The translations under genes and the position numbers were made by a program. A stretch of 63,735 nt of DNA, counting the filler, from Platydemus manokwari (Eukaryota), in assembly GCA_037951405.1 (NCBI GenBank). It is 6 parts of 6 records of this genome, joined end to end, with 100 filler letters (N's around TTAATTAATTAA, not from the genome) between each part and the next. Parts side by side here need not be neighbours in the genome. Positions count along the whole stretch, not along the records: positions 32,704 to 46,555 come from JBBMOY011595853.1; 5 more parts are not named here. One strand, written 5' to 3'. Under the pieces are notes generated by a model. The model did not search any database. It saw nothing but the letters and a program-made list of their open reading frames with translations, and had not been told where the DNA came from. This document shows positions 1 to 63,735 of this stretch, piece by piece. The first letter of the stretch is position 1. Each line of letters opens with the position of its first letter.

Positions 1-2849
1 CAGACGATCATTCATTAATTAAATGGCACGAAATCTATAAAAATATTTAATGATAACTTGAGCAGTCAAGTGTAAAAGAAGAATTAAATCGAAAGAAATA
101 TAATTTAAATACACAGTAATTATTTGTGTTTGATGACAATAAATAAAAAAACAATTGATTGGTTAAAAAGATTCTCATTTTTAGATAAATAATTAGCAAA
201 TTTGTAAAATCTATCAATTAAAATACTTAAAGTTCAAAACTAGTACTTGCGATCTCAGCAAGTAAAATCACGTGTGATTATTAACTCTATTTGCATGAGC
301 CAACGTAACTGAAATCTGTAAATTAAATCAATGAATCTTCATGTGAATAATTTTTTCTCATTTGTCATTTGAAATAAAGAGAAAAATCAAACTTGTATTC
401 AGATCAATTAAAACTCACAATTATATTATTCGAGAAGTCACGCTATTGAGTTTGAATAATAGCATTAAAATAACACAAACCTAATATATAAGACATATGT
501 GAGGTGACTAACCAAGTGATCTTCTAAGCACTTTTCAAAATAGACAATCAGCTGTCGTTTGTTTAAACAACTTCCAACTATTTCATTTTTAACTAGATTA
601 GAATTTTGTTTTCAGTCTTTAATTGTGTTTACCTGCAAGGTTCATTGTTTGAGTAGCATAACTATTGATCTTGATGAGTAAAAATTTAGAATTCTAAACT
701 TTTTGAAGTGTATAGTCTCAAATCAAGTAATATTTTCAAATATGTTTACAATTATTAGGTCTTCGATTTATTTTCGAGTTAACCGCAATGTCTGTTGTAT
801 CAATCACTCTAAAAATGAGGGGTTAGGTAATAATATATGAAAACGTATCCAACGCATTTCTATCAGACTGAATGCAAAAAATAACTGATCAGTAATTGCA
901 ATTATGTATAAATACCTTTGTAATAACTAAATCGAATTTAATAGTCAATAATAATTGATTCCAATAGTATTTCATCGAATTAATGGCAGCCATTAAGTAA
1001 TGGGTTAGTTCCTGAATATTTTACAAGGCTCATTCAATGAACAATGTCAAGTTTGGTTAAAACCAATTGCTCATGATATGCAAAACTTTATTTATCAATG
1101 AAAAACAATTCAAAAAGACAATGCAAAATACGCTGCATGCTCTCGATAAAATGAAAATCCACTTTGCTAAAAATGTTAGGAAAAATCTCCATTAAAGATT
1201 TTGTGAATTTTAAATCAATATCACAATATTACTAATATATTCAATATCGTGTTGAATAAGTTTTATTACAAGAGATTCACTATGTAGTTGAGAATCAAAC
1301 AATCAAATGATTTCAACGCGTGATTCAACAATAGTAATTGATCGGCTAAATTTAGTTAGGTTTTTAACTTCAGTAAATATTTGCTTAAATAGTTATTTCC
1401 TGCTACATTAAGATTGTATGTCGACATTATCTTGACACCAGTCCAAATTGAAGTATGACGCCTACGATCAGTTATCTCGATTAAGTTTCACTAGTTTGCT
1501 TATTCAGATAGTCTGTTTCGACTGATCACACTAATAAATTGCCATTTTTCACTTGAGCATTATTAGCTTTTAAATTATTTTTAAGAGTGATCATTTATTT
1601 TTTTTATCTTTTAGTTATTATTCATTTATTTCGCTTTTGGTTTTCTTAATTTATCCATAAATTTTCATTTTTATATCCAAATAAACAACCATTGTAAAAA
1701 TAAATAATACATGAACATTAATCTTATGAGTATGATATAAATTATTACCAAATACCTTAATACCAAGATTCACGTTAATATAATGTCAAGTTAATTGAAG
1801 ACATATTTGAGCTTTAGTGGAAATTCATGATTGCCTGATATTTACTAACACTGAATGTTGAAAAATGTTATTATTAATCACAAAGTTACTATTGGAATTA
1901 AAGCGTTAAGGCACGAACAACTAAACACATTCAGAAGAGCAAAGTCAATAAACAATTCACAATGGGATCCTTATCCAAAAGATAAAACAGTGATAGAAAT
2001 AATGACCATAAAAGATAAATCATCAGAATTATCACACAAACGAATCAGATAGATAGAAAGTTATCGACCATGAAAAACTGGCAGCTGGTATCAAGATTCA
2101 GCTCCTTTTATAGACTTGCCGTGTGTGTTTACCTGCTGTATCACTTCAAGTTTTTATTTTTTAGAACTGCCTACATACTAGTTTTTGGGCAGATTTTATT
2201 CTAACTCTCGTGAGATTGGTATATCTTGATGTTTGTTACTTGTTGTTGATGTGTGCCAATTGATAATCGAATTCCGTTTATGGATCGATCTTTTAGAGAT
2301 ATCCGATTGGTAATCGGGAAGTGTGCTCATGAATCTGTGCACATTAACCTTTAAAAACGTTATTTCGACGTATCCTTATGTATCTTGCTTGCTTTTGTAA
2401 TACACTTAACAATAGGATAAAATTGGATAGATTGGGATTTGTTGAAATTGATATGTTCCGTTACAAATTATATTGGGTATGAGGTATCATCTAAATGGTT
2501 AATTTTCGATTGCCTATATTTTTGTTCACATATTCGTTTGAACCAAATGCTCATTAGTATGAGATGAAAAGATTTACTCGTTGATATTTTGAAAATTTTC
2601 TTCATATGCGGGAATGTTTATTGTAGTTATTGATATAATATGAAAAAAATAATTGTTAAATAGCACAAAGTGAATTGATGACCATTGTAGTTTCCAGGTT
2701 AATGTTACAAAATACTTGTGAAACTGCCCATTTCGATACATAATATAATTGAAATAACAATAATAGTTTACACATTATATTGCAGTTTTTTTAGCCACAA
2801 TTGATGTAACAGAATATTTGGAACAAAATCTATAAACTGTGGATTCTAT

Positions 2850-3085
2850 CTAATGTCGATGGACCCCAAAAAAGTGAATCCCATCAAATTTTGGTCATCG
2901 CAGCAAACTTTTTCTTTCAATGTAAATTTGATTAGTTTTATTGGTCCAAAAGGTCAAAAGATCAAATAAAAAACTATTGTGTGATACATTTAGATTAACG
3001 TGAACGCATTTTTGGGAGTTAAAAGATTACGAGGTAAAATAAAAGTTGAGCTTTTAGACTTACTTAAAGAGATACACCGACATTT
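2850..3085 (+). mobile_element. Highly decayed Ty3/gypsy-like pol (RT/RNase H junction) fragment
   Basis: ATG at 2859 reads MDPKKVNPIKFWSSQQTFSFNVNLISFIG, resembling the gypsy post-RT motif DPxKVxAIxxWxxP...SFLG. It is followed by an AFxxVKxL-like stretch near 3003-3030. Frames are broken and no LTRs were seen. Confidence 0.3.
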
Positions 3086-4359
3086 AATGAATTATAGCAA
3101 AGGCTGTTGTCCCGTTGAATAACAGATAATTTAAAAGATTCATATTATTTTTATAATTCAAGATTATTTTATATTGTCAGGTGTATAATATATAATTAAT
3201 TTTTATAAAAATAATTGATTTCTTTTAACATTATCATTTCTACTTTTCTGGAATTGTTTCAAATATAGTATAATTATAAAATAAATATCCTTTAAAAATG
3301 TGAAATAACATTTTACATTTTCATAAAAATAAAATAATAATAATAATTTACACATTTTTACGTACAGTGCGAGTTTATACTTTAAATAAACATAATTTAT
3401 TGAAACCATACCGATTATACATGCAAATAAAAATTGCAATATACATCCAAATATCATAATGAATTTACTATATACATCCAATTATCAAAATTGTTCACAA
3501 GGTTGTTGAAGCACTACACTGCCAATTGTCAAATAATTGTCTTATTATCTTTATGAAGTTAATGACTCCAGATCCCAACAAATATATAAATAAAGTTTGT
3601 GAATATAGCAACTACGAAGTATTCTAAATGAAATAGAAAATAATCATTAAAATTTTTAGTCAACAAAATTATTTTGGAGGAAATTGAGCAGACTTAAACT
3701 TACTTCTAATTTTGGGTAAATAACTAGCTCAAATTTGAATGAATGTATATGTTGTGTGAAGATTGTATTTTCATATAACGAATATGCATTTGGTAGTTGA
3801 ATTAAGAAATTGAGGTGTGTTTCAATTTCTCCAATAGTTGTTCAGTATCAAACAAAGTGATCAAGAATGAAACAAATAGAAACCCAAAGAGCACCAAAGA
3901 GAATTCACGAATTTTATGTTATATAGACCAGCAGCTTGTGCTATATTTTCTGTATCTTTATAGTGGGTTATCTTATCTTTGAACCACTCTTTTTTGAAAA
4001 CCAAATTTTGCTGGATATTTGTAAATACTTCTAGAAATGCATCTATATTTAATGATAGAAGTTGCTATTGCAAGACTCAATTCAAAATAAAGTGAATTAT
4101 ATTTAACATGACATAAAATATTTAATTTGAAATTGAAGAGCACTTTTTGTATTGAACATATTTAATAAGACACCAATTTGCTATTAATTTTTAGAATTAA
4201 ACTAATGCTTAATATATAAAATTTAAAAATAATTCGTAAATAAATTATATATTACGCAAAAATTATAATTTTAACATAAATTTTTAAAATTATGTTTGTT
4301 TAAACTTGATATTTTTTTAAATAGATAAATTAAATCAAATTTTTTTTAATTTTTTATCC

Positions 4360-7300
4360 ATGTCGAAAAGACAAGCAGATTTTGACGAAACTGCTAATGA
4401 TGAGACGACTCCTAATATTCCAGTTAAGCAATTCGTTTCAAGCTATGAACAAGTTAAATTCGGTAATATTAGATCCTATGAAGAATTAGACATGAAAACG
4501 TTACAAATTCAAAATAGGAAACTATCAGAATGTTTATTGGATCAAAAACAAGAATTAATTAGTCTTAAAGACAGAACAGAACAGCTTGAAGATAGACAAG
4601 CAAAAGATGATGATATGATGTGTACTGTTAATAGATATTGGAATATGGTTAGAAATAATAATAGAAACAATTCATTATTTTTGAGTATTTAGTTAGATGA
4701 AGATTGTCAAATTTTATTGAAAAGATTGGAGGGTGAATCATGTGGAGGTTATTTTTCGTAATTGAAAAATTTTATCAAAAAGAAATTTATTTAGTTTCTG
4801 AAACTGCAGAATATTTCTTAAAGCAGTTAGCTAGTTGGGATAAAGAGCAACTTGAATGTAAACTCAAAGAAAGAGTTCATTTTTCGAAACGAATTATATC
4901 TCGACTCGTAGAAGCATTTGAGAAGTAATTGATTCGTTTATTAATTTGTAAATTTCATGCTTAATGTTTAATTTCTGTTATTTAGGGAAAACAAGAGATT
5001 CGAAAATCTTCGTGCTAAACTTGTGGACAGTCATTCGTTTAAAAGCGAAAAGAATCTTATTGATTCGGTAGACAATGTTAAATATGAAAAAGTCGAACCG
5101 AATGAAAATCCCGAAAACACCAATGGAACGTCTTCGGAATCCATTGAAATATCTCGAGAAATCATTGATTCGATCAATGAAACATTGAAATGTGAATTGC
5201 ATGAATTGCACCGGGAAAACATCCGTTTAACGAAATTGTGTTCGGAATTGCAAGCTGAACATCATGCATTGAAATCTGAGGTAAAAAAATGGGAAAAACA
5301 TATTTATGTGTTCTTTAAGATTTTAAACAAGATAAAGTTAAGAAAAAAGAGGTTTTTTGAAATCATTTTTTACGTACAAGTTCATTTATATATTAAACGG
5401 GTTATATTAAGTTAAAATAATCAAAATGATAATATTTGTAAATACTTTTTTGTAAGCGTAATTGGTATAAATATATCAGAAAGTACGTTTTAAATAAATC
5501 GGTTTTTATTAAAAATATATAATAAATAGATTTATTAAACAGGATTTTATGATATTTTTTATGAATTCAACCTCTATTTTTAATTAAGTAACAAAGGTAA
5601 ATAAAAAAATCAACTTTTAACCTAAACTTAAGATTGATATAATTTCTATAATCAGTTGAAATCAGTTAATATCATCCTCATTATATACTAGTAATTTATT
5701 TCGTTTAATATCAATAAAATATTGATTAATGGGGGATTGAATTTGGCTAGTGGGATTGACGATAGAGATGTTTGAAAATATATGGAACCCGTTTAAATAG
5801 AGTGACAAGTATTATTTCACAAATTATAGTTGGTATCAATAAATCAATGGCCTTTATATTCTTTAGTGGTTGTAATAGGTTTAAGATTAGTTTTTACCAT
5901 TAATAAAATTTGTTGATTTATTTTCGGAAGCTTGATTGATATCTCTTCCTGAAATGAGTTCATCTGTACATGTTATATATAATATAAAAAAATATAATGA
6001 ATCAATGAATTTTATTTGTATCATTAATTTTTTGACTCTTCAACTCCCCCTTTTATAATAAATCCAATAATTTCGAAAAAAGCTATTTCTAAACAAAAAT
6101 ATATTATATGACTATTTCGTTATTTTACCGATAATATCTGAAAATTTGATAGAAAATCATTTTCGACGTCATTGATCACAAATTCTTCAAATCGTATTCC
6201 GATAAGGGATTTTTATTCTGAGATTGTTTAGGATTTGGAAGTGAAAGATAAAATGGAAAACTATTCGTTGAAAGTGGAAGAGTGGAAATCGAAATGTGAA
6301 GACATGGAATATTGTTTGGCCGAAACCAATCGTGATTACAATCGCATGAATCGTTGGTTGACTGAAACCAATGAAAAAAACAAATCGTTGAAAGAAGAAA
6401 TCGTGTTACTCAAAGGTGGAAACGATACTGAAGACGATCCCGATGGTCCGTCTGCAATTGCCAAAAGCAAAGTCAAAGAACTGATGAACGAACTTGAAGA
6501 TGCCAAAGAATGTGCTTCGCGACGTTTGACAGAGCTGGAAAAATTGGAAAAGAAATATCAATTGAATCTGGAAGAAGTGACGAAATTAAAACTCCAGGTT
6601 AATCAATAATTAAATAATGGACATGTTGTGATTGGTGGATATTTTCATTACAGATGCAGGAAATACCAGAGAATTTAATTCTTGATTCAGTTCAATACAA
6701 ATCATTACATGCACAATTCAATATTCTTTATAAAGAAGCAGTTAATATGCAGGCCCAGTTAGAAGAAGCCAGAGCTACAATCCAGACCAATCGTCAACAT
6801 CATTTAAAACAAATCGAAGAAATGGAGGTAAAATTCTGTCTTCAAAATATCGTAATGATAAGCATTTCCAGTATTTGATAAAGATATTTGATTATTCGAT
6901 ATTTAATAACTTAAAATCAGTTTTCTGTTAAATGGTTTTTGATTATTAACGAATTTGTGATTTAATTGATCACTTATATATTGTTCCCCTCTATTAGATA
7001 AAGGGGTTTATATATCATTGATAAAGCTATATTTGATACGGATCGAGTCTGAATTCAAACATAAATTCAATAGTCTTTGTTTAAACATCGATTCTTAGTA
7101 AAAATGTTGTCAGGGGCCATTTAATTAGTTTGTGACTTGTGGTTTGAATCACGAATTTGTTGTGAGGGATGTGCTAATATGAAACTAAAAGAGCAATTAA
7201 AATAGCTGCGTTTCTAATTTTAGTGAAATCTATTCGATGAATTGCATGTTTCGAATTGTCATTGAATTAAATAATTATTCCTTCAAATATAAACTTTTAC

Positions 7301-10300
7301 CTAAAAATTGCACTTTAAACCATTTAAAGGCATAATTATGCCCTAGATTATGAAAGTGGTATAAGTCATATATTTCTTGTTTGGAGATATTAACGGATTT
7401 GCATGTTAAAGAATTAAAAAATATTTGTGTATTATGGAATTAAATATTTTGACAATTAATTAGCGCCGGTAAATCAGCATTTAATATGATTGTGAAATTT
7501 ATTACCATTTTTAAATGGAAATTTGGTTTTGAAAGGCTGAAATGACTTATACCGCTTTCATAATCAAAGGCTCAATTGTGTTTATTCTGGATGTTTAATT
7601 GACTTTTGTATCTCATTATTTATTCCCATATTTATATCAAATCTTATTGATAGTTGAATGAGAGTCTCATACAAAACCAAATGAGGAGTGATATGATCAC
7701 ATTGAGAGAAGAATATTCTAAATTGCGAGCTGAATATGAAGCTTTGGACCTTGAATTAAAACAAACTATTTGTCATAATCAACACTCTGTACCGATTGCC
7801 AGTGAGATGAGATCTCTTATCGATACATTAAGGGTTCAGTCAAATCAAGCTAAAAATGAAGCTCAACGATCAAGAAAGAAATATAAAGAACTTCAAGCAA
7901 CGTATGATAAGGTGATATAGACATATATTGTATTGAAACCCTTATTGATTGACGAATAATATAGTTAAAAATAGAAAACACCAATCTCGAGAAAGAATAT
8001 ATGGAAACCAAAGAAAAGATAAAACGGGGTATGCTTGTAGGACTATCCGATCCATCTTTGTGCGATAATCTAACGAGTGATGAAGAAATGATTAAAAATA
8101 TGCAATCGGAATTGACGTTAGTGCTTCTTCATTGACAATATTTTTAATAAAAATAATTTCATAAACATACATATATTTGTAAAACAATGTGAGGAAAATT
8201 TTATCGATTTAATTTTTTATTTAAATAAAATAAATAAGATATCAATATTTGGATTGGATTATTCCATCTAGAGGCAAAGTAGTTTTTAATTGGTGTGAAA
8301 ATCTTGGTTAGAATTACAGTTAATAATGTGGTCTATATGGGCAATGATTAGCTAATTATTCAAGTTAATTGTGTCTTATTTTGACTGCATTGACGTTGGA
8401 ACTTTTTCTGATTTGTCCAATTGATTGTTATAACCCGCAATTAATAATTATATTAATCTGTAAATGTATTAAAATAAAATGATATTTAAATGATTTGTTT
8501 ATTACCGTTCATAGATAACTAAAACAATCCTAAAACCATTAAAAATTTTTATCACAAACTTGAATTCTTGTGTTTTAATAAATTTGCCAATATCTAGATA
8601 ATTCTTGCTTGGTAGATGGTTTGAGTTTTGAATTAAATGTCATTATAGTACATTCATGGGTGATAATCATGGGCAAAAATATTTTCCGCGATTCGATTGG
8701 ATTATTTTTCCCCCGAAAACTGATATCCAAATTAAATGTGAAGAATGCGTTATTAATAATTAAAAGATCTTCTGGAATCCAATACATCACATTTATAAAG
8801 CTTAGAATTGAATATAAATTAAAGACACGTTAGTTAAGCAAATGGACATTTTTCGAATAATTTTAAAATCGTTTCTTAAATAATTTGTTCAATTAATATT
8901 TTATTTTCTAAATTTGTTATATATTAAATAGTATATGACGAATGAAATTGCCGTTGTGTTTATTTAATTATTTAAAAAAGAAATTTTAATTCAACATTTA
9001 TTACACAGTATAAATCACAAATATTTTGCGATGATTTGCAAAAGGTCGCTTATCATGTTTTCCATTATTTTCTGCTTGCAAGTGGCTTTTCTCTTTGATG
9101 TTGAGTAGTATCTGATCGATTAAATTCAAAGTATAGATTATTCAATTAGACTTCAGTAAAACCCAAACCTTTACAATTATCCTTTTACAGAACTTCACGC
9201 GAAAAAATTAAAGAATTGACATCACTTTTGACTGCTTATCAAAATTTTTCCAAAGATCAGAGAGAAAAAGCACAACTGATGGCATCCGAGAATACATTGA
9301 GAACCGAATGTTTATTTTATAAGGAAGAAGTATCACGACTTAAATCCAATCTCGAGAAACGGTTACATGAACCGGATCCTGATCAATTAAGAAGAATTCG
9401 TAAAATGGAAGAGACTTTGAAAGATTATCAACAAAAACTTGCTCTAGCTAAACAACAAGAAGATGCCATGATCAATGATAGTACTGTAAGCATTAATTTT
9501 AATTCTTGTTCAGATAATATTTAGTTAATATTTGTTAAATTTCTAATAATTTATTTATATGAAAAATATTAAAATAATTTTTATCAAATTTTATGATCAT
9601 ATATATTCGAGATGAGAGTATGTGTGTTATGGTTATCACAATTAATGAATGATTCTGCTTTACGATATATAATTATTTCATATCAAAGCTAATAATTCAA
9701 TTTAAACCAGAAAAATAGTACAAAAATTCGTGATATGATTGATAATGAAACAATTTCTGATATTTAATTCGAGCAAACCAATCATAAAAGCTATTTATTC
9801 TACTAATAAAGATAAATATTATAAAGGATACACATAAAATCCAGATAGAACATGTTTGATATGTTGTAAACATTATTTCATCATGATCTTTTCTGTTTAA
9901 TACAGGATGTATTTAAATAATTCTTTAAAATAATTAATCGAAAAACAAAATATAAACTAGTTTGCTTTAGTTTTTATTCTTCGTGGATCCAAAAATGTGA
10001 AATGTATATGTAGGCATGTAAAAATCAATTTTCATTAAAAGCTTAAAAAAGAGAATTCTTTCTGAATGAGATTTAAAAATGAGAAAACATTTAGCGCGTA
10101 CTCCATAGGATATGTTAAAACTTGTTTATTGAAAGCGAATATAAATTTTATGAAACAAGTTCAATTGGTGAAATATTAATCTTAGAAAATTGGTTCCATG
10201 ATTATTTGATAAAAAGATTTTCTTCACTAAGTGGTGAAGACCGAATGATAAATAATTAGTAGCTCTACTATTCTTGGAATGATAATAAAAAAACATCACT

Positions 10301-11292
10301 CTTTACCGAGATTAATCTTTTAAACCCTCCAAGGTTTGAAATAAAATCGATCATATTTAGCTCTATTTATTGAAAATATTTTTGCTTTTAATAAACAATA
10401 ATCGATTATTTTTATATTTATCGGAAAAATGCAAATCTTGATTTGTGAATGTTAACTATCAGTTTTTTTGGAAATCTACACGATTATATATAATTAACCG
10501 ATTGTAGGTAACGATTCAAGCTTATGAAGATGTACAAGAGCAGAACAGTCGTCTTCTACAAACTTTAAAAGAAAAGGATGAAAACAATCTTAAATTGATG
10601 ACCGATAGAATGAAAGCGAATCAAACGACGAAATTACTCAAAGAAGACCAACAATTAGCAGAAGATCAAATCAGAATGTATAAAACTCAAATCGAAGCTC
10701 TCAATCGTTCATTGATGAAACAGGAAGAAAAAGAGAGATTATTCTTAAACAATCTTAGTACTCTTGAAAAGGAATCAACAGCTCGCCAACAAGCACTCGA
10801 ATTGCACAAGAGAAAAGCAATGGAATATCAACAAACTGCCGAAGATTTACGAATGAATCTTCAGAAATATCTCAGTCAATTGAAAGAATCTCAAACATCT
10901 CTTCAGGATAAAGCTTCGACACAAGCTCGAGAATCTTTCAAACACCGCCGTATTAAAGAAGATCTAATGATATTGCGTCGCAAATACGAAAGAATTAAGA
11001 AGCTCGAACATTCCAATAATACCGATGAAGTATTGATTACAGAAATCCAGACTTATAAAGTGATATTTATTGATTAATATTTATCGGTCATTTATATTTG
11101 TCGTTTATATTGTAGGATCAGCTAACATGTTCGACTTGTAAATCCAATAAAAAGGATGCAATTCTCACCAAATGTTTCCACGTGTTTTGCCTCAGTTGCT
11201 TGAAAACTCGATACGAAATGCGAAATAGAAAATGTCCGAAATGTAACGCAACATTTGGGGCCAACGATTATCATCATATTTACTTGACTTAA
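4360..11292 (+). CDS. BRE1: E3 ubiquitin ligase BRE1 (RNF20/RNF40 orthologue), 11 coding exons, ~913 aa
   Basis: Exons 4360-4647, 4693-4747, 4795-4924, 4986-5280, 6232-6597, 6654-6827, 7654-7911, 7965-8116, 9191-9485, 10508-11059 and 11116-11292 join in frame (2742 nt) through GT-AG introns. Family motifs: [63 protein letters not shown], long coiled coils, and a C-terminal C3HC4 [66 protein letters not shown] at 11339-11344. Confidence 0.96.
7338..7574. mobile_element. MITE family A, complete copy in BRE1 intron 6
   Basis: ~30-nt imperfect terminal inverted repeats: GCCCTAGATTATGAAAGTGGTATAAGTCAT at the left and ATGACTTATACCGCTTTCATAATCAAAGGCTCA at the right. The interior is non-coding. A closely similar inverted copy lies at 32397-32603. 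Confidence 0.85.
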
Positions 11293-13286
11293 ATCAATAT
11301 TTCTTCTTGTTTAGTTTGGCTTTCTAATGTGTCCTGTAAATAAAAATAGATTTTGTATAATGCTTTGATTTGTTGAAATGGTCAATGTTGGACATGATTT
11401 TTAATTTTGGCGGCATTATTTTTCAATTTGAAAATAGAAAAGCTTCTTCAGAAAGGATGAAATTTGAAGAGATTGTTGGGTTCTGCTATTTAATGTGATA
11501 TTGCTCCGTGGTCGATTCAACCGGACAGATCAGTTCGATTTGCCTTCAGTTTAAATCTACTATCGAATACCCAGTTAAGTAGTTGGATTCATTTTTATGC
11601 GGTACTTATTCAAATCGTTATGCAAATTGAAAATTTTGTTAAACAGGAAATCTTAGGTGTTTAAATTTATTTTATTATGATTACATAGAAATTAAGTTTG
11701 TTTGGTCTTTTCCTAAATAAAATTAAGATCAATTGAGTTTAGTTAAGTTCAGTAATAATTCGACAATAATAATTGGTTCCCGTAAAACAATATCCGAATT
11801 CTCAGATTGAAAAGATGCTTTATTTATTCATTTACTTTATAGATAATTATTTAGTTTTTTCGGTGAGAATTTTATGTTTCTTATCCTCGATTAACTCTAA
11901 TCAACGTATGAAAACGGGATGATTGACTTGATATTGCTTTATTTTTATATTATTTTTTTTAATCTTTAACTGCCTCAACTGTATCTTGCCAAAAAGGTGA
12001 TGATATAATTTACGGAAATGATTGTGGATCCTTATGACACTGGCCGATTTAATATTACAACTTTATAGTTTAAATATACTTTTATTGTTATAAAATCAAA
12101 TATAGATCTACACGTAATAAAAATTGTTCAGATACTACTATTCACTTAATAACAATTAGGTTTTAAAACTACTTTTATATACATAGACTTAGGATATTTT
12201 ATATACAATTCCAGAAGCGCCTGACGGCTGATAAACTTCTAAGAGGAGTTAGGCCTGCTATTATGGAGGTGATCAAGCCCTATAGATAGGAGGAATATGA
12301 GGTTTTTTTGTAAAATAAATTATAGATGATTATATAATTATTGGATCTTACTTGATCTTCTTATGGGGTTGATGTTCTTCTAGCACAAATACTAGGTATA
12401 TACAAATTCTGGATCTCTTATATCAATTGAATCTTCTTCTGCTTCGTCGGATCGTACTACTGGTGTAATGTATTACCGCTCTTCCTAGTATGTAATAATT
12501 GTGTTATTCTGTAAACTGTCTAACTCCTAATGCCTTTGTTAATTGTTGTTCATGCCTTATATAGGGAGCAATCATTCGACGATATTTTTTACGAATATTT
12601 ATTTAGTGCAGTGCACATAACTTTACCGCACTGGAATTTTTATCGTGGCAGGGAGAAATTATCTGGGATTAAATACATAGATTTTTTATTTTGCTTAATG
12701 CATAGCTATTCAATTTATTCTAGCGGAATGTTTTATATACTGTGCGCGATAATTGATGATAGCCAATTTGCTATGCAATAATACATAATGAGTTATTTAT
12801 TATTATTATTTTATGGGCATTTTTTATTTTAGGGGAATTTTTTAAAGGGTTTTTAAATTGTATTATTTTAATGGTTATTTTTAACGGATAATACAATATT
12901 ATCAAATCTTAAATCTTTAAATCTAATTTATATTGTATATAATTTATGTCAATCACAGAACTTCTGGAACTTTTTCACAAGATTGTTTTTAGTCCCAAAC
13001 CCCATAGGTTTGATATTATTTTGATTAATCCGTTCATTCTGTTTATTTTATTACTTGTTCCGTTTCTCTGGTTTAGTTTCATCTGAGTAAAAAATTTTTT
13101 ACACTAGTCGGAGTTTTTGAACAAGCTTATCAAATTTGTCTCATGTTTAAGCTGAACACTGTTCTGATAAATGGGAGTAAACCTTGACATGAGTAATCTG
13201 TCACGTACCGCGATTCAAAGTGTCTGACTAGGCAGAAAAGGCAATGTCATGGAGGTGGTATTATGGTATGGCTTATGACATTTCCA

Positions 13287-13386
13287 NNNNNNNNNNNNNN
13301 NNNNNNNNNNNNNNNNNNNNNNNNNNNNNNTTAATTAATTAANNNNNNNNNNNNNNNNNNNNNNNNNNNNNNNNNNNNNNNNNNNN
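13287..13386. other. Artificial contig spacer N44-TTAATTAATTAA-N44
   Basis: Exactly 100 nt with a palindromic six-frame-stop 12-mer; the same structure occurs five times in the window. Confidence 0.98.
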
Positions 13387-14335
13387 ATAAATATCTATAT
13401 GTTTACTTTCGATTTTGTGTTCACAAAAGTGTTTGGGACCATTTAAAATGTAGGGTTAAATAAAATTATAAATATTTTCTTTCAGATGTTGACAAGTTTC
13501 TAACATTTTATAATGATCCTAAAAATTAGATGTTTTATTTCATAATTGGTATCAAATTTTATCGAGAGCATAATTGATTGATAAAGTATAAGAAGTCTCC
13601 GAGGAAAAATTATGAGGATCTTTTTATCAAAGAGCTAATGACTTAGTAAATGAGTTTTTGTAATAAAATCCTTTTGCTATGAAGAGTTAAATTTCGATGA
13701 GATCAAATAGAAAAATTAACACATGTGAAAAAGATATCCGTTTATTAAATCACACATTTTTAATTATTGATTGAAGAATTATCTTAAATGATATTCTTTC
13801 ACTTGTTAGATGTTATTTATGAAATTTGTCTGGTAAATATACCATAATATTTCACATCTTTGAATTTTAAAGAAACAGTGCTATTCTAGCCATTTTATAC
13901 TTCATAGAAAGCTAGAATTGTTAAGTATGTAAAGTGTCGCATGACATTTAACCAAATTGGGGATATTATTAGTAGATTGCATACGGTGTTTAACACAAAC
14001 ATTTTCATAAGTAAAATTTTGCTATGATTAGTCTTTTACAAAATGAAATTACGATTTTGGTATTATTTTACAATATAATAATGCTAATTGTTAGTTACTG
14101 CTATATTATAAAATATAAATTGAAAACAATTTAAGAAGTTTAACTCATAAAAGTATATATTTAGAGTATATATGAAAAATTTTCAAATACATTATTTAAA
14201 GGTACTTTTAATCATTTATTTTATTTAAAAAATTATTTTTTTAAAAACTCTAAAATTCCCACAATACTACTAAGAATAATTTCGAACGAATATCTCTACT
14301 TGTTTTTAGATAAACAAACTTATTTCAATTTTTAC

Positions 14336-17300
14336 ATCCACATCACTGTTGTAATCATTATAATGAACTGAATGTTTCTCTTTCGGTTTACGTTTTTCAT
14401 TAATTCGAGAAGATTTCTGACCAACAGCATGATCCCAATAATCGAGCATTGAATTGGCTTCCGAATGGTTGGGATAATAAATGTCTTCCAAGATCTCTTT
14501 CACAATTTTTCGACTCAACCCTTCACCTCCGACAGCAATGAATACATCTTCAGCTTTAAATAAATCCTACAAATAAAAATCTATTTTACACCTAATGTCA
14601 GCATCAAATGAAAATTTTCGATTTTATAATTATTAACGATTTTTCATAGTTATGGCTTAAAAGCAATTGAATAATTTAAAAAATTAAATAAAGTTTTCAT
14701 TATAAATGTATTGATAGTAAATTTGATAATAATATTGACGAGAGACATGTTGATAAGAAACCAAAATGCTATAGAAATAGATACTCACGGCCAGGTGGTA
14801 GGTGATAGTTAATGTGAATTAAATGGTTGCAGGTTCGAATACTCAAATAATCGAATTATAAACTGGTCTATTCGAGGTTCGCCCCATTGAAAATTTATGA
14901 GTAAAAAAGACTACAAGATTGATCTATAAAGACTATCTGTTGGAATTGTTAATAGGTGAACATTTATAACCCTTACAAATATTTGAATTTTAACAAGGTA
15001 ATAATAACTACCAGACAATACTATTAAAAAAAGCACACATCGATAACAAACTGAAAAGCCACGACACAAAATTGTATTTTAGCAACAATTATTTAAGAAA
15101 TAAAAATTTAAAAAAGATCTAATTAAAAATCTTTTGAAATTTCAATTCATTCTAAATTCAAACATTCCCTATTTTTAAAATCTTTAATTTTCTCTTTTTT
15201 TAATTCTCTCTCTCTATATATAGAGAGAGAGATAAAATTAAGTATAAAGATCATAAATGAAATATTTGTGGTTATTTGGTAGTGAAATATCTTTCAATTT
15301 CGATTTAAAATATTGTGTTATCTACTTTGCGTAGGTTGCAGTAGAAGTAGAAAAGATCACAAGCCTAGAAAGAACTTCAGATAAGGGTCTTATTGGGAAC
15401 TGAGATTAGAGAATTGTTTTAACACTAAAAAACAACATGGGAGACTTTCAAAACTGTTCGTAATAACATGATAAATAAGAATGTGAAAATGAATGATGTT
15501 TATGTTTTACATATGCATGGATGTAAAACTCTACTTGGTTGAAAAAATATCTTAGACCAGATTCATACTCAGTGCAATAAATGCAAAATATTAACCCTAG
15601 TAATTTAGCACAATGTCTCCTAGACACATAGAGGTCTGATCTTAGATTTTTCTCTCACTTTGGGTTTTGAGATTAAAACTGATTAAAATTGGTGAAAAAT
15701 TTTGTCATGATCGGATCTGTATTTCTTTAGAATAAATATAAAATATTCTAAAATTAAAATCAACCCTGATATCGGTTATTTCTTCTCCAAGTAAATTGAA
15801 TAATTTCTTCACTCGTTCTTTGTACGACGACTGAATTAGACTTTGAGATATCTCATTTAAAACATCAGTCATATTTTTGTGAGTAGCTCGTTTGATGAGA
15901 GCTCTAACGATTGGTCGAGGTTCTGGTCCAGCTCGTACAATTGTAATCATCTAAACAAAATTAATCAATATGCACTATTATCTTATTATTATAATAATAT
16001 TAATATTATTATTAATGAATTTATTGCTAGTAATTATTATTATTAATATTTGCATAATTAATATAGTTTTTATAATTATTAAAATTAATAAGATAATAAT
16101 AGTTATTATAATTATTAAAATTAATAAGATAATAATAGTTATTAATATATTATTAATTAGTATATTATTTTATCATTATTAGTGTTCTCAGAGAAAAATA
16201 TTAATATAATAAATATAATAATAATTATTAGTATAATCATTAAAATTTGAAGCACAATAATATTATTAAAATATTATTCAATAGAGTATTAATTATTTAT
16301 ATATTAATAAAATAAATGAATAAATATTATCGGTACTGGAATTATTAACATTTATAAAATAATTTTTGTTGTTAATATATTAATTTATAATTTTAATACT
16401 ATTATAATTATCATTAACATATTATTCTGGAATGATAATTTATTCACAAATAAAATATTTGATAACCGATTATTTCTTTGTTTAAGACTGAATAACATTT
16501 TTGAAATGAATTTTCAATTTTTTAATAAATCATCCAATGTTATTTTAGAAATATTTTTCTGTGGATATAAAAGATTAAGAAAAGAGACACTAAACCCCAG
16601 GGATACCTTTACTCTTCGTCAAGATGCATTACCAGATGGAAAACAAATGAAGCTGAGGTATTTTTTCATAATAGAACCAAAACGTAGAACTAATGTTAAT
16701 ATAGTGTTAGAAACGATGGCAACATATTTCATAGGAGAATAAATTCAATCACATAATAATGACTCGATTTTCTTCAGGAATAAATCGGAAGACAATGACA
16801 CATATAACAAGCTGTAATTGAAATTGGACTACAATTTCCCTAACAATAGAATGACGGAAGCCCATTGGGAAAAACTGAAGGGAAAAATTGTGAAAATAAT
16901 TTTAATTTATCGTATTTATTAAATGAGTAAAAAAATTAATAATATTTTTTCTAATCACCTAAATCTTTGGAGAATAAAAAACAAGGACTTATTTTCATAT
17001 GAATTTCATCTCCTTGAAATTTCACTAAGAAAAAAATGATCGATAGCAATAACAGCTCAATACGAAATAAAATTTCATGCCATTTTAGACTTAATTTAAT
17101 ATCAGAATATTTCAGTTTAGAAAACCAATTATGAGATTAATAAGAATTATGATTGACGTCGAGGACGGACAGCGATAATTAAATTCATATGTAAGCCATT
17201 CTAGTCATTTAAAGAAGAATCAATCATTCGCCAGTACGATAAAATTTGTCCTCACGAGTCCAGTTTGTCAGTATAGGAAATTGCTTTTTGGATTGTTGAT

Positions 17301-18619
17301 TCAATTCTTGAAAATAATCAGACTGTGATTTTGGCTTTGAGAATTCCAATTATAATACTGATGCCAACAAATAAATGACTCACATTAAGATATCACTTGA
17401 AGGTAATAGATTTGTCAATTTCTGCATAGTATAGAGCCTGTCAGTATTTATAATAATAATTCCTTATTATTAATACCGTAATTAAAATTATCAATATAAC
17501 AGATCACAATACAGAATATTAAAATAAGTAAAAATAACAATGATAATATATAAATATGGTTCTATTCTAATTGCTGTTTTTCTTCTAAGGAGTTCTCAGC
17601 ATGTTCACCTACCATATTCATTGTAATTTTAAATTTGAATCTATGTTCCCAAAAAAGATATCATAAAGAATGGGTGATTGTGTAGAGAAAAATATTTGTT
17701 TCTCATTTAGATATTCTATTAACTTCTGATAATTAAAAGCTTTTAAAAATTTGTTGTCAGTTCAATATGCGATTGAGATTAAAGGTTTGATATAAAAAGT
17801 TTCTATATCCACTCAAAATATACGAAATGAAAATGGGTTCGAGGTGATATTATAGTGTTGGATTGGAAGTTCAATCTGAAACTGACGAATAGGTAGGACA
17901 GCACAAGTACAACAGTGCAACTATGCATATCATTGGTTACAATTTTCAGATCTTATTCTTCTCCATAATGGCCATATTAAGTTTAAATGATTAAAGTCAA
18001 TCTTTTGGTTATGTTTATTAAATGCGGAAGCCCTTATTCATATTTTTTATCAAAATAAGAGATTAAGCAAAACAATGAAGAATGCAAACATGCACTCTGC
18101 ATTTCCCACAAAACAGCACTTTCCAAATTTAATCTAATTTTGTTACCAAACTGCCTTTACAATTTGAACTCTCGAAATTTGTCTTTTATTGAGTTCAATG
18201 ATTATTACAAATTCTTATTTCAAAATATATAATCTAAATATATTGAAAACAAAATAAAAATATAACAAAACAAAAATAAAAAATGTCAAATATCAAATAA
18301 ATATTTCACATAATATGATTTTGCTTTATATAGATCAAGATATCATTGACATTATTGACTTGAATAAGACGCCAAAATTATTACCAAGTATAAGGGAATA
18401 TTTCAATTATAATGGAAATTAAAACCTTGGAACCTCTGATGTTATCGTGAGACTCATTATCAAACGGTTTGGCAGCTATAATTTTTGCGATTTTCTGATT
18501 ATTTTTCTTAGCTCTGGGGGATTTTTGATTATCAGAAAAGCTTGACTGTGGAGTGTAATAGCCAGAACCATATTGATTGCTTATTGGAGGCAGAGCATCG
18601 ACATTAAATTTACCCCGAT
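14336..18619 (-). CDS. Doublecortin (DCX) domain protein, partial (DCLK/DCDC-like); three internal exons
   Basis: Minus-strand exons 18619-18426, 15950-15765 and 14566 to ~14336 splice in frame via GT-AG. They give ...DNIRGSK|MITIVRAGPEPRPIVRALIKRATHKNMTDVLNEISQSL...RVKKLFNLLGEEITDIR|DLFKAEDVFIAVGGEGL, matching the DCX pattern (KLVTIIR..G / VKKLY.L.G..V...DFF..DDVFIA.G.E). The end of the last exon is uncertain (donor at 14335, or stop at 14306). The start exon and any kinase exons were not found. Confidence 0.8.
14785..14890 (+). mobile_element. Possible tRNA-derived SINE head with degenerate Pol III A/B boxes, in a DCX-gene intron
   Basis: GGCCAGGTGGTAG (A-box-like, 14789-14801) and GGTTCGAATAC (B-box-like, 14832-14842) lie at tRNA-like spacing; no cloverleaf could be folded. 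Confidence 0.3.
15015..15150. repeat. MITE family B, partial copy
   Basis: ATACTATTAAAAAAAGCACACATCGATAACAAACTGAAAAGCCACGACACAAAATT matches the terminal repeat of the element at 22051-22345. Confidence 0.6.
15970..16450. repeat. AT-rich low-complexity tract (degenerate ATT/AAT) with a short tandem duplication
   Basis: Almost all A/T; TTATAATTATTAAAATTAATAAGATAATAATAGTTA occurs twice in tandem (about 16070-16141). Confidence 0.75.
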
Positions 18620-21600
18620 CTACAATTGGAATAAAACTTAATCAACAATTCACATATAACTATTTCAAATTTGATAGAAATTACTAATTATTGATTCATT
18701 AAAACACATCCAATGCAATAATTAATTCGACCAAAAAACACTGAGTATGTGTGTGATTAATTGTCTATGACGAGCAATACAATATCGTGAGACAATATGA
18801 ATTTAAAACAACCACATGTTAATAATGAGAAATTCTATGTCTAAATTCAATTAAGAATCATTTAGAAAGTTAATTAATTCATTTTTCTTTTGATTTATGA
18901 AGAAATATCTATATTTGGGAAATCACACAAAGAAAGAAGTTATTAACTAATAGAAAGAAATTCAAATTTATATCATTTAATAACAACAGACACATTTCTC
19001 TACTAGAAACAGTTTTCTTGTAGTCAAACAATGAAATTGAAAATAAAATTGTCTAATTAAGCTTATTATTGCGATAAAATTCATTAAGTAATTTTACTAA
19101 TTTATTCTCTAATCCTTAATGTGAAATAATAAGCTTTTGTAAGTATTATAAAATAGTTTTATGGAAGCTTTAACAGTTATATTATCAATAAGTTTCGATA
19201 AAAGTTTATTTGAATAAAAAACAGTTTGGTAAAATGTTTATTTTTTACATTTTAAATGTTAATGGGAGTATTTTTCACAAGCGCGTATTTTCATTTAAAA
19301 ATCTAATATGACTGTGATGGAATTTATTTATTCAATGACGGAATAAACGATATTTTATATGATATCAAAAGTTAATTTTACAAATGTTTAGCAAGATAAT
19401 ACCTTTTATTTATAAACAAGTCGTAATACGTATTTGATTCAGAAGTTCTCAACCTTTAGATACGCTGAGAGGGGACACCTGGTACTGATTTAGAACACAC
19501 GATTTAAGTAATTAAAGATAATTGTATGAATTAATTGGATCCTCCAATCTAATTGGCTACATCATATCGTGCAATCTTAATAATTTCAATAAGTTTCAAG
19601 TCTATCAAAATGCTTTCACTGTAGTTTGGTATAAAGGGAATAAATTGTTTTCACAGGTTTCTACTATGATCTTGAAATGAAAACATTTGAAGTCAAACAT
19701 TATCTGTGCTAAAATATCTTGTTTAAAATGTGTCTTTCAGAGTTTATAAGTCATTGTGAGATATGATTAACGTTCAGCATACAAAACTAGATTTTTATTC
19801 TAAGACAAATACTTTTGCATTAGTATCAAATTCGTAAGAAGTTAATTTCATGAATATTTATTAATACATAATTTAGTTTTTAATCACTTTATTTTACAAC
19901 TATATCATTCATACAGATGTTCTCACTATAGCAATAAGTTGGTCGAAAATTAAGCACATATGAAATGGTAAATATCGATTAAATGGGAAGAGTTCGGGAT
20001 GGTCAGTGTTTCAATCAGAAAATATCTCACATTATTCTTACAATTAGTAAGTAGAGTCATTCAGAGTATGTCTCAGGTTTCAGAAAACTACTTTCATAAT
20101 AAGAAATTTCTGAAAAGAAATAAATATCTATAATTTCGTGGATGATTAATTGTTATTCGACTTAACGTTAAGAATGAAACCAACCATATATGTCAACAAA
20201 ATATTTGTTTAGATTTAAAAATCAATTTTTAAACTAAAAAATAAATTTTTAAATTTAACTTGAGATAATCAATATTTTTGCTTTATATCTTCTATAAAGG
20301 ATAATATAAGCTGACTTGATATTCTGAAATCAATCATGAAGTTCAATTGATTTTCTGTCATTCATCTTGTAGTTTAATAGAAATCTTAAATTATAGTAAT
20401 CTTTCAAATTATTACTTTCAATAATTTTCTAAAAAATAAAAACAATGATATTTATCTAATAAATTTTATTAAAAATTTAAAAATAAAATGATGAATAAGA
20501 TAGGTTTTTTTAAAATTTATTAATCAACTATTTTATCCAGTAAATTATATATTTCTTTACATTCGCTCATATATCACAAGTGCTTTCTACATAGGGCTAA
20601 ATTTCTAACCGTTTAAAATTATTATTAATCAATTTAGCTAACTGTCATATGAAGAAACAAGAAACTTGGAAAATATGCTTAGGCCAAGAAGTCAAGCATA
20701 AATTTGAAATTGGAATATCAAACTGATCATATAATTGTAGAAGTACTTGGCACATGAACACATGAACAAACGATCGAGTACTGAAGAAGCCAAGTGTATC
20801 TCGTCGATTATCAAAGCAAATTTATTGCAGTGGGTGTTCCACATTAGGGAAAATGAATTAATATGAATAGGAATACCGAAAGTTGAAGTTGACAATGTTA
20901 ATGGCGATGAGCCCAAGGTCAAACTTATAAACACCAACAATTGAATATGGTGAAAATGACCCAGTTAAACCGATAATTCATCAATTATTTTCTAACGGAA
21001 TCTAACAGTCTATTACAGAGGACTTCTCTCTTAGTAAATACATAGAAAGTAGAACATTTTGAAGAAAGAAACGAGTAACCATTAATTAAGAAGTTATGTT
21101 ATATGAGCCAATCTTCAGAAGAGACTCAGTAATAATTCTGACGTGTTAATTTTTGGAATATTATCTTGTCAAATCTATCATAAAATTCAATATTTAATAA
21201 AAAAAATAATATTTTGATCAAAATTATAAACGTTAATGAAAGATTTATGAATCTTCAAAAATTTACTAACAATTATAGAATAATTAAAAATATTGTTTCT
21301 TGATTAAAATATCTGTTATTCCAATTTTAATAAGAAATCATTTCAAACCAAGTAATAATTTTAAAATCTTAGAAAAAAAAACCATATCCTTTTTATACTC
21401 AGACAAATATCGATTATTTAAACCAATAATTTCCCTAAAGTCATGCAAAACCACCTCATTCTAATTAGTTTATTATTTTCAACATAGATAACTGAATAAT
21501 TTCTTGTATATTTTGGAAGCCAAATCTATTGAAACGAATATTAATTGTTTTATAATTCCTGGATAATTTTTTGTTGGAATTGTCAATTCAATTGACTCAT

Positions 21601-22050
21601 TAATAACTCTTGAAATTCTACAATTATCACAATGCTCCTGCTCTTCAGAAAAAGGGAAACGAAAGAAAAACGATATTTTTTATAAATAATAAGGGGAATT
21701 TTTATCCGGTAATAGCCAGTGTGGTCTAATCTGATCATTATTGGTGTTTTCATCTTTATAATTGTTTTTTTTCGATAAATATATATTTGCTTTCAAATCT
21801 CTTCTCATTATCACATTGACCACAGACGTATTTGAATGAATAATGGACTTGGAATAATTAAAAATGAAGATTAAGTTAATTATCGATTTCAATAATGAAT
21901 TAATTTCGAGATTTAATTGGCGAAAATTGCAATTAAATTTATCTTCGAATTGTTAGCACGTCAAGATGTATTGATCCAATTATGTGTCGACTTATCGATA
22001 TGGAGCGCATATTTTAAATGAATAATATTTTTTATTATAAGCATTGTCAA

Positions 22051-22345
22051 TGTAAGACGATACTATTAAAAAAAACACATATTGAAAGCTACTGAGAGAA
22101 GTCACGACACCAAATTATCGATTTGAAAACAAGAAATTAATATCATTGTGTGCATTTTAAATTGAATTAAAATCTATAGATTTAATTTAAAGATTTTATT
22201 TTGTATAAAATTTAATTCTGTATAAGATTTTTTTTGGCATAAAACCAAATTAATTTGTTTTAATAACTGTATCTAAATATAATTTGGGGTAGTGATTTTT
22301 CAGTTATTTTTCGATGTGTCTTTTATAAAACAGTAGCGGCTTACA
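22051..22345. mobile_element. MITE family B, most complete copy
   Basis: ~65-nt degenerate terminal inverted repeats: TGTAAGACGATACTATT...AAGTCACGACACCAAATTAT and ATAATTTGGGGTAGTGATTTTTCAG...CAGTAGCGGCTTACA. Related partial copies occur at 15015, 22558 and 61361. Confidence 0.65.
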
Positions 22346-22557
22346 CGGCAACCACACACCAGGAATCGATTCTGAAAAGATCAATGACTGAAAATTAAAG
22401 AAAAAAAGGAGAAAGATGTTGGGACTATATAGAAAATATGTAAAGAAGATATAAAACAGATAGAAGAATTAGAATTTTTTATGTAGATAAATATGAGTAT
22501 TCGATACAATGTCAATTAATAATAAAAGGAAAATAAAAGATTTTTAAAGAAAAGGGG

Positions 22558-22720
22558 TTGTGGCATTTTAAATTGAATTAAAATTATTTTAAGATTTAAT
22601 TTTGTATAAATTTGTTTTGTATAAAATCAAATTTATTTGTGTGTAAATATAATTCGATGTAGTGACTTTTCAGTTCTTTTTCGATTCATCTTTTATAAAA
22701 TAGTAGCTGCTCACACACAT
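22558..22720. repeat. MITE family B, partial copy (direct repeat of ~22146-22345)
   Basis: GCATTTTAAATTGAATTAAAAT...TAAATATAATTCGATGTAGTGACTTTTCAGTTCTTTTTCGAT...CTTTTATAAAATAGTAGC is collinear with the right part of the 22051-22345 element. Confidence 0.7.
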
Positions 22721-23452
22721 AATGTTCATTTATCCGAGTTTAACGAACTAAAACCGATGGAAAAATTATCAAAATTCATGATTATCAACATAAGTAGCTT
22801 TTATGTCCTAATTAATTATTCAAAAAAATTAATCGTCACTTAAAAGCAAAATGCTATCAAGAATAAGCTAGAAAAATGAAAATGGTATCTGCCATTTTAT
22901 TTATGCCATTAGATCATGTACAACAGATCATGGTTTGCAATATTGTTATGTAATTATCACCTAAATTCCAGAGTCGGCAAGATATTGATTCTATCTCCGA
23001 CTCAACAACCGTGACTATAAAGAGAAAATATGATTTGACACTTATTGAGACTTTGGCTAATTTTAAATTATTCGTTTTTGATTGGCTCTGGTTTCAACAT
23101 CGTTGCCTTGGATACCAGTTGTTAACGTAAACATTGTAATACTTTTCAAATTGAGTTCTCCATGATATAATTTCTACTGCCTATATTTAAACGTTAGTAA
23201 AATTAAAATGTCCAAAAATTTATGTCAATCTATGCTTGTCATAAAGTATTTGTTGGAATTAAACAAGTCAATAATGCGAAATTAAAACAAAAAACAAATA
23301 TTCTAAATCCTTTAAGATATTTTAATAGAAAATGTTCAAGTACTATGCTCAGATACAAAATCGAAAAATAAAATGATTTGACCGTTTGATTTTGGAAAAT
23401 ATAGTTATTATTATCAATAGATTTTAGGATTTAAAATTTAATTTTTTAAAGT

Positions 23453-23468
23453 TATTATTATTGTTACT

Positions 23469-23519
<51 letters not shown>

Positions 23520-23657
23520 GGGTGTATAACCTTAAAATTTCGATTTGATAAAAGATGNNNNNNNNNNNNNNNNNNNNNNNNNNNNNNNNNNNNNNNNNNN
23601 NTTAATTAATTAANNNNNNNNNNNNNNNNNNNNNNNNNNNNNNNNNNNNNNNNNNNN

Positions 23658-23712
<55 letters not shown>

Positions 23713-23733
23713 GTTATTATTATTATTATTATT
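23453..23733. repeat. (ATT)n microsatellite tracts on both sides of a spacer
   Basis: Imperfect (ATT)n at ~23453-23519 and near-perfect (ATT)n at 23658-23733. Confidence 0.9.
23558..23657. other. Artificial contig spacer
   Basis: N44-TTAATTAATTAA-N44. Confidence 0.98.
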
Positions 23734-26700
23734 AAAATCTTTTTACATAACCATGTATTCACTTGTGAACCTCAGGTCACATGTTAATAATAACATCAAC
23801 ATCTAAAAGATCTGAAGCATCCAATGCAAACTGATTCAAAAATCTAAAAACAATCAAAAACCATTGAGTCTGATTATTATAATAACAAAACATTTGTATC
23901 AAAACATTTGATTGTTTTGCATTACTATTTTTAGCATAAATTACGATTCAATGGTTTAATGTTACAAACGTTTTGAATAGTTTACCAATCAATGGTGTGC
24001 TATCTCAATATTACCGTTGCGAAATCAAATTGACGATAAATCATCTTGGTTGATACCAAAAATTGATAGCCGATTAGTTGAAATTCATAATCTGTTCGAC
24101 CGGTCGGCAACATCAGCACCATACATTGTTCTTGGAATTATTTTATGAAAACCAAATCAATGGAAAGAAAATAATTACAGAAAATAGGCTATTATTTTTA
24201 CGACTCATATTCTATTTTCAATCTCAGACAGTGGGTTTCAGATTTTAATGGAATATCACGAATTCACATAATTGCAATCCTTTAAATACAGACTGTTTAC
24301 AATCGTGATATTTGATAGAGAATCAGTCTTATTAGCTAAATTTATTTATAATCTATTCAGTAAATTAATTTTTAAGATATTAATTCTATTTAGTCAGTGT
24401 GTATTTTTGCGTTTAAAGATAATATATTATCGCGCAATAACATTGAAAAATAAATTTCCACCTAACATCGCGCCCATTAAATACAGTCACTTAATAAAAT
24501 ATGTAGTAGATTACATTTCATCAATGAGAATTTTTCTCCGTATAATATATTTAATCTTAGAGAATTTCTCTTTCCGATTAAATCTCAGTGAGAAAATAAC
24601 AAATACACTGGCATTAAATTTAATCGCAGAGAATATCTGTGAGTGAATTCTCAGTACCTATATAAGACAGTGGTCATAATTAACACTGCCACAATAACAC
24701 ATCGCCGAAGACGTAGTTACACGTTACATCGTTTGTCATGTACGAGGATAGGAGACATTATTCTGTATTCAAGAACCGCCCTATACAAGACCATCTAATG
24801 TCAAAGATCAGGATTCCCTTTTGTGCCCAGTATTTTATTGGAAGACCCTACAGTAAGATAAATTTATATAAATTACTGATCAATATATGTTTTCTGTAAA
24901 CTCATATTATCGATCCGTGTCTCAAATATCTTTCGGTGAATGGTTTTACCCCACGAGTGTGGTTTATCAACCTTTGCTTCAGTCTGAAAAGTTGTTGAGG
25001 TCCGTCACCAGTTAGTGTATAAGGTAGCATTTGTAATTTTAATTTTTCCATTCCTAATCGATTTGTATCTGTATCAATTATCAATAAACATTTGTAGTAG
25101 TAAGCCTTAGTTATTTATTAAATATTGATCTCAAATCATTGCTCATTGTCATTGGTATCATATTTATTAATTTCAATAGGTTACATTAATTGAGACTGAT
25201 AGTTAAAATATATCATTATCGCCAAACCTATTGTCTTCACACAATAAGGTTATACGAGATGATGATTCAACAAAGTAAGATAGATTACACCTGCGGCCTT
25301 AAACAAGAGCTCATAGAGACTGATTAAGACAATAGTGATATCAAATAGAATGAAGCTCAATAAAATCAATATGGCTCGATTCCAAAACTTAAAATGATAA
25401 GATTAAGAAAAAATTCAATGGAACGGAGATCGCTTGCAGGATACCGAAAATGGGCATTTACGGCCTATACAAACATAATAAAATAATAATTTTTAAAATA
25501 ATCTTGCCATTCATCATTCTGGGTACATTGGTTTGATAAACATAAACAACATATGAATGGTTTTAAAAATAAATAATCGAAAATATAAATAAATACATAA
25601 TAATAATCTATTATGCAGAATGAAGGAACAGTTTAGGGTAACCAGGGATTGGTTGCCAAGTTAAGACCATGTCGAAATTTGATATATAAAGAATGAAATA
25701 ATTTTAGAATTTAGCTTTTCACAAGACTATAAACCGAAGTAAAGCATATCTTTTATATTGTGGCATTTGCCGAGTGTAGTTGTAATGATTTAACGTAAAA
25801 TATTGTACAGTTGTGACTGTGTCTGTTTACAGAGAGCTGAGGAAGTACTAGGACAAAGTTATTAACAACCACTGATTGTTGGGATCTGACCCTATCACTG
25901 TCTTCCCAATGTGGCGCTGAATTTAATATAGTAAATAGAAGAAATTGTTCGTTGCTAGATTTCATTATTATTATTATTATTTTTATGGTGTTCTGTTTAT
26001 GAATTATGAGTATATATTGATTATACTTTTGTCTTTAAATCGCTAATAATATTATGATTTAAAAATCACAGTCATGAATTATAAATCTCTAAATCTTTCA
26101 ATTGATTTTTGATACTTATCTATTTTGCACCTTAATTCCAAATTCAAAACACTGTTGGTCAGGATAAACATTGAAAATAAACCGCTCTCAGTCAAAATGA
26201 ATTTTTCCATAATTTTTAAAAAATAATTTAGATCGGCCGATAATTTTATAATTTTCAAAATATTAGAATTCCACAGCGAAAAACGTGCAAATAAAGTCGA
26301 GATGAAAATATCGAAATGAAATTATTGAATGAGAAAATAAATTTTTATAAGATGAAAAGGAATGTTTTATAGAAATGTACTTTTACAAACAATGGCAATC
26401 AATGAGAACTAATTTAGAGGGAGATATTTTGTGAGTTTATTTGATGGTTTAATTTTCCTATTGTCGACGATATCGATTTATCCGTATTAATGACGATTAA
26501 TATCGATTCCTGCAGACAGAATATGCCATTTCTCTGGAAAGAAAATCTGCTAACTTTGTTTCAGTGAAATTGATATTGATCTTTCGAAAATAATTTAATA
26601 ATTTTCAATTCTTATGATGTATCTTGAGAAATTATTTCATGATCTCGGATGAAATCAGGATATACATAGTAAATATAATATCATAAATGTGTTCCTTGCC

Positions 26701-27051
26701 TCACGGAAACAGGTCACATGACTAATTTTGGAAGTTATCTAATATTAATGGCATCAAATATCTTCCATCATTATTTTATTCTTTTTGCTAGATTATTGTA
26801 AGAAAAAAATAACAAAAAATAAGTTTAATATTCTCATTCTAAAGTCTCTATCAACCATAATTCATAATCTGAGTTTCCAAAAAGTAGGAATGATGGGATA
26901 AACCATCTAAAAATCATAACAATATCAACAGTAGATGCAATTATATATGTATAGGTACTGGCAAAATAGGAAGGTTTTGTCATTAGCTGTCACTAAAATA
27001 CTTTCTACATGATTGTTGGAAAAATCTTTTCGTTAATATGTTTTGAATCGA

Positions 27052-27645
27052 TTATTTACACTTTTTCAACTTCCTCGTAATTGTTGTTTCAATCAAATAT
27101 TCGAAAGACTCTTGGATGTTAGTTTTGGATTTGGAAGACGTTTCAAAATGAACCCCATTCAACAATTGAGCGATTTTCTTGCCAGCGTCTGTATCGATCA
27201 TTCTCTGTGTATTCAAATCGGTTTTATTGGCAAATATTCCAATGACGATATCATCCAGTTTTCGATTACTGTACATCTGAAATTCCTTGACCCATTTCTC
27301 AACGTTTTCCAACGTTATCGGTCTCGATATATCGTAAACAATTATCACAATGTCAGTATTGATATAAAGTTCTTTACGAGTTTCCAGAAAATCCGGATCA
27401 CCAGAAAAATCCCAAATATTCACTCGTATTTCATCGGTGATGTCAGATTTTGTCGATCGATATAATTTAAATCCATAATCAATACCAATAGTTGGATTGT
27501 ATTCGTTATTGATTGTGACATCATAGTAACTCTTGATAATTGATGTTTTGCCGCATTTGGCGTCTCCAATCAAAATCACTTTGAGCCAAGTATAACTGTC
27601 GACGATTTGCTTGGCTTTCTCATAAAACTCGTCCACTTTACTCAT
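27052..27645 (-). CDS. RJL-family (DNAJC27/Rbj-related) small GTPase, single exon, 197 aa, no J domain
   Basis: G1 GDAKCGKTS; switch I PTIGIDYG; G3 VNIWDFSGDP, lacking the catalytic Gln; FLETRKELY; G4 NKTD; G5 FETSSK. TIGIDYG, a Gln-less G3 and F.E.R.E.Y are characteristic of RJL/DNAJC27 rather than true Rabs. Confidence 0.85.
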   Translation of the reverse strand: MSKVDEFYEKAKQIVDSYTWLKVILIGDAKCGKTSIIKSYYDVTINNEYNPTIGIDYGFKLYRSTKSDITDEIRVNIWDFSGDPDFLETRKELYINTDIVIIVYDISRPITLENVEKWVKEFQMYSNRKLDDIVIGIFANKTDLNTQRMIDTDAGKKIAQLLNGVHFETSSKSKTNIQESFEYLIETTITRKLKKCK

Positions 27646-29295
27646 TTATTTAATATTTTTCAAGTGAAGACAGCTTGTGAAAATCAATAATGTGTTATAT
27701 TAACTAATCAATGTTACTTCTTGTAATTATAATGGTTGATAACTTGATAGCAAAATGCACCGGTTGAAACACACACGCACACACACTTCACTGATTTACG
27801 ATTCAACAAGAGAAAATGCAGACAATCTGGCATTTCAGCATTGCTATGATTCTATAATGTCCATTAGTGGATTTGTTACATTCATACTTCTACTTTTCCA
27901 GCGGTTATTGCTTGGAAATTCGGGTAAATTTTTAAAAAAAAAGATTCCACTTCCTTCAGGAAAAAGTCGATATTATCATGATGAGATTTCTGTTGAATGG
28001 TTTTATTATTTTTGTCGTGTTGGTGATGGTCATTATGGGTACATATAATTTCTATCTGGAACGTTATTTTCAATTGATCTTTTCGATTTTCTTTAAGCTA
28101 TTTGATCATTAAATTTAATCATTCTAATAAGAACTTTAAAATCACAATCGATTTGACAATGATTAATGAGTTCAGAAAACAATTTTAAAACAAAATATAT
28201 GAAAAGGAAATTTATTTTTTAATGGTTTGATATCGTTATTATTATCGCATATTAAATAATTCTTGTTGAGGTTATTGAGAGCGGTATGTTTTATGCCTTA
28301 TTTATAATTAATTACCATTAATAAAAGATTTCAAAACTAAGATATTTCTATTGACTCTTTGAACTCGACAACTCTGAGACAATTACTCTGACTTCACAAC
28401 CAAACACGATTAAGCTCTTACAGATTTATTTATAGTACAACTGATTCCAAATGGTGTATGTAGTTAAAATTATCAACAGGATTATTATAATAAATAAGTA
28501 ACAACAAAACAGATAAGGTTATAATTTATATGGCAGATTATTCGATCGTTAGCAGTGACACAACTTGATAATTATGACAAATAATTAGCAGATTAGAGGG
28601 GTTTTGTCATATTTTTGTGACAATTTTATATTAATTGATAGTTTAGATGTGTTTCTATGGCCTTCCCGGTAAGAATCCTGACAATGATTCTATCGTTGGT
28701 TAGGCCTAATGTATATTACTAAACTTTCTTTATGTCTGAGTTTTGGATTTTAGTTTTATTTTAGCTTCTAGTTGAATTGGGTTTAGTCTAGAATACATGT
28801 ACAGATGGAGATAATTTATTCTGTTATTATATAATTAAAATAATTTATTATTATGAACAGGTGAATTAATAATTTATTATAAATAATATAGACCTTTAAA
28901 AAGTTATCTCTTTAATCAAAAGCTTTACGATACTTTATCTATAAAGTATTACTAAAATTGTGCTCACTGATTTGACGAAACGATCTCTTATGAGCTTCGA
29001 AAGATGATTTATTCGAATCTCGAATCGAAAATGGTTCCAATTCAAAATATATTCAATATATTTGGCGTAGATTTAATTTCGATTACTTTTAGCGGAAAAC
29101 CGAAATATATTATATATATACAGGCAAAAAAATTTCGTTTTTATCAGTAAGAAAAGATTTGAAGATCAAAGTTAAAATTTACAAGGTAGATCTTTCTTAG
29201 TAAAATTCAAGATTCAAGTTAAATGAGAATTTAAAAAGTTAAAATTTAAATTTAAATAAATCGATTAGAGTTGATTATATGATTTAGCCTGAAAG

Positions 29296-30110
29296 ATGAA
29301 GGCAAACCAATGCGACATAAATTTCATCGTTGTAATTTTAACACGAAAGAACTTTTCGGTTACCGAAATCCATCGCTTTCTCGTCGAAAGTTGGGAAGCA
29401 GATAACGTAGGAGGCCTTTTAAGAGTACAGCAGATTACCAAACAGTTTGCTGGAGAACAGCGAACACTTTTTAACCGAAAAAAAGGTTCAGGAAGACCAA
29501 GAACGAGCAATGCATAAGAGAATGTCATTATTGTGCGTAAAATGATTGAAGAAAATTGCCACTTAAGCAGTTTAGCCATTTCAAGAGTCACTGACATTAA
29601 AGAAACTAGTGCTCACCGCATATTGAAACAAGAACTTGGAAATAAGTCACTTTGTGCCAAATGGATTCCTCACATTCTGACGGATAATAAGAAGAATCAG
29701 AGTCACTTGTTGTCAAGAAATGTTGAATGTTTATTCGGTAATAGGGGATTAGAAAAAAATGAATTTAACGTCGAGACGTACCTCCAAAAGAATGAAACCA
29801 TGTTTAGATGAATGGCACAAGTGATCGTCCAACTATTGCTAAGCGGACAGTATCTGATCGAAAAGTTCTGATTGCTGTTGCCAGCAATTATGTAAAATCA
29901 CTCACGTATTTCAAAATTCTTCACGACGGTGGATCCATCAACGCTGAGAGATACCTATAATTCCTGCAGAATATGATTTTAAACTTTCAAACAAGATTAC
30001 CTGCTTGGGAAATGGTCATTCAGGATGACAATGCCAGACCTCATGCGACACAGTTAATTCGACTTTGGCTCGAAGAACATCACGTGTCTTTATTAAAGCA
30101 GCAACACTAG
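29296..30110 (+). mobile_element. Decayed mariner (Tc1/mariner) transposase pseudogene
   Basis: HTH region ending in GSGRPRT, an in-frame stop at 29515-29517, AKWIPHILT (mariner WVPHEL motif), GGSINAERYL*FL and IQDDNARPHA (HDNARPH motif, ~30019-30048). The frame is broken, and the sequence is truncated before the YSPDL/third-Asp region. TIRs were not identified. Confidence 0.9.
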
Positions 30111-32396
30111 CAATAGCTCCAATATGGTGCTATTTACAAGCATGAGAATAAATTCATGGATAAATAGATGAGTTCGTGAACAAATCAGTTTATGAAAACC
30201 AAAACAAAGCAAAACAAGAATCATTTTCATTCCAAACAAAATATCAGACAATTATGCCGTCTATTTCAGCAAATTTTCAAAAGATAAGTAATTATTCGAT
30301 ACATTGACAGTAATAAATCAAGCATAATTGTGAATTGTTATCTAATGTTAACATTTTATATATTGATTTTTCGATTGGGAATTTACAATAAAAGTCTGTC
30401 TCAATCAATATTTCGATTAAAACAAGAATAAATTAAAATAGTAAATGGCGTTCAAAGAATCCAATGTTGATGACGTAATAATATTACGAGATAATATTGG
30501 GAATAAATCGATGAATCTAATCCAAATCTAAACGACAGTCTATTCTAAAATTTATAATAATCAATATTTGATAAGCCCTGGATTTATATGGCGTGGTAGT
30601 GAAATTATGCAATATATCACATCTAGGTTGTACGAATATTTGGAGCAAAAATTGTTGGCTTCAATTCAGCAATTGATTTATGTATTTTTATTGAAAACCT
30701 TATTTCTAAATGACTGATATAACTTTAAAATATTCTACGGCTTTGCTACCAAATCAGATGATCTTCTTAAAAAACATATTGATTAGAAGTAGAAATTCAG
30801 ATATGTACAAATAATAAGTTATTGTGACATTAATCAATAAATTTCTTTGAAAGATGATAAATCATTTATTAAAAATGAGCTCAATATTAGAAAGAATAAA
30901 ACACAAATAATCAATAAAGATTAATTTCAACAATAACGACTAATCACGACGAAATAGAGGATCAAAATTATGGGGAAGACTATATTGCGATATTGCTTAC
31001 ACACTTCGTAAATTGTAGATGGGGTTGAACTTGTCATTATAGCCGGTTTAATGAACATCGATTCGATTATTATGAAATCAAGGTTTTGATTGGCTGTTTT
31101 ATTTCTTAATCGATTTTTTCATATAGCGGTCGTTGAATGTGCAAATTTTGTGTGTGTGTGTGTGTTTGTGGCTGTAAATTCATTATATCATTCATTACCT
31201 ACAAACGATACCGCAAGCAATTTCAGTTATTCTTTAGCTATATCGAAAATACTAAACATGATTTTAATGACATTCCAAAATATTATTATCGCAAACAGCT
31301 CTTTATTATCATTTATTTCTATTGAAAAATGAAAATTTAATAGACAACATTTTATAAGTACCTCTATTTTAAAATGTTTTTCTTTTCATTGATTTCGAAA
31401 ACAAGAGCTCATTATCCGTAATCTACACGATAATCGATGATTTAATGAAATAAAATGGATTTTTGATCTCCATGATTCTATTTCATAAATATCATTTGAA
31501 ATGATTAATACCCGATGATAGGATAACAAAAAAGGAATATATTAATTGATAAATATATGTCTGATTGATTCCACCAATACCAAATGATTATTTGTGATCA
31601 TGGAAATGTACCTATGGTTTTGGTAATAATATTGATATAATTATTCATAACTATTAGGAAAGATTAAAATATCTTTCAACCTAGAATTATTGTCATCGAA
31701 ATTATGCCTATGTTATTTTTAAATCTTTTGACACTCAAATTGTCCCTCGTGTATTTCAATTCCACATCAAATATCTGATCAATACGAATGACTCAGTAAG
31801 ACCTCCAATTTGCTGGTGACTCACTTTCGCTGGCCTTTGGATATCATGCAATACACGTCAGGTAAGATTTTATTTTTTATTACATTTACAAATTCATATC
31901 AACAAATTTTCGTTTAGTTTTCAATCTAGAGCCGATTACCGCGATATTGCATACACATTCGAACTCATTTAACATTACGAGGCTGAAAAATATTGATCAT
32001 AATCGAGAAAACCAATGAAAACTGATGAAAACAAGATAAAATTCAATTTAAAATCAAAAGAACAGGGGGTTTTTGTCGTTTTTTTATTATTTAGTGACGA
32101 TAGATATGACAATATATCGTTAGATGTTTCTTGCATATCGCATATTGATTTTTCTATAAGTCATTTCAAAAAGATCTTTAAAAATGATGATTTATTTTGT
32201 TTGGAATCTAAGCATGGAATTTATAGTTACGTTTATATTCTGTTGAATTTGCATAAAATAATAATTTATACCAATAGTATTTTTAATTTAATTGATATTG
32301 GTACACTGGATTCTTGGATTAGTATCATTTATAAAGGTAAATATTTTTATTCATCTTTTCAACCAATTAATGTTAACCGTGTTTGTTAAAATGATA

Positions 32397-32603
32397 TGAG
32401 CCCTTGATTATGAAAGTGATATAAATCATTTCAACCTTTCAAAACCAAATTTCAATTTAAAAATGGTAATAAATTTCACAATCACATTAAATGCTGATTT
32501 ACCGGTGCTAATTAATTGTCAAAATTTTTCATTCCATAATACACAAATATTTTTAATTCTTTAACATGCAAATCCCTTAATATCTCCAAACAAGAAATAT
32601 ATG
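32397..32603. mobile_element. MITE family A, inverted copy cut by the spacer
   Basis: Reverse complement of ~7367-7574 with scattered substitutions; begins with the TIR TGAGCCCTTGATTATGAAAGTGATATAAATCAT. Confidence 0.85.
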
Positions 32604-32703
32604 NNNNNNNNNNNNNNNNNNNNNNNNNNNNNNNNNNNNNNNNNNNNTTAATTAATTAANNNNNNNNNNNNNNNNNNNNNNNNNNNNNNNNNNNNNNNNN
32701 NNN
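32604..32703. other. Artificial contig spacer
   Basis: N44-TTAATTAATTAA-N44. Confidence 0.98.
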
Positions 32704-35335
32704 GATGGAAGCAGAATTCCATTTTGTTCAGCTTTGAGATTTATATACTGTTGGTGTGAGGAGTTGACGTCGATTAAATTATCAATCAATATATAAATAA
32801 TAATAATATATACAGCGTTGACGATAATACACAAGTACCATTTTATGTTTAAAGGGTTTTTATGGGTCTTTACAATAATAATAATTATTATTTTCCATAA
32901 CTCCAATTTCCATGCATTCCCCTTTCTGGATAGTTAATGCATAGACTTTTCATGTTTGCTTGATATTTTTCTATTAAAATTCCAGCGTCTATGTTTGGAA
33001 AATATTGATAAACTAAAGAATTAATACGTATAGTCATCCACAACACTACTAAAATTGATACATGGTTTTGTTAAAAACCCCAATTTACCTACCTCAGCTG
33101 CAATCAACATTAGGTGCTGATGTAATTATTCAATCACAAACAGCTAGAATTACTGACATTTTTTATAATACATTACAGTGTGAAGTAACTTATAATTTAA
33201 ATAATGGCTTAAGTTTCCTGAAGATAACATTTATTATTTATTAAAACCAATTAAAGTATTTTCATCTTTTTTCTGACAATCGATTCATGAATTGCCAAAG
33301 CGAATAGCTTCAGCCAAATTGGTTAAAATCGAAATCAATGAAAAGATTCAAATCATAATATAATATTTATATCTAGTATAGTATTAGAATATTTTAATTT
33401 ATTTTTTAAATATTTCAATTTGATATTTTAAGAAAAATGCTTAACTTTAGCTTTCTATTCTTTTGGGTTTTGTCAGTTTTGTCTAACTTATTGTGAATTT
33501 TTGAAACTGAATTTTGTAAAATATGTGTATATTTGATTAAACAAGTTTTTGATATTATACTTTGATATTTGAAGTTATTAAAGCATGGGATATGTCACAA
33601 CCGAGTCCGAAAAATCACAATCTAATCTCTGAGATAATTCTTCGAAGAGAGTAGAAACTGACTTTGATGACACACTTATTATCATCCAAACACGGATCCA
33701 TGAATTAAAAGCTGCATATGAGATCTTCATAATATTTTTATAAGCTTTCAAAAAGAAACATTATAAAACCCTATAGTAAATAAAAACAATGAAGAGATCA
33801 TTAGGATTATTGAGATTAAGATCTATTACTTTGGTATCAAATGAAAAGCTCTAGGTCAAATTTTCAAGTATTTTGGTGGATAACTGTGATGTATTCTATT
33901 GCTAGTCATTTGTTCTTAATACTGTCGACAGATTCAAAAACCATAGACCACTTCTGTGATTTTTGATCAATGTAAATCGAAGATCGTTTAAAATCACAAA
34001 TTCGAACCGAAAAATCATGATAAGAAACAAATAAATGAAAAATAATAATTAGAATGATAAATTATATTTACATTATATTACAAAAAAATTATTGACAATT
34101 TCTACATAATAATGGTTTAAATCATCGCTACTAACGAATTAGTGAATAGTATTAATGAAATCATAAAGTTAAAATACGAATATTATCCTAACGGAATGAT
34201 TGATAAACCTTGTAATTATCTTTGTAATTGATACTCAAAATAAATTAAACGAAATGAAAATTTAATCTTGTAGCAAAATGTGACTTCTTTCATAAATCGT
34301 GATATTATGAAGGATAATTTTTAACTGAGATCATTTATCATCATTTCATTACTTTGGATCGATTCTGGTTGGTTTTAACAGATAGCACAATACACAGAAG
34401 GACGAAAAGATAGAATCATCATACGAATAATTTAAGAGATTTTAAATACAAATCACCAAGTAGAAATCCAACTCTAACTAAAAAATGAAGAAAACTAAAC
34501 ACATTGAAAAAATTAAATAGAAAGTTATACACAAATAACAGTAATAAATTATTCTAATTCAATCCAAATATTAAAAAATGGAGATACATAAAAGAAATCA
34601 ACGACTTACTTAAACCAAAACTATCAGGATTAACAACAATTATATTTTCATATAAACGAACTGCTTGAGAGTTGATAAAATTTGGAATAAATTATTCCAC
34701 ATCGTGACAAATATATTCAGTATTGGAAATTTCTGTACATATTATTAGTAAAATAGCCATTTGGTCAAACCTTACGATTTAACAATGAGTTTTGTTCAGC
34801 ACTCTGTCTTTGGATGATAAAATATCAACTCCAATGGCCTTACTTACAATATGCCATAACAAGCTAATTCCAATATTAAGTGTCGTCATATATTGTTTAA
34901 ATTAATAAATTTAAACAAAATCTAAAGTATAGCGTGTTCAAAGTATTTTTACAAAAAAGTCGGAAATAGATTTGATCACTAATATATCAACAAAAAATTC
35001 ATATAATTAAATACAATTATTTACAGTATTAATTAATTATAAATATTTTCAATTTTAAATTTTTCCGATGGTGATTTCATTCAATTAAATTTTCATTCAT
35101 GACTTAAAATTTAAAGTGATAATAAAGGCATGGCAAAGTTAGATCATTTCAAGATAAAAAAATTATTTTCACCTGCTTCATACTTTTCTAAAAATCTCCC
35201 AACGAAGCCAAATGAAAATGAATTATAAAATGTACGAATTTAATTTCAAGCATTTTTAATAATTGATTAATTAAATAAATTTACTTGTTTAAAATTAAAA
35301 TTTGCAAATTTTACGCTGCTGACAGCTTATGTGGA

Positions 35336-37080
35336 ATGATGCATTTGAAGTTCGTTTTTCTATTTTTAGATTTTGAATCATGTATTTCCTACAATAAATT
35401 TATAATTTTATCGATTTATTTATTGATTATCTTTTTTGTCATAAAGAACTCATAATTTTATGTAAAACTTTAAATCAATAAATTAATTATTTTTCGATGA
35501 TTTTCCAGCAAGATTCATTGTAAATATCATCCAAATGCTAATCTTATAGAAGATTTTACTGCTGGTGATTTAATATGTCCAGTCTGTGGATTAGTTGTTG
35601 GTGACAGGTAAATATTGATTTTCATCTTAATAAAATATTTCTTGTAATATATTTAGAGTAATTGACTATAGTAGTGAATGGCGTTCATTTGCCAATGATG
35701 GGAATGGGGAAGACAGTTCAAGAGTTGGTGTCGTTGAAGACAGTATCAATTCAGAAGCTACCACGTCGATTACTATCAAATCATCATTTGATGCCCGTCA
35801 TCTCGATGAAAATGGTAATCAAAAGTTTAAAAATCGTGTCGCAGTATCTTCCACAGAACGTATGTTAGCTCAGTGTCGTAATCATATAAATACCATCGGT
35901 AGCAGGTTGAATGCAGATTCCAATACAAAAGTAATCCCAATACAAAAATAACAAATTTATTGATATAATATAATACAGAATCTAGCTATGATGATTGTGA
36001 AGAAATTAACAGGAATAAAAGAATTTAGCAGGAAGAATAAGGAAGACATTGCGTGTGCATGTTTGTTTTATGCTTTCCGTGAACAAAAAGTCGAAAGAAG
36101 TTTCAAAGGTTGCTTATTTTGTTCGAACAAAAAGCTTTCCATAACGGTTTTATATTAGAAGTCGTTTTTTAAATTTAATCAATATTTGGACTTGTATTCA
36201 TGAAGGGGTGTATTTAACTTTATCGTTCAAACAACGACCAAATCATTAATGAAAACTGAGTCCTGGTGATTTATCCAATGAAATTATTATTTGCACATAA
36301 CTGACGCAATGTTTTCAAATTATTTCATGATTGAGTAATCGATGATTAAATATGCTAATTTCGTTAATATGAGTCATCTTTGAATTAATCGATACTGATT
36401 GACGTTTTTTTTCATTGTTTGCAGACATTCAAATATTAAATATGGCGTTATATTTTGCTTATTAAAATGTTTACTTCAGGAATTGTTTAGGTTAGGGTTA
36501 AATTATTTATAATGAATAAATTTGGTACAGTTGTTTAAGGATTTTATTCGAAACATTAAAATCAAAAATTAATCATATTGATGAATATAGGTATTATTTA
36601 TACATTTAGAAATTTGTACCGTCAGTAAGTCTGCTGTGAAAGACATAGGAAAAACATTCAAGAGGATTATGGCTTCATTGGGAGTAGAAACTCAGACCTC
36701 TAATTTAACTGACCAAATGGCTCGATTTTGTGGCAATTTACATTTGAAAAATAAATTCATACCGAAATTGGCCGTGGATATAGTTAACGAGGCAAAGAAA
36801 TTTATTTTCAAGAAACCATCAACCATGATAGCTACTTCGATATATATGGCTAGTTTTCTTATGCAAGAAGAAATAACAAAGAAAAGTAAAGCCAGTTCAA
36901 TTTAATTTGAACTTCTTTGAAAATTGATTTCCATTTACAGGAATTTTCGAAGTTGTCGATGTGACTGAGAACACTATTTCATCAGCTTATAAACTTTTCT
37001 ACAAACACAGGCATACCATAGTTCCTGCTTCTGTGATGCCAAAATTACTGAGATCAATTAAGGATTTGCCAGAATCGTGA
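35336..37080 (+). CDS. GTF2B: Transcription initiation factor IIB family protein (divergent TFIIB), ~310 aa
   Basis: Exons 35336-35349 (tentative start exon, MMHLN), 35509-35607, 35657-35930, 35979-36108, 36610-36885 and 36941-37080 splice in frame (933 nt). Zn ribbon [30 protein letters not shown]; B-reader [14 protein letters not shown]...DSSRVG; cyclin folds [26 protein letters not shown]...IGKTFKRI and [10 protein letters not shown]...IATSIYMAS. Mostly missed by the ORF track because the exons are short. Confidence 0.92.
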
Positions 37081-39522
37081 AATTATTTTTATTTATTTGT
37101 GACTTTATCCGTGTCAAAATTTTTTTTTAATGTCATTTTATGTCTCAAAGGATGTGAACATTGTAAAATAATTTCCCCTCCCGGTTCGAATGTTTTATTC
37201 GTCTAAATTATTGTTAAACTGTCATTTTTCTTCAAGTAAAATGTCTTGTAATATTATCATTGATTTTAGAATATATCAGTTTTTTACAATAATAAAACAA
37301 ATGACTTTAGCGAGAAACTTAGAATTACCAGGTAATCATGATTTGATATTTGGGATTAATTTCAAAGGTTGCCAAACTTTACCAAAAATTTTACTAGCCT
37401 TATATTCCAGTAATGTTTAGATTGTAAATTCAGCTGAAACAACCACTAGAAATCCATTATTCATGTTACTTCAATAATCATGAAAAATAATTGTAGCGTT
37501 GGCCTTGAATCTTAGTGATATGATTGGTGGTTAAGTAGACCGAAAGAATTATTTTATTACAAAACTATGTTCAATATTATAGATTATGGTATATAACACA
37601 ATTTTCACCTAATTGAATTAAAATACCTGTGACAGTGTCGTATAGAATGTTAAAGTGCAAACAATGAAACTTGAAAACTGGAAACAACACAACAGAAAAT
37701 CTTCAAATAAATAAAGAGTAATAAATGCGGTAAAAGGAATAAGAAAAATCAAACTGACGGTATAAAATTTTTAATACCAGTTTTTTATGTGCCACAAATT
37801 AACATTGGCACGAAATTATTGCCATTATGCAACAGCAGAGATTTTTTTTCAGTATCGATTTTTCGTCGTTTGAAAAATTATTTAATTGAAAAACTTGCCT
37901 ATTGGTACACAGGTTGACCAAGAAATTGATTTCCTGCAAATCCAGAACCATTTTTCTTCCCAATTACGTATTTAGAATATTATTGAAGATGATATGTAAA
38001 CAAGTAAACTTTATTTTTCTTAAGGACAAATCTTTTTCGATAAGATCTTTTTATAAAATTTAATATGCATGTAAAATCACCACATCCTCTTTTTGTACTT
38101 TTATCATCAAAAAATATTGGATCTATTAGTGCGACACAAGTGGTATTGTTATTCTCTCTAGATTATTGGAGGCCATTTTGTTGTCTAAATCCTAATTTGA
38201 GTGTTTTAAATAACTTTGCTTAATATATTTTTTATGAATTCGTTTGTTTTATTTGATGTTTATTTTATATAATTTTTCAGGAATTTGATAATCTACATAT
38301 ACTCATTACATAATCTTAAACACAACTTCATCTCTTTGCAGTCAGATTTTAGGTAAATAACAGTTAAGTTGACAAACTGTTGACAAAATATTTGATTAGT
38401 AATTGATTAATTAACAATATTATTTTCGCTGCATAGTCAAAAGAGATACAACCTAAAGAAGGAAAAATCCAGGAGTCCAGAGGAAACAACAAAGACACCA
38501 AAAGGACGAAAGTTTGAAAATATAAATGATGTAGAAATTATTTAAAGTAAATAACATTAAATTTTCAGTGGTACAAAGATATTTTATGCATAATAATAAA
38601 TATCTTTGATTAGTGTTTCTAACAATAATATAATTGTGACTGTTCAAGATGAATTAAATATTCACGAATCAACAAATTGACTATTGTAATCTAAAACTAA
38701 AAAAATGATGATTTCAGTCTCTTAATGAAAAACTCTCCACGAAATATTTATAATGATAAAACTATAATAAATAGAGATGAGAAATATATCGTATCTCATA
38801 TAAAAATATAAGATTCCTAAATTTATTAAGAAGAATAGGACACGTCGTTCCTTTCAAAAGATGAGTCATACACAAAATTGAAATTCAATAGAAATAAATT
38901 ATTAGACAAACATAATTTGACAATTAAAAATATTTTTTGATGTAAATATATGAATGAAACTAATGAATTGGTAAATATTAAAGTTTTTGTCATTTTTTTC
39001 ACAAAACTCTTTAAAGGATAGCGGAGACACTTCAGATTTTCATGACTCGGCAGAGTTGTAAAAACATGGTGCGAACCACCGGTCTTGGACAAGAATCAGT
39101 AAAACAGGCACTGACTAATGATCCCTCAATTCAAGCTCTATCAAACGAGAGTAATAGTGACCCTTAACGAATATTAAGTTAGGGTTAGTAACAATAATAA
39201 TATCGTGATTCTCACACTGATGTATACTGTATCGATTTTTTACTTTATATATGTATCAATTTTATTTTTGATAGTTGATTATTAAGATATAAAAAAGTAA
39301 GAATAAAATATTTCAAAGTGATTATAAATAGTAAATCTGACATAATTATCTTTAAAAAAATTTTAAATCGATAAACAATGAAAAAGAGGATCCGATAATA
39401 AATTGGATTATAAATATTATTAAAAAATTGGTATAACATCATAATAATTTGTGCAATGAATTTGAGAAATATAGGAGTGATGAAATGAATAAATAAATAA
39501 TTACCAAGAGAAAACAAAAATC

Positions 39523-39523
39523 C

Positions 39524-39570
<47 letters not shown>
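39523..39570. repeat. (AAT)n microsatellite
   Basis: About 16 perfect AAT units. Confidence 0.95.
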
Positions 39571-39571
<1 letters not shown>

Positions 39572-41399
39572 GAAAAATCAAATGGATAATTGAAATGAGA
39601 AAAGTAAAAATAGGAGGAAGAGAAAGTAAGAGAGAAAGAAAAAAAAAACCAAGCATAAATTGATATGAGTCATGCACAAACAAAAAGAATAATCAGGCAT
39701 TGTAGAATTTAATAAGACAAATATTTCGGGTCAGTTGAAGAAATTTCATATTAATAAATAACGTTCATTTGACAAATCACACATACCGAAAATAATACAA
39801 AAAATGATGGCAAATAAGTGTGCTCTTAATTAAGACAGAGTGTGTAATGAACCTAGTTTTTATTTTATTTTTCGTCTCGCACAACTTTATTGATTGAAGA
39901 CAATAAGTGTGGCAATAGAGATATAACTTAATTAACAATTTCCATTTATGCAGTTTATCTTTATTTTTAAACTTGCTGATATAAATGATGATGATCAGCG
40001 TCAAAGCGTCTAGGATTCATATTCAATCAATAACCAACACATTTGATATACAAAGTTTTATTGATAAACAACACGAAAACAAATTGGCAATTAAATAATA
40101 AAAAATATTACATTTTATTTTATTACTACAATATATAAAGTACCATTTATTTTCTGTCATTTATTAATTATTCGTGCTTATTTTAAATATTACAAAGAGA
40201 AGTTTAAATACTATCTCTCTTGATTACGATTATGAATAAACTATGTGAATTATTTTCAAATAATTCAATACTATAATCCAATTATCAATCATCTTAGAGT
40301 GAGTTGGTAAAACACTCGGTAGGTCGAAAAATCCATGGAAATAACCCTCCAAGGAATGATACACAACTTCGATTACCGGACATGCCAATAGCCAATGAGA
40401 TTCTCCCTTCATATCAATCCATATTTAGAATTCAATAAACGATTAGTGAATATCAACAACCACCAATAAACTTAAAGTTTCACCAATGGCACAAAAGAAG
40501 TAAAAGAAATTGATATCAGATCGACGTTTGAAAAGTAAATGAATGAAAGGTAAAGTTCTGAGACATGAAGCGAACAAACACGATAACCCTATAAAGGGAA
40601 TTTAATTTCACGAGCATCTGTCTTTTTAGTAAGTAACTTTAACGTCACGAAAGGCAATAAAAATGTCTACTACCTTAACTAGCGACTAGATTTTTATAAA
40701 ATAAAGACTAGGGAATTCCGAGTTACTAAAGCAGCCTAGCACTATTAATATGCAGCATTATTTACATAAATAATTCAATTACTAAAAGAAAACAAACTAT
40801 TTAATTGAGTCATATTATAAGAATAATGGCTCATAAAGCCAAATGACGCAAAATCTATTCTCAAGCCCAGAACACAAACCAGCCATTCATCATTTGGCCG
40901 ATATGGTAGAAGGAGTTTCAACACAAAATTTAGGGCCTTTTAAGACTCTATGAACAAATAACAATTCGTGACACTCTAGCATCAATGTTTTCCTTTGTAC
41001 TTGCATATTTCTTATGTTCATGGCAATATCATAATCGGGAATAATCATATGTCAAGATAAACTCTCGAAAAATCAGCACACCCACCAGTATACCATACTA
41101 GTTGTAGAATACTTATATGTATTTGAATAATATAAAATATAAACTAATAAAAATAAAAAAATTTCAAAAACAAACATATTATTATTAAAAATTATTACTA
41201 AATATTACTAAAAAATAAAATTTTAGAGAAAGTTAAAATTTCAGGTATTATGTTTCAGTAAGAAGACTTCATAACTTTAATTCTGGATATTCAAAAAAAC
41301 ATCCAAAATAATATCTAACTTTACATTTCATTATTTTTGTTTGAGGTTTTAATCAGCCGATATCAAAATCTTTAATTTACTCTCATTTTGGACATATCC

Positions 41400-44100
41400 C
41401 TCATCATGTATGCAAAGAACTCTACTTAGACGATCATTGTTGTATTTCCTGATCAAAAAGCACTTCCTTAATGAATGATCTTCTCGCTAAGGTCAATCAA
41501 ATTTCGGATTTCAATTCAGTTATTGATGATTATCATCTTTAGGGATCGCTTTTATCTGTCTTTGGGGTCAGTTTTCTTCGGTATAGTGTACCTTGAGTCC
41601 CTTTCCACATTTCCTACAAGACATCTTCGATAGTACCCTTTTAAGCCCTGTTTTTTCGTAACGACTTAACAATATTTAAAAACTAATGGCCAGATCTCGT
41701 CTTATTTCATAGATAATTCTCGGATTTAAAATGAAGGATTCTTTAAGTTTATTGCTTTGCAGCCAATTTAAAACAAATTGAAATTTTCTTTTAAAACATG
41801 CTGTGATTCCAGGATAATTGGTAGTTTAAAAGATAATTTTCTGACAATTTTATGTATTGGTACATAAAAGTATTAATTATTCCATTTGGAAAATATCTTG
41901 CCAACTTATTCTATCAGGTATCTTTTATTACTTTTTCATATTGATTCGATCTATATAACTTATTTATTTCAAGCCAATCATTCATCAAATGAATTCGAAG
42001 AAATTCTGTATTTGCTCAATCATTTTTATTCGATGCCATGTAAAGTATTTTGTGAACATCTTTTATCTGTAATCTTTGTTAAATAAAGAACACCTTCTCT
42101 TCCAACTGCAAATGTTGTGCTTAGTCATTTTAAGTGACACGAGTGATAATCAAAATTAAATCTTTTCACATTGGTGTTATTATTACTTGCATTATTTATA
42201 AATTTGTATTATATTATTACTTTGGTCATCCGGTCCAGTCAAATGCTGATTATAAAATTGATAAGTAAATGGTGATTATAAAATAGTTATTATTTGAATA
42301 CTAGTTATTCATCTATTAAAATATTTGAATTGCACAAAATGTTTATTGTCATGGTTACTTTTGAAAAACATTTAATCCGTGAATCTCAACACACCTAACA
42401 ATTAACTCAATGAATTTATTTGATGTGTTCTGGTATTATCTGATTTGATTTATATACTTTATGATGATTCATTTTACATCTTTTGTCTCAGTTTGAGCTG
42501 AAGTACACTATTTATAATGATTTGAATTCCCCCTTTGTTTGATACTGAATACCTAAAACAAGGAAATAAACTTGTAAAAACCTAAAAATAATAATGAATA
42601 AAATTAATAATTTAAAATATTTTAAAAAATATAAAGTGATAAATTCTGGTTAAAAGTAAAAAATCGCATGCAAAAATGCCAAAATTTTGCAGAAAGTTTT
42701 CTAAAAATGGAAAAGTGCACATTAAGATATACTGTGATAAATTTAAATGTAAAAAAGCGACATTTAAGAGTCACCGATATGCAATAAGCTGTTGAGTTAA
42801 AAGATAGGAAAACAAAACAGAAAAGAATAATGAATAGCTTAAATTTTAATTAAGTTCGGAACATAATTTTGAAAGTACATGTAAAAAAATAAATAATGAC
42901 GTTGATTATGTACTGTCAATCATAGGTAAAAACTTGCGTAAACAAGTTATCCGCATTCGTCAGTAAATGAATTCACTGACACATTCGATAGTTTTAGCCA
43001 CGCTATAAGTAATTTGGAACTTATCAATCGAATTTATTTTCTATTATTGCACAGTTAATCTATCGCTATATTTAAAAACCTCCAAACAAAATACTGAAAG
43101 AAGACATAGAAATCCGAAACAAATGAAAATCAATTCACAAGACATTGATCATTACACACAAAGTCAATGCTATATAACAAGTGAACTCTGGAGAAAAACT
43201 CTTAGGCTTTAAGTTTTATTATTTTTTCTTTATTTTGATTACTGAGCACACTCGCGATTTGACTTTTGCATGAGACTTTTTATATCATTGATTCTGATTA
43301 AGCGTTTCATTTTGTATTATTGCGGTGAATACCATTTTATATTTAATATTCTAATAAGAATAAATAAACATATATTTAATGTTAAAATATATCTTATCAC
43401 ATTTATTATAATAATTACTGATATCCATTCACTGTTATTTTATTTATTATATATGTGATTTATTATAAGTTATTATTCCAACAATTATTTTGATCTTGAG
43501 AACCGAGAAATAATATTTAGATTTTTGTAAATGTTTACTACCGTGAATTATTTTAAGAACCTGGAATAATAATAAAGTTGTAAAGAATTCAATAAATTTT
43601 TCACCATAATAACTTTACCAAATAATTATATTTATCGATAATCACATACTGTTATATTATGCTACATATATTTTGTATACATAAATGCTCAGTTCATTGA
43701 ATATTCTATCCCATGACAAACATGAATATATTATAAAACGATATGAAATAAAATACAATATTGTGAGTAAAATGAAATAGTAAATTAATCAGTAAACGTG
43801 GGTTACAAAATTATTGAATTACTTTTATTGACACTGAATTGCCTTTCCCCCGATTTGTTTCGAAATTATTGAGATGCCTTGGCTTATTCTGAACTATCCA
43901 TTGTTGTCGTGGAAATGGAAGCAATCTTGTTGTCATCCCATATATGCAGTTTCCGCTTCTAATATATAGATAAATCCAGAATCTTACATACACGGCATTT
44001 AATTACGAGATATCTTCACACTTAATTTTGTTGATGAATATAGTGCCCTTAAAACTCTCGTAAATTTCATGTACTCCAAAGTATCGCAGATGCAAAATCA
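41400..44100 (-). mobile_element. Possible very decayed non-LTR retrotransposon remnants
   Basis: On the minus strand, GFIYILEAETAYM(+1 nt)DD near 43932-43981 resembles a frameshifted RT YxDD motif. Further downstream, CRKCGK at 41601-41618 resembles the start of a C-terminal CCHC knuckle. The order is right for a LINE, but the frames are full of stops. Confidence 0.25.
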
Positions 44101-45715
44101 CTTTAATATATTTCTGTCAACTAACTATTATTTAACTACAATTCTAAAACAACTGTAATAATTTTAACGAATTAAATTATTTTTATTGATTGTTTTATAT
44201 ATTAAATTTTTGTATATTTAATAAATGTAATGAATATTTAATAAATTCTTGGTTCGTCTAAAAAAATGGTTCATCTTTTATATATATATATATATAACCC
44301 AGCAATACTAATGGAAGTTCCAATTGAAAATTACGAAACACAGATAATACATAAATTTAAGGGATTCTATGAGAAACATTTTATAACAATAAATTATTTT
44401 ATTCTTTGGTTGGATTTTATAAATGCGTATTTAAAGATTCAGTTATTTGTTATAAAATGATAACATAAGATAATTATACTAAATTTCATTATTAATATTC
44501 AAGTCGCTTGAACTCTAATCGATTTAGTCTTATCGACGAGCTATTTAGTAGTATCAATATTCCAAAACCTATGGAAACATGATTACTCTATGTACCGATC
44601 GATCGAAATATAAAATTCTATATCAATTAAAAATCACCGTAACTTATGGATTATGAAAATTATTCATTTTGTATTAGTTAATTGTTTCTTTATTTATTAT
44701 TTTAAATAAATCGATACTTTATTATTGTTTTTGTCATTTTTATTGGAGTAATAAATAAATGGTTTAATATGGAAATTAATGTTTTAATATTAATTACCAT
44801 TTTAAAAAATATTTCAATTTATAATTTGGTTTAAATTAAGAAAGAATATGCTTTGACCTACTTTTGTAATAATGAATTTTCGCGCATTAGATAATTTTAT
44901 AATTTAATTTTATATAAAATTGCGATGTTTTATTTATTTGTATAATTCATTTAATATCTCACTTTTTAGGATGTCCAATAAGGGCAAAACATAGTTTCAA
45001 AATCTACTTCCTACTTTAATTGGAACACTTCCATACGATTATTTGAATTTTTAGATTAAAAATTGTTAATTATAAATCGAGTTAGTTAACTACAGTCATG
45101 TTTAATAATATCATTAGTTATTTTTATAAAATAAATGTAAAAGTTTGAAGTATCTCTCAACTTGCTTCAAATGTTAAACAAATTCGTCCTCGCTAATTTT
45201 AAATAAAATGCAATTTGACCTACTTTTTACATTTTTTCAAATAATCAAATTTTAGGAGAGTTTAAAGCTCTGGTGTTTTTAATATTTTATTTAAAATAAT
45301 TCAAATTCTTCTCAAGTAAAAAATTTAAAATGTATTTACAGAATCTAATTAAATAAACTATATAGATTTTTTGCAATACACTCAGCATGTTTAAAATTTT
45401 ATTTTAGGACCACTTTTATTAACTTTAGTCCATAATTTCAACATTTTGATATTACAAATAATAAATAATTGATTGATTCAATGATGCCACATACAAAATG
45501 TCGGACTAAAAATTATGATTTGATTTTCAATATTGAAACAACTTCAACAAATAACACACATTTTTTTGCCGGTTAAAAAAGTAAAAAAAAAAAATAAAAC
45601 TAATTATTTCATTTCTCAGTTGCTATAAAATGATAAATAAATTTCTTGGAATTTATTAAAGCCAAAACAACATTAAATATCAGTTAACAAAAAGAAATTC
45701 ATTTCTTTTTAAACT

Positions 45716-46346
45716 TTAAATTTTAGATGGCAATAAATTATTCAAATGTAATGAAAACGAATCGAACGTTTCTTGCAGACTATCTGGTGATAAACTAAGT
45801 CGAATTTCTGTTTCTATAATCAGAATATTTATCATTGATTTGTGTTAAATTAAAATACGCAACAATTCAAACCATTGACATCAATCTTCTGTCCACTCGA
45901 ACTAATGGCCAACAAAACAGCAGCAGCAACAATAGAAATTGGACTATGATTAGCAGCAATGTTAAGCATAATTGCTTTGGTAACAATGATATAAGAAATA
46001 TTGATTATATCATCACCGACGTCAAGTTTTTTACACATCTCTCCAATGATCTGTTTGACACTCATATTGTTACTTTTATCAATCAATCGACGCATGATTT
46101 TTTTGAATGTTTTCCCGATGATCTTTTTTGTCACGGTAGATGTTGCACACACATCTGTATGGGACGAAAACAAGGTCAAAAATGAAATTGGACAAATGTA
46201 TTTAATAACTGTCAACCTTTAAATGAAAACGGAATGCTCTCCTTTTTGCATGTAATGAAAATACAGGAATAAATAATCGCTTCTTTATTACAATTGCGAA
46301 TTTCGTCGAATACGCATATTTGTTTAAAGGTTGAAAATGTATTTTT
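45716..46346 (-). CDS. Second TFIIB-like gene, core (cyclin-fold) exons only; 5' part not visible
   Basis: Minus-strand exons 46346-46217, 46154-45873 and 45813-45716 splice in frame with no stops (169 aa): KNTFSTFKQICVFDEIRNCNKEAIIYSCIFITCKKESIPFSFK|DVCATSTVTKKIIGKTFKKIM...ANHSPISIVAAAVLLAISSSG...|ETEIRLSLSPDSLQETFDSFSLHLNNLLPSKI*. It has the same 130-nt exon and the same intron phases as the gene at 35336-37080. Confidence 0.85.
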
Positions 46347-46555
46347 CTTTAATAATAATAACAATAATCATATCGATTAATAATAATAATAAGCTAAGTA
46401 AAATAAATTTCAAATCGAATCGATAATCTAAAAATGTATTAATGATTCATTAATTACAAAAAAGAATTATTAAACCGATCATCCACTGTTGAAAATTACT
46501 GTTCAATAGTCTTTAAATAAATGTTAAATTTTAAAAATTGAAATGACAAAGAGTT

Positions 46556-46655
46556 NNNNNNNNNNNNNNNNNNNNNNNNNNNNNNNNNNNNNNNNNNNNT
46601 TAATTAATTAANNNNNNNNNNNNNNNNNNNNNNNNNNNNNNNNNNNNNNNNNNNN
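46556..46655. other. Artificial contig spacer
   Basis: N44-TTAATTAATTAA-N44. Confidence 0.98.
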
Positions 46656-47904
46656 TAGTTTCATTACGAATGACTTTGTAATTATTTAAGTTTTCTTCAT
46701 TTTTGTGCTTTCTATATAAATTTAAAGGTGATTTTCTAGATAGTTTTTGCTTAACGTTAATTCCAATGATCAATATAGAACTAAATTATATAAAAATAAT
46801 AATTGAAATATTAATTGAAATAATAGTTGAAAGCATTTTATTTGAATATACAAATTCATTTATGTTTTGGTTGTTTTTAAGATTAGAAAATGAATTATAT
46901 CATTCCTCGTGTAAAGTTCTTGAATAAAGTCTAAATGTTTCAAACTAGTTGCAAGTCATAAGATATGACGCAGAACGCACACATAACGCAGCTTGTAAAG
47001 AGAATATATTCTAGGCAAGAATTATCAGACTTTCATGTTAGGCAACCTTTGACGTATATATTTTATCTTCTTTCGGGTGCTGACTCCACCTGCAAACTGA
47101 CTTTTATCTACGATTTATTTTATGATCGTGGCCTTGATTCTGATGTTTAATTATGTTATGTTTCAGTAAATTATATTTTGATTGATTAACAGTGATATTT
47201 AATATTAATAGCATATCATTGCAACGTATTACTACAGATTTATTATTAACAAGAGTTATAAAGACACCCACCTTTATTTTAACTCTACACTTATCAAAAA
47301 CATGTTTTTTTAATCAATATACTCTTTTTCTCGACTAAGATCAAAACATCAAATGACAAAGCATGAACAATGATACACTTTCAAATATGATTTCAAGAGT
47401 AACAATAGAGCAAATAAATTTTTTCAACATGAAAATTTTATTTTAAATTATTTTCTTCAGTTTAATTTTTAATATAGTGAAAATAGGAGAAATGGAATAC
47501 GCGAATATCTGGATTAAGAGTATTTCCATAGTTATAAAATCAGCGAAATAAAATTTGTGTCCCAAAATACCTCGAACACACCCGGTTAGACAACTCTACT
47601 GTATATCAAACTATAATAATCATAATACTGTATATATGAAATAATGCCATAGCTATGGTAACAAAAATGTCAAAAGAATATTGTTGTCGTGATTTTAACA
47701 AATATATAACAATATAATATTATTTAGATTTATTAAAAGTTATTATTTAGATTTTTAATTAATTAATTATTTACATAATAAAAATATTAAGAGTAAATTA
47801 AGAATCATAATTAAATTAATCTGAATAATTATTTACATACTTGTATCAAATCATTAAACCTTGAACATTGTTTAAATTTACGGTTTATTTGTAACTTTTT
47901 GACC

Positions 47905-48627
47905 ATGATTTCTGGAATAAGGAGTGCTGCGATTTCATCATTATTTCGCAGACAAACAATACTATATAGGTATAAATACTTTTCAGTCGACATAATAACT
48001 TTTTACTTAAGAAGTGTCACAACCAGATTATTCTGTGATCAAAATACGACTAGCAAAAATGCCGAGTCTACTGAATCAGAAGAACCATTGAGGCAGCTTA
48101 AAGAAGAAAACAATAAGCTTATGGACATTTTCAAGGATACTGAGGTTTTTATAAGAAAAGAATAAAATTATTCATAATTATGTTTCAAGGACAAATATAA
48201 AAGAGCCTTGGCTGAATGTGAAAACGTTCGTCAAAGAATGTCTCGTCAGGTCGAAGAAGCTAAACAATTTGGTATTCAAAAATTTTGTAAAGACTTATTA
48301 GATGTCGCAGACATTCTCACAACTGCTACACAAGCTGTTAAGCCAGAGGAATTAGAGTCAAATATACCTCTGAAACAAATGTACAAAGGTCTTCAAATGA
48401 CAGAATCTCAAATGTTACAGGTTCTGGCCCGACATGGTGTTGAACGTATTGAACCAAGTGTTGGGGAAAAATTCGATCCAAATTGTCATGAAGCTCTGTT
48501 TCAAATTCCTATTCCAGAGGGTAAAGTAAAATCAGAAGTAATTGGTACCGTTGCAATATGTAACAAAGTTGGCTACAAATTACATTATAAGACGTTACGA
48601 CCAGCTACAGTTGGAGTGTATCAGTAA
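47905..48627 (+). CDS. GRPEL1: Mitochondrial GrpE nucleotide exchange factor, ~211 aa (225 aa if the first putative intron is retained)
   Basis: Exons 47905-47969, 48012-48144 and 48190-48627. Arg/Ser-rich, acid-free presequence. GrpE motifs DKYKRALAECENVRQR, FGIQKFCKDLLDVADIL, GLQMTE, GEKFDPNCHEALFQ and GYKLH.KTLRPATVGV. Confidence 0.95.
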
Positions 48628-50319
48628 ATCAGATTCCAAAATAATGATTGGATTTCTGGATTGAAGTTATAAATATGTGAATTTGCGAAATTGTTTTAAG
48701 AATTTTATAAATGCAATTTATTTGATGAATTCAATGCTTGAATATTATTGCAATATTAATCACCTTTAAACAATGATTAGTGCTCATAAGAAAATTACTG
48801 TTTAAAGTTATCCCAAATGATTTCATTGTTTAAATTTTGACGTTCAGAATTTCTGTTTTTGAAAATTATTTGGAATCACTTAAGTGTAATAAGTTCAAAG
48901 TATTATCGAAAAATTTATCAGATAAATACAATAAAGTATAATTTTGTTGTCTTTGAATGAATTGAGTCAACTTGTTTTGATACAGGTTAGGTCAAAACAT
49001 CTTTTATTCAATATCAGAGGTGTTCAAGTATAATTCTTTAGATTAGTGACCAGCTTGTGAGGTATAAGTATGCGACTTCGCTTTTGACTTATTTTGATAG
49101 AGCTGTTTACAATTTTTAGTCTATAGAATCAGAAAAGAAATTTATGATTTTATCTATTGCTATAATTGTCGTAATTTAATAAATTTTATATTATATATAT
49201 TGTTATTGTCAATACTGATCTGAACTTTTAAGTATCCCTAGCCGTACCATCATAAGCTATAAAAGAAACGTGATACTTAAATTTTCTGAAAACTTATCAT
49301 GTGAAAGTTGTAATAAAAAGCTAGCACATTCTGAAGGACTAGTTTATACTTTATTACATCAAAATTAAAACGAGACACCATTTTAAAAAAAAAATATGAA
49401 AGTATTGTTTTATATATCAGAAAAGGTTACAATCAAATGCAATAGTTTTATTTCAAAATAGTCACCTTTTAATAGAAACTAAAGCAGTTTAATGAGTAAC
49501 TCTGATTCATTTTAGTTTACGAAAAATGAATTGACTTGACTTAAGCATACTCAGTAACATTTTATATTATTACTATTCCATTAATTATATTTAAATTTTT
49601 GCTTTATACAAATATTTCACCTTTTCATTGAGCTAAAATCATATAACAAATTATAAGTAAACGTCAATTAGAGTGGGGGACAATAAAAACAAAATAACTT
49701 TCGAATGAATGGTAATTTAATAATAATTAGAGTAATTATAAAAGTATTAATTTTAAAATGAGTAAGACATAGTAGTCAATTATTCTTAAAATGTTTTAAT
49801 GTTGAAATTCATTAAATTATTCGGAAAAATTATAAATCAATAGGAAAATAAGTAATAAGACTCCAAAATTAATCATCGTAAAAATTTTTTTATTTTAAAG
49901 AAACTTATAATTTAAAAGAGCATTGCATGATTCAGAAATTTTGATTTTCTTTCAATCTTGAATGTAATCCAACAACAAGCAAAATTATAAGTTAACAAGA
50001 ATATAATCTTCAAAACATGATTAATTTTTTAATGTTGAGATTAATCAAACTATCAACATTTTATAAAACAATTTGTCTTTCATTCATTCCAATTTTTTAT
50101 TTAATATAAATTTTATTTAATAATTCAAATCCAATTGTCAATGATTGTTAAATAACACACCATAGGCTCTTTTCAATTAATTTAAACTTTAAATAAAACG
50201 ATCTAATTAGTTGTTGAGTGTTTTAATTTTATTTGAAATGACAATTATTTAAAATGAAATTGTTTAGTTATATTCAGTAAATTAAGGTATTTAAAACGTG
50301 AAATTTATTTTGAACATTG

Positions 50320-51752
50320 ATGTATCGTCCACCGCATCGAACGCCTATTCGGCCAATAATGGGCATTCCTAGAATTATGAGGCCTTTAAGCAATATACGT
50401 ACTGGTGCCCCTATGTATGTAATTTTATGCAATACGCAAAACATATTATTTTAATAGTGCAAGGGGTCCTGGATTTATTCCAAATATTCCATTTGACTTG
50501 GCCCAGTGCGAGTCAAGCTTCCCACTTGCTTACGAAGTTGATCAGAACAGTACAGAAGATAAACAACTGACAGATTTGTTATTAAAACGATGTCAAGATT
50601 TAACACCAACTCCTCAAGAACAACAATTAGTAACAGCTCTTGTCACACAATTATCAACAATCATGGATGAATTGATTATCAATCCTGCGGCATTCGAAGC
50701 TGCAGTAATGTTGTCTTTGTTTATATATAGATAATTATGAAATGTTTAGCAATTTGAAGAGCTTCGTCTGGTTGGTTCATATAAGAAAGGCACTATGTTA
50801 ACCGGTCAGAATATAGCTGATGCTGTCATAATATTTAAAACTTTACCAACAAAAGAAGCCGTTCAAGCTTTTAAAGAATATTTAGTGGAAAAAATGCGCA
50901 ATTCTGATTTAGCAAATGCTCGTTTTTTGACATCAGATATTCGAACATATGGATTCGAAATTATGACACCAGGCTGCTCGATGAGAATATTGGTGGCAAC
51001 AATGCCAATTAATTTAAAGAAACTCGATCCGGAATTGCATTGTAAGTGTGGCATTAATTTTTATGTTTGTTAGATGTTTTTTGATTAATTTTTTGATTTT
51101 TATTTCTCAGTGGACACCAAAGTCATACAGGGATCGTTAGCTGCGGTGCGTCACATCCGTTGGTTTGAAGATAACGCAGGTCACACGAGCATCAAGCTCT
51201 TAATTCGATTGTTAAAGGATCTCAAACAACGTTATGAGGGATTCGAAGCTTTGTCACCATGGATTATCGATCTATTAGCACATTATGCTATCCTCAATAA
51301 TCCCACCAATAACGCTCTTCCAATTAATCAAGCCTTCAAGCGCATTTTCCAGTTGTTAAGCTCGGGATTGTTTCTGCCGGGCAGTGCTGGCATTATCGAT
51401 CCCTGTGAGCAAGGACGGGTCCGCTTGCATACAAGCATGAGTTTGGAACAACAGGATGAAGTGTGTTGCACTGCTCAGACATTGTTACGCGTTCTGTGCC
51501 ATGGAGGATACAAAGAGATATTGGGATACAGCGATAGACGGATAAGTATGGTTTTGGACGATCTTGATTGGTCGGCTATTGATGTAAATTGTTTATTGTT
51601 GTTTAGATTTCGCTACTGATATGAGCCGATGGGGGGACATTGTTGTAGCGCCATCAGACCGAGCTTACGAAAAACCGGAAAATGTGTCGAAAGAGAGCTC
51701 CAGTGAATCCGATGATGACGTCAAAACGGATTCTGTTAAAGTGGAAATATAA
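50320..51752 (+). CDS. ILF2: Interleukin enhancer-binding factor 2 (NF45), DZF domain, ~404 aa
   Basis: Exons 50320-50414, 50458-50704, 50750-51041, 51111-51545 and 51607-51752 join in frame (1215 nt). Motifs FIPNIPFDLAQCE, VGSYKKGTMLTG, RHIRWFEDNA, GLFLPGSAGIIDPCE, AQTLLRVLCHGGYKEILG and PSDRAYEKP plus an acidic tail. Confidence 0.96.
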
Positions 51753-52453
51753 ATATTGTGCAGCATTTTATCGATCTTTTTTTAATACAGTTTTTTGTGT
51801 TTCAAATTATTTTTCGTTGTTTGATCTAGCTGGGGAGGGTTTATCGGCGTTTCATCTCTATTAGAACCATGTATGTCAAGTGCTTTAGTAAATCTTATAT
51901 GGTCTGGATTGAATGATTGATGATTTGTTTTATTTGAATTGTGACAGAAATTGCTTATCTATGAAATCAAGTTGATGAATTGATTGATTTGGTCGAATAT
52001 AAAAATTTGTGTAAATTTTATTGGATTATTTTGTATCCCAAGATTATAGAAGATATTAAATTTGGATCGTGAATTTCTAACTAAACCCAGTGATGAGATA
52101 ATTTTTAAATTTGATGTGTTAATTCTTTAATTATCATTTGTGCAAGGATGCGAACACTTAAAGTGCTAAATTAAGAATTCCAAGGTGAAAACTCGTTTTG
52201 CTTTTGCAAGATTTCGTCGCTACGCAACATGGGCACACGTATATGTGTGTGGTTTGCGAAAAGCTTAGAACAATTTGACAATACAATCGATTTTTTAAAG
52301 TTTAAAGTACAAATATACTATTTGTTAAAATGCTTTGATAAAGTATGTGATTAATATTTTATTTAAAAATCTGAATCCAATAGTAGCACTCAATAAATTT
52401 ATGACAAAAACTTATGAAACAGAGCAATAAAATTATTCCTTCCACGTGAAACT

Positions 52454-54420
52454 TTGAAATATTTCAAGCCACTGGAATTATGTAATTTTACTACATTAAA
52501 ATTAAACTCTATAATGCTTTTGCACTTGCTCAACTTAATGTTAGACTCTTATCAAAGACTTAGAAAAGAATATGCTCAGCGAGATGACGGGCTTAATTAT
52601 GCCCCAGTCACAGGAGACACTGAGATAAGCGATTTTCTGAAAAACCTAAATTTTATCCTCGTGGAAAATCTAAACTTACCTGGCAGGCGAGGCAATCGCG
52701 AAGGTTGTTCAGGCAAAAAAGAATTTTCCGAAAAGGTTGACAGATTTTATACCTCCAGTCCCCAGAAATACTCATATAAAAGCAATCCAAGGTCTGAAAA
52801 ACAAGGTTCAAGAGGCCAAAAAGATCAAAATTTTGAAAATCTCAGAAATATCCGAGAAATGGAAGATCAACTATTAGCCGACCTGGCAAAGATCGTAAAT
52901 GAGTACTTACAGAAGCAAAGAAGGTCAAAATCAAGGACCAGATATGACAAATCTAGGTCAAGATCCAGGAAAAGCTCTAAACCCAGATCATATGCTGACG
53001 CAACGAAATTCAATAAAAAATATAATGAAAATGATCAAAGAAATGATAAACAGAACATTAGACCCATTCTTATTGATGATGATGGCTTTCAAGAATTCAA
53101 ATATAAGAAACTTAAACACCAAAAGAATGATAGAAAAGTGGAAAAAATGGAAGAAATAAAGATAATCATCAATAATGATAAAAGACAGATTGAGCGCAAA
53201 GAAAAAGTGATCTCAAATAAATCTCTATCAATGAATTTAGACAAAAACACCAATACAATTAATATCCAAATCAAATGTGATAATTGTGAATATGCGAGGC
53301 CAAACATGTGGCAATTACACAAGTCAATTATTCAAGTTATTGGTCCAAGAGCCTCAAAAGAAACGATGGTGAAAAGGCAACGAAAAATGAAGAACATTGT
53401 ACCTACTAAAGAATCTGAGGAAAAGAAAGACAAAACGAACAAACTCGATAAGACAATAAATCCAGGTAATGATGTTGATATTGACAAATCGGAGTAGTCA
53501 ATATCCACTAATGCAACTTCAAAAATACCGAAAAACTCCAGAATTCCAATTACCGAGGGAGAAAAACAAACAAATCAAAGCATTGAAAGTATTGACTTCT
53601 CAACGGATACAAGGAGAAGCAGAAAATCCAGCGAACTATTTGCCAGTTCAAGTCAAAGGATAAGAACGCCAACTCCAATTAGGACCCCACTGAGCCCAAT
53701 CAAAGGAAGAAAGACCAGTGTGTTCCAGGATAAAAGCCAGTTGCTAATTGACCTCGAAAATAATTGATGGTATCGCACTGAGAGTGAAACCGGTACTTCA
53801 GAATATGACCCCTTGGTGTCAGACAATACGCATTGTTTTGGTTTTCCGTGACCAAATTGACAATTACATCAAAAACCGAATACCAGATGAAATTTTCTAT
53901 CTCCAATCATATAATACTGAAAGCATTGTTGTCCACCAACTTCATATCTCAGACTCGATGATATGCCAACAAACATTGAGCAGAATAAAAATCTTCCTGA
54001 TTCCTATTAATGTGAATAATACTCACTGGACACTACTGATTGGAAACAAGGATAATGGGATGGAAATCATTGATCCAACTGGAGACAACAGTTCTTTTCT
54101 ACTCAGTGCCTCGATCAAAGCGAACAAACTGATAGATTTTATCAAACAATACGAAGGATGGACTCATTCAGTACTAAGTCCTCCTCATAGTTACCAGTCA
54201 AGACAATGTCAGAACAACAATGTTGCCTGTGTACCATTTGTATGTAGTTATCCAGTAAATCTTGCCAACAATCGCAATATCAATGAAATCAATGCCATAG
54301 ACATTCAAATCGAGGTTATATAAGAAACTGAGAGAGACTGGAGTAAACCGAGAAATGTTGGAGGTGGTCATTCAGAAAAAATGCAAATCACCCAATACCA
54401 AGATGACCACCATTCACAGA
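52454..54420 (+). mobile_element. 5' portion of a Ulp1-protease-encoding non-LTR retrotransposon (NeSL/R5-like), degenerate
   Basis: Intronless, A-rich 347-aa ORF with a basic SR tract, SYADA and DDDGFQEFKYKK motifs, and a CDNCEY zinc-finger remnant. Frameshifted sequence then leads to a C48/Ulp1 protease core: IFLIPINVNNTHWTLL...IIDP...QCQNNNVACVPFVC (His-Asp-Gln-Cys in the expected order). No RT follows. The clade is inferred from the domain combination; a Ulp1-bearing DNA transposon is not excluded. Confidence 0.65.
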
Positions 54421-56558
54421 AAAGCATATATGTTTATTGCGAAATGTTTGTTGTATTATTAATTGGTGTTTTCTTCATCTGAAATATATTCTCTATCATT
54501 AAAGTATTTCAATTTAATCAAAACAAATAACCACTTTTCAGGAAAGAGTTGGATATTGACAGGATAGATATTGCTTGGGTTTTATAAAAATAGAATAGTT
54601 AGAATTTTAGGTTAACACAGTTACGTGATAAAACAATAGGATAATTATCTTATTGTCCAGATATATGAAGTTTATAAAAAGTTTATAATTTCCATGTTGA
54701 GGGACAAACTTATTTATATATCTCTCAACAATGACCATTCTTCCTAAATCAATTAAAATCAAAACGCTCTCTCAATCGTGTCAAATAAAATGATCAAATC
54801 AAACAAAAATTCCACTCATTTTGCTTATTATCAATCCCACCACATTAAATAACATCTTCTGCTAACAATGAAAAAATATATAATTTATTTATACTGTCAT
54901 CAACAATATTATTTTCATAAGGTTAAAGTTTTTTATTTTATTAAACGAAAATTACATCACATTATTACAGATAAAAGTTATTTTAATGGAATAAAAGGAA
55001 TAACCAGAAATAAGGACAATTGAAAGGAAGATTTTATTCTGACAAGAAAAGATCAGACTTCTCGTTAAAGTGATAACAATGCATAGTTGGTAGAAACAAA
55101 AGAAACGAAGGAGATAAATGAATAAATGAATTTTGTTCAATGAATGAAACACATTTAGGAGGGCATTCAAATAGTTTCGGTCCTGAGCTGAGAATATTTT
55201 TGAACTATTGAATAGATTTTGAAAAATTTCATGTGAAATTGTAAGAGGTTGAATGTGATAAAAAATGTTGGGGCTGCTTGGTATAGTAAGCAGAAACCAT
55301 CTTATCTAGATGAAACCAAAAAAATAATAAGTTGTTTCTAACTGAGATATATTTCGTATTATACAAGGATTTGCAAACACGAGGGCAATAAAAGTCTTAT
55401 TTGCACAAAAGCTGATCTTGTCATTTCATAAATCTGCTTCTTGTCTTACTATTTGAATATTTTTTTTAAAAAAGCAGTCGTCAATTGGTAATCATTTCGT
55501 TAATATCAGTTCCAAATAACACCACTGTTCAGTAAACATTGCATACATTATCTTGGAATTAATAGAGTGTCAAGTCCATAATTAACTTTTAATTTCTATT
55601 TCGATAAATTATTTATTTAAAATAATTTTAATTCATTTAAACAAATTTCTTTTTATTTATTTATTTTATTTTGTTATTTATTTTTAGTAATTAGTATTAT
55701 TTCATTTTAATATTATTTATTTATTTTCGGTTTATTAATATGCTGTCTTCAATTATGGGTGTATTACAAAGTGTTTTACAGAAGTTGTAAATAAATTTTA
55801 CCATTCCTCAAAGTTCTGGGAGCAGTGGTGACCGTAAGAGCTGGAGAAAACAAACAAAATATCAATATTAGTGATTTGTTGCGCATGATCCTCAGTATAT
55901 TATTATAAACTTATGAATGATTTTGAAATATGATAAAAATAAAATAAATTCCCCATTATAAACAATGGATTTAAATATGAATGATTTTTTATATCAAATG
56001 TATAAATAATGAACTTAAAATAACATTCAGAAATAATATTTTAAAAATCATTTGAAAATAAAGTCAATACGACCAACAGAAAAAATCACAGAAATATAAT
56101 CAATAATGATAAAGTTAAGAAATTCAAACTACAGACAAATGATGTTAAAAATATGAAGACGTAAAAATTTAGAAATCTGAAAAAGAAATGAAAAATACAT
56201 ATGATATTTATGATGAACTAACTAGAATAATTACGAAATAAACAATATCGATATTTAGAAATTAAATTTCTTCTTTTATCAACTAGAAATTAATAAAAAT
56301 ACCAAATAGAGGGAGACTATGGAACTAATAGAAGAGTCCCAAATAACAATAAAAATAAATAAATAAAATTTCAAAGTAGCAAAAGAAGACAATTTTGACA
56401 TGGCTAAACTTCGCCGTTCTCGGGACATTATCTTGCGTGTCTTGTCGCCAAACTTCTGCTTTAAATATCTTCCTTCGTGTTAATAAATTCAATTTATTTC
56501 AAGTCATGTGATAACATTTTTAATAACTCGTATGAAATATATGTGTGTGTGTATGTGC

Positions 56559-56658
56559 NNNNNNNNNNNNNNNNNNNNNNNNNNNNNNNNNNNNNNNNNN
56601 NNTTAATTAATTAANNNNNNNNNNNNNNNNNNNNNNNNNNNNNNNNNNNNNNNNNNNN
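56559..56658. other. Artificial contig spacer, preceded by a short (TG)n tract
   Basis: N44-TTAATTAATTAA-N44. Confidence 0.98.
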
Positions 56659-59600
56659 CAATGGTAATTCTGATACTAAACTAAAATAAAAATTAGTAAT
56701 TTCAAAACTGATATAAACATAATATTTAAGAAATCTATGATTTTTCACCAAATGATAATAGTAGTGAATGCTTGACTTTTATTTCTATTTTTCAAAACAT
56801 ATTTTAATCCAAATCAGCTATTAAATCTACGAGGAATAGTGAAATCCAGATGAAACAAGAAATGTAATTATAAAGTGAAGTTAAATATAATTAAATTATA
56901 TTAGAAATTATAGAGATATTACATCAAGTATTTTTCAGAAATTCTAACCTACTTATGAAAGATTGAAAATATTTTTATAATATATCCGCAAAATATTTTA
57001 ACATTTTTGAAAGATGTTTTAAATTATCAAAAATCGTTGAGAATACATTGAAAAATTTAAAATTAAAACAATAAACAATCCTTTAAAACAAAAATTAGGC
57101 TCGAAAAATAGGTATTGATAAATACAAAAATCAAATTTCTAATATTAGTTAAAGAATAAACATAAAAAATAAAATGAAGTTGAAACCTTAGGAAGATACA
57201 ACAAAATAAAGAAATCTTCTAAACCGAGCTTTATAATTACAATATATTATTTTGTACTAATTTTCGTTTTGAAAAAAATAAAAATTTTAAACACCTATCA
57301 GTGTATTCCATATTAGCTTTAAATCCTTTGAGGATTAAAGGATAGGAAATAATTGAAATGAATATTTCAAATTCTTCAGTATTTGCCAGTAATTTACACT
57401 TACCAAAATTATATTCTCAATTCAAAGGAATACAATGCAGAATTTATTAATTACACAATTTTCAATCAATCAAAATCCAATTAATTCACTCTGTAGTTTG
57501 ACTCAAATTGATGATTTTAAAAACATGTTGGAAAGGGCATAATTAAAGTTAGAATGCTTATTAATGATTCTCAAGGTTACTGATTTAATTATATTTATTC
57601 TTTCATTTATTTATTTCACTCACATTACCGTATTTTAACAACAACCATAGATCATGCAGTCAAATTACTCAATAATTAATAAAATTCTAAACCATATAAA
57701 CCGATTAAATCTTTCAAAATGTATAGATCTTTAAGGTTATAGTCATGATATTTCGATCTCAGCAAGATGGCAGCACTTATTGTTAATAAATTTGTAGTTT
57801 GAACTGAACTGTGTAGAAAACGAGAGCATAAATTTATCATCAACAACTCATGCTGTTGAGTTTTCCAATCATCTTGAACATTCAAAACCAAACAAACAAT
57901 AGGACTACCAAAGACTGAAGAACAGTTTTCACTTTAAGTTTCTGTGTAAGTGTAAAGAAGATTTTAAAATACAGAAATACTATTTTATATCAATACATGT
58001 AGTTAAACGTCATGATTGATTATGATCTCGATGAAACCCAATTAAATCTGTTTCAAATATTTACCGTTATGTCGACAATCTATCTGAGCTAATTTATTTC
58101 CCTCTACTAACCATGGAAGGATTTAATTTCATTAATTTTCTTGTCACCGTCGATTAGTAGATTAGTAATAGGCATAGTAATTAATTCATATTATTTATTT
58201 CTATAAAACTTATCATGTACAGAAGGTTATTGCAGTTCGCTCTATGTATATTTAATTCCATAAATATTTATCCTGTATATATTACTAACATGCTGTAAGC
58301 TATTATGTCAAAACGATTTATCAAAATTGAAAGATATAGCATATAAGTCAATCACATCATTGCAGATCTGAGAGAATTAATCACAATAGTGGGAATTTAA
58401 TATATCAGTTAATCACATCACTGGAAACCTGAGAAATATCGAAACGGTTGTAATAATGACATTAATCACACAACCAGTGAATTAGCTGTAACATCAATGA
58501 TTGGTATAAAGTTGATTGATCACATTTGGTACATGTATCCGGGGAGTGATATTTCTCTAATCGTTACGCTCCGTACACTAATTTCATGCTATGGTGGACT
58601 GCATTGCTTACTCATAAGGTTTGTCATAACAGTTATTTCACGGATAGTGTAGTTTAGATAGTCAGAACTTTGTCTGTGTCCCAAGAATTTGGACGGTGTC
58701 GTAAATAGCTTCATTCTAAATACATCGTTTAAAATTAATAAATGAAGAAAATTAAATTCTTGAATTACATCTCTCTAAAATTTCGGTAGACATGGAAATA
58801 TGATAATGAAAAAAGCATGTTTTATAAATGAATGTTTTAGGTTTTTGCTTATTCGAGGACTTTGAAGCAGTTAGAACTCAATCATACATTGAAACTTTTC
58901 TCTAATAAATCTCATGATAATGCAAATACAAAACAAGTACAAACCAAATTTATAATCGAGTACTAGATGTAATTCAAAAATATTCAAACCCGAGAAGAAA
59001 TATTTGGAATGCCATGATAGAAAAGTATTAAATTTATACAGGATTCAATTTTTTTTGTTTTGTTTATAAAATATCTTGGTACTAAATTCAGGATAACCAA
59101 ATAATTGCTGACACTAAAAATCTTGGGTTGCAGGCTTAATATCTATTACACGTACTAATCAGTAAGACTCTAAAACTCAATACAACATCTCAAAAATCCA
59201 ACCCATACTTGGCGTCCAACTAGCAGATGGACATCTTTATATCAATATTTATATTCGAGATCTGTATACAATTTTTGTATCGTGTTTTTATCACATTTTG
59301 ATTTGATCTTTAATTTCCCATGTTTCTATAGGCTTGTCGATTTTTGTATATGCGGGATTGATCAATATATATGTATGTGCGTTGTTATGCGATTATGTCC
59401 CTTTTTCAAATTATCGTTTCCTATCTAAGTCAGTTGTGATTGGTTATTACCATGCAAATGCATAATGTGCTGAAACAATGATTCCAAGGTGCAAATCCGT
59501 TGTTCTTTTCCAAGATTTCATCTCTACTCAACAAATACAGAGTTTAATCTTATGAGTTAGTGATTTCTGTAGTTAATTCATAAAATGAGATCGGCTAATT

Positions 59601-61360
59601 AAGTATTTGTGTACATCTTCGTCCAAGTCAATGTCCAAAACATTTTTGGAGATAATCGATTTTACCTTATCATATACGGTACCTATCTTTCAAAAAAAAT
59701 TGTAAAACATCTGTATTTGTTTGCCTCAATTATCGCTATTTTGAATTTAATTACTTCCAAAATAGTAAAGAAATCGACTGAAAATAATTAGTTTCTTTTG
59801 GTTGTCATGACTACGTTGAAACATTTTACTAAACATGATTTGATTTCATCGGGAAAAAATGATTCTGGCATGCATCTTCCAAGAAACTCATTAAATAATT
59901 GAAATAACTCTGGAAATTTTGTAATTATATAAAATCGAATCCTATTAAAAGTGGAAATTTAATTCATTAGAAAAAATAATTCCTCGTGAAAGAAATAATT
60001 AATTCTAAAATTAAATCATCGGTTCGGATTTCGAATTTATTTTTCCAAAAAAATTTGATAAGATAAATGGCATTTTACATCTTTAAATATAAATAAATTC
60101 GAATTTTATTTCTGTAAATTAGAACCCGTTATATTCGATTAATTATTCAGGTAATGTAAGTAATTCCTATTCAATGAAAATATACATGTTCAACTGGACT
60201 ATAACTTTATAGATTTATTGCTTTGACAAGAAATCATGATTTCATTTAATACTGTTATCAGATCATTATATTTTCGTATCCAATTGGCAATGAGTTATTT
60301 GAAAACTATGAAATTCGATCTGATAATATATATATTTTGAAATTATATAATGATAACGAAATCAACGAAATAAACAAATTATTTCTACTACAGATGCAAA
60401 GTAATAAAAATCATGTTTATTTATTAAAGGCAATTTTTTTGATACCTTTCAAAATATTTATTGAGAATACTTCCTCTGGTCATTCCAGATTTTATCGGTT
60501 TGGCTGCAGTTAACTAATTATAGTTACTCCCACGTTCTCTTCTCCTATCATCAGACATAGCTATATCATATATGAAGGCTTTTTCAATTTATCACTATTA
60601 CTAAGATCGTCGGTACATAAATATTTTTTAATAAATCATATGAAATAAATTAGTTTCCTATTTAGATTATCCAATCTCCAGGACAATGTGATAAATCCCT
60701 AACTAATTTTCTATAACTAAAGAAGTTAAAACCACCGACAAAATCAGCAATTCACTAAGCTGTCTTAATTTAAATAAGTGAATGTTTCGGTTTGATATTC
60801 TTTATGCAATTATGAATAATACCTTTATTTTTGTCATCGATTTTTGACACGGCAATCCAGCAAAACATTCGTGACACCGAAATCGAATAAAAAATTGAAA
60901 TACATAATTTTATATATAATTAAAAACTTAGTTTGAGGCTGTGATTTATAATACTTTAATGTTCATGGTAAATTATAAGGAAATTTTAGGTTCGGAATTA
61001 AGAAAACAAAACGTACCAGATTAATTACAGAAAATACAGCTAATATATTGACGGAATTTAATTTAGGTAATTATTCCTATTCAAATCAAAGATTTACTGC
61101 CGATGATTTAAGCGAATTTAAGTAAAGATAGTTAGGAACAGACTATTGATGTTTTACCAAGAATCTGATCACTAACAGCTAATTAAGTGCATGTAAGTGA
61201 ATCAATCGATAATGAACAACAATAGATAATATAAAATCTATTCAATACAATAAAGTTCTTCTGTCCGAAACATAGTCGAAAAATCGACGTAAGGATCTAG
61301 GTGCTGTCATCTAAAATTAAAATCGATTGGGATACTGCAAAATAATGCTAGCGTACCTGA

Positions 61361-61503
61361 AAGCCGCTTTTATTTTATAAAACACATTGAATATGAACTG
61401 AAAAGTCACGACACCGAATTATTTATTTAAATGCAATTTTTATATAAATATGATTTTATATAAAATTTGAATCAAATCTTTAAAAATATAATTCAATTAA
61501 AAA
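61361..61503. repeat. MITE family B, partial inverted copy
   Basis: AAGCCGCTTTTATTTTATAAAACACATTGAATATGAACTGAAAAGTCACGACACCGAATTAT...AATTCAATTAAAA is a reverse-complement match to 22558-22720 and to the right half of 22051-22345. Confidence 0.65.
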
Positions 61504-63735
61504 TCTCGATATAAATTCCGAGGCAAACCGGTATAAGATTCCCATTACTTGAATTGTCGAAGCAAAAGGCATGAAGACTGAGGTGCAGATTAATTTAAAG
61601 CCAAAACCGAAATATTCGATTGTTAATTGATGCTATATAATGATCCTCTTGTGTAGATTCATGGTTCTGTTTGAGAATATCTATGGTAGTGCCATGATAA
61701 TGAGTTTTCTTTCAATTGAAATTTGATTAATTAATACTTAAACCCACATTTGAACTAACCCTAACCCTATATTTGATTGCCTATGCATTTGTGTGTGCTT
61801 AATGATCCTATGAGATTATATCTAAGAATACAGCTATTGTCAAATTATTGTCTTTCGAGTTGTTGATACCCTCAAATCCCTAAATTGATTCAGATTTCAA
61901 ACCTATCTCGGAGTTTATGATCTTTACCTTCTTTTTTCATCGCATCTATTAATCTTTTCCTTCAGATTATATAAAATAAATTATATAAATATTTGAAAAG
62001 AATAAAAATGATAATAGTAAAAGTATTGCGGGCTTTGCGGATTAGGATTACAAATGGATTGTTGATAAGGGTTGTATATTAATAAATATTAGTTATAGAC
62101 AGGGATTTATAGACTCCAATTTTGAATAAGAATTGAGATTCGTGTTGTGGACCTCAACAATATTATTATTCGTTAAAAATTAATAGAAAATATATTTCAA
62201 TGTTTTAAGCTTTACTTCCATGTTTATTCGTTATTTTATCATGAAAACCGTTACAAATTACTTTATTCCGAAAGCCGTTTTTATTTCTTTCACCTTGATG
62301 AATTGAGAAGTATTTAATTTTTAAGCATTTCTAAATCTATAACAAAATCGTTTCATTCTCAATAAAATTAACTGATGGGAATGAAACTGTATGCAAAAAC
62401 AGACCGAGAAATTAAATTGCTTCTTGCAATAAATCGAAGTTTATCCATCACCAAATTACAATCTTTTATATTTTTAAAAGAAAAAGAAGTCGTTTTTATT
62501 TTAATTATAAACTATAAGAAAAATGAAGTGAAATTCATACAGACTTAAAAGCACATTATATCGGATTCAATCAGAATAATGTATTTTATAAAATGCCGAT
62601 TGTTTTTTTTTTAAAAAAAATGGTGTATTTTTCATTTTCATTTAATTCATTTAAGGACTCAGTGTTAAATTTTTCGTGAAATTCGTTTAAAGTAACTTGA
62701 AGTTTTTTATATATTTTTTCTTCGTTTTAGGTGTTCTACTATATCTAAAAGACAATAAGATTTGACCGATTAAAAAGAAACATTATTTTTACATTATTAT
62801 GAAATTCAATAATTTACTAGAAATTGGTTAAGAATTTACGACAGAGATGTCAACAGAATAATATAAATAAAAACAAAAATAATAAGAACCAGATGCAGCT
62901 TTCGGGAATCGGAACCAAATCTTGGTAATAACTTTAATCTAACTCTTATGCATGTTCATGTAATTATATATATGAAGGTGTACAGATTTAAAATATTAAT
63001 TCATTTTAAAAAATGCAAAAATTATATGTTCTGCATGTTTTCAATCTCTAAAATTAGATAAAATATTGTATAAGTATTTCAACATTTGAATGAATGGGTT
63101 TCATTAATATAAAACAAATTTAAGAAACCCAGCTGATGGAGTGAAATTTCAGTAGTCGACGTAGCATGATTTTAATTATAGTCAATAAATTGCTGAAGTT
63201 TTTAATAATTATTTACGATTTTTAATATCTTCTTTTCTTATAATCAACCCTAACATAATTTGTTTAGCTTTTTTATTTTTATAAAAATTGGAGAGTTTCT
63301 ATTGATGAAATATGATTGCTCTAAAGTCTAAACCAATATGAATAGCTATCCAAATAGCTATCAAAATTGATTCTCTTTTACTCATAAATATTTTCATCGA
63401 ATTACCAACGAATTATTCCATTTTACTTTTGATTTAAATTTGCTTCAATAATAGCTAAGTACCTTCTTGCGTTGATATTCATCGGGAATATTTTTTCACC
63501 ACTCTGCTATTAATAGCATCTATTGTATACCTTCTAATTCTATTATAATCATAATTGAGTTGAGATTAGATGCATAACCTTTTCCTAATACATAACTTAT
63601 TTTCATACATTCATATTTATATTGTGATATTCAAATGTGAAACCGGTTTACAATCTACCAAAATATATTTCGAAAATGTCAATGCAAAATATATTTTATT
63701 CTTCTGATTATTTTGATTTCTCAAATTAATTTTAT

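Follow-up and report, generated by a model that had tools for sequence, protein, structure and literature searches.

TFIIB is among the most conserved parts of the animal RNA polymerase II machinery and is usually encoded by a single-copy gene. Tissue-specific paralogues of animal basal factors include TRF2/TBPL1, TBP2, ALF/TFIIA-like and TAF4b/TAF7L, and the known alternative initiation complexes of animals draw their paralogues from TBP, TFIIA and the TAFs rather than from TFIIB. These systems provide the concept of an alternative pre-initiation complex formed with a paralogous general factor, although the factors concerned are others than TFIIB, and no animal TFIIB equivalent of such tissue-specific paralogues was found in the open literature searched. 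Two TFIIB genes are annotated on one contig in each of the snail Bradybaena similaris, the ladybird Harmonia axyridis and the wasp Aphidius gifuensis, so that the single-copy state assumed for animals in the original prediction holds as the usual state but has exceptions. These linked pairs are 89–94% identical within the pair and 66–77% identical to human TFIIB, and are young duplicates compared with the two flatworm genes described here, which are 23% identical. The closest parallel outside animals is the family of plant TFIIB-related proteins (pBrp/BRP), in which TFIIB-like factors have multiplied within one lineage in addition to TFIIB, BRF and TAF1B; it has 14 members in Arabidopsis, and some are specialised for gametogenesis (PMC7865254, PMC10671200). 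The plant family belongs to another kingdom and has an independent origin, and its members have tested functions, those of the flatworm pair being putative.

The window is a stretch of 63,735 nucleotides (filler included) of the flatworm Platydemus manokwari (GCA_037951405.1), and the piece studied here comprises its positions 32,704–46,555 (JBBMOY011595853.1), AT-rich DNA with an edge at 46555. The piece carries two TFIIB-family genes in convergent, tail-to-tail order, with stop codons at 37078–37080 (gene 1) and 45716–45718 (gene 2) and 8.6 kb between them; the gene coordinates, stop positions and Pfam matches all agree with the two convergent genes originally predicted. The spacer between the two 3' ends (37081–45715) contains no recognisable gene, RNA family or additional TFIIB exon, as searched with Pfam on its open stretches, Rfam and tblastn (positions 42597–42635 masked in the latter). 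In the piece as a whole, neither Pfam (ten open stretches) nor Rfam (entire piece) detected a further gene, transposon or RNA.

Gene 1 (35336–37080, plus strand) is a complete six-exon TFIIB of about 310 amino acids, sharing the architecture of canonical animal TFIIB (GTF2B). A putative coding micro-exon (35336–35349; ATGATGCATTTGAA; donor GTTCGT, phase 2), predicted from the nucleotide sequence, would be its first coding exon and yields an N-terminal length equal to that of the closest relative, P0152 (MKSNQIHCKYHP). Exon 2 (35509–35607; acceptor ttttccag, donor gtaaat) encodes the zinc ribbon (C-x2-H ... C-x2-C, present as CKYH...CPVC), which matches PF08271 (Zn_Ribbon_TF, E = 7.2e-9) with a score above the curated cut-off. 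Exon 3 (35657–35930) contains the B-reader, the B-linker and the start of cyclin repeat 1, retains SEWRSF and SRVG, and aligns end to end with residues 45–133 of human TFIIB (phmmer, E = 5.6e-12). Exon 4 (35979–36108; 130 nt, phase 0 at its start and phase 1 at its end) lies in cyclin repeat 1 and matches PF00382 weakly (E = 0.036), and exon 5 (36610–36885; 276 nt, phase 1 on both sides) encodes the last part of repeat 1 and the greater part of repeat 2 (PF00382, E = 5.6e-6; human TFIIB core, E = 2.5e-7). Exon 6 (36941–37080), which closes with the stop codon TGA at 37078–37080, aligns with the C-terminus of P0152. The protein thus has the two cyclin-like TFIIB repeats, lacks a long C-terminal extension and ends together with other TFIIBs in the full-length alignment. 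It retains the zinc ligands and the arginine of the conserved Arg/Thr pair, which meets the TBP stirrup in TFIIB (PMC7221094), with serine in place of the threonine. Gene 1 keeps 61 of the 84 near-invariant columns of animal TFIIB, about as many as a fungal TFIIB with 58, and the flatworm sequence P0154 keeps 72.

The visible part of gene 2 (46346–45716, minus strand) consists of three exons that encode a TFIIB-type core domain, with 169 codons covering part of cyclin repeat 1 and repeat 2. Exon A (46217–46346; 130 nt), which starts in phase 0 after the acceptor aaag and ends in phase 1, aligns with residues 138–178 of human TFIIB (phmmer, E ~0.006–0.012) and has no in-frame ATG. Exon B (45873–46154; 282 nt) completes repeat 1 and covers most of repeat 2, matching PF00382 (E = 2.2e-6) and human TFIIB (E = 4e-9); its AlphaFold2 model (pLDDT 83.5) contains four helices and has human TFIIB and archaeal TFB as its best Foldseek matches, which points to the same core fold as in canonical TFIIB. 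As read from the sequence, exon C (45716–45813) ends with the stop codon TAA at 45716–45718, and an AATAAA hexamer lies about 55 nt downstream of the stop. The two visible introns (62 and 59 nt) are of the GT-AG type and interrupt the gene at ancestral positions, with all four splice sites intact. The protein ends about 30 residues past the second cyclin repeat, and both genes stop 30–45 residues after repeat 2. As aligned with animal TFIIBs, gene 2 keeps 22 of the 45 core columns with conservation of 90% or more and has lost the other 23, including RF of the RFC motif, while the Arg/Thr positions that meet the TBP stirrup are occupied by lysine and serine, both conservative changes.

Upstream of exon A, 209 nt (46347–46555, minus strand) remain to the edge of the piece, and no recognisable exon was found in them by three-frame translation, in which every frame contains stops, or by tblastn with nine TFIIB queries. 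No zinc ribbon, B-reader, B-linker or first cyclin helix attributable to gene 2 was detected by tblastn and translation either in these 209 nt or elsewhere in the piece. The second gene had originally been described as a matching gene, which holds for its core exons and not for a whole gene, as 169 codons are visible and the N-terminal half is absent from the piece. Since exon A has its start within a helix of cyclin repeat 1, presumably in the middle of helix 2 as judged by the human TFIIB core structure, and offers no in-frame ATG, an upstream coding exon is expected.

Compared with human-type TFIIB, gene 1 is 38% and gene 2 30% identical; the corresponding figures are 72% for a mollusc and 56–58% for a cestode and Macrostomum. 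The relatives of gene 1 are P0152 (61% identity over 310 aa), P0115 (51%), P0153 (48%), P0093 (46%) and P0154 (45%), among which P0115, P0152 and P0153 are UniParc-only records. P0154, P0155 and P0093 derive from intronless contigs; that of P0154 is clearly mRNA, with a poly(A) run at its end, and those of P0155 and P0093, drawn from sequencing runs or metagenome samples, are mRNA-like. Some members of the fast-evolving subclade of gene 1 are transcribed in other organisms. In trees built from TFIIB sequences, gene 1 falls in a well-supported flatworm clade with the branching order Macrostomum, then (cestode, (P0154, (P0155, gene 1 clade))), and within flatworm TFIIB it is a member of a fast-evolving subclade. 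In the core-only tree, gene 2 likewise lies inside the flatworm clade (97/97 and 96/94), adjoining P0154 (86/78), with an end branch of 3.95 changes per site, because of which its exact position is uncertain. A slow type of flatworm TFIIB, represented by P0154 and known from environmental mRNA (L001/L002) and the genomic contig L006, forms the sister group of the gene 1 clade and is the row closest to gene 2. With the pair it shares the motif RHLDE.GN, the 130-nt exon and the positions of the introns; it differs in its short branch, in the 72 of 84 columns kept and in being 45% identical to gene 1 and 33% identical to gene 2. Both genes are new members of the known TFIIB family.

The proteins of the two genes are 23–26% identical to each other, in line with the great difference between them noted originally, and at 23% identity synonymous sites are saturated. 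The 130-nt exon occurs in both (35979–36108 and 46346–46217), running from phase 0 to phase 1, and is followed by an exon of 276 or 282 nt and then by a phase-1 intron; the strings NKE.I, SFK and IGKTFK.IM are common to both. The matching introns and the 130-nt exon had been taken to link the pair, and the match itself is real, but the same intron positions, and an exon equal in size and phases, are found in the cestode TFIIB gene L007 and in the P0154-like genomic contig L006. Likewise, the strings proposed as shared derived motifs are present, but IGK.FKKI is flatworm-wide in the alignment and not derived in the pair. The intron positions, the 130-nt exon and IGK.FKKI are therefore ancestral to flatworm TFIIB and indicate no special tie between the two genes, and once ancestral features are removed only NKE.I, SFK and the T of IGKTFK remain shared. 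Gene 2 keeps ancestral states that are lost in the gene 1 clade (FKQ, SPIS.VAAA and the 282-nt exon), and an exclusive clade of gene 1 and gene 2 is rejected by the AU test (p = 0.009). As judged by this test, the two genes are not closest relatives of each other and form no simple sister pair; of the old lineage-specific duplication proposed for them, the old split stands and the sister relationship does not.

With a probability that we put slightly above even, the piece holds two anciently separated members of a flatworm TFIIB radiation, arranged tail to tail, with gene 1 as a working TFIIB and gene 2 as a specialised TFIIB-like factor. The radiation would be specific to flatworms; the two genes split long ago and are still linked. 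Gene 1 would most likely act as TFIIB itself does, linking RNA polymerase II to promoter DNA bound by TBP. Gene 2 encodes an extremely diverged TFIIB core domain whose frame has probably been kept open by selection, its 5' exons, encoding a putative N-terminal half, most likely lying beyond the contig edge. Both genes would be expressed and functional, and gene 2 in particular is probably a specialised TFIIB-like factor. A division of labour with a canonical TFIIB copy may follow, and the pair may provide an alternative RNA polymerase II initiation system, with a putative germline or stem-cell role as originally suggested. If a canonical copy is absent from the genome, gene 1 would simply be the fast-evolving TFIIB of this organism.

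The most serious competing explanation, which we regard as unlikely though far from negligible, is that gene 1 is the sole working TFIIB, an orthologue in a fast lineage, and that gene 2, a partial copy consisting of the last three exons, is functionless and dead or decaying. The absence of an ATG, zinc ribbon, B-reader and first cyclin helix of gene 2 from the piece speaks for such a relic, as does the loss of 23 of its 45 highly conserved core columns; on the other side, the start of exon A in mid-helix, as judged by the human structure, makes an upstream exon expected and not excluded. The word searches, which returned P0115, P0152 and P0153 without a canonical-type partner from the same source, also count in favour of this explanation. 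A search of sequencing runs for this DNA gave a single DNA run, probably its source, and no RNA run. Relatives of gene 2 itself, whose lack would likewise suit a relic, were sought in several ways. A word search with the two second-repeat exons, covering proteins of 51–161 aa, gave none, as did two scans of JGI metagenome contigs, and a feature search of the ESM Atlas led to 'TFIIB repeat' clusters of archaea and viruses and to nothing else. Among the best 150 of 418 profile matches (1.84 billion representatives), no relative exceeded about 36% identity; these 150 are led by ordinary TFIIBs and include relatives of gene 1 at ranks 93 and 115, so that a gene 2 relative with about 40% identity could rank beyond them.

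Against a relic stands the state of the frame, as neutral drift to 23–33% identity should have introduced many stops. The stop density in non-genic frames is 0.079 per codon, counted in the surrounding DNA with positions 42597–42635 included, which gives a chance of about 9e-7 for 169 open codons. The intact splice sites at ancestral positions, the retained Pfam match of exon B to the TFIIB repeat and its confident model also argue for maintenance, as does the purine share at codon position 1, which at 0.68 equals that of gene 1 (positions 42597–42635 skipped). GC content by codon position was tried as a coding test as well and was set aside, gene 2 not being separable from the background by it. 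The originally proposed maintenance of both open frames agrees with these results, and the most likely reading of the gene 2 sequence is that its frame has been held open by selection.

An improbable alternative is that gene 2 is functional yet lacks the polymerase-binding N-terminal half, forming a core-only TFIIB-like protein which would bind TBP and DNA and compete with or modulate full-length TFIIB. It is consistent with the visible exons, which are all core, with the conservative lysine and serine at the TBP-stirrup positions, and with the intron before exon A, which would be at least 209 nt long, the corresponding intron of gene 1 having 48 nt and that of L006 46 nt. However, some upstream coding exon would be needed here too, given the start of exon A inside a helix of repeat 1 and its lack of an in-frame ATG, and we know of no core-only TFIIB in animals.

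Sequence and fold searches bear on whether gene 2 groups with BRF, and the answer is negative. In a phmmer search of all PDB chains with E up to 10, exons A and B match only TFIIB and archaeal TFB, with no Brf1, Brf2, TAF1B or Rrn7 chain among the matches, and human TFIIB is the best match for these two exons as well as for exons 3 and 5 of gene 1. In the Foldseek ranking of the exon B model, Brf1 comes 31st, behind 22 TFIIB/TFB chains, and neither TAF1B nor Rrn7 is among the 50 best fold matches listed. That gene 2 belongs elsewhere in the TFIIB-like superfamily, with BRF1, BRF2 or TAF1B/Rrn7, is very improbable, as its very long branch and its identity of about 30% to any TFIIB are outweighed by these searches, by the lack of a BRF-type C-terminal extension, by its flatworm TFIIB intron positions with exons of 130 and 282 nt, and by its place within the flatworm TFIIB clade, the trees having been built without BRF or TAF1B so that the exclusion comes from search and not from phylogeny.

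Returning to the favoured reading of two anciently separated TFIIB-family members, the sequences hint at extra TFIIB variants in flatworms. A wider proposal, which we offer tentatively as possible rather than probable, is that some free-living flatworms possess an old multi-member TFIIB radiation, consisting of a slow canonical P0154 type, a fast gene 1 type, a P0155 type and an ultra-diverged gene 2 type, of which gene 1 and gene 2 are two members kept side by side. If this is true, animals would have alternative RNA polymerase II initiation factors based on TFIIB, a set resembling the BRP family of plants and the multiple TFBs of archaea. Flatworms keeping several very different TFIIBs would then mark the first instance in animals in which initiation specific to a promoter class or cell type is built on TFIIB itself. 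Even if gene 1 is the only TFIIB, the locus would still represent an unusually fast-evolving general transcription factor together with a long-lived, highly diverged duplicate.

Two TFIIB-family genes are encoded on the piece at 32704-46555 (G+C ~25%), and their models, derived by reading the sequence, together with Pfam matches confirm the predicted convergent arrangement, the 3' ends facing each other 8.6 kb apart. Gene 1 (35336-37080, + strand) consists of a guessed first coding exon of 14 nt (35336-35349), exon 2 (35509-35607), exon 3 (35657-35930), exon 4 (130 nt; 35979-36108), exon 5 (276 nt; 36610-36885) and exon 6, which ends in TGA (36941-37080); its introns of 159 (guessed), 49, 48, 501 and 55 nt are GT-AG throughout, and the predicted protein has ~310 amino acids. 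Gene 2 (46346-45716, - strand) is visible as exon A (130 nt; 46346-46217), exon B (282 nt; 46154-45873) and exon C, which ends in TAA (45813-45716), with GT-AG introns of 62 and 59 nt. The open frames claimed for both genes are present, but gene 2 is incomplete in view, with only 169 codons and no in-frame ATG in exon A, which presumably opens midway through helix 2 of cyclin repeat 1, going by the core helices of human TFIIB. The 209 nt between exon A and the piece edge contain stops in all frames. Trinucleotide runs of the (TAA)n type occur at 39529-39607 and 46350-46432, the latter directly upstream of exon A within a presumed intron. The 8.6-kb spacer gave no Pfam or Rfam matches and no additional TFIIB-like exons (tblastn, 42597-42635 masked). 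Within it, 40200-41700 has slightly raised G+C (0.29-0.32), negative GC skew and several open stretches of 45-64 codons on the - strand lacking Pfam matches, and may be either the decayed remnant of a mobile element or without significance.

A word search with the second-repeat exon pair returned no matches, while a profile search of 1.84 billion representatives returned 418. Relatives were ranked by BLAST, run locally with the spliced proteins on the best 150 of these 418 and on two follow-up word searches. In those sets the closest relative of gene 1 is P0152 (61% identity over 310 amino acids), followed by P0115 (51%), P0153 (48%), P0093 (46%) and P0154 (45%), among which P0115, P0152 and P0153 are UniParc-only records. 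The source contigs of P0154, P0155 and P0093 are intronless, and that of P0154, which carries a poly(A) tail, is clearly an mRNA, the other two being mRNA-like; some members of this TFIIB branch are thus transcribed in nature. For gene 2, neither the best 150 of the 418 profile matches nor the word-search matches include a relative above ~36% identity, and two scans of metagenome contigs were blank. Gene 1 relatives stand at ranks 93 and 115 of the profile matches, and gene 2 relatives at ~40% identity could lie beyond the best 150 and thus have been missed. In the database TFIIB entries P0001 and P0005 the cyclin region is duplicated exactly within the protein, apparently through an error of assembly or gene modelling, and their profile scores are inflated as a result.

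Judged from sequence, both genes are real, their split is old and both frames are maintained. The main rival reading, which is rather improbable, has gene 1 as the sole working TFIIB and gene 2 as a relic; it accommodates the absence of a 5' half of gene 2 from the piece, the loss of RF from the near-invariant RFC motif and the blank result for relatives in the sets searched. However, at the stop density of non-genic frames of the piece (0.079 per codon), 169 stop-free codons have a chance of ~9e-7, which fits poorly with prolonged neutral decay, given that identity has fallen to 23-33%; a single one of 1734 non-genic open stretches reaches 94 codons, and it is low-complexity, at a trinucleotide repeat. 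Moreover, the four visible splice sites of gene 2 are intact, purines take the same share of its first codon positions (0.68) as in gene 1, and AATAAA lies ~55 nt downstream of its stop. A sequencing-run search with the stretch matched one DNA run and no RNA runs.

Both genes are of TFIIB type, as far as the searches show. Pfam identifies in gene 1 a TFIIB zinc ribbon (exon 2, E = 7.2e-9) and a TFIIB repeat (exon 5, E = 5.6e-6), and in gene 2 a TFIIB repeat (exon B, E = 2.2e-6). In searches of all PDB chains, exon 3 of gene 1 matches human TFIIB residues 45-133 end to end (E = 5.6e-12), and human TFIIB is also matched by gene 1 exon 5 (2.5e-7) and gene 2 exons A (phmmer, ~0.006) and B (4e-9), the last three also matching archaeal TFB. 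A grouping of gene 2 with BRF is contradicted by these searches, in which no Brf1, Brf2, TAF1B or Rrn7 chain appeared up to E = 10, and by the AlphaFold2 model of exon B (55-row alignment, mean pLDDT 83.5, four helices), which Foldseek matches best to human TFIIB and Pyrococcus TFB, with Brf1 at rank 31, E-values being weak for a query of 93 residues. The two proteins stop 30-45 residues past the second repeat and therefore lack a BRF-type tail.

Retrocopy origin of either gene is ruled out by introns at matching positions, which imply that both arose from a flatworm TFIIB gene by DNA-level duplication. In the cestode Anoplocephala perfoliata (CM142491.1; L007:10001-14611), residues 1-128 lie in a single exon, followed by a phase-0 intron at the position identical to that in both genes. 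Exons of 130 and then 282 nt come next, each with a phase-1 intron behind it (the second ~3.4 kb), before the last exon; the zinc-ribbon/B-reader part of this cestode gene is intronless, whereas that of gene 1 has two introns. All three intron positions and the 130-nt exon also recur in a genomic fragment of a P0154-like gene on ENA metagenome contig k141_810319 (L006:1-809), where the gene caller translated across one stop-free 66-nt intron, giving protein P0007. The matching introns, phases and 130-nt exon noted in the original prediction are therefore present but ancestral, and uninformative on any special relationship between the two genes.

Gene 1 and gene 2 are 23-26% identical, and share 38% and 30% identity, respectively, with human-type TFIIB, for which the values are 72% in a mollusc, 63% in a nematode and 56-58% in the cestode and Macrostomum. 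Among columns with at least 90% conservation across 24 canonical animal TFIIBs (84, 45 of them core), gene 1 retains 61 (31 core), fungal TFIIB 58 (28 core) and P0154 72 (40 core); gene 2 retains 22 of the 45 core columns, the N-terminal ones being outside its visible part. The open literature searched reports no TFIIB paralogues from any animal, flatworms included, but instead plant TFIIB-related families, BRF2 and viral TFIIB-like proteins. TFIIB pairs are nevertheless annotated on one contig in the snail Bradybaena similaris (P0322/P0344, consecutive locus tags), the ladybird Harmonia axyridis (P0289/P0360) and the wasp Aphidius gifuensis (P0313/P0330); these are 89-94% identical within pairs, in contrast to 23-26% here, and indicate, in three unrelated animals, that young TFIIB duplicates are not rare. 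Several copies also occur in the rotifers Adineta steineri (P0162, P0176, P0181 and P0213; the first three 72-77% mutually identical) and Seison nebaliae (P0177 and P0183; 87% identical, only 41% to human-type TFIIB), the Seison sequences being a further case of rapid TFIIB evolution in an animal lineage.

In a 47-row tree, gene 1 falls within a well-supported clade, with successive branches of Macrostomum, Anoplocephala plus P0159, P0154, P0155, and gene 1 with P0152, P0093, P0115 and P0153; CKYHP is common to every flatworm row covering that region. By this placement and motif the source organism reads as a platyhelminth. A careful tree restricted to core columns places gene 2 inside the same flatworm clade (support 97/97 and 96/94), adjoining the short-branched P0154 (86/78), on an end branch of 3.95 changes per site. 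The predicted old duplication holds as to the age of the split, but an exclusive sister pair is rejected (AU p = 0.009), in agreement with the alignment, where gene 2 retains the ancestral FKQ, SPIS.VAAA and 282-nt exon, and the gene 1 clade has VKK, KPS..IA and a shorter exon; gene 2 with the whole gene 1 clade is compatible with the AU test (p = 0.37). The motifs proposed as shared and derived are only partly so: NKE.I, SFK and the T of IGKTFK are common to both genes, but IGK.FKKI is found flatworm-wide.

We lean towards a TFIIB radiation specific to flatworms, to which both genes would belong as functional members. Gene 1 would then encode a complete TFIIB, and gene 2, truncated here by the end of the contig, a TFIIB-like factor that is highly specialised. 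An alternative Pol II initiation system, as originally predicted, is a possible role of these genes.
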